Assembly (NCBI GenBank): GCA_964035545.1 | Contig: OZ037765.1 | Span: 434,001 to 498,000, forward strand | DNA: 64,000 nucleotides | From: Bugula neritina | Taxonomy: Eukaryota > Animalia > Bryozoa | Direction of reading: 5' to 3' | Shown: in pieces, positions 1 through 64,000 of the stretch | Position numbering within the stretch: position 1 is the first letter of the stretch | Layout: each line of letters opens with the position of its first letter | Notes under the pieces: model-generated | Database searches by the model: none | What the model saw: only the letters and a program-made list of their open reading frames with translations | Told to the model about the DNA's origin: nothing | Translations under genes and position numbers: made by a program

Positions 1-3000
1 ATGACCGAGATGCAGCAGGATGAGGGGGAGTGGATCAAGGAGATGAAACTTGGCCAGGGGGGTTTTGGTCAAGTCTACCTCTTTAAAAACACGGTATTGT
101 GACTTGTATTACATAGACACATGATGTTAAGGAAGCATCTAATATCAGAGCGTATTAAAGTATTGGCTGTGAAGTTGTCTATAATTACAAATATACACTA
201 TTTCTGGTTCTTGAAATAATATCCTTTACCCTTCTTGACCATGTTGCACAATATTCTAATGATAATAATTTACGTTTAGTACAATAAAATAGGCAGGTTA
301 CATGTGAAAGTCTCTAAATACACTTTTTACATCATGAAGTTTGTTATTTACTCTTCTTTCATAAGAAAGTTCACAAATGCCAAGAATTGTTTCCTGATTT
401 TGTTATTGTAGGAACACAGTCTAACATTTCTAATGTAGGAACACAGTCTAACCTTTCTAATGCTGAAAAAATGCCAAACAACTTTGAACTTCAATCTTGT
501 TTTCATTTTGTTTTTGTCGTGAAGATTTATAACAAAGCGATAGTATACAGTTGTATTCTTTAAAACTACTCTATCAGCCAATCAAATAGAAGATTACTTA
601 GTTTATCAGCCAATCAAATAAATGATTACTCAGTTTATTATTTGCTGTTGTTTAGAGGTCAGGGGAGCAAATAGCTGTGAAGAAATGTGGAGCAAACAAT
701 GAGCTCTCCACTAGAATGAGAGAGAAATGGGATGCTGAGGTAGAGATCATGTCTAGAATCAATCACGACAACATAGTCCGAGCCCTGCCAACTCCAGCCC
801 AGTTTCTCCCTCAGGCCAACGAGCCTCCAGCCCTGATTATGGAGTACTGCTCAGGGGGAGACCTTCGTAATGTGAGTTATTAGTTAGTAGTGTGAGTTAT
901 TAGTTAGTAGTGTGAGTTATTAGTTAGTAGTGTGAGTTATTAGTTAGTAGAGTGAGTTACTAGTTAATAATGTGAGTTATTAGTTAGTAGTGTGAGTTAT
1001 TAGTTAGTAGTGTGAGTTATTAGTTAGCAGTATTGAGTTATTAGTTAGTAGTGTGAGTTATTAAGATGAGATTAGAGGCTGATCTATCATAGAATAAATA
1101 TTAATTTATGAACTCGGTTAACCAGAAAGTCTGCAATTTATAGCGTAGTTTTGTAAAAGGAGGATATATCTAGCTGTACTTTAGTGTTGGAGGTAATAAG
1201 GCGTGGCCCACCCTAACATAAAGCTACACTTATTTCTGAATCATAGCAATTCTAGCCATAAGTACTTAAATTTCCTTCTAGTTGCCGCCTTAAATTCAAC
1301 TCAACTGATTGATTGCTAAATGATTTATTTACCAACTGTTGTTTAGGTGATTGTGTTTAATGCATCACGGTATTTAGTGAGTTAATAATTGGGATTTCCC
1401 GGAACTACCAGGAAGTACTGCATAGGGTGTAGTGCCGTATACATTTAAATGTGATACAAGGAAATATATACTCTACTATTTGAGATGTTCCTGTACTGCT
1501 TGCTGTCAGTCTATTTGCCAACTGGAGCCAGTCGTTCATATTATTACAATATCATTGGCTTCTCTTGACACCCTGTTTATATCAATACATTGTATCTTTT
1601 GACCATATTAAATTTAATTTGAAATTACTATTCCCTTGTTTAAATAAAAAAAAGTTCTAAATGGAATCAATGAATTTCATCAACAAATTTGTTGACATGC
1701 AGCCAATGTTTGAGGGAATGAGTTGAAACGACACTGGCGCAATTCAGGGTTTATTTTATTGTATTATATATTCTTCTATTATAACTGTTTCGTTATATAT
1801 CTTGTACTATATACACTATGTTATGTATATTATATTCTCACATGTTAACGTGTTGCAGTTGCTGACAAAGACGCCGTGTGGAATGAAGGAGTCTTCACTA
1901 CGCTGGCTGGTCAGTAACATAGCTAAGGGAGTCGAACATCTACACTCTCTCAAGATCACTCACAGAGACTTGAAGCCTGAGAACATAGTTATAGCTAGGA
2001 AAGGACCCCGGGAAGGCGATGTAAGCACCCTACTCACCCACAGTAACACCCATCTGTTCTCAGGCTATTACTAAATGTCTTTATACATAGTATCACACTT
2101 ACAACTATTCCATTTTGTTCAGTTCAGCTGTTACTACCTATTGTCCAATCAAGCTCTCACTATCCTTACACCACAATAAGCAGCACATAGCCTCGTTGCA
2201 CTGGCCCAGCTCTCTTAGGGGATCTGTACCCTCCACCCTTACAGTCTGAATGTTGTAATCTAAAGATACTAAGGCTATTCTATTGACAGGTTCTCTACAA
2301 GATCATAGACTTGGGATACGCTAAGGAGCTGTTTGATTCCAGTATCCTCTACTCCTTCGTCGGCACCATGCAGTACTTGGTGAGTATAATACAATAATAT
2401 AATATTCTATGTGATATTATACTATATTATATGATATAATACTCTAATATGATATTATACTATATTATATATAATATAATACTCTAATATGATATACTAT
2501 ATTATATAATACTCTAATATGATATTATACTATATTATATAATATAATACTCTAATATGATATTATACTATATTATATAATACTCTAATATGACATACTA
2601 TATTATATATAATATAATACTCTAATATGATATTATACTATATTATATAATATAATACTCTAATATGATATTATACTATATTATATATAATATAATACTC
2701 TAATATGATATTATACTATATTATATAATATAATACTCTAATATGATATACTATATTATATAATATAATACTCTAATATAATATTATTCTATATTTCAAT
2801 GTAACCCAACATCATGCGGAATGTTAGCTCACGCCTCTATTGACCTCTACTGCACAACTCATTGCTTTCTGTTGACTAGGCTCCAGAGCTCATGTCCAAG
2901 AAGGGCTACACTCGAACCGTGGATTTCTGGTCTTTTGGAGTTGTGCTCTTTGAGTGTATCACTGGAGTCCGTCCCTTTTTGCCTAGCGAAGTGCCTTTCA

Positions 3001-6000
3001 GATGGTAGGCACAGTTATATAGACTGTCTACTTACTGCCAGCCTTGCTTCTACCTGCTCTGTAGGAACTTTCTACACCCTAGGCACTACTTAAAGTTGTT
3101 TGTTTGTGTTGCTCCTTCTAAAGGTTTCCTGTTACTTTGTACACAATGCAGCAGTATAGTATAATAGCTGGGTTATATTTTATGAATAAATTATTTATTT
3201 GAATTTCCAGGTTTGCAGAAGTGCAGAAGAAAAAGCCAGATGATATTTGTGTTTACTACAACATAGACGGGGAAATCACCAACTCTGATAGACTAGTGTT
3301 TCCCAATCACCTTTGTAGGTCAGTGGTCAGTCTGTCAGTATGTAGTAGTCAGTTAGTATTTAACTAATAGTCAGTGTGTATTCAACTAGTAGTCAGTGAA
3401 TAGTCTGTAAACTATTATTTGAAGTGATTTGACCAACTTTGCTCTTTTTAGAACCTCTCGAGCGTTTTTTGAACAATTCTTGAAAGTGATGTTGAGGTGG
3501 GACCCAGAGTCGCGGGGTGGTAGAGCCGAGTCTGGAAGTGTGGACAGAGATAGATGTTGGAAACTTCTGGATAATATACTCAGCTCACCTGTTAGTGTGT
3601 CTCTTATTTACCTTACTATATTACACTTGTTAGTGTGTGTCACTTGTTAGTGTGTGCCGTACTTCATATTACAGCTACTCTTCATATACTGTGTACCACT
3701 AAACAAGCTACTAACCTACCCTGTGGAAGACAAGCACACTATCAAAGACGTGCTGAAAGCGTTGGAGCGCGAGACCTCTATACCAATGACCGAACTCGAG
3801 CTGCTCACAGTGCAGGGGACTTTTCTCTCTCTCAACCAAAGAGCTCGGGATATGGCTGGTCAGGTGAGGGGACAACTCCCTAGCACTTCTAGTAATAAAT
3901 CAAATCAGTCAGTCATTTTAGAGTTGTTTTCACATCATTAATAATACAGCAGCATTCTCACAACTGCATTTGGATACAGCTACTGCCACTTGCCTTTTTA
4001 ATGTAGTTTATTACATTACACTACATCTTATTGCGGTATCTCATTATATATTATGTTATATTATTTATATCATATTATGATGTTGTAATCCCTGAGTGTC
4101 TTGTAGGACGAACAGCCCAGTCTCTACGTCTTCAGGAAGTTCAAAGGAGACAACCAAGATGAAGTCCTGCCGCCTCTTCCCTCTGACGGTAAACTGTTTC
4201 CTGAACTTGTCCAGTTTATGATACAGAGAGAGGATATAGCTCTCAACAGTGAGGTTAGTGCAGACGTGTTACTGTACTGCAGACGTATTACTGTACTGCA
4301 GACGTGTTACTGTACTGCAGACGTGTTACTGTACTGCAGACGTATTACTGTACTGCAGACGTGTTACTGTACTGCAGACGTGTTACTCTACTGCAGACGT
4401 ATTACTGTACTGCAGACATGTCCCTTCTATTCTGCAGGATCAGGTAAAGTTCATGTCCCAGGGGGCATACTACTGTGGAGAGAAAGCCAAGGAGTTCTTG
4501 AGAATATATCTGTCCTCAAAGGCCATCTGGTAAATATCTTTCTGCTGCACATGGATGTTGTTATTATAGTCTTAGTTAATCAGTCCTGTACCTCACTTCC
4601 TGTATGCTACTTCCTGTGCACTACTTCCTACATACTACTTCCTGTATGCTACTTCCTGTGCACTACTTCCTGTACATCACTTCCTGTATTCGACTCTTTT
4701 CACAGGTACAGCCTCATGAGAGAATTATCAGATTTTGTGAAGAATAGAAATATTGTGAGAGCTGAGCTGTTTAATCTACACATTCTAATAGACTTCTGTG
4801 ACCAGGGGTGAGTATCCTCATGTGTTATATGATAGGGTGAATATCTTTACATGTGTCTAGTATAGTAGGGTGAGTATCCTTACATGTGTCTAGTATAGTA
4901 AGGTGAGTAAGGCTGTATGTATAATTATGTATCCTCTTATAAACTGTCTCCTTACAGATTCCAAACAGACTTGGCGCAGTACGAGAGCCAAAGTCAAGAT
5001 TCCACCGGAGGCGCTAGGTTTGGTAAGTTTTCCACTGTCTCTCCACTCTGTGTGCCTCAGTATAGCTTCCGGTGTGCCACTGTAATACTAGAGCTGTGTA
5101 TCAGAGAGTGTACCACTGTAATACCGTATGTTTCAGAGAGTGTAAATACGATAAAGAGTTGGAATGACATGAGAGCAGAGCTTAAAGCCATGAAAAGTCT
5201 TGTAAGTCGTATTATATTAATCTCTCTGTGTATTATATTACTCTCTCTGTATTATATTACTCTCTCTCTGTATTATATTACTCTCTCTCTCTGTATTATA
5301 TTACTCTCTCTGTGTATTATATTACTCTCTCTGTGTGTATTATATTACTCTCTCTGTATTATATTACTCTCTCTCTGTATTATATTACTCTCTCTCTCTG
5401 TATTATATTACTCTCTCTCTGTATTATATTACTCTCTCTCTGTGTATTATATTACTCTCTGTATTATATTACTCTCTCTCTCTGTAATATATTACTCTGT
5501 CTGTATTATATTACTCTCTCTCTGTATTATATTACTCTCTCTCTGTATTATATTACTCTCTCTCTGTATTATATTACTCTCTGTGTGTATTATATTACTC
5601 TGTCTGTGTATTATATTACTCTCTCTCTGTGTATTATATTACTCTCTGTATTATATTACTCTCTCTCTCTGTATTATATTACTCTCTGTATTATATTACT
5701 CTCTCTCTGTAATATATTACTCTCTCTGTATTATATTACTCTCTCTCTGTATTATATTACTCTCTCTCTGTATTATATTACTCTCTGTGTGTATTATATT
5801 ACTCTGTCTGTGTATTATATTACTCTCTCTCTGTGTATTATATTACTCTCTGTATTATATTACTCTCTCTCTCTGTATTATATTACTCTCTGTATTATAT
5901 TACTCTCTCTCTGTAATATATTACTCTCTCAGTATTATATTACTCTCTCTCAGTATTATATTACTCTCTCTCTCTCTCTCTGTGTATTGTATTATATTAT

Positions 6001-8208
6001 ATTATATGATATTATATGATACAGGAAGAAGAGTTGAACCAACTGAGCACGCTCTATGACCAGCTGCAGATGTCTATTGAGGAGTTGAAGAAGAAGCCCT
6101 TCTCAGTCTATCAGCAGTATCCCGGGGCCGGCATTCACCAGCTGTAAGTTCCTCGGCACCAGCCTCTTTCTCACTCAACGTCTGCCTATTTCACATCCTG
6201 TAGTAACTTCCTCTGTCCTATCACCTCGGGAACCTCTACCACATATAGTTCACTCACGTCCTCATGTCTAGTCTATATAAAGTAGATATAATTCAGTGCA
6301 CTAGCTAGCTGTAGAACTCAGCTAGTTAGTGTGGCTGTAGAACTCAGCTAGTTAGTGTGGCTGTAGAACTCAGCTAGCTAGTGTAGCTGTAGAACTCAGC
6401 TAGTTAGTGTGGCTGTAGAACTCAGCTAGTTAGTGTAGCTGTAGAACTCAGCTAGTTAGTGTAGCTGTAGAACTCAGCTAGTTAGTGTGGCTGTAGAACT
6501 CGGCTAGTTAGTGTAGCTGTAGAACTCAGCTAGTTAGTGTGGCTGTAGAACTCGGCTAGTTAGTGTGGCTGTAGAACTCAGCTAGTTAGTGTAGCTGTTT
6601 AGGAATTTAGGAGTTACCTCACCCTGTCTATATCAGACCATCAGGGGAGACAACTCGCAACTAAATGTTCCTCTTGTAGATTTGAGAAGAGCCATCAGCT
6701 CTACATAGACATCCGAAAAAGATCTCGGGGTAAGTTTTCTGTCTGCGAGTCCATGTTTCCTGTTACCTTTTATCTGTAGAATTTTCCATCTATTATCTAC
6801 ACTCTATTATCTACACTGTAGGTGAGACAGTGAAACCAACCAATCAGGACATGCTGTCGTGTATCTCACAGATCACTGCGCTGAGTGAGAGACAGACTAA
6901 CGGACTACACGCCTACTGCAGGTACAGTCTCACTCCGTCTCCCTCCAATCTGCAACTTGTAGACGGAGTTGTCACTCTACAGAGTTGTTATTCCTGGTTA
7001 AATATAACTGAGGATGTGCAGTCAGTCTATTCAGTCACATGGGAGAGTTGTGTTACCCTGTAGAGTAGGAGTTGTGTTACTCCGTAGAGTAGGAGTTGTG
7101 TTACCCTGTAGAGTAGGAGTTGTGTTACTCTGTAGAGTATAATATGTGTGTAGAGTAGGAGTTGTGTTACTCTGTAGAGTGATGATGGAAAAGAGGCTGA
7201 AGATAGCCAGCCTAGCCGAGCAGCTCAGCTCCATCATGACCAGAATCGGAGAGTTTAGGGAGCAGGTCAAGGCCTTTCAGCAGAAGAGACAGGAGGACAT
7301 GTGGAAGTTCATTAAACTAGCAGTGAGTGTGCAGTGTTACTAGTAGTAGTAGTAGTTGTCAGTTGGACTAGTAGTCAGTTGGACTAGTAGTTAGTATACT
7401 AGTAGTCAGTTGTACTAGTAGTCAGTATACTAGTAGTTAGTTGTACTAGTAGTTAGTTATACTAGTACCCAGTCATACAGCTACTCATAGTGTTGCCCTC
7501 CATTTCACAGTTAGCCAGCAAACCCTCGGGAAGATCAACTCCCAGTATGGGTGTCAGTCCGGCCCTCCAAACTACTGTGATGATAACCCGGGGCTCCCTA
7601 GACTCTATGCGCACTATGACTCAGTACGAGCAGGTGAAGTCAAAGTGAGTATCTCTTTCTCTTTTCTTTGAGATATCTCGTGTATTCTCACATTATCTCG
7701 TGTATTCTCACATTATCTCGTGTATTCTCACATTATCTCGTGTACTCTCACATTATCTCGTGTATTCTCATATTATATCGTGTATTCTCACACTATCTCG
7801 TATATTCTCACATTATCTCGTGTATTCTCACATTATCTCGTGTATTCTCACATTATCTCGTGTATTCTCACATTATCTCGTGTATTCTCACATTATCTTG
7901 TGTATTCTCACATTATCTCATGTATTCTCACATTATCTCATGTATTCTCACATTATCTCGTGTATTCTCACACTATCTCGTGTATTCTCACATTATCTCG
8001 TGTATTCTCACATTATCTCGTGTATTCTCATATTATCTCGTGTATTCTCATATTATCTCGTGTATTCTCATATTATCTTGTGTATTCTCACATTATCTCT
8101 TCTTGTTTTGTCAGATCTGGATCGCTGATGAACGAGAGAGGTTCTAGTCCACAGTCTGCATCCAGCAATGCTGATTGGTCGTTTCTTGACCCAGATAAAG
8201 CTACGTGA
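1..8208 (+). CDS. CHUK/IKBKB: IkappaB kinase alpha/beta (pro-orthologue of CHUK/IKBKB), complete, 19 exons, ~744 aa
   Basis: GT-AG exons, phase-consistent: 1-93, 656-871, 1859-2020, 2290-2379, 2880-3004, 3211-3318, 3452-3590, 3675-3863, 4107-4253, 4438-4529, 4706-4807, 4958-5022, 5137-5201, 6025-6143, 6680-6729, 6822-6921, 7178-7322, 7511-7644, 8115-8208 (2235 nt). Motifs: [37 protein letters not shown]-typical [10 protein letters not shown]..[16 protein letters not shown], ubiquitin-like domain (exon 8), helical scaffold ([15 protein letters not shown]), C-terminal NEMO-binding-like ADWSFL. AATAAA at 8748. Confidence 0.96.
872..1062 (+). repeat. 20-bp minisatellite GTGAGTTATTAGTTAGTAGT (~9.5 copies) starting exactly at the IKK intron-2 donor
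   Basis: Direct reading; nearly every unit begins with GTGAGT. Confidence 0.95.
1391..1400. promoter_or_regulatory. Consensus NF-kappaB site GGGATTTCCC in IKK intron 2
   Basis: Exact match to GGGRNWYYCC; function untested. Confidence 0.35.
2390..2790. repeat. Degenerate AT-rich minisatellite in IKK intron 4
   Basis: Recurrent TATAATACTCTAATATGATATTATACTATATTA core. Confidence 0.9.
4259..4418. repeat. 19-bp minisatellite GCAGACGTGTTACTGTACT in IKK intron 9
   Basis: About 8 tandem copies, read directly. Confidence 0.9.
5209..6000. repeat. ~20-bp TGTATTATATTAC(TC)n minisatellite filling IKK intron 13
   Basis: Direct reading; source of the spurious ORF 5228..6019 and most of ORF 4917..6059. 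Confidence 0.95.
6305..6598. repeat. 26-bp minisatellite GCTGTAGAACTCAGCTAGTTAGTGTR (~11 copies), IKK intron 14
   Basis: Direct reading. Confidence 0.92.
7043..7180 (+). repeat. 24-bp repeat (GTAGAGTAGGAGTTGTGTTACYCT) whose last copy supplies the acceptor of IKK exon 17
   Basis: Five YGTAG|AG copies; the used acceptor is at 7176-7177. Confidence 0.85.
7674..8098. repeat. 20-bp minisatellite TATCTCGTGTATTCTCACAT (~21 copies), IKK intron 18
   Basis: Direct reading. Confidence 0.95.
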
Positions 8209-10345
8209 CACCCAATTGGTCGTTTCTGTGACCCAGTTAAGTCCAAATATTTTCCTTGACAATAGACCTTCGCACACCCAACACGGGCCGTCTAATTGGT
8301 CCGCCGTATACAATGACTACCTGTGATTGGATGCCTTCAGTCATGTGACCAGCAACATTCAATGCTCATTGGTTGTATAGCTCTAACCACGTCACCAGTT
8401 GCCCAACTTTTCACATATTTTTTTTAGCTTTCAATTTATATTTTAGGGGAATTTTTTTAATTATTTATGCTGTATTATATCTGCACAGGACTGCGCACTG
8501 CGTATGGGGTAGTTAGGCTGGTGAATTATTGTAGCATGTCTTTTAGTTTTTATATCAATTACAAAGTAATTCTTCAACTGCGACACTCGACTATGAATGC
8601 CGTCTGCATTATTGTATATTTGTTTTGTCTACTCCCAGCTATTAGCTGGGTTTACTTAATTCAGCCCAACAGTTGAGCTAATCGCTGCTTCCAGCCATCT
8701 CCACTAGCAGCCTTGACTTCAGTTCTATGTTTATACTATATTTAGATAATAAATATATCTTTCTCACAAAGTAGCTGCTTTTATTATACTCTTTATCAAA
8801 TGCTTGTTTTCTAAAAGAGCTAACATTTTTAAATTTACAGTTACTGGCAAATAATAATTCACAACTGGTAAAATACTGAATTCTTTAAACTATAGTGAAT
8901 TCTTTCATTTCTACTGAGTCAATTTTCTCTCTTTCTTCAGCCTATTTGATTAACATGGCCTTATTCCACCTGCCCTTTGCATTCACTACTCCTTCCTCCT
9001 GCAGGCTACAACACAAACACTATAATATAATTTATGAAGTTCTTGTGTTTGCAAACTCAAAGTTATTAATAATTGCTAAACCTGGAGGCTAGACTAATAA
9101 TAATGAGAATAATTAGCTGCTATTACTATTGTTCCTTAGCTTTAGTTGAACATCTACTGGAATTCTCTTCCTATTCATTAACTATTTAACTTTATCTGCT
9201 CCTCTTTGTTTTCACTTGAAATAACCAAGTCAGTATCGACCTGCATGTTTTCTATTATTGTATTTCAGCTAATTAACATAATTAGATGGTAATAGGCTGG
9301 CGGTTTCATCATTGATTTGGACAGTTATGTGTTGATGTGCAGAATCTGAATAGCTTTCACCTCATCTAATTAATCAATTTGTAACAAACAATAATTTGTG
9401 TAATTATTGTCAGGAAATCAGATATCAAGATGACTTTTACAAGTCGATAAGTTATTGTCATTGTGATAATGAGTTGTTATTCATTGCCTTAACCACTAAT
9501 ATATCATCACATTTAAACAATGCAGGAAATTCCTATTAACAAACAATGAGCCCAGTTTTTAACATGCATTATTACATAATTGTGCATTTCATTTTGGAGC
9601 AGTTTTACTATTCCTAACTTTATCCATTCTTAACATCCACTCTAGATATATTAACAACTTAATTCAGTGAGACAGATGCAACTATAACTGTGTGATGGGA
9701 ATAGCTATTGGCAGCTGAGGGGGAAGGGGCAGCCATTCTCATGTCATGACATCTTCCACAATGCAGCAGTTGTGTCCTCAACAACAAAGTAGTATTAGTT
9801 ACACTCCTGTAGCTGCTAAGATGTGGGGTTGACTAAAGATTTTATTAAGTGTTATACTTCATCAGATTACGTAATGTGTACGTTTTTAACTTATTATGTT
9901 ACAAAAAATGTACTTTTTGGTTGTTTCCCAGGAAATGTATTACCTAGTTTTGTTCTGTTATATTAAACCTGATGACTGTACCACAGTGACAGTTCATCAC
10001 ATTGTTTCAACTCGCTGTTCACTATGAGTTTGCTGAACTTCTTCCAACAATGCTAAGTTGGAGCATATTTCCTCACGACCTCATTATTGAGCTCGACGTC
10101 CGGAATGTGTTGAGATACGACATGACACAACGTCCTCCTGTGTTACCAGACAAAGGGCAGCATCTCGTAAGTTGTCTATCACCTGGTAACATGTAGTATG
10201 GGCTCCGTTTTCTCTCGCATCATGAGACGATCAAATTCATCCAGTAGTGACCGCCAGAGTGTCAGTCAAAGTTGTACTCGCAAGGTTAGTGGTGAGAGTC
10301 ACTCAGTCATATTCAAATCTAGTTTAAAGCAGAGTTACTTTTAGT

Positions 10346-13300
10346 ATGAGAAAAGCTGAAGTCATGTCTGTTGAGAAAATGTTCTCTAATCTTCAACTTC
10401 CTGTTTGCAAGTGTTTAAAATCCAAATACTTACAGAAACACCAGAAGGAAGAAGATGTGATGAAGTCCGACTCAGACGAAATGTTAAGTTTCTCTTACAA
10501 CTCGCAGACGGCTGACGTCAGCATCTCCAGTGACTCGAGTCGCTCTCGTAGCTCCCAGGTAGGGTGCTGTACTCTCAGCTAGGGTACTGTACTCTCAGGT
10601 AGGGTACTATATCCTCTCAGCTAGGGTACTGTATCCTCTCAGCTAGGGTACTATATCCTCTCAGCTAGGGTACTGTACTCTCAGCTAGGGTACTGTATCC
10701 TCTCAGCTAGGGTACTGTACTCTCAGGTAGAGTACTATATCCTCTCAGCTAGGGTGCTGTACTCTCAGCTAGGGTACTGTATCCTCTCAGCTAGGGTACT
10801 GTATCCTCTCAGCTAGGGTACTGTAATTCTTCACTTTTTCTGGTATTTTCTTTTAGGAGAGTCGCAGTGCGTCTGCTTCCAGCATGTCGTCGTCTGCTAT
10901 GGACTGTCTCACCACCAAGTCCACCAGTAGCCGAAAGCCACTCAAGACTGACTCACCCGTGACTCACTCTAACCATCCGTCTGCTAATGTACGACCAGAC
11001 ACACCCCACCTGGTAAATACCAAACCTCTCCGTCCAATCACGTCGCAGTACCAGAGTATGACATCACACCTTCACAAGTTAGTTTACCCGAGTCTTTAAT
11101 TGCGGAGTGATACTGGTAACACCAGCCTGTAGAAATCATGTACAATTAGTTTAAACCTTTGAGTTCAACTTGCGAAAAAAAATTTATATGTTGAGTCATC
11201 TGTCTATATGTTTAGTCATCTGTCTATATGTTAAGTCATCTGTCTATAAGTTGAGTCATCTGTCTATATGTTTAGTCATCTGTCTATGTGTTGAGTCATC
11301 TGTCTATATGTTGAGTCATCTGTCTATAAGTTGAGTCATCTGTCTATATGTTGAGTCATCTGTCTATATGTTTAGTCATCTGTCTATGTGTTGAGTCATC
11401 TGTCTATATGTTGAGTCATCTGTCTATATGTTGAGTCATCTGTCTATAAGTTTAGTCATCTGTCTATATGTTAAGTCATCTGTCTATAAGTTGAGTCATC
11501 TGTCTATAAGTTTAGTCATCTGACTATGTGTTGAGTCATCTGTCTATATGTTGAGTCATCTGTCTATAAGTTTAGTCATCTGTCTATATGTTAAGTCATC
11601 TGTCTATAAGTTGAGTCATATGTCTATAATATGTTGAGTCATCTGTCTATATGTTAAGACATCTGTCTATATGTTAAGTCATCTGACTATATGTTGAGTC
11701 ATCTGTCCATAATCTCACTTGTGTCAGACCCTCGACATTCTGTGTTGAAGATGTCAAAGTGAGCCGCTGTCTTCCCTCCCTGGCCCCTCCAAGCCAACCC
11801 ACCGCACGGTTTCTGAACAGCCTCTCTTACCAGATGTCAACCGCAAGCCGCATCACCTCATCAGGAACGCAAATGGAGCTGCCAGAAACACAACTGGTGC
11901 TGCCAAACACATGGAAGGTGCTTCCAACTATATCTCGGACAGATATGGTTCCCGGGTTACTCCACTCAACATTGGTTAGTTAGCTAACACTTCTCTCCTC
12001 CTGGTCTCTCTCTGTGTGTCGAATATTTCACAGAAATGTTTGCAGTTTGTAACCTTTACTTTTAGTAGCATTCCTATTCCATTGTTTTCAACTTTCATGG
12101 TTATTGCTGCAAAAATAATAGGAAATATCAGCTTGAAGGAAAAGAAATGTTAAAGCCTTGTAATCTATATATTTTTACTATAACCTTATTATCAAAGGAA
12201 TAAACTTTATTTTATATATAAGTTCTGGTATATTTCAGGGGATGGTGTGCGGCCGACCCCTAAACTAGAAGGACACTCCGCCCCTGTTTCTTCACGGCAC
12301 TTGCAGTCACCAGGTTCTGTTGTCGAGTCGACAGGGACAAGAGAAAAAGAGTCCCCTGTGGCCTGGTCAGTAGAATGTTAGCCTGCAAGTCATAACATGA
12401 TAACTATTCATGCTCTATGGGGCGTGAGCTTCAACAACCTGTAATCACTTGAGTGTACAATGTGAAACTTGGGCTATTAAGTTACCTGAAGCTCAATCAG
12501 TATAACTGAGATATTCACCTGGAAACTTTATTTAAGTCAGAATATATATTCAACTCTTTATTTCTTACTTTTGTTTATATGGTAATTCTATTAATAGATT
12601 TGATACTCTTTTTATAACCCGATCAGGTCTATGATTCTCTTTAGTCTGGTTCGAAGCATGGAGCACGTCGCTTCAGTCATGAAGAAGAAAATCTTTCCTC
12701 CTTTATACGAGGCCAACAAGAGTGCCTTTGTGGAGAAGATTCTACCAACTTCTCAAGTCCAGTACGGCTATCAGGGTGACAGGTACGCGTCCCTCACATG
12801 GGCCACAGAACTCAGTCTAGCCTGAAATGGATACTTTGTAAAATAAATTATTTGTCTACAATTATTTTAAATTTATAAAAATATTTCAGATGTAAGAATG
12901 TAGCGCAATATTAGCTTTAGAGTTCACATTATCATATTAGTATGGTTGGGGTTGGCGATACTCCCACCCTCAGTGAGGAGGTGGGATAGCTGAGGACCAA
13001 GTGTGTATAGCTGAGTTCTGTTTGTAGATACATCACAGTTGGGTCCGGGGAGTTTGGGGAGGTGCTGTACGGCAAGATGAAGAGCTCGGGTAAGCTGGTG
13101 GCTATCAAGGCACTGAAGAGAGACAAGAGTGACATGTACGCCCTCCTCCAGGAGGCCTTCCTGCTGCAGATTGCCAGTACCACAGGCTACGCCGCCCACT
13201 ACCGCGGTCTCGCCTCTTTCTGCGCCCTCGGAGGAGCGTATCTCGAGTGGGCCATCGTCTGCGACTTTGTGGGCTCCTCATCCGGCCCGGACCCCTACGA

Positions 13301-13808
13301 CTTCCGGCAGACGTTGAAACAGGCCCACAATGCACCAAAGACGATACAGCTCATCCTAGACTGGGTCCTCACCTGCAGCAAGATTGCGTTTGCGGTGAAG
13401 CAGTTCCACGCCATGGACATGTTACTCAACGATATCAAAGCAGACAATATTCTCCTCCGCCCTTCCGGTACAGGAAGCTACGACCCGGTGTTTGTGGACT
13501 TCGGCCTCGCCTCCATCGGGGAGGGAATCACTTTGGCTCTAGAGGTGAATGACTCCAACAGAGCGAAGATATTGAAGGAATACAGCCACATAGCCCCAGA
13601 GGTGCTGTTCGGGGGTGAGACCAACGTCCTCAGTGATATGTTCAGTCTCGGCAAGGCTCTAAGTCTAGTCTCTGAGGCTTTCCCTCTTGAGCCTCTGGTC
13701 AACATCATCTCCCGGTGTACTCTGTGGAACGTCGACCAGCGTCCCTCAATAGACGAGCTGATTGATAGCCTACACTGGGTCAGCAACAACATGCTGCTCA
13801 AGGCCTGA
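10346..13808 (+). CDS. Divergent non-RD Ser/Thr protein kinase with Ser/Pro-rich disordered N-terminus (~573 aa, 6 exons)
   Basis: Phase-consistent model: 10346-10558, 10857-11077, 11751-11974, 12239-12365, 12627-12782, 13028-13808. The whole kinase domain is in the last exon: GSGEFGEV, VAIK, alphaC Glu (LLQEA), catalytic loop LLNDIKADN, DFG, HIAPE, SDMFSLG, QRPS. AATAAA at 13888. The kinase exon is secure; the N-terminal exons and start are less certain. Confidence 0.8.
10553..10825 (+). repeat. ~20-23-bp minisatellite (CTCAGSTAGGGTACTGTATC) seeded on the CAG|GTAGGG donor of kinase intron 1
   Basis: Direct reading; about 12 copies. Confidence 0.9.
11187..11707. repeat. 20-bp minisatellite TATGTTGAGTCATCTGTCTA (~26 copies), kinase intron 2
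   Basis: Direct reading; 15 copies carry TGAGTCA. Confidence 0.95.
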
Positions 13809-15651
13809 TGCCGTGTAGAGAGCTTCTTGATGATTGGCTAATCTTTAGTATTCTGTGTTGCTCACTATTTGTTATGAGAACTGAATTAATAAAATGGCTG
13901 AACATAAAGTATTGAGTTGTGTGTTAGAATATAGCTAGCTAACAGTATACTGTACATATAGCTAGCTAACAGTACATATACTGTATATATAGATAGCTAA
14001 CAGTATATATACTGATATACTGTACATATAGTGTCATGGTTTCCTATGCTGGGAATATTACAAGAAGTTATATAACATAAGAAGCTGCCAGTCTCTACTA
14101 AACTCCTCACTTATATGTCAACATACTGATTCTATGCCAGACTAATGTATAACTTATTATAATAATTTATAAAGTAACACAACACTACATTAACAGACTG
14201 TTTGCTGCCAACTGAACAATTACTTTCATGTTGTTGTCTTCTCAAAGCAAATCTTCATGTCCTTCCTTTGACCTCAGGTCAAACTGATTGCGCAACAAAA
14301 TCTGTCAATAGTCTGAAGGTCACGCAACCAATCAAAGTAAAAACAACTTAGGATTTGTTTTAATAATATCCTGATTTATTCCAGAATATTATAATACCGG
14401 TATTATATTACAGCTCTATAATATTATATTATATTGCAGCTGAGTTTTATCATTAATTTGTACTTTCCTTTCTCTTACAACTAAACTGTCTCTTTTTGCA
14501 AGAAAAAAACACGAATAATCTGTTAAGATTTCCGGAGATTTGAGACAATATAACGACATGGATTGTGCTACTTTATTTTATGTCTGCATATTAAAATGTC
14601 TGGATATTTCGTATGCTTGGCTACATTTAATGTGAAACAAAACAACATAAATGGAAATTTTAATAAATTTTCTATTGAAATGGTCAAATTCGGGAAAAAT
14701 AGAAGTAGCTGCCAATTATAAAACATAAAATAGTTCATTTGAAAACCAAATGAATTTCATACAGAAATCTTTGCTGATTTCATTTCAATTAATCTTTACC
14801 TCTCCAGGGAGCTGTGCTCAGAGTGAATATATGTATTCTATATACTACAGCCATTAATATCCATGTCAAGTAGACCGAGTAGAAACATGCATGTGACACG
14901 ACTCAATGTAATAAATATAAGGCAGCAAGCTGACCCTTTCTTTTGAAGAATTTCTAAAGCTGCCCTCGAATGTCTGTCTGCGTCTCTTGCCAAAACCACT
15001 TTCTGTAGGCCGATTCTTTTGATACTAAGAGCCCAGTTTCCTGTCTAGAAGTCAACAACAAGCGGCTCTTCCAATAAATATATTCCTCATAAAACATGTC
15101 GTTGCAAATGACTCTAGACAACAATGCATCGTTTTATTAATAGTGTAATTATTTCTGGTGAGTAATTCAATGAAGTCTACAGGCCCTGGGTGTATTGGAA
15201 GACGTTCAGTTTGGTGGATGCCAAAGACATTAACATATTTGGTCTGAACCCACAATTAAGTACCTGGATGTAATGGTTTTACCATACCTGCTATGTAGTG
15301 CATGTGAGCCTTCATTCAAGAATCTAGTTCAGTAGACCACCCACCAAGTGCGGTATGTCAAACCATGAGTCATCTCTGTCAACAATTTCATAACATTTCA
15401 AATTCTCAGCCACAAAACCATGAAATAGCCTACGTTCTAAGTTCAATCATTGAATGTCCTAGTCTGACAAAAAGCTATTTATAGCTAAAATACTGAGCTC
15501 TATGTAATTTTTCCTTTATCTCTGTTAGTGTAATTCTACAAAACTTTTATATCTAGTCTTCTAATGTGGTTTTAAATTTGTTACTAGCATTATTCTAGGA
15601 TGCTGTTGATGTCTTTTTTACCAGCTCATCTTCTTGTCTACCAAAAGAATT

Positions 15652-15970
15652 TCTGAACAGGTGAGTTATTACTCTGAACAGGTAAGTTATTACTCTGAAC
15701 AGGTAAGTTATTACTCTGAACAGGTAAGTTATTACTCTGAACAGGTGAGTCATTACTCTGAACAGGTAAGTTATTACTCTGAACAGGTGAGTCATTACTC
15801 TGAACAGGTAAGTTATTACTCTGAACAGGTGAGTCATTACTCTGAACAGGTGAGTTATTACTCTGAACAGGTAAGTCATTACTCTGAACAGGTAAGTCAT
15901 TACTCTGAACAGGTGAGTTTTTACTCTGAACAGGTAAGTTATTACTCTGAACAGGTAAGTCATTACTCTT
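15652..15970 (+). repeat. 21-bp minisatellite TCTGAACAGGTRAGTYATTAC (~15 copies), each with a CAG|GTRAGT donor consensus
   Basis: Direct reading. Confidence 0.95.
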
Positions 15971-18061
15971 CCATTCAACTCCTACAATCCACACAAGAAA
16001 AGCTACACAGCAAACAAATCGGAAGTTTATCTGAAAACAGCAATTAGTAGGAATATTATCAACACTACACCACAGACTCTACCAAATAGATAAATATTTT
16101 GGCACATGCAAAACAATATTCAGTTATAGGAACTCAAAGCATTAGCCCAGCTTACAGAGAGCCTTGTTAATCGCCCTTAACTCATCGAATCGGTAGACAA
16201 GATTTAAGGCTATGTCATTTGAGTGTGAGCTATAATAAGGACAAAAGATTCACTCTGGTTGTGTCAACATGACTTCAAGTCAATTCATTTAAGTGTCATC
16301 AATCAAATGTATCAAATTATATAAAGACTGAATGGCCAGGCCAAGTGGAGGTGTAAAAACTATTCAGAAATCCAATAAAATTTCATGTCAAATATGGCTG
16401 ACTCACGAGTTATTGCGTGTCGTCTGCGTGCTCAACAGACCGTGACATCTAATTGGAATGTCTCAAATTCTCTCAGATTGTACTCTCATTTTATTCACTT
16501 TGAAATACTTGAGTTTAAAATGTCAACTACTTGCTTGAGAGAACAGAATAAGAAACTAATAAATTTATAAAATACTATTGCACCAGCATATTGTAGTTCT
16601 TAAAATATATATAAAATGGACTCACTTAGTGGTGCTCAGCCTGCCATTCAACAATATCCAGTTACACTACAGGAAGGAATTACTAGATAGAGAGAAGTAA
16701 TTATCAAGACTTTTGTCTCAGCGAGATACAAGTGAAAGTGAGAGGCCCGGCGGTCACGGGAAAGCAGAAATGTTCATCTAGCACTCATCGGCAGCTTTGA
16801 GGTGCTGCCAAGTTGCAAGTGGCCACTTGAGTTCTGTTTCCTCTAGAAAGAGTTCTATTCTTCCAGCCACTCCATTCACAGAGCAGCTTTCAATAAATCA
16901 GTGTCAGCATCTCCACTAATTAGACTTTCAGTGTGAGACCTGATTGAATATCATTCAGTAAACATGAAATGTAGAATACAGGAACTGATGTGTTAATAAT
17001 ATCTGTACTTGTATAGCAATACTCATGTATAACAGTCCAGTCACCATGGCTTTGTATATAATAATAGAGACAATCTACATTAATTATCATCTAACTGTTG
17101 ACAAGCTGGTCTTTTGCTCTACATCTGTTATCTTGTTTATCAGAGAGTTCAATGCAAACTACAAGCCAAAAGCACTGCTTGTGTGTATTATTGCTGGCAT
17201 GGCCCCAATAGCTTTATAATTCCGTAATTACCTTATTAATTGATATGTCATCATTTGTATATAATCAGAAACTGTGTTGAAACATTTGATTACTAAGAAT
17301 AGAATGCTGTCACGGCAGCTCTATAAATAGATTCCGGTTCTTTGTGATTCACCGATAAAGCATTTTGCAACACAGAAACTTCTGTCCAGTAAATATGGCT
17401 GAGTGATGGAGTTATCTATCCCCTAGCATTAGATACTCGACATAATAGTGCGAGGGTGTTCAGGTATCGCTACACACCACCTTTCTATGGAAACTAAGCC
17501 AAGGTGTGTGCAGAACTGTGTCTCACTAACTAAAATAAATTTTAGAAATCTTAAGCTGGAAAAATTGATATTTGACTGCAAATATATTAGGCTTATTTCT
17601 GTGGTATAGCCGTTAATTTATTTACATCATATTGCTTCTCATTTTATATTTAAATACTTCTAAATACAACTTAAGTGTATTCAATTTTTAGTAACTATTC
17701 CTTTAATATATTAGGATTTTTTGAGCAAATTAGAACAATTTTTGAATATTTTTTTATATTTTGTGTTTTATTTCACAAAAATATGTAGTTTAATCAATAA
17801 ATTAAATCTAAAAACCAAATATTCTATAACTGTAACAATATCTGGAGTGCTTTGTACAAAGAGGCTATAGTGAGCCCCTACGAGTATGACGTATGCACAG
17901 AAGGGCAAGAAAGAGGGGTGGGTAGCGACATGCCCCCACCTTATATAGTATAATATAGTTGCACTAATATCATGAAAACAGATCTGGTGGAATTGTATTC
18001 ACAAAAATATAGCCATATCTATACATTGATTGAAATTTTTTGGAGTTGAGAAATATTTGAG

Positions 18062-18871
18062 TTAGTAGTCTGCGTCAGACTGAGGGGGGCAAGCGCAGGT
18101 GCACTGCGACAGGATGGGGTAGGATATCTTTATCCACTCGCAGTTCCCTTTATACGGACAGTAATATCGCAATAACTTAATATTTTTCATTTTAGTTGGT
18201 TGGCAGGACATGCCTGCTGGTATACTACAGGAGCGTCTGTTATCACACCGGCCCTCTTTGATCCAGCGAGGCCAAAACCTGATAGAAAGCTCTTTCCACT
18301 TGTACCTTACCGGACAGTAACTGTACGACCACAAAAACTTTTGTATTTTCTTTTTAGTTTTTCTATTAAATTTCACTCTCAGTTCGTAGCCGTCCGCCGA
18401 GAGCTGTATAGCTTTTTGTGTCAGAGCCTCGATTTCATCCGGCATTTTCCCTCTAGGCGTATCCTCTTTGGTGAACTGATAGAGCAGCGTGCCATTTGGG
18501 TTAGAGGTCATCTCTGAAGGTCGTCGAAGTGACATGAAATGACTGTCGTAATCTTCTCCCATTATGTCAAGCAGGTGGAACTGGTCAAGGTTATTGACAT
18601 CTGGGTCAAGGTCAGAATTGACAGTTTCCTGGAGGTCGAGAGGAATCATAACTAGAGAGGGTTTGAGAGGTAGATTCGTGTACACCGAGTCTGCTGCTGC
18701 CGCGTCAGCGGAGTCTCTCCGACTGCTGCCGGACTTCCCGTGTCTGCGATTGTTTCTGGTTGATGGCTCCTGGCTGTTTATACTAGCTGCTGTGGTGAGC
18801 AGAGGCAGGGTGTACATGGCACCCACCCATAACAACAGCATACTGCAGTCCTTGGCTCTCAGTCTCACCAT
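18062..18871 (-). CDS. NOG: Noggin (secreted BMP antagonist), single coding exon, 269 aa
   Basis: Signal peptide; clip region PLKPSLVMIPLDLQE..DLDPDVNNLD..LLDIMGEDYDSHFMS; basic patch KFNRKTKKKIQKFLW; nine-Cys knot (CPVRYKWKELSIRFWPRWIKEGRC..SCSIPAGMSC..YYC..CEW..YPILSQCTCAC). No insertion between Cys5 and Cys6, so canonical noggin rather than noggin-like. Confidence 0.95.
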   Translation of the reverse strand: MVRLRAKDCSMLLLWVGAMYTLPLLTTAASINSQEPSTRNNRRHGKSGSSRRDSADAAAADSVYTNLPLKPSLVMIPLDLQETVNSDLDPDVNNLDQFHLLDIMGEDYDSHFMSLRRPSEMTSNPNGTLLYQFTKEDTPRGKMPDEIEALTQKAIQLSADGYELRVKFNRKTKKKIQKFLWSYSYCPVRYKWKELSIRFWPRWIKEGRCDNRRSCSIPAGMSCQPTKMKNIKLLRYYCPYKGNCEWIKISYPILSQCTCACPPQSDADY

Positions 18872-19825
18872 CTCTACAAGTATAGAATAATATTATTCTA
18901 TTTAAACAGAGATGTTTGACTGCATCACGGCAAAAAAAACTGAAGGAAAATACTTTCCAGGTTTAAGTCACAGCATGATAGATGAAGACAGAATAAACTT
19001 ATATATATTCCTTACATGAGCACTAAGCTGCTTGTGTTAGATTATGTGAAAGTTGACAGGCAAGAGTGATAGGTCTACTGTCAAACAGTAATGGGGGGGG
19101 GGGGCTGAATGGAAAGACATCCACCCCTGAATAAGTGGAGGTATTTAGCCGACTGACACGTGACACAATAATACTAATAAATCTCATAAAGACCATCTAT
19201 TCTGGCAGATCCCTCCACTAGAGATGGAGATGGCCAATTTGTGGCTGGCTACAGACAATAGTAAAAGTGACACAAGCCCCACCTCTCTACTTCCCTTTCT
19301 ACAAGGCAGACAATTGCACCTTTCATAAGCTGCACAAACACTGCATCATTTATCTTCATAACAAGGGGATAAATATTATTACAAACAGTAAGGCAGTATA
19401 TAAAACAAATCTATAATACGTAGAGTTTGTGAGCAATTTCCTCAGCTCTCCTAAGAAATGGTAGCAATTAGCATCTGCACAATCGAGGCATTGAATCTTC
19501 GCTTTGACTTCAACAGCAGTGCTACTGTTGCTTGTAGAAATACACACAAAGATGTTATTGACATTGTGTATCATTGTATACAACTATCACACACTTCTGC
19601 AGCACTGCCTCTATCACACAGCATCTATACGGCTAACAAATACCCTTTCAAGTATCATACTATTGAATAGACACACAGTCAACTCTGCCCAGATGGCGCC
19701 TTGCTACCTACTTCAATTATTATATACCTACTCAGTATCTTTCCTTTAACACTTTCAAACCTTTTAAATTCTCTAATCATCTTTCCTAACTTTTGTCATG
19801 TTTTAAACTACATTAAAGCTCTCTT

Positions 19826-20218
19826 ACACTACACACTACAGTACTGTACTGTTACACTACACACTACACACTACAGTACTGTACTGTTACACTACACACT
19901 ACACACTACAGTACTGTACTGTTACACTACACACTACAGTACTGTACTGCTACACTACACTCTACAGTACTGTACTGTTACACTACACTCTACAGTTTAG
20001 TGCTGTTACACTACACACTACAGTATATTACTGTTACAATACACTCTACAGTATATTACTGTTACACTACACTCTACAGTATATTACTGTTACAATGCAC
20101 ACTACAGTATAGCACTGTTACACTACACTCTACAGTACTGTACTGTTACACTACACACTACAGTACTGTACTGTTACAATACACTCTACAGTATAGTACT
20201 GTTACAATACACTCTACC
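19826..20218. repeat. Degenerate ACTACAGTACTGTACTGTTACACTACAC minisatellite (putative noggin 5'UTR intron)
   Basis: Direct reading. Confidence 0.85.
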
Positions 20219-20862
20219 ATTACTTGCAGTCTACAGTATTGCTATAGACTGAAAAGCTAGGTGACAGAATAGCCAAACTATTCACTGTCCAACATAGTTT
20301 ACTTTCCATACTAATTCTAAGGTTAAAGTGAGTGGATTAGTGTTAAAAATTTGATGAAATTTCATTTCATAAATTTGACTTTTTTTATGTAACTAAATTG
20401 CAGCATAAGCATGAGAGAAATGATGCCCCACTCGACATCTAAATGTAAGGTTTACAGCAATTACTATAAACACTTGTGTCTAAAAAAATATCAATATATC
20501 AAATATCAATTAGAATGAATTGTGGGTCATCTCTCCACCCGATGTTTTCCTAAAAGACTCCTCCGAAACCCACTTCACCAGTACAAAGCAAAAGCAGGTT
20601 GAAAATTCACTTCTGAGGAAATTGTCAAACCCCGAAGCATGAAAAATAATTTCCAACAAGTTTCACATGGCACCTCTCTCTATTAAATTCCCATCAGCTA
20701 TAAATATGTGAAACTTGCCTTACCACACCCCATGGGGTCCTCTGATGAGGGGGTTGTACCCCAGGACACTGTGGGAGTGCGTATGCCCTAACGTGTAATT
20801 AAATATATTTCCCATAGTTTAGAGTTGATACAAGAAGTGATAAAATAGCTAGTCACAATTAC

Positions 20863-21188
20863 CTGTATTGTTGTTGTAGCTGCTTCCACCTGGAATATTT
20901 ATACTCCACTCCGGTCTCTCCACAACATCATAGCAGCGTATAAGAGTATCGCGGAATATTATAATGAATGAGTATATTATATGCGTTAGTCACAGTAGTG
21001 GGTAGTTGCTGTAAGGTAGAACTTAATATATCCTCAGTATGTTGCAGAGTAGATAGTTTATATACAGGGAAAGATGTAGCACGCCCTCAGCTTAAAGTTT
21101 ACTCTCTAGAAATGAAGTGAAGCTGCTAACATATAGTTATTATATGAGTGTCTCAATGCAGTGCTGTGAGCTTGCACCTGATTGGCTA
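20863..21188 (-). promoter_or_regulatory. Putative noggin promoter and non-coding first exon
   Basis: On the minus strand: AGCCAATC (~21180-21187), TATATAAA (~21057-21064), CAG|GTAATT donor at 20862, and an acceptor TTGTAG just upstream of the noggin ATG. Confidence 0.45.
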
Positions 21189-21669
21189 ACTGCAAGCCAT
21201 TCACGAAGATCCAGTACAATATAGTTTTTGGTTCTTTAAGCAGAGGAAGGGGGGTGATCAGTATTTATTTTAGACCTTAAGGCTATGTACTGAAAATTAG
21301 TTGTTTTAGCAAAATTATACAACAAGTTAAATTAGTTTTGCGTCTTTAATTTTAAAGCTGTAACAAAAGTCAGCCAATGTTGAATAATTAATTAAAAACG
21401 ATAATAAAATGTAGTAAACTGAATAAAGTTATTGATGAATTATAAAAATATGTTGTACACGATAGTTTGTGTTCAAGCAAGCATTTAATTTAATATTATA
21501 GAAATTCAATTGTATGGCCGTTATAATAGAATATTTCTAAAATACAATAATTTGTCAAATATTTCAAAGCTTTCTGTGTTTATATGCATGTATAGATTTT
21601 TTAATGTTCAATTACTTTATGTATCATATTATAAACTCTTAAAGACCTCATTTTAGCATAATTTATTAC

Positions 21670-21882
21670 ACAATTATATATAATATACATAACATAATAT
21701 TAACATAATACAACATAACATAATGTAATATAATATAACATAATATACATAATATAATATAACATAATACAGCATAACATAATATAATATAATATAATAT
21801 AATATAACATAATATAATATAACATAATATAATATAGTATAATATTATATAATATAATATAATATAACATAATATAATATAT
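21670..21882. repeat. (ATATA/ACATA)n low-complexity pentamer array
   Basis: Direct reading. Confidence 0.85.
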
Positions 21883-24477
21883 TACACAACTACTTAGACA
21901 TTTCTCTCATAAATAAGGACAGGAAACTGTGAAATTCATCTCGTCAGATTAATCCCTCCCATTCAGCTAATTATAGTAGCCTTAGAACTACGGCCACTCT
22001 AGTGAACAGAGCGGGCAGTCTAACAGTCCTACCAAACATAATCAACTTGAGGATGAATTAGCACAATCTTAATAAAACTTTAATCACTTTCAAATTTTCT
22101 TAAATCTGCAAGTTGATTTTTAATTGTGATGAATAAGTATTACGTAATAAGATAATTAGAAATGCCACAGCTGGAATGCTACAGGGGAAACTAGCTTGGC
22201 TTTCATCTTGTAAAATATGCAATGGAAAGCAATAAAATTATTGCAATAATTTATTAATTATAAAAATAATATTTAATTGACATACAAAGAAATTAAATAA
22301 GGTTGTTAAATTTTGTAGATTATAATAATTTATGAGGTCATGTGACAAAGCTTTCACTAAGAACTTTGCAATCAGCAATACTAGAGTTGTATACGATTTA
22401 TACGCACAGGAAGTACCATTCCCTCATCACGTATAGTTGGGGTGTGTAGAGGCAGGAGTGTAAAAGCAAAAGGTAGTTTGAGATTACAACATTGATAGAG
22501 CAGCCCACACAAGTCACGGCATTTCTTCCTGATATAATGAAAAGCTTAGGTTTTGCATGAAATATTTCACAATAAAAGACACTAAGCTATACTATCTCAG
22601 CTTAACCTGTCATGTTAGATAACTATGACATGGCGGAAAACTGTTAAATATTTCAGTATCTTTCACCTCCGTCAACCCTATTGTATATTACACATGTGCA
22701 CTAAGGCTAGCCTACCCTCCCCCACCCCTCTCCTTCCCTCCCCTCCTCTCCCCTCCTTCCCATGCAGTGGTCCTGAAATTGACACATGAATCTAGTATAA
22801 TGCTCATCATTAACAGTTACGAATATTTGTGTAGAAAAGTGGAACCGAGCAGGCGTATAGAAAAATAAGTGCTGGAGCTTAAATTAAGCAACTTTAAAAG
22901 ATAAACAATTGTTCAGTTTAACAAATGCGGTGCTAAAGCTTTCACAAAAACTGTTAGCTACTAGCAAATAGCAGAAAATTAAATTAAAGTTAGTCTATGC
23001 AATACAGAGATGACTGCAACCCCTTGTTTCGAGTTATTCCTGTATCCACTCGTAGGTCATTGACGAGCCTTGTTCAAACACGGATGAATTGAAAGTGATG
23101 GAATATCGAATTACGGGCCCCTGTTTGTTTGCTGAGCATTGTGTTCACTCTGAGTGTATATTGACAGACCAACTAGCTATTGGAAGCTAGAACTATCTCT
23201 ACTCATCACCCAACTTGCTCGAGCTCATCTGGAGGAATAATTTATGGAGCTATTACTAGTAGAAACACGTTCTTTTTCCTTTGAATTATTTTACTTTGGA
23301 ATTGAAAAATATCTGTTGATGTAACTTTTCAACTTCAGAAGTCAATCTAGCTTATATAAATGCTAATTTTAGACTCTCATAAATTTTTTCTTTCATTTTA
23401 AATTTATTTTTGAAACAAACTATCAAAATAATGATGGAAAATCAAACAAAGCTAATTAAATGTCAATTAAACTTACTGTTATAAAAAACTAATAAAATAT
23501 TGATTTAGAAAATAAATAATTTTTATTGCGAAATCTACCTTTATCTTTCGATTATCAGGTTATACAAGAACCAAGATTATGATAGCCTGCATAAGGGGTG
23601 TATTCCAGCCACCCCTAAAGCTAGTGTGAAAGTGTAGAGAACAGTTCCAGTGGTGTTGAGGGGTTCAAAGCACCACTGAGGAAGGGGGGGGGGCAGATTT
23701 ATGAACTCAGTGTGAAAGTAGGTTATGCTAGCAGAGAGAAATATTTCTCACCGTCCTGTAAGAGACGGGCTGTTCACCCGGGACTTGTGTACAGAACTTC
23801 CTGTTATGTTGAGTTAAACTCACGTAACCCAAAGCTGCAGTCTGCATAGACGTAGGTGTGATGTCATGTTGTAACAGTAACTCCATGCAATATGATGACA
23901 CTGTTTTATTACAGTAATATATCCTTTAATATAGTAATATATCTTGTAATATAATAATATATTCTGTAATATATTCTACATGTAACCCAATGCGTGAAAG
24001 AAACTTTATAACCCTTCGAGTAGCATATTGATATTGAGCTGCTCATGCTACTAATTAGTCAGTGTTTATGTATAAAGCACTAAACTATACAATGATAGAG
24101 TATGTACATGTAAATAATAATAACTAACAATAATTAATTATAACCATAAAACTTTATTAAAATAATGATAAATTTCCCATAAAAAAGGGAATATAAATTA
24201 TAATGGAAGTGAAAACAATATCCCCTGGAGACAAAGTGCATCTTGCAAACCATGTCTACTAACATTAACATTAAAATATGCATATAATTGCTGCAATTAA
24301 TTAAAAATTTATAGCCATTGTAATTATAATAAATTCACTGATGAATGTATGTACTAACAGCATATTGAGTGAATATAAAGACTATAATAATTATGATAAT
24401 GTACACCACTGTGGGTGTTTATTAGTGTCCAGAATAACTGTACAAGTATTTCCCCCACAGCCATTGTGTCCAAACCA

Positions 24478-24666
24478 CACGATACTATAGTCCTAGTACA
24501 CGATACTATAGTCCCAGTACATGATACTGTAGTCCTAGTACATGATACTGTAGTCCTAGTACATGATACTGTAGTCCTAGTACATGATACTGTAGTCCTA
24601 GTACATGATACTGTAGTCCTAGTACATGATACTGTAGTCCTAGTACGTGATACTGTAGTCCTAGTG
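24478..24666. repeat. 21-bp minisatellite CATGATACTGTAGTCCTAGTA (~9 copies)
   Basis: Direct reading. Confidence 0.92.
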
Positions 24667-26622
24667 TCACAGCCATTAAACCACACCATTCAATCATAAT
24701 TAATTATCACTTATTACAATAAACAGAGTTTATTAATTAACAGCTTGTACTGATGAATTCCACTTACACTAGTCGATAGCTCCAATATAACTACAGCATA
24801 AATTTAATTCTGTTGGTAATATATGTGTATGTTAATTTATATAGATTTATTTACTTGCAAAGTTCAATGCAAGGATATCAGCATGTGTATTGAGTAAGTT
24901 ACAATACCAACATTAAGAAATATAGTTTCACAACTTTAGTGTGTTTTCTTAGAAATGAAAATAGAATAAATACGTTTATGAAATTGTTGCAAACTGTTTA
25001 TAAAAGACAGATATTAAAGCAGACTATCTAATATGGCGCCAAGAGTATTATGAAAGTCCATCGTGTGTCTACGTTTACTCAGAGCTGGTGGGAACTCAAC
25101 TGGGAAGGTATGAATAAGAGGGCAAGAGAGAGATTGTACTCAACTTTTAGCTGCAGCCACTGAATTCACGCCAAGTAAGTAACAATAAAACATTATCTTT
25201 CAATAGAATAGAGCTGGCCGACAATTCCGTATTCTAACTGAAAAAAAGATGACTTGTTGAACTTCTCACCCGATTGATGAAGCTACACATATGTAGCCTG
25301 TGCACCTACGTCTCGGACTACGGGGCGTGAGAGGAAGCCACATTAAACAAAGGGCTATAAGCCTAGGAAAGGGAGTCTATTTGATGCTGAAGGGCATGGT
25401 CTGGGCCTACAATGCTCACAATACAAGCCAGGCTGCCACACATCCTCTCTAAGCAAGCCAATGCAGCCATTTGTATGGGAAAATTCAAATGATACACGGA
25501 GCTGTTGTGTTCTTACACAATAAATGGAGTATTTGTGTATAAACATTCCAGTCTGTATAGTAGTGTGTAGCCAGGGGCCTGTGTAAACACTGACTGGTCA
25601 TGTGACCACAAACCGTACGTATGGAGTTGTCTTCTTCATAGATAATTATTAGCACACTATTCTGCATGAAATTTAACTCAAGAGAGGAGGGGGTGTGAAT
25701 TTCCCACAAAACCTATTTAGCCTTTGTATATTTCCACCGAAACTCTCATGGAGATGGTTGAATTAACCATAAATTAGTTTCCATCAACACTTCTGCCATA
25801 TGCACTACTAGCATAAATAAAAGTGGGTGTGAAACCAGAGTACAAATAAACTTCAGCTGGAGCACAGGCATACCTTTGAGCATTTTTCTCTCCCTTATTA
25901 TTTAAATAACTATTTTAGTTGGCGCTGAGACGGGCAGTAGATAGCCTGTATATCTACCACAGTGTGCGGACTATATTAGGGCAAGTATAAAGCTAACCCT
26001 ATCTTGGGTTGCATTATATATTTTCAAAATAGATGAAAGAAATACTGAGTACTAGGGCTGGGTCAGTTAATAGTTTGAGCTGGGATAGTGATATAGTAAT
26101 ATGTTTGGTGCAGTTATTGTTGGTATCTATGATAACATATTATGATCAAATATTAGAGAAGTTAAAATTCTGTAATTTTTTTCTAATATATTTGGCTTAA
26201 AATTTGAATTATTTAGTGACCATCGCAGCTCTACGCGTACCAAAAGAAGGCAAGGAGCCAACTGGGGCGGCTAGACAACAAGTTGTTAGGGAAAACCTAA
26301 ATATTAGTTTAATATTAATGAAAACTGCTTCACATGGGAACGGAAAGTGCAGAACCTCTTCACACTCTTATCCAGAGTTGTCTTCTTTTATTGTTATTCT
26401 GTAAATCAGTGTGTTGCAGAGCAGTGATAAGAAATGATGCGAGTTTATTTTCTGCCCGTTAAAGCCTTTCTTTGTCCTTACACATCAAGGCACTCCAAAT
26501 ATGTGTGTAGATAAATAAAAGTTTTAGACTATGTTTTGCAGTGAAACTCAATTGTTGCTGCCACCGAAAACTTCTCTAAGGGCATCAAATGGCGATTAAG
26601 TGAGTCATATTTTACTATTTAG

Positions 26623-27044
26623 CAGGGTTGAGGTAATTGTGATTGTAATTAGTTGTAATTGATTACATTTTTTCAAGTAATTGAAAGTAATTTGTAATTG
26701 ATGAATGAAAATGTAATTGTAATTAATTACATAATTGCTAATGTAATTGAATTTTACAATTACTTATAATTACACAACAATTCTTTCGAATTTTGTAAAA
26801 TTCATATTTTTCCTGCCTTGTCTACAATTAATAAAAAATTCAGATTAATTTAATCTTATATTTATGACGCTATTCGTTACTGTTGAGAACAAGGAAGGTT
26901 TTCTGTTGTCAAAATTGCCCTGGGTAGTTCGACCCCAGAAGTGAGATTATTTAACTTTTATTTGTCTCTTGTGACAACAAAAGTAATTACCATGTAATTG
27001 CAATTGTAATTAATTACATTCATATTTAATTGACCCCAACCCTG
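26623..27044. mobile_element. Non-autonomous TIR element (MITE, hAT-like termini), ~420 bp
   Basis: Left CAGGGTTGAGGTAATT versus reverse complement of right end CAGGGTTGGGGTCAATT; many subterminal GTAATT/AATTAC motifs; imperfect possible 8-bp TSD (CTATTTAG / GTATTTAG, offset by 2 nt). Confidence 0.7.
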
Positions 27045-27506
27045 CAGTATTTAGAGGGTGAGCTTTCCTATCAATATGATTTTAATAAATTGCAGTGGAG
27101 ATATAAAGGAGTCATCGCCAAGTGAAACTAACTTTTTTCATAGAAGGTTTAAATGCACTTTTTAGAACAAGAATATCCCCCTTCCCTGCATACAACCATC
27201 TGTATCCACCACCTTATCATAGTGTCGAACTCAACAGGGAGGGACAACTCTGATATAACAAAATATTGTTATGGTAGATGCTAGTTGAACTCAACAGAAT
27301 TTTTATTATTCATTTATTTGATACAAGAATGAGTAAAGAAATAGAAAATAATGCAAGAAAATCTTTACAGTCAAACAATAATAATAATAATAATAGGAGA
27401 CAGAAGTTTCAGGAAAGACACCATGTTCTGATAATGACAATTGAGTATAGACAGACTGAGAAAAGTAACTAGTACAGCATCAAGTGTTGAGCCAAGGTGA
27501 AGGTCA

Positions 27507-30500
27507 CTAATTAGTGCCACCCTTGGTGGTGCTCTGCCTCAGAAACTCGCCAATCAGGTTGTCCGGGAGAGACTTCTTAGCCTGGGAGAAGAGAACAGAG
27601 ACTCTGCTGAGGTCTCCGTGAGCTTGTTCCCAGGCCATGGCGTCCAGCCACACGTCTGCAACAGTAATATGACCTCTAGAGTAGCTAGAGTAACTAGACC
27701 TCTACACCTTATACAGAAATTAGCGTATTGCGCAGCCAGCGAAACAAAGGAAACGCCATCTCTTTGTTAACTTCAGTGTAGCCACAGATCTCACAGTCTT
27801 CACTACACATACAGAGAAGGGAGAGGTACCAGCCCAGCCCTGCTGTGTGTAAGTAAAGAGCTGAGGCCAGCCCAGCAGATATTATCAGATGGAAGGGGTC
27901 TTAAGATAGAATCAGCTGAGATATTATCTACAGCATAGCATAGCATAGAGGGGTGGGGGGAGGAGAGACGGCACAGTAACACAGACTAGCAGGTATAAGG
28001 TCCACAGTCTAACTAGTTAACAGATTTGGCTGAGCTCTCTGCATTGTCTCACACAGCAGCTACACTAGCCTGCTATCAGGTATCACACAATAGAAAGGAC
28101 GACTCCTAACTCACCTGCATACTATTTACTAGAGTGGAATGGAAACCGTGTACTGCTGAAATAACAAACTTACCAACTGATTTGGTGCCGAATTCTTGGG
28201 TCAAGTGAACGTGCGCTGCCCGAACTTTTTCCGAATCAACTTCACACTAGAGAATATGAAATATACAATGTGGAGATAACTTCACACTAGAGAATATGAA
28301 ATATACAATATGGGGATAACTTCACACTAGAGAATATGAAATATACAATGTGGGGATAACTTCACACTAGAGAATATGAAATATACAATGTGGGGATAAC
28401 TTCACACTAGAGAATATGAAATATACAATGTGGGGATAACTTCACACTAGAGAATATGAAATATACAATGTGGGGATAACTTCACACTAGAGAACATGAA
28501 ATATACAATGTGGGGATAACTTCACACTAGAGAACATGAAATATACCATGTGGGGATAACTTCACACTAGAGAACATGAAATATACCATGTGGGGATAAC
28601 GAGCTCCGAAGGTGCAGACAAACAGACAGACTGACCTGAGAATTCTCGATGTCTATGTACTGCTTGAAGAATTCTTCCCTCAGACCGACAGTACGTCTGA
28701 GTCTCTTGTAGAGAGCTCTGGTCTTGTTGATACCTCTGAATAGGAACATCCAGTCGAGGTATTTCTCCTTGAGGACTGCAGCTAGGGACTCCTCACACTC
28801 CCCCACTCCAATCTGCAAGGGAACACAGGCTATGGGGCTACATTATACAGAGTATGTAATACACAGCAATATGGTATATAATATACAGTAACACGGTATG
28901 TAATACATAGTAATACAGTATATAATACACAGTAATACAGTATATAATACACAGTAATACGGTATGTAATACATAGTAATACAGTATATAATATACAGTA
29001 ACACGGTATATAATACACAGTAATACGGTATATAATACGCAGTAATACGGTATATAATACACAGTAATACGGTATATAACACACAGTAATACGGTATATA
29101 ATACACAGTAATACGGTATATAATACACAGTAATACGGTATATAATACACAGTAATATGGTATATAATACACAGTAATACGGTATATAATACACAGTAAT
29201 ACAGTATATAACACACAGTAATACGGTATATAACACACAGTAATACGGTATAGTACCTCGAAGAGAGTTGCTGTGTGGAGGTCTGTGTAGGCGTTAGCAG
29301 AGAGGGAGAGGACGACTTCCCAAACTCTCAGCGTGTCCTGCGGGTAGACAGTGTAAGCATATCAACATCTCATATCACACGAACCAATCAGCTGGCTGTT
29401 CTCAACTATCTGACCAATCACAACTCACCTTCCTCACTTTTCTCGTCTCGATAAAGAGGTTGTGCGCTGCCTCACAGCCCTTCTTCTCAGCGAGGTAGAG
29501 GAGGTAGTTACACCAGAGGTCCTGCGATTGAGGGAACAGCTGAACTCCTTTACTAAACAGCTCCAGTGTGAGGTCACCGTCAGCGTAGTATTGGTATATC
29601 TTCACCTGTCAGACAGAGTACTTACTGTATATTATACTTACTGTATATTACACTTACTGTATATTATACTTACTGTATATTATACTTACTGTGTATCATA
29701 CTTACTGTATAGTACACTTACTGTATATTATACTTACTCTATATTATACTTACTCTATACTGTATATTATACTTACTGTATATTATACTTACTGTATATC
29801 ATACTTACTCTATACTGTATATTACACTTACTGTATATTATACTTACTGTATATTATACTTACTGTATATTATACTTACTGTATATTACACTTACTCTAT
29901 ACTGTATATTATACTTACTGTATATTATACTTACTGTGTATCATACTTACTGTATATTATACTTACTGTGTATTATACTTACTGTATATTATACTTACTG
30001 TATATTATACTTACTGTATATTATACTTACTGTATAGTATACTTACTGAATATTATACTTACTGTATATTATACTTACTGTATATTATACTTACTGTATA
30101 GTACACTTACTGTATATTATACTTACTGTATATTATACTTACTGTATATCATACTTACTGTATATGATACTTACTGTGTATTATACTTACTGTGTATTAT
30201 ACTTACTCTATACTGTATATTACACTTACTGTATATTATACTTACTGTATATTATACTTACTGTATATCATACTTACTGTATATTATACTTACTGTGTAT
30301 TATACTTACTCTATACTGTATATTACTCTATACTGTATATTATACTTACTGTATATTATACTTACTGTATAGTACACTTACTGTATATTATACTTACTGT
30401 ATATTATACTTACTGTATATCATACTTACTGTATATTATACTTACTGTGTATCATACTTACTGTATATTATACTTACTGTATATTACACTTACTGTATAT

Positions 30501-33500
30501 TATACTTACTGTATATTATACTTACTGTATATTACACTTACTGTATATTATACTTACTGTATATTACACTTACTGTATATTATACTTACTGTATATTATA
30601 CTTACTGTATATTATACTTACTGTATATTATACTTACTGTATATTACACTTACTGTATATTATACTTACTGTATATTACACTTACTCTATATTATACTTA
30701 CTGTATATTATACTTACTGTATATTATACTTACTGTATATTACACTTACCCATAGAATCATCCAGAACTCCGAGAGAGAACCGAATCTCTCCACGAAGGC
30801 GAGGAGAAGGAGGAACTTCTGGGTGGTGGTGGGACAGGGGGAGAGCTGTAACAGTCTGTAGTTTATGTTGAGGAACACGTCCCACGTTTGTTCTGTAATG
30901 TGGCCAATCACAGCAGATGTTAGTAAATCTGAGCAGGAATTAGCCAATCAGATCTGAGATAACTCTCACTGACTGAAAGAAGGTTGAGACTAGAGAGAGA
31001 AATGTACTATAGAGTCACGTGATGAGTGAGTTACAGTGTAGATGTTGGCTAGTGAGTAGATAGAATGAGACAAGCAGCTGGCTGTATGCAGACAGACAGG
31101 GGGTGCTATTATTCCTGTATTAACTAAATAATGTAATATAATAGAGGAATAATGTATTACATACAGGTGTTTAGTTGGTGAGTCACACACTATGAGCTGG
31201 CAGGGAAGGTACAGGGAATTGTCTTCCCTTCCCAGTGGAAGTGAATAGAATAACTACTGTAGGAGCACACAGTTGAAGTCATGTCGCGTTGAGCCTCAAT
31301 AATATTTATTAGAAATAAGACAACTTCCAATACCACACGAGTCTTAATCGTTCTAGTCAGTGCCTAGTCAAGGAAAGTGGTATTGTGTGAGTGCAGGGGG
31401 AAGGGGGTGTAGCACACAGTGAGGGGGAGGGGGGTGTAGCACACAGTGAGGGAGGGGGGAGTGTAGCACACAGCGAGGGAGGGGGGAGGGGGTGTAGCAC
31501 ACAGTGAGGGAGGGGGGAGGGGGTGTAGCACACAGTGAAGGAGGAGGTAGATAAGCACCGGCTTCCCATGGACCAATCTCAGATCGATCTTAGAGAGATC
31601 GATCCATCCATGGAAAGACGCCAAAGATCGATCTCCATCGATCTGAGCTGGTCAGTCCGTGGAGCTTGAACTCAGATCGATCTCAAGGCAATAAGACCAT
31701 GGAAAGACGCCAGATCGATCTGAGAAGTAGAAAAAGACTGCGCGCAACAATGTTGTCTGCTAATAAAAATGATAACTTACTGATAATTACTAAGCAAAGT
31801 ATTAAATAATTATGATTGCCACCTTTCCAGATGCCAAAACTTTGACTTTCAGTCCAATGATTAAGAAAACTCAATTATATGCAGTAGAAGGTAGAAAAAA
31901 TGGGAGAATTTAAATTGAATTTAAATGACTGATAAAACTTAGTTTCGTTAGCTATTTTCTATGAAATTTTAAGCCTAACAGTCCTGTAAGTTTATTAATA
32001 ATCTGCAAGACAGCCATTATTGTTATATAAGCCGCCAAGCTAAAAAAATTAAAACTAATTATTTTAAATTGGCTATATTACCATACACTAAAAGCTTTGT
32101 TGCGTATAGTTTATAGCTGGGATTAAATTTTAGACTAAGACCATCTTGTTTTCAACAGTACTCAGTAGTAGCTTTAATCACTCAAATAGATGAACAAATT
32201 ATACTTTTAAAGTATCCTTCACTTAAGAGGAGGCAACTTCGCGAGATCGATCTGACACTCTCATGGAAAAACGATCGATCTGAGCACATTTTCTCAGCGA
32301 GATCGATCTGAGATTGATCTGAGATCGGTAAATGGAAAGCCCGTGAAGTTAATCTTGTCTAGAGGTTATAGTTCAAAGGTTACTGTGTGGTAATAATTCA
32401 CAACATGGCTGCTGTGACAGGAAACATGAAATCTCCTGTCAAAGGAACACAAATGTGCAGCTTCAACGCCGCCAGATATTCAGGTTTGAGAGGAGAATTT
32501 GGCAGAAAAAAGTGGAAACGGATGCATCTGCTTGACAAGTTGTTTTTGAAACAAAAAAGAGATGAAATCTCCACCAGGAGCTGGTAGTGAGGTATGTTTA
32601 CAGCTAGCACTGAGTGTTGATATGTTTACAAGTATAGAATATGTAGCACTCACTAGTTATGTTATATTTACTATGTTAGGGAAGGATTTACAACTTGCAA
32701 TGGACTGTTCACCAGAAAACAAGCTTCAGAAATGAGGTGCAGAATTAAAGTGTTTATAGAATAGCCCTAGCTCCAGTAGAACTGCACACCAGAAGTGGTG
32801 GGGCCTGCGCAATAAATCAGACCCCACCGCACCAATGCTAAACTCTATAGACTGAAGCTAGGTAAAGACTCTGTAGCCAGCTGTGAAGGTGCAGGTAGCA
32901 CAAGGAGTGTGGTTAAGGTGGAATATAACATGGTGGAGTTTTGCATAATACCAACACCTATCAATATGTAATAATCAATACTTGTTGGAATTAATTTACA
33001 CAAATAATAATATCTTCAGGTTGGGTGGCAGGTAGGTTGATGGATGGAATATTTAGAGAAGAAAGCTGAATAAATTATAACCGAGCAGCTAAGAGAGATG
33101 AAGTAAAGAAGTATTATCACGTAGCAGCAGTAGCAGCAGTAGCAGCAGCAGTAGCAACAGCAGTAGCAGCAGGGAGGTATGTACTTGCGTTTGCAACCAA
33201 GCTTGGAGAAAATTTGCCCCCAACAAAAGTTTCTCAAATACCAACAAAATTGTTTCCCAATTAATAAATTTCTAAACAAATAATTGTGGCTGGTCGTGTG
33301 TTTCAATGATAGAATTTAATTACTGAATATTTTAGCATATAATATTGAGAGTATTGAAAAGAAACAAGAATATTATGCATATTAATATGCAGCCCAGTAC
33401 ACATTAGCATATCTAATGGAAGGAATGGACCACCACTCGCTCTAATTACAGACCTGGAGGAGCACAATGCAGCCAATTAAACACTTATTCTAACCATTTC

Positions 33501-36500
33501 TATTTTATCTCTTTTATAATCTAGAATTTTACACATATCTTACACATTAGGCCTTTGAATACCCTTGAGACAGAGAGACTGTAACCTCAAACAGCTCTAT
33601 CGTCTGCTGTCATTACTCGTTAGACATGATGCAGAAGACTCATTAATTAAAGCCACAAAAATTCCGCTATGATGAATATCTTTTTAAAGTGATAAAAATA
33701 CAATAAAATACAGAAATGAATTATTTATAAAATAATCAGTTTACTTTGTTTCAACTACTCAAGAATTTCCCAGCAGACCTTTCAAATATTTCATAGCTGA
33801 CTGCAGCCCAACTGTTACTTGGTAGTGAAGTATTAACCAACAGCTGGTAAAGGTTTGTTTCCATGAGAGTTTAAGGTGCAAAAAATGTTTTTGTGTTGAA
33901 AGGAACATAAAACGGATAAAAAGGTGATCAATTATATTGATGGAGATGATATAGCAGGAGGATGGAGTCAATTCTATCATATAAATCACTAGAGCAATAA
34001 TTACTCCTAGAAATGTGTAATTTAAACCTAGAAAATTCATTACCTTGTTTGAAAATAGATTAATGTACAACAAATAGGGCACTTATGGTAAACAATGGAC
34101 TGGCCAAATTGTATTATATTGTAATAAATATTATAATCCAATATATTTCATTGATACATTATGATGAATTATAATATTATAATATATGACACTATTAACA
34201 TATAGTAATATATTTCAGGTGTTTTAGACCCACATACTTTTATAATCTATTTATTACTAACAAAAAAAATGCTTGTAACTAACTATTTTACTTTTCTCAT
34301 GTTATTTGTCACTACTAACCACCTCAACTCAAATATTGAATATTGGAAATGGATTGACAGCCAGAACAAGTTCAGCACTGCTCATAATTCACGCAACAAG
34401 TAGTAAATAACTGGCTCAGCCCTAGTAAATGCCCTCCATTTCAGAGAGAAAACTTCAAGTGAGATGAAGAGTAGAATTGGAGAAGATATCTGTACTGAAA
34501 GGTGCAGTTGGGAGTGACTGTGGTTTAGAGAACATATTTTCATATGAGTATAAATTAAATAGATTAGAATGATTAACATTATCACCCTATTGTCTGCCCC
34601 ACAATGTAAACAAAGGACTATAAACTCCGTCTAGTAGATAGCACATGGTGCGTGCAGACAGTAGTGAGGTGTCAGCCAATCACCACTGAGGTTACATGAA
34701 GCTAGTCACCCTATTGGCTAGTAAACTGAGCCTGAGGGGATGTAGTGGAGATATTTATGAGAGAATAACAGAGAGTATATACTAGTAGTTGGGAGTCGTG
34801 CAGCATACCTGCACAGGTAATATTAATACAGGTAATAGTAATACAGGTAATGTTAATACAGGTAATACTACATCAGAGCTAGACACTTGGACAGTTACAT
34901 GGTTGGCATTGATCAAGAGGTAAGACTAGATATATAGATATATTGATTGATTGATTACATAATATGTTAGCATTGTGAGCTTGATATACTGAGAGCTTGG
35001 TAAAACCAGCTGAACACACAGTTATATCTTATTGCATGCTATCAAAGAGCACTAAATAGAAAAGAGAGAGCTAGATACTGTAGTTGTAGCAGTAATTTTC
35101 TGCTCTTAGATTGAGAAAACAAGATTTTAAAGAGATGAATGCTAGCTTAACCACTGTTACACTTTATATACACATATTTTATACTATGTCAATAACCTTG
35201 TATACACAATACATGCACACCTTTTAGTGAAGTAGTAGCATCATTACACACTACAAGATTTGTTTCTTTAACAATGATAGTAATTGCTGGCAGGTGTAAT
35301 GGCCTGTGAGGTGTGTACTGGTAGACTATACAGTGTGTAGTGGTAGACTATACAGTGTGTAGTGGTATACTATACAGTGTGTAGTGGTATACTATACAGT
35401 GTATACTGGTATACTATACAGTGTATACTGGTATACTATACAGTGTATACTGGTATACTATACAGTGTATACTGGTATACTATACAGTGTGTACTGGTAT
35501 ACTATACAGTGTGTACTGGTATACTATACAGTGTGTACTGGTATACTATACAGTGTGTACTGGTATACTATACAGTGTGTACTGGTATACTATACAGTGT
35601 GTACTGGTATACTATACAGTGTGTACTGGTATACTATACAGTGTGTACTGGTATACTATACACTATACAGTGTGTACTGGTATACTATACAGTGTGTAGT
35701 GAATAGAGTTGAGTTAGTGCTCCGGCAGTCTTTTTATTGCACAGAGTTGAACATTTCTATACGTAGATCGACTGGGGGTTCAGGGAGATAGACTGAGGGT
35801 TCAGGGAGATAGAATGCTATTCAGTTACAATAAACATGTCACATGCAATCAGTGTGACATGTGGACAAGCAGTGCCAACTGCTCTCCAATTGCTCCCTTG
35901 TCCAACATCAAAGTGAATTTTATCCAGAGCTATAACAATTATTTTCTGCTCCGTGATGAAATAAAGACAGTGTTTTGACATGGGATAGCCAGTGCTTTGA
36001 TGAACATGGCTTTTATGTAGATTATTAGATTTATTTTGGTAATACAGTAAATAACTGTTTGGGTAGCATGACTCTACTTACTTACCCTGCTATTGCATTT
36101 ACCCTACCTCTATACTTACTCTACCTCTATACTTACTCTACCTCTATACTTACTCTACCTCTATACTTACTCTACCTCTATACTTACTCTACCTCTATAC
36201 TTACTCTACCTCTATACTTACTCTACCTCTATACTTACTCTACCTCTATACTTACTCTACCTCTATACTTACTCTACCTCTATACTTACTCTACTGTTGC
36301 AAGTTTTGGTGCAATCTACACAAACTAAAATGCCAGCTAACTTGCAGTTTCAAGACTTGTTGGTTATTGTTGACTTGTTACTTTCTATTCAACAGAAACT
36401 TGAGTACACACTACTACTATCTAAATAATTCATCATTTTTCAACAAATTCTACAAATAGTTTAGCCAGTGCATCTTCTGTTATGATTGTTTACATTTTGC

Positions 36501-39500
36501 GTAGAGAGAAATATTGAGTGCAGGAGCTAGTTGTTGGTTGAATAGATAAGTTGTGAGTGACCCTGTGTGTAGAGATGTTAGTTTGATATGTCCACTGACA
36601 CAGAATGTAAAACATCATGCTATACCGCACCTTGCATTCCTCTATCAACTCAACAAAAGAGGCTTTGTTATCTCACAAACAAGTATGATGTTTCGCACGC
36701 ACTGTATAACCAAGATACCTCGGTCTAAACTAGCAGGAAACTTTTCAGTATAGCTGAGTAAATGTGTTAATACTTCAGAGTAGAACAGATGCTGCTCGGC
36801 ATCATGTAAATGTGGTGGTGGTTGCTGCATGTGGGAACTTCATTATGCAAATGTTTTGTTTTGTTCTGTGAGGGGTAAATGCTAATGAGATTGAGGTTTA
36901 TGAAATATTCATATCCCGGAGGTACATCAGCCCAACTGTTGGCAACTGCTGTGTAAGATTATAGTAATTTATGTTAACTGAATGTTTGGTAGTCTATGGA
37001 ACAAAGGGCTGAGCAGTTGGAAAGCTTCACGGAGCAGTTCAGTCAAATGTGGAAGCTTCGAAAAGCTCGTTCTATATTTAGGGAGTTTCTGTGCAATTTT
37101 GTAGCCAACTTTTGACTGAATAATTGCTAGGCTAGCAGACATTTGTCTGGGGAGAGAGGTGAGTGGTCTGGGGGTATAAACAGAGTGACTGTGAGAGGGT
37201 AGACTTGAGAGGGATGCAGTATCGCTTACACAATACTCTGTTTGTATTCAACATGATTGATTAATTAGCCCAATTACCTGCAGCTTATTGTCACATGAAT
37301 GGTTTGTGTAACATTGATCAACAGCCTCTTTAGCAAGCTACTGAATTAATCAAAGCAAGAACTGAGTATAAATATTTTATACTTGAGAGTACAACAAATC
37401 TTTGTATTACTCCATTGCTGTATTCTACTGCAAGGTGCAACATCTAATACTCAAATATTGGCAGCGTTTTGCCTCACAAAACACTGCATGACCATCTTTC
37501 AGTGGATTACTTCAGTATTCATTTTTAATAAACAAGAAATGCTTTTTTTTGGCTGTGGTAATACATAAACAAATATTGCACAAATACCAGAGAGTATTTT
37601 AACATGAATAATTTGACTCCAGTCTCCAATATTTGAACAGAGAGAATTGTACCAATGAGAGTATTTGTTGGAAAAGTGTAGCTACAACTACTAACAGCTC
37701 AATAATCACTTCGCTAAACAAACAATGTGTTCAAACAACTGGAGAAATATTGTCCAGGTGCAAACATTTGTGATTTCATCTCTCAGCTAAATGTTAATTG
37801 AAGACTATACAATGAAGAGTATTGAGAGAGGATATGATGAGAGCAAAGTTGAATGCAGGCAAAACTGCTGAAGGTTTAGCAAGGGGCAAGTGAACACCAA
37901 CAGCAGGAAAAATCAATTTTTTGGATATACAAGAGTATTTCACAAGAGCAGTTCACTAGAGCAAATATGATGCAGGTGGTGCTGCAAATGATGGGGGGTA
38001 TCAGTTGAAAAGATGTCCCTTTCAACACCTGGCTGTTGGTTCACACCTACTCATGAAAATTAGCTATTATCGTAAATCATAGAGATATTATTCTTGTATC
38101 AAACAATATTGATTCTGTATTTGTTAGGTATACAAAGCAGCAATAAAATACAATCACTAGGAGATTGATTGGTCTGAAGAAGAGAGTACAACATGCCATC
38201 AGACATAGCAGTGCTGTTCTACGTGGGGATACTTATCCCAACCATCATCACCATAGCAGTGTTTCTCGGCTTCCTATTATGTCTGTATAAACACAATCGG
38301 AATAAGAGGCAGCAGGCTAGGCTGACCCACCGAGCGCTGCCAGCCACGCCCCCTCACCACAAGAAAAAGCACAGTTCAGACAAGTGTTCACAGCACAGCG
38401 CCGACAGCGCCATAGACCTGGGAGAGGTGGACACGAGTATAGATGAGAAACTGGGAGGTGCCGGCGTCATACTGGACACGAGGAAACTCCGAGAGAGCCA
38501 CCACGCTTACCAGAACGAGGCAAGTACATTTCATTCTCATATGAGTGGTGTTTGGCATCAAGTGGCCTGTTTTGACACTGTTGGGGAATGAACAAGTTGC
38601 CATTGATAAACAGGATGAGGCACTTCATACCCTTTCTTCATAGCAAGCTGAAACGTTGTCAGAGTTGTGTAAGTAGCACCAATTCAAAGCCACACACTCA
38701 GGGCTAAATTAAAATTCTTCAATATTCCCATGGGCAGAGTAGAACTGCCTGTTCAAACTAATTCAGTAACAACTGATATACATGTTACAGGTGATGCAGC
38801 ATAGTGCAGGAGTAGATGTACACGCTGGAGCTGATGGTACCCTGAGAAAGGGGTTCTACCCTTCAAGGGAGACACTCAGTGCTGAAATACACAGTCCAGT
38901 AAAAATATATGAGAAAATGTCAGACGTTCAGATACTGGCCCTGCAGATACAAGAAAAAGGAGAAATGGATAGAGAATGTGAGAAACAGTTAGTATCGCCA
39001 GGAGACAAGGCGGGGAGAGGTGAGTCAACAATAACCAGGTACCCGAAGGAGAGCTCCATCTCTAGATACACCTCAGCCAGTAAACTGGTGGCTGGTGTAT
39101 GTCCACCTACAAACAATCAGCTGGATAAGTCAGCCACCAACTACGCTGCCTACTCGTCCTCCTGGTATGACTCTACCGACAGCGTCACCGAGTCCAACAG
39201 ACACAACCTTGACATTTATCGACACCAGATGTACAAGTGTAAACCATCGTGGAAACCGAACATAGCGGCCAGTTGCTCCTCTAACACTGATAACTACTCC
39301 TCTATGGAGTCTTCTCAGGTTTAGTGGAGTGAGTAGAAGACAACTTCAAATGATGCAATCATTTGGGAGAATTATCAAACTGAGTGGGTTGCTAAGATGC
39401 TAAACACATCAAACAATCATCAAAACAACTTCAGAACATTTATTTTGAAAAATAACTAACTGGTTGCGTATATGCATGACAATCAATGTGTCTTTTATCA

Positions 39501-42500
39501 CTCTGATAATCTCTTCTCAATATATAATTTATTGTGTAACTCAAAGAGGAATCTAGCACTAAGCAAATTTTTCCTTTCTAATTATATTCTGCCACCTGGA
39601 GTTTGCATATAATTTAGAGAGAATTAAAAGCTCAAAGCAGAAGTAATGTGTATAAAGCTATTATATTTTCACACATAATCAAATAAAACATATTAATTAG
39701 TATTCCTAATCAGTCCTGGGGTGTTGTTAGTAAATGAAAAGCAATGACATATCACAATCTTATGTGTGCTTTATGTAAAACACAGACTAACACACCTATC
39801 TCCATTCAAGTTTGAACAACTCTTTTAAAATGCCATTAGTGAGCCTTGCTCCTATTACAATGCCCTATCATATATATTTGCATACTCGGGCATCCATTAA
39901 ACCTTCTCTAATGGAACTTAGTTATTGTGAAATGAATACAGCCAGAGGCAAATACGATACACTTTTTGTCCCATGTCAAACAACAATTTACACTGCATCC
40001 GTATTCTAAAGTTGACATGTTTTAACAGGCTCTTTTGTAAATAGATGTTTTATGGAGTGCCCTCGCAGTATGAGAGAGAGATATGGTTTAAAATTGCCTT
40101 GTCTTAAAAAGTATAAGTTGCAGTGGAGAGTTTAATAAACACACTAGATTGTTGGAAAACTCTTCAAAGAACAGAAGTTTGGAATTTCTGCAGAGCAGCA
40201 GTTAGCCCTACACATGTATCTACACTTGTATCTACACATGTATCTACACATGTATCCACACTTGTTTTTAGACATGTATCTACACATGTATCTACACACT
40301 TGTTTTTAGACACCCCACAACAATTATTCAGTTTTTTGCCGTGTCAATCAACTCAAGCTGAGTAGATATGCTCTAATCAAATCACGAGATAAACTGGCCA
40401 CACCACGACCTGCCATTCATCTTTCTCCTGTCACCAGATTGTGTAAAACACAGAATAACCAACTCTGAATATTCATGAATGGCTTGTTGTGTCAAGACGG
40501 AGTGACAATTGGCAGCTGTTAGCATTTACTGTCAGTTTCAGGGCAACATTCACCAACACTATATAACCTTCAAACTTATACAATATACTAATTATAGAGA
40601 GTATACTAAATAAACTAGAGTTCTCTTACCACTTCTCTCAACGGCCATCATCTGTTTGAGCAGAACGTCACACTGTTTCTGTAGGGTGGAAAGTGTGCCA
40701 CAGCCTGGAGATAATATAATAATTGAAGTAAATACAAGAAATACAACACCTGACAGGTAAAGATACTTATCGACCCCATGAAGTAGCAGCCCTACCAGCA
40801 TGGGCTGAGGAAACAGTTTAAACAGTTTATAAACAGTAAGCAATGCACGTTTACTTTCAGAATATCCCATTTATTTATCACTGTGATGTGAACATGTAGT
40901 AGATAATGCACTGAAGGATTGAGCTAATGGAGTGATTCACAGGAGTGTACAAGGGGTGCAGGAGTGTACAAGGGTGTGCATGAGTGTGCAAGGGGGTGCA
41001 GGAGTGTACAAGGGGAGGTGGACTGAGTCAAGGATAAACTAGTAACATGACAAGGAGGAGACAACTCCATTTAGAAAACTATGAGAATTAAAGTAAATTT
41101 AAGGAGAAGAAAGATTACAGGATCCCTGAGGGTACAAATTGGAGTTGTTCTCACTATTAAACGTTGGAAGGACAATTCCAAAGTTGAATGACAAGTTGAA
41201 ACTTAGCAAACAAAATATTCTGCATTTCCTTTCCTTCTGAAGCAAAGAGCAACCCACCTGGTGCTTTGGCCTCAAACGCCTGTATAAGCCGCGTGCACTT
41301 CAACTCGTACAGTTGGGGCTGTTCCGGGAAGCTTTCAAACATACTGCAACATAAACAGAGGGGCTGAGGCTACAAAATAAGAATATATTAGAAGAGTTGA
41401 TGAAGTTTGCGAGACACACAGACAGAAGAGAGAATAGAGTGGTGAACTCACAAGTCAAACATTTCATTCTCCAAATCTGTGGCCCACTTGAACAACTTGA
41501 CTATGTGGATGAATCCGGCAGCCAGATTCACACTTCCTGTGAGAGCATAACCAGAGTATATATATGAACATAACCAGAGTATATATATTGTATAACGTAA
41601 TCACCCTGCATATTGCCATGTATTATGTACTAGATTATAACATTAGACTACTTTAGATATATTATAATGTTCAACAAACCACTACTAGAATATACTCTAA
41701 ACAAGTCGTACTAGAAACCTCACCTGGGTTCTCGATCATGGCGTGTTTGAAGACGGTTTGGGCCACCTTCCCCTGCAATACCTCTTCACTCACAGAGTCG
41801 TTGTGTGCGTACTACAACAGGATATGCTCTAGAATATTCTATTGCTTGACTGTGAGTACGTAGTAACTGTGAGTACGCAGTATCTGTGAGTACACAGTAA
41901 CTGTGAGTACGCAGTAACTGTGAGTACGTAGTAACTGTGAGTACACAGTAACTGTGAGTACATAGTAACTGTGAGTACGCAGTAACTGTGAGTACGTAGT
42001 AACTGTGAGACATAGTAACTGTGAGTACACAGTAACTGTGAGTACGTAGTAACTGTGAGACATAGTAACTGTGAGTACACAGTAACTGTGAGTACACAGT
42101 AACTGTGAGTACACAGTAACTGTGAGTACATAGTAACTGTGAGTACGCAGTAACTGTGAGTACGTAGTAACTGTGAGACATAGTAACTGTGAGTACACAG
42201 TAACTGTGAGACATAGTAACTGTGAGTACACAGTAACTGTGAGTACATAGTAACTGTGAGTACGCAGTAACTGTGAGTACGTAGTAACTGTGAGACATAG
42301 TAACTGTGAGTACACAGTAACTGTGAGTACACAGTAACTGTGAGTACATAGTAACTGTGAGTACGCAGTAACTGTGAGTACGTAGTAACTGTGAGACATA
42401 GTAACTGTGAGTACACAGTAACTGTGAGACATAGTAACTGTGAGTACGTAGTAACTGTGAGACATAGTAACCGTGAGTACGTAGTAACTGTGAGTACGTA

Positions 42501-45500
42501 GTAACTGTGAGACATAGTAACTGTGAGTACACAGTAACTGTGAGTACATAGTTACTGTGAGTACTTACTCTGGGTAGAGAGACTTTCTTCAACAGACCCT
42601 CCTTCTTTAGAATGTTTCTCCGCTTTATCTGTCAACACAACACAGAGAGTATCACGGAGGGAGGGGAGACAACGTCCCGCCTTAACCAACACAGAACCAC
42701 AGCTATTTGATGAACACACACTATATATACTTACTTGATGTGCGTACAGCAGCTCCAGTCTGAACAGCTGTAATATAAACAGTAGAGTAATATAAACAGT
42801 AGAGTAATATAAACAGTATAGTAATATAAACAGTAGAGTAATATAAACAGTATAGTAATATAAACAGTAGAGTAATATAAACAGTATAGTAATATAAACA
42901 GTAGAGTAATATAAACAGTATAGTAATATAAACAGTAGAGTAATATAAACAGTATAGTAATATAAACAGTAGAGTAATATAAACAGTAGAGTAATATAAA
43001 CAGTATAGTAATATAAACAGTAGAGTAATATAAACAGTAGAGTAATATAAACAGTATAGTAATATAAACAGTATAGTAATATAAACAGTAGAGTAATATA
43101 AACAGTATAGTAATATAAACAGTAGAGTAATATAAACAGTATAGTAATATAAACAGTAGAGTAATATAAACAGTATAGTAATATAAACAGTAGAGTAATA
43201 TAAACAGTAGAGTAATATAAACAGTAGAGTAATATAAACAGTATAGTAATATAAACAGTAGAGTAATATAAACAGTATAGTAATATAAACAGTAGAGTAA
43301 TATAGACAGTAGAGTAATATAAACAGTAGAGTAATATAAACAGTAGAGTAATATAAACAGTAGAGTAATATAAACAGTAGAGTAATATAAACAGTATAGT
43401 AATATAAACAGTAGAGTAATATAAACAGTATAGTAATATAAACAGTAGAGTAATATAAACAGTAGAGTAATATAAACAGTATAGTAATATAAACAGTAGA
43501 GTAATATAAACAGTATAGTAATATAAACAGTAGAGTAATATAAACAGTAGAGTAATATAAACAGTAGAGTAATATAAACAGTGTAGTAATATAAACAGTA
43601 GAGTAATATAAACAGTAGAGTAATATAAACAGTAGAGTAATATAAACAGTATAGTAATATAAACAGTATAGTAATATAAACAGTATAGTAATATAAACAG
43701 TATAGTAATATAAACAGTATAGTAATATAAACAGTATAGTAATATAAACAGTAGAGTAATATAAACAGTGTAGTAATATAAACAGTAGAGTAATATAAAC
43801 AGTATAGTAATATAAACAGTAGAGTAATATAAACAGTATAGTAATATAAACAGTAGAGTAATATAAACAGTAGAGTAATATAAACAGTAGAGTAATATAG
43901 ACAGTAGAGTAATATAAACAGTAGAGTAATATAAACAGTAGAGTAATATAAACAGTAGAGTAATATAAACAGTAGAGTAATATAAACAGTATAGTAATAT
44001 AAACAGTAGAGTAATATAAACAGTATAGTAATATAAACAGTAGAGTAATATAAACAGTATAGTAATATAAACTCACCTCGTGCCAGAGTACGGCAGAGCC
44101 CTTGTTGAAGGAGATCCCTTTAAGGAGAATGTGTCGTGCTGACTCTACAGAGAGGATGGCTTCCAGTTCAAACTTGGCAGCAGACAACCACAGCGCTACA
44201 ATACAACAGTGTAACATATGTGACTACAGTGAAACATGTGTGACTACAGTGAAACATATGTGACTACAGTGAAACATATGCGACTACAGTGTAACATGTG
44301 TGACTACAGTGTAACATGTGTGACTACAGTGTAACATGTGTGACTACAGTGTAACATATGTGACTACAGTGAAACATGTGGGACTACTTACAAGGCACAT
44401 TGGTGATTACTTGCAGAGCTCTGGTATACAATGAAGATACTTGAGTTCGGTTTTTCTGTAAAGCAAAATATTATTTAATATTATAATTATATAATATTAT
44501 ATTATATAGTATATATATATATAATCCATAAAGGTCAAGGTTAAAAAAAACACTCACCACAACTTTTTTCACAAAGTGGATTCTATTTTCCCACAGTTCA
44601 GATGCCTGCTACAAAACAATAATATAATACATTAATACAGTAGTATAACATAGTATAATGTGCTACAATACAGTAGTATAATATAGTATAATGTGCTACA
44701 ATACAGTAGTATAATATAGTATAATGTGCTACAATACAGTAGTATAATATAGTATAATGTGCTACAATACAGTAGTATAATATAGTACAATGTGCTACAA
44801 TACAGTAGTATAATATAGTATAATGTGCTACAATACAGTAGTATAATATAGTATAATGTGCTACAATACAGTAGTATAATATAGTATAATGTGCTACAGT
44901 ACAGTAGTATAATATAGTATAATGTGCTACAATACAGTAGTATAATATAGTATAATGTGCTACAATACAGTAGTATAATATAGTATAATGTGCTACAATA
45001 CAGTAGTATAATATAGTATAATGTGCTACAATACAGTAGTATAATATAGTATAATGTGCTACAATACAGTAGTATAATATAGTATAATGTGCTACAATAC
45101 AGTAGTATAATATAGTATAATGTGCTACAATACAGTAGTATAATATAGTATAATGTGCTACAATACAGTAGTATAATATAGTATAATGTGCTACAATACA
45201 GTAGTATAATATAGTATAATGTGCTACAATACAGTAGTATAATATAGTATAATGTGCTACAGTACAGTAGTATAATATAGTATAATGTGCTACAGTACAG
45301 TAGTATAATATAGTATAATGTGCTACAATACAGTAGTATAATATAGTGTAATGTGCTACAATACAGTAATATAATATAGTGTAATGTGCTACAATACAGT
45401 AATATAATATAGTATAATGTGCTACAATACAGTAGTATAATATAGTATAATGTGCTACAGTACAGTAATATAATATAGTATAATGTGCTACAATACAGTA

Positions 45501-47983
45501 GTATAATATAGTATAATGTGCTACAGTACAGTAATATAATATAGTATAATGTGCTACAATACAGTAGTATAATATAGTATAATGTGCTACAATACAGTAG
45601 TATAATATAGTACAATGTGCTACAATACAGTAGTATAATATAGTATAATGTGCTACAATACAGTAGTATAATATAGTATAATGTGCTACAATACAGTAGT
45701 ATAATATAGTGTAATGTGCTACAGTACAGTAGTATAATATAGTATAATGTGCTACAGTACAGTAGTATAATATAGTATAATGTGCTACAATACAGTAGTA
45801 TAATACCACGGACAACAATAGACCAGTCAGTACCAAAAGTGTCAGATGTTAGTGATACTTACCGGCCAGTTCCTGCAGGCCAACCTAAACAGCTTGCTGA
45901 TTCTCTGCAGGATAGCTCCTTCTATTTCTACTTTCTTGTCATTATAGCCTCTGGTCTAATATAACAACATGCTACACAGTGTCATATGATAACAACAACA
46001 TGCTACACAGTGTCAGATGATAACAATATGCTACATAGTGTCATATGATAACAACAACATGCTACACAGTGTCATATGATAACAACAACATGCTACACAG
46101 TGCCATATGATAACAACATGCTACACAGTGTCATATGATAACAACAACATGCTACACAGTGTCATATGATAACAACAACATGCTACACAGTGTCATATGA
46201 TAACAACAACATGCTACACAGTGTCATATGATAACAACAACATGCTACACAGTGTCAAATGATAACAACAACATGCTACACAGTGTCATATGATAACAAC
46301 AACATGCTACACAGTGTCATATGATAACAACAACATGCTACACAGTGTCATATGATAACAACAACATGCTACACAGTGTCATATGATAACAACAACATGC
46401 TACACAGTGTCAAATGATAACAACAACATGCTACACAGTGTCAAATGGTAGTGAGATGCCAGCCATTACTAGCACCAGGTACAGTTTAGAGAAAAATGTT
46501 GCTCAGCATAAGATATGCGAATAAACCAATCAGCAATGCGATAACAAAACCCACCTTACGACGGAGCCAAATGAGTTCGAGCAACTTCGTCTCATACTTG
46601 ACATACATCAAATAATCCTGCTTGTCTTTCACTCGTCTCCTCAGTTTGTATTCAAACAACTTCCTCCTACTAACTATCTTCCTGCATCACAAGAAACAAA
46701 ACCAATTGCTCTTGAGCTAATACTAGTATATGCTACATTCCAGTAGACTGATACTAGCATCTTGATAAGACCAGCAACTGAGCAAGATTCATAACTAAAT
46801 TATTTACTAAATAAATTTACTGTTACTTCATCGAGAGCAATTCTTAACTTTTCTTGCATTCAAAATAAAAAAATGTTTTATTGTTTTATTTAAACCTGGC
46901 ATTTGCTAGCGAATTTGTGTTCTTGAAAACAAAAAGCAACATAAAAATATGTCATAATAAAATACTACTCTGTAAGTATAGGTATATTCATATTAATATA
47001 TTTTGTTTTAAATCACATTGTTCAAAGTCTATTACCAATGTATGTAGGTACGATAATAATAAAATGATGGCCAACAAATTTGCTATTTATATTGATCATT
47101 GAGATTATGCTTCTACTTATAAAGACAGAGTGAGACGTGGATATTCATATCAACAAAATAACATAAAAATAACTTGCTAACGGATAACAGTTAAATTTTA
47201 TAATATAAATAATCATAATGATAATGAACTGTGGGTGAGTAAAAAAAATTAATTCAAAATTTAAATTATATATTCAATTGGTTACAAATAAATATATTAT
47301 TATTAATAACAATATGAATGCTTAAATTTGATTATATTGAGTTTGACTATGTCTATTGAGTATTGAAATAAAGTTTAAAGCAAAATCACAAGTTTCAATA
47401 AATCGATTTAAGTTTAAAACAATAAAATCAAATGATAAAACTAAAAGTTAAAGCCAACACTAAACGTATAAGTAATTGTAAATAAACTCAAAATTTACAG
47501 TAGTTAGAGTAGCAGTAAGTCAAAGTGCAACACTAGAATACTTTCTTTATTAGCGTTACAAACAACAGCACCACTCATACTCATAGTAACAGTAATTGCA
47601 GCATTAAGTCTAACACCAACAGTTACAAGAACTGTAAGTGTTATATATAACAACAAACAACTCAAAGTGAAAATGTAACTCACACTCAAACTGTAAGTGT
47701 TAGTGTAAGTCGAAGCGGCCCGTACCGGGGGTAGTGAAACTAAAGCCTAAAGTTAAACAGTTTGAGTAAACGTACTTTGATTACGGCAACTGTTCAACTT
47801 CATATTTTTTCAGAGTACCATTGTGATTGTTGGCTTACAGTTACAGCTACTTGGACTTTTACTTTTAATTACGGCTTACAGCTCAACTTACTTTACTTCC
47901 GAATGATCAAACAGTCCAGCATGTTCAAGTTGTTGAACTTCATTTGTCATTTCCTCGAGGGTCTGTTGCACATACTCCCCCAT
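27507..47983 (-). CDS. UTP6: U3 snoRNA-associated protein 6 (UTP6, HAT-repeat SSU processome protein), 18 exons, ~589 aa
   Basis: Exons 5'->3': 47983-47892, 46681-46555, 45955-45863, 44605-44558, 44455-44392, 44195-44077, 42767-42735, 42628-42569, 41811-41724, 41536-41452, 41343-41258, 40704-40630, 30892-30750, 29605-29429, 29337-29257, 28812-28636, 28246-28174, 27655-27507 (1770 nt, phases consistent). N-terminus MGEYVQQTLEEMTNEVQQLEHAGLFDHSEVKKIVSRRKLFEYKLRRRVKDKQDYLMYVKYE resembles the UTP6 N-terminal domain; HAT repeats (LWLSAAKFELE..ESARHILLKGI; LFRLELLY; EFGTKSVDVWLDAMAWE). Confidence 0.93.
28238..28600 (-). repeat. 40-bp minisatellite (9 copies) duplicating the acceptor plus first 9 nt of UTP6 exon 17
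   Basis: Minus-strand unit ATCCCCACATTGTATATTTCATATTCTCTAG|TGTGAAGTT. Confidence 0.93.
28850..29252. repeat. 20-bp minisatellite ACAGTAATACGGTATATAATAC-type, UTP6 intron 15
   Basis: Direct reading. Confidence 0.9.
29620..30749 (-). repeat. 16-bp minisatellite (minus strand GTAAGTATAATATACA), ~70 copies, filling UTP6 intron 13 from its donor
   Basis: Direct reading; source of several spurious Y/T/I/L ORFs. Confidence 0.95.
31392..31545 (+). repeat. G-rich repeat (GGGGTGTAGCACACAGTGAGGGAGGGGG) x5
   Basis: Direct reading. Confidence 0.85.
31556..32345. mobile_element. Non-autonomous TIR transposon (~790 bp), CAC..GTG termini, 3-bp TSD AAG, subterminal AGATCGATCT palindromes
   Basis: Left CACCGGCTTCCCATGGACCAATCTCAGATCGATCT versus reverse complement of right end CACGGGCTTTCCATTTACCGATCTCAGATCAATCT; AAG flanks both ends (31553-55, 32346-48); no ORF. 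Confidence 0.75.
34670..34919 (+). promoter_or_regulatory. Putative promoter and 5'UTR exon(s) of the nested transmembrane gene
   Basis: CCAAT (34676) and ATTGG (34713) boxes; donor CAG|GTAAT at 34817 repeated four times at 15-nt period; second donor GAG|GTAAGA at 34920; acceptor TTGTTAG at 38127 upstream of ATG 38193. Confidence 0.4.
35311..35700. repeat. 22-bp minisatellite GTGTACTGGTATACTATACAGT (~17 copies)
   Basis: Direct reading. Confidence 0.93.
36104..36295. repeat. 17-bp minisatellite TACCTCTATACTTACTC (~11 copies)
   Basis: Direct reading. Confidence 0.92.
38193..39324 (+). CDS. Uncharacterised single-pass (type III) membrane protein, ~286 aa, nested antisense in UTP6 intron 12
   Basis: Exons 38193-38519 and 38791-39324 joined in phase 0 by a GC-AG intron (GAG|GCAAGT ... 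TTACAG|). N-terminal TM (AVLFYVGILIPTIITIAVFLGFLLCLY), basic stop-transfer, disordered Tyr/Ser-rich tail; AATAAA at ~39682. Confidence 0.75.
41848..42568. repeat. ~16-bp minisatellite GTAACTGTGAGTACACA-type, UTP6 intron 8
   Basis: Direct reading; begins at the donor. Confidence 0.95.
42770..44072. repeat. 17-bp minisatellite GTAATATAAACAGTAKA (~76 copies) spanning UTP6 intron 6 from donor to acceptor
   Basis: Direct reading; source of most of the 498-aa ORF. Confidence 0.96.
44204..44385. repeat. 20-bp minisatellite TACAGTGWAACATRTGTGAC, UTP6 intron 5
   Basis: Direct reading. Confidence 0.9.
44633..45805. repeat. 33-bp minisatellite AATACAGTAGTATAATATAGTATAATGTGCTAC (~35 copies), UTP6 intron 3
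   Basis: Direct reading. Confidence 0.96.
45962..46448. repeat. 31-bp minisatellite ATAACAACAACATGCTACACAGTGTCATATG (~16 copies), UTP6 intron 2
   Basis: Direct reading. Confidence 0.94.
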
Positions 47984-48610
47984 GGTTGCTTAAAGTGTAA
48001 ATTACTTACAAAAGATATTGAAGCAAGGTAAGGAAAAACGCTGACAACGCTTTAGAGTGTAGAGAGGGGAAAATCAATTCAATTGTCTAACTTAAATTTG
48101 AAACTGCAACTCCGGTTTCAGTTTGTGTCAACATGTTGTCTTCCATGCCTTCTTAGTTTGAGAAAAATTTAGGGCCTTTTTAACTATAGTTTTTTTTATG
48201 AGTTATAATAAAAACAAATACGACGGCAATTTAATTTTAACCGATCCAATAACACCTATTGTAACAATAATAATAAAAAAAGAATGCTATAGAGTTGCCC
48301 TCTCTTAAACGGCATTGCCACTAGAATGACGCTGTATATTATTTCGAGCCTACGGGCGTGTATTTAAAAACTCACAAGAAGTTGTCTAAACTTTCATCCA
48401 CTGATATCTTCGTAAACAGAATTACAAGGCTTTGAAAGTAGAGCTCGTGCAGCTGCAGACGTCGATAGCAGCAGACAGCGGTAGAGTAACTATTTTGCTA
48501 GTTCCACCACCTCCTAATTCTTACCTCATATTTATATTTGATATCATACGTCCCAGTTGCTAAAAAGTCTTCAATTCCTACATTACTAGTTTGAATTATA
48601 CAATTGAAAA
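47984..48610. promoter_or_regulatory. Bidirectional promoter region between divergent UTP6 and DMC1
   Basis: Start codons are 627 bp apart on opposite strands. Confidence 0.6.
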
Positions 48611-51600
48611 ATGCAAGCTGATCAAGTAGTTGAAGAAGAGTTGGACCATGCAGATCTTGATGATGATGTATGTTTATTTACATTTACTTTTACTTTATGT
48701 TGTAGTTTTAAAAAGAATTAGAATGGCTAAAAGTAAATCTAATCAATTGTTTATAATAATAAATACGATCATTAATAATATCTTACTCTACTAAATATTA
48801 TAACGTTTAATATTATAAATCTATAATTATATTTATTAATCATTTTTATTCATGTCATTCAGTTAGACTGTTGACGGTGTGATAGCTATTAATTATTTAA
48901 TAAAATACTATTATAAATATAATTTATTAATTATTATTATAATTATTAAATTTAATGATTATATTTATTGTATTAAATTTAATTTATAATTTTCAACTGT
49001 TTGTTATCATTATGACTAGGATTTACTAAAATATTTATCTTTATTCAATTTTAGAAAGCTTGCACTTCAGTAACGGTGACAGTCTATCAGTATGGAATAA
49101 AAACTACATTTACCTTAAACTTAAAGCTTTGGGATCCTGTTGGGTTACTTACTTCTATAACTGGTTTTACCAATGCCAGCTCACGTTATAAATAAAAATG
49201 AAAATAATACTTTAGTAAAAGTTATATCTGATCACTTGGCTTTGTCCACAGTTGACTGAATTTAATTAACTCTGCTCATTTTCTAAAATTAAATGAATAG
49301 TTTTAGCGTAATTATAAAATATAGATCTAGCAATAATAATATAATATTGATTATAAAGGTGTACAATACTATAATAATATTAATATAAGGCCCATATGTG
49401 TTATCAATTTTTTGTAGCTTCGAACCAGCGTGTTTTTATGAATATAATTAATTCACAATAAAATTTAGTTTAATGAATTTTTCTGTCTCTAGCATATAGG
49501 TTTTGATATTATTATTATTTTCAGCACATTACCGTAAAACATTTAAATTGTTTTCTTTTATTTGTTTCAGGAATCTTTTTTCCAAGATATAGATTTGCTT
49601 CAAAATCATGGAATTGTAAGTAAGCATTTAAATTTGAATAATAAATTGATTTCAATATTTTTAAATTTTTATGCACAACTTAAATATAACCAACAATTAT
49701 TTAAATTGTTCTAACAATATATTTTAAATTACCGCACTTCTTTCACACTCCAATCACTCACTTCCAAATAGTGAACTCTCCTTTTACTATTTAGAATGCT
49801 GCTGATCTAAAGAAGTTGAAGCAAGCTGGAATATGTACAGTGAAAGTAAGACTATATATGATTAGTTTCTATATACTATCAATCCACCTGAGTCTAATAT
49901 TACTCCACCTATATGATCACTTATATAATGTACACTGTATACTTATATAATGTACACTGTATACTTATATGATGTACACTGTATACTTATATAATGTACA
50001 CTGTATACTTATATAATGTACACTGTATACTTATATAATGTGCACTGTATACATATATAATGTACACTGTATACTTATATAATGTACACTGTATACTTAT
50101 ATAATGTACATTGTATACTTATATAATGTACACTGTATACTTATATAATGTACACTGTATACTTATATAATGTGCACTGTATACTTATATAATGTACACT
50201 GTATACTTATATAATGTCCACTGTATACTTATATGATGTGCACTGTATACTTATATAATCTACAGGGCGTTCAAATGACTACGAGAAAGCGTCTCTGTAA
50301 TATCAAAGGTATCTCAGAGGCTAAAATGGAAAAGATTAAAGAAGCATGCACGAAAATAGCTGGAGTAAGATATATATATAATATAATATAGAACAATATA
50401 ATATAGTATAATATACTATAATATGATATGATACAGTGTAGTATAAGATAATATTCCTATGCTATACTATAATATAATACAGTGTAATATAAGATAATAT
50501 TCCTGTGCTATACTATAATATAATACAGTGTAATATAAGATAATATTCCTATGCTATACTATAATATAATATATAAACACTTCGGCAGGAAGGAGGATTC
50601 TGTACAGCTCTGGAATTTGCTGATAAAAGGAAATCAGTGTTCCAGTTGTCTACTGGTAGTGCAGAGTTGGAGTGAGTTCATATGGTTGTCTAAATAATAT
50701 ACGTTGTGTGGTTGGCCGAGTACTGACTATGTATGATTTCTGTGTTCACAAGCTCACAGCTGTGTAAAACATGTGAGTATTATTGCTGAATTTTATAGTA
50801 AACTGATAGGAGGAGGAATTGAAAGTATGTCCATAACTGAAGTGTTTGGGGAGTTTAGATCAGGAAAGACACAGCTCTCCCACACTCTCTGTGGTAAGAT
50901 ATGAACACTCAAGTTAAATCACAGCAATTACAATTATCATACATTATATAACTTATTATTATATTTATTTATACTTGTTGAGTATTATATATTACCACTT
51001 GATGATGTGTGTAGTGCTCTACTGTGTGTTACAGAATTTACAATGTGTAAAATAACATTCAGATTGAATAAGAGATTGCATACCTTAAAACAGGAATGGA
51101 ATATCTAATTATATTTCAGCTACAACCTTGCAGTTTTAGAGTTGTGTGCACATGTGAATTGATATTTACTAGAATATACCCATAATCTCCATTCACTCAG
51201 TAATCATCTTATTGCTGTAATTAGCTCTGTGAGCATAATCAAAAAAAGTTTTGCATAAAAACTGACTGATATATTTGTGATGATTTGTGAATTTAAATAA
51301 AATCTACCTGAATAGAAGTTGGCAACAAGCAAAATGTGTTCACCAGGACTTAAAATTTTATTTTTCTCAAAGTACCATTTGTGCTTTGACTGTAATTTTC
51401 TTCGTGGAGTGCAAAGTTAAAGATTAACTGTCAAACTATTTTTAAATACTAGGATATAATTGGGGAAATTATTTACTGAGTTTTTAAAAACTGATGTTGG
51501 CGAAGCATTTGCAATTGATTGAAACTCTACTTCCACATATTATGTTTGCTGGCTAAGGTGTGTTTGAATTATTCTAAGCTAAGCTGCCTGGTAATATAAC

Positions 51601-52989
51601 ATACAGCAGTGTCTCAGTGTACTCATTGTAGTGACAACTCAAATGCCTGGATCAAATGGCTATTCTGGTGGCAAGGTTATATTTCTAGACACGGAAAATA
51701 CGTTGTATCCTTCTAATACGATTATTACTCGCTATCATTCTACTTTAATATAGATTGATCTACCTTCAATATATTATAATAAAACAAAGACAAGTTGCTG
51801 GCAGTTGTCATCTCTTGACTTCAGCTATACCATAACATGTGTCCTCTTACTCATTTCCTTAACGCTCATGCTACTCAGTCGACCAGATAGACTGAGAGAC
51901 ATTGCCGACAGGTTTAACCTTGACCAAAGCGCAGTGCTAGATAACGTGCTATATGCTCGGGCTTACACCAGTGAGCACCAGTTTGAGCTGCTCGACTTTG
52001 TGGCAGCTAAATTTCACGAAGAACCTGGAGTATTCAAACTTCTGGTAGGAATTCTTCTGTTATATAACCAACAGTAGCTTATATTGATCTTCTCTCTCAC
52101 TCACTGCTATAGTATATCACACAGTAGGTGCTAGCTCTGCTATAGTATATCACACAGTATGTGCTAGCTCTGCTATAGTATATCACACAGTATGTGCTAG
52201 CTCTGTATAGCATGTTCTGCTTGGTTCTTGTATATATAGGTGGTGGACTCCATCATGGCCCTATTCAGAGTAGATTTCACTGGAAGGGGTGAACTGGCCG
52301 ACAGACAGCAAAAACTGGCGCAGATGTTGTCCAGATTACAGAAGATTTCAGAAGGTAAGTTACAAACCCTCGCTAGTTCCCGTTGTTATACAAGTAACTA
52401 TGTATAGTAAGTACTAATTATGATGGTACTAACGTGAAGTATCTCTGTCGCCAGAGTTCAACGTAGCCGTCTTCATAACCAACCAAATGACGGCTGACCC
52501 TGGTGCCACCATGTCTTTCCAAGCGGACCCCAAGAAACCAGTCGGTGGCCATATCTTAGCCCATGCATCTACCACTCGAATTTCTCTCAGAAAGGGAAGG
52601 GGTGAACTGAGAATAGCTAAGATATATGACAGGTAATTCAAGTATTCAACCCATTGAAGTTGAATGTAAACTTTTGCCATGCTTATATCTATTATAAAGA
52701 GCTGTTTTTATAGTTCTTTGTATAGTACTAATGTATGTTGTCTATTCAGATAGCAGATTTGTACAGGGATATTCTCAGTTTCACGTATTCTAATGGGTAA
52801 ATGAAATTATTTAGGACTGAGCGGTGTTTTAAAGCACAACTAAGGTATATTTAGACTCCTATAACATGTAATGACTATTGCAGAAAGTTATTTATTACTA
52901 ATATATTGTTTGCTTGTAGTCCAAACATGCCTGAAAACGAGGCCACGTTTGCCATCACAGGTGGTGGAATTGCTGATGGGAAAGAATAG
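48611..52989 (+). CDS. DMC1: Meiotic recombinase DMC1, 11 coding exons, ~343 aa
   Basis: Exons 48611-48667, 49571-49615, 49795-49845, 50266-50364, 50589-50671, 50799-50893, 51632-51704, 51879-52044, 52240-52354, 52455-52632, 52920-52989 (1032 nt). [12 protein letters not shown], Walker [80 protein letters not shown]. These are DMC1-type rather than RAD51-type residues. Confidence 0.97.
49920..50260. repeat. 22-bp minisatellite CTTATATAATGTACACTGTATA (~15 copies), DMC1 intron 3
   Basis: Direct reading; the final unit variant forms the acceptor (CTTATATAATCTACAG). Confidence 0.93.
51705..51878 (+). other. U12-type (minor spliceosome) GT-AG intron in DMC1
   Basis: 5' site GTATCCTTC; branch site TTCCTTAAC at 51855-51863, 15 nt before the intron end; splicing restores ENTF|RPDRL. 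Confidence 0.92.
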
Positions 52990-53993
52990 AGTCTTGGATT
53001 CTACTATTAGTGTTATTATTGACTCTAACTCAATTTGTTGTTACTCTTTGTTATATTATATGCTAGTTTTTATTGTTGATTGAAATGTATATATTTTTAT
53101 AAACCCACTCAATTTATATTACTATTGTGTTCTGTTATGAAATAAACCACATAGCAGAGCTAAACTAGGTGGCTGTTTGCTGGACCAGTACTGTGACACT
53201 TCAATATTTTAAATTTGAAGTTTGTTGAACTCACAGTTGTTGTAAGCTTGCTTATACAGCATTTCTTATACAACCTCCACAAAAATATGCAATGTGATAA
53301 TTTTGTCTTACTCCAATCTCGAAACCTTCAACCCACAGTAGCAATATGAACGTATACAAGTTGCTTATCAATGTTTGGAAGCGTCTGAATATAATCTATA
53401 ACTAAATTTAATATTTCAAGCAATAATTTTACAGTATATTTATGTAATGGAAATTATCAAACTAGAATACCAACTATACAGTTATTTATAATTGCAAATA
53501 GCAAAACATCAATCCAATATTCAATACAGTTCTCAGCTAGAGTAGTTGCATTGTAGTGTACATGGCTAATAACTTTCCTTTAATCTAATATTTATTTATT
53601 GTCTCATGCAAAATAAATAGCTGCAATATGTAATTATAATTGATTCAGTAATTATAGAGGTCGATGCAGAATAATAAATTAGATACTTAAAACTTATACG
53701 ATTACACAAACTATAACTTGTAAGGATAAAATAGTTCTGTACATATAGTTGGCTACACCTTAAAAAGTTGTTGTTGCACCTGAACATTATAAGAAGAAGA
53801 AAACATCATTAGCATGGGTTTTGCTTTTCAAAATAATCTACATACATTTTATAATAATATGCAACTTAGATTATGTAACTGTCATATATAACATTATGTA
53901 ATGCAATAAAACAGGAAATAATATTACTATAAGCAACAGATATCAAAAACCAGAACACGGTGTGACATAGGGCTATATTTGAACAGCTCATTG

Positions 53994-56900
53994 TTATTTT
54001 GAAGGGAGTTTGTTGGGAAATTTGGGAAAGAAAAAAAGCTTCCTGAGATGAGTGAAGGAGCATTCTAGTCGGGTTGGCACATTCCCGCCAGTCTGATCTC
54101 CTGTTTTCTTGCAGTAAGCAATGCTGACCTGTCTAACCCTGTCCTGTATCTGCAAGTAAAATAGTCACTTGTGAGATGGTTTGTCGAAAAGTTTTAGTGT
54201 ATCAATATTCAGTTATACTTGACCACAATGCATAGTCAGAAATATTTTTCTATATAGCATGATATTAAAAAAGACAAAAGTTTTTAATAAAATATTATGC
54301 AGTGTAATGCTAGCAAAATAGAATTTTTTTTCAATACTAATAGTATAAACTATAAGCCATTTCTTCTAATTGTAAACCAACTCAATGTGTTTGAATAAAT
54401 TACCAAAAAAGGTTTAAACTGGTTGTCCATAAATTGACACATTTAGGCAGTATCTCCCCACCGCAAATTTATATTTATATATTTGAGTCATTATAGTAAA
54501 TAAATATTTAGGTCACCCATTACATAATGGCATTGCACAATTTTTTGTTGAGCTATCCGTAGGTTAGAAATACCTCGCAATAACTTACAATCTTGAAGAG
54601 TTCATCAACATCTCTGTGGCAACTGTGTTTATAAAATGTAGCCACTAGTATTCTAATAAACCATGTACCATAAGCGTCGTGTCTACCAGCTTTATACACT
54701 GCAACATCAATATAACATACATTAGGTTTTGTGTTTAAGATAATATAATATATTGATAAAACCTAAACTTCAAGACTTGTATATGTTTCATACATTCTGC
54801 ACTTGGTTTTACAATGTAGAAGTCATCTACATCCAGGTGTGTGAATCTATTGAAGTCAGCATTTGATTGGGTGTGTTGATCTGGTGAAACTGTGGAGGGA
54901 GATGAGGGTAGAGGCGCTGCTGTTGGTGATTGTTTGGTAGAGCTTTTTGACTGCAAAGCAGTACCAAAATCAGATCTACCTATAATAGTAGAAGATGAAA
55001 AACATACAGAATTAAATTATTAATGAGGGTGGTATGTAGGAAACACGCGTAACCTATGTTCACTAAACTTCTGGTATGATAGGCAATGCTAGACATTTTT
55101 TGCAGCATTATAATTTAAATGTTTAGAATCATCGCTCAGAATTTTACTTTAGCCATGAAGGTTAAAAGTCTTATAGCACAATGCTACTTTACATATATTC
55201 GCAGCAATCTGTAACACCAGGTATGTTCAAATAAAGGGCAACTGCTAAAGCTATGTAGAATAATATGAGAAGTTTAGAATATAATTTAGTAGCTTTTAGT
55301 AGTATGAAACAATTACGCAAGCCTTCATGGTTTATATGGTAATGTTTCTTTAGAGAAAATTTCTGGTTGTAATAAGACCCATACACTTTTTGGTGTATTT
55401 TATTTCGAAAAGCTTTTTTAAGACCCCAAGTCATAATGAACACGGGTGATAGCTGTACAGCGCAAACTTTTATAAAATAAGCATGGTGGTTTTTGAGCTA
55501 GATTCTTAAAGATGGCTTGAGTTTTTTCAGGTTTAACTCTCAATTAAATTTACAGCAAACAGGAATAGAATAATTTTAGAAAAACTCATCTATCTTACTT
55601 CCTGAGCATGCGTGGAATATAATGAGTTTGGGCTTTCCTCCCATAGCAGGAAACTTGCTAGCTGAGAGTAATTCTTTAATTTCCGAAAGGTTGACAGGTG
55701 TACAATCTCTGTCGTAGAAAACATTGCCCAAAGTTCCGTGAGACATGATGACTAGTACAAACATGCTCAGGTGATTGTGCTCTTCCTGATCAGTCTCCAT
55801 CTTTAACTCTGCTAGTGTTTCCTGAAATAGTTAGACCAGTACTAATTATTCCTTCCACATATCTTACTGAGATTTAAAAATATATGTATCACCTTTTAGC
55901 TGTTTAAAATAAAACCAATAGTTCAACAATTTAGGACTCAGCTTGAAGTTTGAGCATACCTGAAACAATTTTTAACTTGGGTTTTTACGTACTTTGCAAG
56001 AGTTTGCCTAAAAGTTAAAACTAATGCAGTACTCTGCCAAAAATGCAAGCTACCTCCTTTGTCAAATCAAACATAGGTTCATCTTCTTTGACTACAACAA
56101 ATCCCATGTCTTTGAACAACTTTTTGATATTGTAGTAGTCTATGTGTGAGCCATGGCGAGTTGCTTTTGTATTTTCTCTGCCTTCTTTTGTGAAGAATCG
56201 TTCGTAGTTAATAATCATGGCCCGACCTTGGACAGGGTTGCTCACTGCGTAAACCTACAACGAGAAAGTTGTGCAAATCGATGGTTCATATAGAGAATGA
56301 CTTTTACAGGAATTTTTCAGCAGGTTTAGGAGTACAAGACTGTGGTGCTGTAATGCTCCAGTAACTATGCACTATAGTGCAATGGGTAGCTCACGCTGAT
56401 GTTCAAGTTAAGGACAAGGGGGGGGGGGAGAGGGGTAGTAGTTTTACTGAAGGAAATATCAGAGGTGACCTGTTTGTGATTGCTAAATAGCTTCTTAATC
56501 TTTTCGTTAGTGGTGGGCTTTAGCTCCATGTCTTCTATCAGAGAGATGAAAGGTTCAAGGTCACTTTGCGTAAAGTCAGCATATCCCCTGTCTTCGATGT
56601 CGGAGCATTCACTGATTTCATCATCTTCGGCTTGCAGATGCAGCATCTCTTCCTTCACCACATCTACAGGTTTCACAGTTTAACACAGAATAGTAGCTGT
56701 GCGGCCAGTGCAACTACTCGTATTTTGATATACACTTGGTGACTCAAACTTATACATTTTCAATGTATCTCCGTCGAGTGAGTATTTTAATTTAGAGGCA
56801 GCCATAAAGTGTTAATAGCAGCTGCATTAGCTGCTACAAATATTTAAATATAGTATTTATTTTACTGCTAGGCTATTTATAATGACGTATATAGCATTCA

Positions 56901-59900
56901 ATCAAAACCTCAACACTGAAATTAATATAAAATTGTCATGCTACATTGCATTGACCAAAACTTAACTTACAGTAATTTACCAAATAGATTAGTGTTATTG
57001 CTAATAGCATTATTCTTGACCCCTGCTAAGGGCTTAGATTTTTTTGTACAGTACCTTTCATCTATATGTTATATAACTATATAACATATTTCAACACTTT
57101 TTTATTTGTATGCAAGTATATAGAATAATTATATAATGTACTCATATAATCTAATAACACAATGACTACTGGAATTATCATACCAGAGAGAGCAGTTGCA
57201 CTCTGTTCTTTTTCTAACTTCATTTGATTCACACAATCTTTTATGTAATCAGCCTCTTTTTCAGACAGGTGCTCACCTGTAAACGGAAATAAAATATAGA
57301 GTAAAGAATACAATAAAACTCACTAAAGGGAAACATTTGTGAAAAGCAAGAGAAGGACAGAAACATACATGGGTGGAGAAGGGCTGTAGGTATTTCTTCA
57401 TCTTCACACAGAATTGTTGAGGATCCACTGCTAAGTTTGACATCTGGTTGCAGGTGTTTCAAAGAGTGAACACACCATTGAGGATTGACCAATCTCGTTG
57501 GACAAGGACGTTCTAGTAGCAAGCAGTGGGCACAGTAGCATGCAGTGACTGGTCTACTTGCTGTCCAGTTCTCTAGAACATGTCTCAGACTGTTGTTGGT
57601 CACTGTGACGAGTCTCTCCCACATTTTACTAGTGTTTATGGCATTAGATGACACAAAGAAAACCACCTTTCTTGACGCAGAGTCATGCACCAGTTGTATG
57701 TAAATACCATCCTGGTATACATTAACTCCATTCTTTTTAACTTTGACTATGGAAAACTCATATGGAAACAATTCTAGTAAACCAATAGTCATTTGATGAT
57801 AGATGTACTCTGGCAAGGCTAATCCGTTGAATTTGGTCTCGGCTTTCAAAAGTATGCTTTTTGGTGCAAAATAGAAATTCTTATACAAATCATTGGCAAA
57901 CTGAGGCATAATGAAAACCTGTTTTTCAGAATTGCTTTTTATTGGACCATGCAACAATCGGAAAGCCTTGAGCAAACAAATGGCAACTTCTACATCTTTC
58001 AAAACTTTAAAAGAAGTTTCCTTCTCTATCAAATAGATGAGTAAAACATCCATCATCAGGCCGGTGTTGGTAAAGTGATTCACATACTCGGCGAATTCTT
58101 GCTTTTCAATGCACTGACCATTTGGAGAAACGTACGGCAGAAACTGGTCAATTCGACTTTTCCACCTTGTGCTATAATCATGGTAGTACAAGACACATAA
58201 GAGTGAAGTAATTTCTGTGATTTTAGGGAAAATATAAGGCTTGCGAGAATCAATATCTTTATACCATAAGATTTTGCCACAATCGTGCATATACGTGAGA
58301 ATTATCTCTAGCTGCTTTGATTCAATGTCAATTTGTTTTGTTCGCAGCATAAGTAAGATGTACCAAAATGAGTGATAGGCCGACGGCAGGCCTGCTATTC
58401 CTTCATTGACTTCTTCCCAAACTTGAGGCAATGGCTTGATGAAGTCTTGACTGCTTTGAAGAAGAGATTCTCTGATCATATTGAATACAGCATATTTGTC
58501 ATCATTCCCTATTTCATATATATCTTCGGCTAGAAATATATTGTCAGGTGATTTATTAAAATGTCCGATTCGAGCAAAGTCGCCACCTAGTGCTTTTTCT
58601 TCGTTGACTATTTTCCTACATAGCTGGTTAGAGCAGTCAAGAAAGCTTTGCCGAAGCTTTTGAAATTCTGCACTTGGATATTTATCTTTATGAGTTAGAA
58701 TGAGTTTTGGTGCTCCGAGAGTTGGGTTTGCAAGATACAGATGAGACATGTAGTCAAAGGCTAACCTTCTAACAGCCTTTTTACATGTTAATTCTTTGGA
58801 AATTTGGTCATACTGCTCCATGTTGACTACTATGACTGGGATGCAATTTTGCTTCAGTGTCAGTTGATAAGTGATATGGTAGACCTCCTGGCCTCCCATA
58901 TCAATGAGACGAAGTACTGTACCATCCACCTCCACCTCCTCAACATTAAACACTTTTGTTGTCTCGTCTTTCACAGCATCCGGACTTCTGTCAGTCAGTA
59001 TTCTCTTCTTATCAGCATTCTGTAATGTTCTAATCAAGCTAGTTTTCCCAGCCATTGTATTACCCAGCACAGCTACAGTAGCAAATGGTAGACTTCTACC
59101 AGCACCTTTAGCCAAGTCTGTGTAGTATTGTCTCACAGCATCTACTCCTCTCTTACATATTTCTAGTGGAGGAGATGCTAGTGATTCACAGTTTTCTACT
59201 TGGAGAGTACGAAGTTGACCTAGCCTTATGATTTTAGCATCCAGAGATTTTAGATCGGTGTTATAGGATACGTCCAACTCTCTCAGATTTAGCAACCCGC
59301 ACACAGACAAAGGCAAGGCAGTAAAACCATTCCCTGCAATGCTTAGTTTTTCTAGCTTCTGCAAACTTTCTATACTGAAAAGTTATATACAAAATATATT
59401 AGCAACTTATACATAATGTATCATAACAAGTAATATGAGAAAACTTGATATTATTGAAATAGTTGAGTATATCATTACTTTCAGCAAAGCAGCACAAGTC
59501 TTTGTTATTACAAGCATAGGCTAATTTTTCTAAAAGTAAAGGACAAACAGGCTGTGCAATCATAATGATACTATAATATACACACTCATTTGACAGGGTT
59601 TTCAGTCGGCAGTTGCCTAAGTGTAACTCTCTCAGTTGGGAAAGAAATGTAAAGATGCCATCAGGTAAACCATCTGAAAAGTCATTCCATTGAATATCCA
59701 AAACTTCTAATTCAGTGAGTAGTAAGGTGCTACAAGGTTAAAGAATTACAATTTACGTTGTCAGAGTTAGTATGAGAGTGTTTTGACAACTATATAATAT
59801 TTTTCTGAAAATTTAAGAGAGGTAAACTAATAAGTATAGGTCTAAATGTTAGGCTTAGCCTTTTACAAGATAGTTCCTTTATATGCAGCGGTTTAGCTCA

Positions 59901-62563
59901 TAGATAACTTTGCTCTTAAATAGTCAACAATTGTCTCATTTTAGTGAGTTTTCAGTCAATTATTTGAGTTAGAGCTGGTAGGTCTATTGCTAAAAGTGTC
60001 CCAATTCTCTGGCTGTTTGATATAAAGGAAAGTTAGACCCACCTCTTGGGTAGAGTCACCAGATCACAATGGTGCATGTACAATTCTCTCAACTTCAGTA
60101 GACTTTCGAATATGTTGCCATGTAGACCTTCAGAAAGGTTGTTTCTTGATATATTCAACACCTCCAGGTTTTCAATATCAGATATGCTGTAACATTCATA
60201 AACACATTCATGAAAAGGAGATAAGAGCATCTATAATACATAATATGCAGTCTACATTTATAGACCAACAAGACCCAGCAACATACCTCAGCACACCTCA
60301 CCTAACTGAATGACTGTTCATTGAGTAAGAATTGCACACTATTTAGATGCTTTAGCATGCCTGACCCATACTTTTACTAGAAGAATTACTTGCAGGGCTG
60401 CAATACAATATTTTAGCCTAAGCAGTACTTTTACTACATTGATTTCCTGTTTAAAGCATTAAGAAGCACCCTGCGTTTTAAAAGCCGCCACAAGTTACTA
60501 TACAACAGACTAATAACAGACTAATAATGGACTGATACCAGACTGATAATGGACTGATACCAGATTGATAACATACCTTCTTGAGAGGGTTTCCAGCTTG
60601 CAGTTTTCCATGTTCAATTCTTTCAACGAATCCATGTAGAAGAATATATCACAGGCTAGCTTTTCTGATAAAGCATTTTCAGACACATTTAGCATTTCAA
60701 GGCCCTCCATGCAGAATAAACTATAAAATAAATGCAGTTAGGTTGATATGCAGAAAAACAATTAAAAACGCGGGGAAAATAAACATGACGAAGATTCAAA
60801 AGCCTCTACTGTCCTTGTAACTATTGAAGTGTATTTGTTTACAAAATACAGAAATGTGTTCGTTGTAAGTTACCAAACCAATTGGCAGTTACACATCTAA
60901 TATCAAAAAAAATATTTTGTCAACTAAATTGGGATATTTTAATATCTGATCTTCCATGCAGAACTGAGACATGATGACATCTTGAAAAAAAATTATTTTA
61001 AAAGACCACACAAAAATATATGCTAACATATGCTAACATATGCTATTGTAAACTAATATAGGTTATTGTATGCTAAAACATGCTATTGTATGCTAATATA
61101 TTCTATTGCATGATAATAAATGTTATTTGCATGTAGGCTAATTGATGCTATTGTAAACTAGTATATGCTAATGTATGCTAGTTCCTTCTTGTACTAAAAA
61201 AGCTGAAACATTTTATTCTGTAATAAAAAGATTTGCTTGTGTACCTTTGAGTTTAAATAGTTTATAGGTTTTATATACTTTAAATTTTAGTTAGCAAGTC
61301 TCATTTACCAGGTATTAACTTGATAAACATTAAACCATCATAACCTTGCTAAAATATGTGTGTGTGTGTTCATAGGAAATAAAAAATGACAATGCAACTT
61401 AGAAATATTAGTAGCAGCTATAAGCCTATACAGACCATTAATAATATTACACTACCTGTCCCAGTTGGCATTTTTAACCACTTTTCCAATTCTGAGACAT
61501 CCAAGCCGAGGAAACAGCTCGTCCATGTTTGGAGGGATGTTATTTCTCAGAACAGCATGTGTCACCATGTGGTCGACGTGTGTCAGCAAGTGTGTGTGCA
61601 GGTGCTTGATGCCATCAGTTGTATAATCTACAGTCTCACTGCTCACCCATTGCTCATCGTCTGCTTCTATCGGACACGTATTGAACCACAGGGTGTATAA
61701 ATCTACAGAGAAATATCATTTGTGCATACAGAAACTCACACTGTTGATATAGCAACTATCTGTACAACATCTACATATATCAGTACTTATTCTTAGAGCT
61801 AGGTCAACGTAGCAACAAGTCAAGTCAACAGCTAAGTCAAGTCAACAGCTAAGTCAAGTCAACAGCTAAGTCAAGTCAACAGCTAAGTCAAGTCAACAGC
61901 TAAGTCAAGTCAACAGCTAAGTCAAGTCAACAGCTAAGTCAAGTCCCGTCTATGGGGGAAAAGTTTCAAACTGAGTCAGTTTGGGTTAATTAAGTCAATA
62001 ATTTGCATTGATTTGCTAGTTTAATGAATAACTTGGGATTAGAAGAAAGTGGTACCGTGAGTAGCATAGTGTATTTAGCAGTTCAAATAAACAGAATGAA
62101 TTTATAGATTCAGGTCTAGCTATTTTTCAAGTCACCATGTACTCAAGTCAGTGTAGGTATAGTGTAGGTATAGTGTAGGTATAGTGTAGGTATAGTGTAG
62201 GTATAGTGTAGGTACAATGTAGGTATAGTGTAGGTATAGTGTATGTATAATGTAGGTACAATGCAGGTATAGTGTAGGTATAGTGTAGGTATATTGTAGA
62301 TATAGTGTAGGTATAGTGTAGGTATAGTGTAGGTATAGTGTAGGTATAGTGTAGGTATAGTGTAGGTATAGTGTAGGTACAATGTAGGTATAGTGTAGGT
62401 ATACTGGTATAGTGTAGGTATAGTTTATATTATAATCCAAGATAACACAACAACACAAACAGACTATATTATGAAAGTCTGTTTGAAATTGTTTAAAATT
62501 TATACAATTGAATTAATTTAATCAACACTAACCTTCACTCTTATCGTATCCTCTGAAGGACAT
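53994..62563 (-). CDS. LRR-Roc-COR (Roco GTPase, MFHAS1-like) protein fused to a C-terminal caspase (C14A p20+p10), ~1292 aa, 13 coding exons
   Basis: Exons 5'->3': 62563-62533, 61702-61456, 60720-60577, 60186-60043, 59729-59586, 59374-57369, 57276-57184, 56663-56470, 56254-56054, 55821-55599, 54979-54794, 54698-54589, 54149-53994 (3879 nt, all GT-AG, phases consistent, no internal stop). LRRs; Roc G1 GNTMAGKTS, G2 ETTK, G3 DMGGQEVY, G4 THKD; COR (LPQVWEEV..LTYMHDCGKILW); CAHC motif; caspase GRAMIINY..RHGSHID, VIMSHG, GKPKLIIFHACSG, GTWFIR, LRKLFFFP. The start codon is uncertain (alternative first exon 63067-63019). Confidence 0.85.
61818..61945. repeat. 17-bp minisatellite AAGTCAAGTCAACAGCT (~7 copies)
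   Basis: Direct reading. Confidence 0.9.
62150..62424. repeat. 11-bp minisatellite GTGTAGGTATA
   Basis: Direct reading. Confidence 0.92.
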
Positions 62564-63466
62564 TGCGAGTGGCTATATATTCCCCCCTCAGTTTTTTAGT
62601 TAGTTGCTTGTAGGTCCTCAGTCTCACATCAACAAATGTGATGGGAGTCTGCAATAGAATAAGTTTTGCTTTATCAAGTTTTAATCTAGCGGCTATGATA
62701 CCTGAACGCAACACAATCCGCTTTGCTTCGTTATAAGAGCTTTTCTCATAGTAGCTTTTGTTCTACAGCCTGCATTACACATTCTATTTTTGGTAATAGC
62801 TCAATTAAAAGAGGAGCCCGCAGCAATGAGACACTGCATATCTTGATAGTGATAACTTCAACTTAAACAGTCTAATAATAAACCATTAGATCACAAGCTA
62901 AAAGTTACCTAGAAACAACAATTATTTATATCTCGCGACACTACCAGCAACCAGCAACTAGAAATTACAAATACATAGACTAGTTACCTCCTATAAATAA
63001 TATTGTATAGAGGCGCACCTGCTGCTACCTGTCCCTCCCCTGAACCACCTGCTGACTCGTCAGCCATCTTGTTTCTTTCCCCAAGTGCTACTCTGAAAGT
63101 GACTTGTTTGCATGTTCATAGAGATTTATCAGCATAACCCATTAAGTGACCTTTTGAGCAATTAGTTGACATTAGTCCAGATATTATATCACAGCAGTCA
63201 GTGTAAGGAGAAAGCATTGTGTTACATATGCTGATATGCAACATGCAGTAGTAGCATACTAGACTAACTGAACAACCAGTTGAACTTCAACACATTTTAT
63301 TTCAAAGAAAGAGTTTAGCTTCTGGATAGACTGGACAAACCATGAAGGCCTCTAAAATCTAAATGAACCGAAATAAGTGGAGGCAATTCAGGCTTTTATT
63401 TTAATATTGGCACAGCTCAAACAATTTATAACAATATACAGTAGTATATTATGTAAACACGCGCAT

Positions 63467-63506
<40 letters not shown>

Positions 63507-63520
63507 TCACACACGCACAC
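63467..63520. repeat. (CA)n microsatellite
   Basis: Direct reading. Confidence 0.9.
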
Positions 63521-64000
63521 TTATATCATAGGCAACATGCTCTCTATAGTCTTCTTCCCTTGGCTATACTTCTTAGTAGCCCAAAATGTGCCAAAGTGCA
63601 AGCCAGGGCTAACCATCACTCTGTAGCATGTTGGAACAAGGGACAGGTGTACAGAGAGAGTTTCTGTAATTGCTCAGAAGTGTGTGGGTGGGATCAGGAA
63701 TGGTTTCTAGTAAGTATTTCTCATATGCTGCCTTCCAATGTCGGGTTTGCAGACTGAATGTGTTCCAAGGTACACCAGGTTCTCACATCACACTTCCTAC
63801 AGGAAGGTGGCAGCTGTTAGAGTTGTAAATTCCTCAAGGGGTTATTCTGTATCTACTAGAAGTTATCATCTCATTATATAATGGCTAGTTTATAGCCCTT
63901 GACTATTCCACTTGAAACTCTGCACCTGTTAGTCTCTCAGACTGTATAAATATATATAAGCAGAGGTGGAGAGGGAAATGCGCATACAGACGTATTAGTA

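What the first reader, a model, noticed from the sequence alone, without database searches (positions are those of the whole stretch)
53994..62563. Roco-caspase fusion: LRR sensor + Roc-COR GTPase switch + caspase effector in one polypeptide
Seen: the 2-kb Roc-COR exon (59374-57369) splices through two short linker exons (57276-57184, 56663-56470) into five caspase exons. All junctions are GT-AG with matching phases and no stop, giving LRR-Roc-COR-acidic linker-p20-p10 (~1292 aa). No CARD/DED prodomain was recognised before the caspase. Established: characterised animal Roco proteins (LRRK1/2, DAPK1, MFHAS1) carry kinase, death or no effector domains; COR mediates nucleotide-regulated dimerisation; initiator caspases are activated by induced-proximity dimerisation. 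Inference: ligand binding by the LRRs could drive Roc-COR dimerisation and directly fire the tethered caspase, making a self-contained NLR/inflammasome-like immune or death receptor built on a GTPase rather than a NACHT/NB-ARC ATPase. I do not know of a characterised animal protein with this architecture, but could not search.
Basis: partly seen in the sequence, partly recalled or inferred. Interest (0 to 1): 0.93.

Follow-up and report, generated by a model that had tools for sequence, protein, structure and literature searches.

The report
Bryozoan LRR-Roco GTPase fused to caspase
This moss-animal (bryozoan) gene really does join a fast-changing recognition surface, an LRRK2-type GTP switch and a cell-death protease in one spliced protein, and it is one of over 100 such genes in the genome, so it looks like an untested, one-piece kind of immune receptor whose design had only been glimpsed before in bacteria, amphioxus and one annelid.

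Summary
Confirmed. Thirteen GT-AG exons give an open 1292-aa LRR-Roc-COR-acidic linker-caspase reading frame. RNA contigs from four studies splice COR through both linker exons into the caspase. The Roc-COR exon folds like LRRK1/2 and C. tepidum Roco. The catalytic His and Cys are intact, with QACRG changed to HACSG.

It is a family. All 104 Roc-COR exons I found in this genome have a caspase exon just downstream, and they account for 104 of 137 caspase hits. LRR face residues diversify (dN/dS about 1.4-2.8) while Roc-COR is conserved (about 0.2). No full NACHT or NB-ARC domain was found. Watersipora has the same fusion with the same exons. Amphioxus has it too, probably gained separately.

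The architecture is not new: it is listed for bacteria (PMC8195603) and partly noted in amphioxus (PMC2575513) and Owenia (PMC11463336). I found no functional test and no description of the bryozoan family. Best reading: an NLR-like receptor with a tethered caspase. The simple 'dimerise to fire' step is doubtful, because GTP monomerises CtRoco. The scan already found this family on other DNA of this genome.

The parts
62533..62563 (-). Exon 1 coding part, putative ATG at 62563 (start not proven; a further upstream ATG near 63062 is possible)
   Evidence: Sequence and frame check; no RNA laid here
61456..61702 (-). Exon 2: N-terminal ~82-aa segment with no Pfam or Atlas match, shared by paralogues
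   Evidence: 45 genome matches, most upstream of Roc-COR exons; no family; 94% identical in an independent allele
60577..60720 (-). Exon 3: 144-nt phase-2/2 LRR cassette (two 24-aa repeats)
   Evidence: Pfam LRR; phases
60043..60186 (-). Exon 4: 144-nt phase-2/2 LRR cassette
   Evidence: Pfam LRR; 29 of 30 such cassettes in paralogues are AG-144nt-GT
59586..59729 (-). Exon 5: 144-nt phase-2/2 LRR cassette
   Evidence: Pfam LRR; RNA joint 59586/59374 in 4 runs
57369..59374 (-). Exon 6: last LRRs, hinge, Roc GTPase, COR-A and COR-B
   Evidence: Pfam Roc; AF2 pLDDT 92; Foldseek top hits LRRK1, CtRoco LRR-Roc-COR and LRRK2 at E 4e-23 to 1e-17
59041..59064 (-). P-loop GNTMAGKT (aa 341-348); G2 T376, G3 DMGG (395-398) and G4 THKD (464-467) follow
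   Evidence: Motifs present in all 30 paralogue loci; conserved columns of alignment A1
57184..57276 (-). Exon 7: short helical linker exon
   Evidence: RNA joints on both sides in 4 runs; same exon in Watersipora genes
56470..56663 (-). Exon 8: acidic linker, mostly low-confidence or disordered in the orthologue's model; no death fold
   Evidence: RNA; Pfam blank; AF2 of Watersipora P0109
56599..56616 (-). Conserved acidic motif ISECSD (aa 953-958; family [LI]S[DE][LC]SD), candidate caspase-release or phosphorylation site
   Evidence: Found in 30 of 31 loci and echoed in Watersipora proteins; function inferred
56255..56469 (-). Intron 8: spliced in all 4 runs but also read through by contigs in 3; the retained form stops near 56365, before the caspase
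   Evidence: tables 4, 5, 8; ORF 56365-56676
56054..56254 (-). Exon 9: caspase p20 start with the S1 arginine R1034 (RHGS)
   Evidence: Pfam Peptidase_C14; RNA
55599..55821 (-). Exon 10: catalytic His1096 (SHG, 55740-55738) and Cys1140 (HACSG, 55608-55606)
   Evidence: Pfam Peptidase_C14 E 1.8e-10; alignment to caspase-3; RNA
54794..54979 (-). Exon 11: Ser/Pro-rich intersubunit linker with several Asp residues, and start of p10
   Evidence: RNA
54589..54698 (-). Exon 12: p10 with the second S1 arginine R1210 (GRH..YGTWFI)
   Evidence: Alignments; RNA
53994..54149 (-). Exon 13: p10 C-terminal strand and stop TAA; the 3' UTR continues to at least 53880

Best explanation
A cytoplasmic, single-chain non-self or damage receptor from a large bryozoan family. 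SHOWN: one spliced reading frame LRR-Roc-COR-acidic linker-caspase with intact GTPase motifs and His-Cys dyad, more than 100 paralogues, variable numbers of symmetrical LRR cassettes, and diversification focused on the concave LRR face. INFERRED: at rest the LRR arm folds back on Roc-COR, as in CtRoco and LRRK2, and keeps the caspase domains from pairing productively. A ligand on the LRR face shifts the Roc nucleotide cycle, releases the arm and rearranges or clusters Roc-COR. The tethered caspases then dimerise, cut their intersubunit linker and probably the conserved S[DE]xSD site (releasing the protease), and cleave death or immune substrates. It would do the job of NLR + adaptor + initiator caspase without death-fold domains. 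Which nucleotide state fires the protease is open; release of LRR autoinhibition plus re-assembly fits known Roco behaviour better than plain COR dimerisation.
For: Splicing. Fold. 104/104 Roc-COR exons have a downstream caspase exon. At least 69 of these 104 keep the catalytic Cys motif; the rest were not determined. dN/dS at the x positions of LxLxx is 1.4 with local dS or 2.8 (bootstrap 1.7-4.6) with exon-wide dS, against 0.35-0.38 for the rest of the LRR and 0.20-0.24 for Roc and COR. LRR cassette number varies 3-5. A null allele exists in another sample. No full NACHT and no NB-ARC was found. The fusion and its exons are conserved in Watersipora. Bacterial and amphioxus Rocos swap effectors at this position. 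Brown-algal ROCOs show the same LRR-exon shuffling and selection (PMC11378527).
Against: No ligand, activity, localisation or phenotype is known for any member. GTP monomerises CtRoco, opposite to the simple proximity model. This copy has Gln-to-His in the S1 pocket (HACSG), so its activity or specificity may be altered. It has only three LRR cassettes and lies alone, outside the big clusters. The dN/dS counts are pairwise among related repeats and not independent, and I fixed the site classes after seeing the entropy table. The NACHT/NB-ARC search ignores introns.
Confidence: 0.6

Rival explanations
1. Same molecule, but the input is not a microbe. The family serves allorecognition between colonies or programmed turnover of polypides, with the LRR face reading polymorphic self ligands.
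For: Diversifying LRR faces and birth-and-death evolution fit allorecognition as well as pathogen sensing. That bryozoans are colonial and regress polypides cyclically is my own knowledge, not tested here.
Against: Over 100 paralogues on at least 8 contigs fit a receptor repertoire better than one or two histocompatibility loci. No signal peptide or membrane segment is evident in the model (read by eye).
Confidence: 0.15
2. This copy and the E-x-C class are non-canonical. The caspase domain is weakly active, has a changed P1 preference, or acts as a cFLIP-like partner or decoy that heterodimerises with QAC-type paralogues through COR, so the network signals rather than each chain alone.
For: The S1 glutamine is replaced by His in 13 and by Glu in 29 of the 69 resolved members. 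H-type and E-type genes are interleaved in the C1 34-35 Mb cluster. Intron-8 retention would give a caspase-less Roco.
Against: His1096, Cys1140 and both S1 arginines are kept here. The H-type caspase exons are about 70% identical among paralogues. The closest Watersipora protein has QACSG.
Confidence: 0.15
3. One reading: ligand or nucleotide drives COR-COR dimerisation, and that dimer is the activating platform for the caspase.
For: The caspase hangs directly off COR-B, the Roco dimer interface. Initiator caspases are activated by dimerisation (PMC5123071, abstract). The ~100-aa linker is long enough to reach.
Against: CtRoco is dimeric in the resting GDP or empty state and monomerises on GTP. 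LRRK2 COR-B dimers are kinase-inactive, and mutations in that interface raise activity. A resting dimer would need a separate brake.
Confidence: 0.25
4. Artefact: a Roco gene and a separate caspase gene lie in tandem and were joined by prediction.
For: No single contig covers the whole message, and intron 8 is sometimes retained.
Against: One 1754-nt contig runs from COR through exons 7 and 8, and the 56470/56254 joint is seen in 4 runs. The pairing holds 104/104 times. There is no room for a promoter or prodomain in a 215-nt intron. RefSeq models in Watersipora and amphioxus have the same fusion.
Confidence: 0.02

Closest known systems
Bacterial LRR + AP-GTPase + COR + caspase conflict proteins (Kaur et al. 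2021, PMC8195603)
   Same: Identical domain order, and the same proposed sensor-switch-effector logic
   Different: Here the protease is an intron-bearing animal caspase (nearest solved structures are CED-3 and caspase-8/9/3). The effector is fixed across more than 100 paralogues rather than swapped among 24 or more domains. The bacterial proteins are also only predicted.
Amphioxus LRR-Roc-COR-caspase models (e.g. C3XQ16/XP_002614028; cf. 'LRRs-caspase' of Zhang et al. 2008, PMC2575513)
   Same: Same architecture in at least 11 database proteins of several Branchiostoma species; the same five caspase exon boundaries
   Different: Caspase only 20-30% identical and of QACRG type. Roc-COR is in another clade and is interleaved with GT4, Death and OTU effectors. 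A joint bryozoan+amphioxus clade is rejected, p-AU 0.021, with long branches in play. The passages of the 2008 paper that I read name LRR and caspase only, not Roc-COR; I did not match its models to these accessions.
Owenia fusiformis ROC-prodomain caspase (PMC11463336); Amphimedon AP-GTPase+COR+DED+TRADD-N+caspase XP_019855546 (PMC8195603 supplement)
   Same: Animal Roc GTPase and caspase in one chain
   Different: Single genes mentioned in passing. The sponge one keeps death-fold adaptors. No family and no test.
MFHAS1/MASL1, LRRK1/2, DAPK1 and C. tepidum Roco
   Same: LRR-Roc-COR core and fold; RefSeq names the Watersipora relatives 'MFHAS1 homolog'
   Different: Their output is a kinase, a death domain or nothing, not a protease, and they are not expanded to more than 100 diversifying copies.
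NLR inflammasome / Apaf-1 apoptosome
   Same: Works like one (inferred): variable LRR sensor, nucleotide switch, caspase output
   Different: Not a member. It uses a Ras-like Roc GTPase with COR instead of a STAND ATPase, the LRR is N-terminal, and the caspase is covalently attached with no CARD/PYD/DED.
Brown-algal LRR-ROC-COR candidate immune receptors (PMC3341825, PMC11378527)
   Same: Large expansion, LRRs on separate shuffled exons, diversifying selection
   Different: The abstract gives them the plain LRR-ROC-COR arrangement, with no caspase, and one LRR per exon; here there are two per 144-nt exon.

Membership tests
Roco (Roc-COR) GTPases | Ras-like Roc domain with G1-G4 motifs | tested here: met
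   Pfam Roc above cut-off; GNTMAGKT, T376, DMGG and THKD conserved
Roco (Roc-COR) GTPases | COR domain immediately after Roc | tested here: met
   Pfam COR-A only weak (E 0.078), but the AF2 model (pLDDT 92) matches RocCOR 3dpu (TM 0.66 by target) and the COR-only structure 3dpt (E 2e-10)
Roco (Roc-COR) GTPases | GTP binding/hydrolysis and a nucleotide-linked monomer-dimer cycle | not testable with these tools
   Needs biochemistry
Caspases (Peptidase C14A) | Caspase fold with p20, linker and p10 | tested here: met
   Pfam in exons 9-10; full domain in orthologue P0109 (E 1.5e-36), whose model matches caspase-9/8/3 and CED-3
Caspases (Peptidase C14A) | His-Cys catalytic dyad | tested here: met
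   SHG (H1096) and HACSG (C1140) align to caspase-3
Caspases (Peptidase C14A) | Arg-Gln-Arg S1 pocket and QACxG motif (Asp specificity) | tested here: inconclusive
   Both arginines are present (R1034, R1210) but Gln is His; specificity cannot be read from sequence
Classical initiator caspases | CARD or DED prodomain | tested here: not met
   No Pfam death fold in the linker exons or in the orthologues' linkers; linker mostly low-confidence, short helices only
NLR / STAND receptors | NACHT or NB-ARC ATPase | tested here: not met
   The switch is Roc-COR
NLR / STAND receptors | Diversifying LRR sensor surface (works-like feature) | tested here: met
   Variation concentrated at the concave-face x positions; dN/dS above 1 there
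NLR / STAND receptors | Ligand-triggered oligomerisation that activates a caspase | not testable with these tools
   Needs expression and assay
MFHAS1 orthologue | Orthology to vertebrate MFHAS1 (LRR-Roc-COR without effector) | not tested
   No vertebrate MFHAS1 sequence was in the tree; the RefSeq name is by similarity only

The most novel reading that the evidence does not exclude
In cheilostome bryozoans, Roco-caspases have taken over the role of NLRs and inflammasomes as the main intracellular receptor repertoire. That means more than 100 GTPase-gated, self-executing proteases that make up most of the animal's caspases, with His-, Glu- and Gln-pocket classes that may pair or cut different substrates. 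The design would have been reached more than once (bacteria, amphioxus, bryozoans).
Probability: 0.3. Interest if true: 0.9.

Novelty: new variant of a known kind. Interest (0 to 1): 0.72.

Why it matters
What the Roc-COR nucleotide cycle does to the domain downstream of COR is a long-standing question in the LRRK2 field. A natural Roc-COR with a dimerisation-activated protease attached gives a direct read-out: processing should report which nucleotide and oligomer state is 'on'. For comparative immunology, a genome in which about three quarters of the caspase hits are tethered to diversifying LRR-Roco sensors, and in which no NACHT or NB-ARC receptor was found, suggests an animal immune system built on a GTPase rather than on STAND ATPases.

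Tried and rejected
Joined protein:, the spliced model was never sent to any database search or folding tool; those were done exon by exon by reference, or with the Watersipora orthologue P0109. I assembled it only inside scripts, to check frames and to align it with sequences already fetched.

So only 30 five-kb loci of this genome were read, 35 of the 104 linked caspases have an undetermined active-site motif, and the 33 caspase hits without a listed Roc were not inspected.

The search for related loci in metagenomes gave nothing. The Atlas search of exon 2 was blank. The Huang 2008 amphioxus paper was not held under the id I tried.

Rejected: a read-through stop at 57241 as the main form (the 92-nt intron is spliced in all four runs); a hidden CARD/DED; a bacterial origin of the protease (animal caspase with shared intron positions); a single clade of all caspase-bearing Rocos (p-AU 8e-8); cross-mapping of paralogue RNA as the source of the joints (the contigs are 95-98% identical, while paralogue Roc-COR exons are at most 69% identical in protein).
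Full report
OBSERVATION. On the minus strand, 13 exons between 62563 and 53994 join through 12 GT-AG introns with matching phases into an open frame of 1292 codons. Exon-by-exon Pfam gives LRRs in exons 3-6, Roc above its cut-off, a weak COR-A and Peptidase_C14 in exons 9 and 10. An AlphaFold model of exon 6 (81-sequence alignment, pLDDT 92) matches LRRK1, the C. tepidum LRR-Roc-COR structure and LRRK2 at E 4e-23 to 1e-17, and the isolated COR structure at 2e-10, so COR is real. The G1-G4 motifs are intact and conserved. The caspase keeps His1096, Cys1140 and both S1 arginines, but has HACSG for QACRG. No death-fold domain lies between COR and the caspase.

TRANSCRIPTS. Logan contigs from four studies were laid on 53880-59790. 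They show spliced joints at 59586/59374, 57369/57276, 57184/56663, 56470/56254 and the caspase introns. One 1754-nt contig runs from COR through exons 7 and 8; another covers all five caspase exons and the 3' UTR. The contigs differ by 2-5% from the assembly (another population or cryptic type), far less than paralogues do. Three runs also hold contigs that read through intron 8, which would stop the protein just before the caspase. This is either pre-mRNA or a caspase-less isoform.

A FAMILY. Four searches of the 216-Mb genome gave 104 distinct Roc-COR exons, a lower bound. Every one has a same-strand caspase catalytic exon within 17 kb downstream (median 1.6 kb in the first 66), and together they account for 104 of 137 caspase-exon hits. 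The main clusters lie at C1 32.5-35.5 Mb, C6 2.5-6.3 Mb and C7. The window's gene is a lone copy near the start of C1. Active-site classes among the linked caspases are QAC 27, HAC 13, EVC 15, ETC 9, EAC 5 and undetermined 35. LRRs come as symmetrical 144-nt phase-2 cassettes (29 of 30), three to five between the N-terminal exon and Roc in the four loci read. Variation is concentrated at the exposed x positions of LxxLxLxxN. dN/dS there is 1.4 (local dS) to 2.8 (exon-wide dS, bootstrap 1.7-4.6), against about 0.36 for the rest of the repeat and 0.20-0.24 for Roc and COR (pairwise, non-independent counts). An acidic [LI]S[DE][LC]SD motif in the linker is kept in 30 of 31 loci. An allele of this very gene in a public metagenome carries a 24-nt deletion that creates a stop at codon 304, as expected under birth-and-death evolution, unless it is an assembly error. 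The genome gave no full NACHT match (one P-loop fragment), no NB-ARC and only four CARD hits. These searches ignore introns.

OTHER SPECIES. The only named close relatives are from the bryozoan Watersipora subatra: at least nine models with Roc-COR plus caspase. The nearest, XP_067947674, has a caspase 47% identical and the same exon layout from the big Roc-COR exon onward, so the fusion predates the split. That the window's organism is a bryozoan, probably Bugula neritina, is my inference from these relatives, the genome size and the symbiont-metagenome runs. Amphioxus species have at least 11 LRR-Roc-COR-caspase models, among sister Rocos that carry GT4, Death or OTU domains instead. In a Roc-COR tree the bryozoan proteins form their own long-branched clade, and the amphioxus caspase-bearing ones are scattered among non-caspase kin. 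A joint clade is rejected at p-AU 0.021 and a clade of all caspase bearers at 8e-8. Repeated attachment of a caspase is therefore likelier than one origin, though long branches weaken the test. The caspase exon boundaries shared with amphioxus probably reflect the ancestral caspase gene (inference).

MECHANISM. Shown: the anatomy, splicing, intact motifs, expansion and selection pattern. Inferred: an autoinhibited receptor in which ligand on the LRR face alters the Roc nucleotide cycle and lets the tethered caspases pair and self-process (0.6). CtRoco is a dimer when empty or GDP-bound and monomerises on GTP (PMC5714945), with the LRR swinging away by about 135 degrees; the LRRK2 COR-B dimer is kinase-inactive, with the LRR as the brake (PMC11052575). 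Since initiator caspases need dimerisation, either the resting dimer holds the proteases apart and activation is release plus re-assembly, or the GDP dimer is the firing state. Rivals are allorecognition or zooid turnover as the input (0.15), decoy or heterodimer roles of the His- and Glu-pocket classes (0.15), and artefact (0.02).

COMPARISON AND NOVELTY. It is a member of the Roco family and carries a caspase domain. It is not an NLR and not a classical initiator caspase, though it probably works like both together. The domain order is listed for bacteria, with a sponge variant in the same supplement (PMC8195603). 'LRRs-caspase' shortcuts were proposed for amphioxus (PMC2575513) and one ROC-caspase for Owenia (PMC11463336; no bryozoan was included). 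Shuffled LRR exons under selection are known for brown-algal ROCOs. In ten literature searches I found no description of the bryozoan family and no functional test of any Roco-caspase; the library lacks most subscription journals. Verdict: real, a new variant of a known kind, interest 0.72. Earlier notes of this scan report the same family on other DNA of this genome; they are not independent support.

Noticed in passing
window 56255-56469 (-): Contigs in three of four RNA runs read through this intron; the retained form ends before the caspase and could be a caspase-less regulatory isoform.
   Followed up: partly
window 55821-56054 (-): Junction variants: an 18-nt longer in-frame form in runs X5 and X8, and an acceptor 20 nt upstream (55841, frame-shifting) in X4.
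   Followed up: no
L036 (JGI 3300003318), matching window 59151-59174: An allele of this gene has a 24-nt deletion that creates a stop at codon 304, leaving an LRR-only product; the RNA contigs lack the deletion.
   Followed up: partly
window 63020-63070 and 62533-62648 (-): A possible upstream ATG exon splices in frame into the 5' part of exon 1 and reads about 48 codons to a stop overlapping the annotated start. It may be a uORF or a sign that the true N-terminus differs.
   Followed up: partly
G000 C1 33.8-35.1 Mb (L002-L026): His-pocket (HACSG) and Glu-pocket (E[VT]CSG) Roco-caspase genes are interleaved in the cluster, with caspase exons only ~44% identical between the classes but Roc-COR ~67% identical to the window's.
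   Followed up: partly
   Followed up: no
window 51805-52077 (+): Exon of a Rad51-family recombinase (Pfam Rad51, DMC1-like by eye), converging tail-to-tail on the Roco-caspase gene.
   Followed up: partly
window 18062-18871 (-): Single-exon noggin gene (Pfam Noggin E 7.6e-56).
   Followed up: no
window 13062-13808 (+): 248-codon open frame with a divergent protein-kinase domain.
   Followed up: no
P0260 (ENA, 916 aa): An unnamed protein with a pannexin-like/LRRC8-type segment, LRRs and a QACRG caspase: another LRR-caspase fusion, without Roc.
   Followed up: no
P0242-P0259, P0189, P0221: Amphioxus Rocos swap C-terminal effectors (GT4 glycosyltransferase, OTU, Death, caspase); a Lingula Roco ends in a weak CARD.
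   Followed up: partly
window 62140-62410 and 61830-61950: Short tandem repeats (about 11-nt and 17-nt units, by eye) in intron 1; many similar arrays elsewhere in the window give spurious long ORFs.
   Followed up: no
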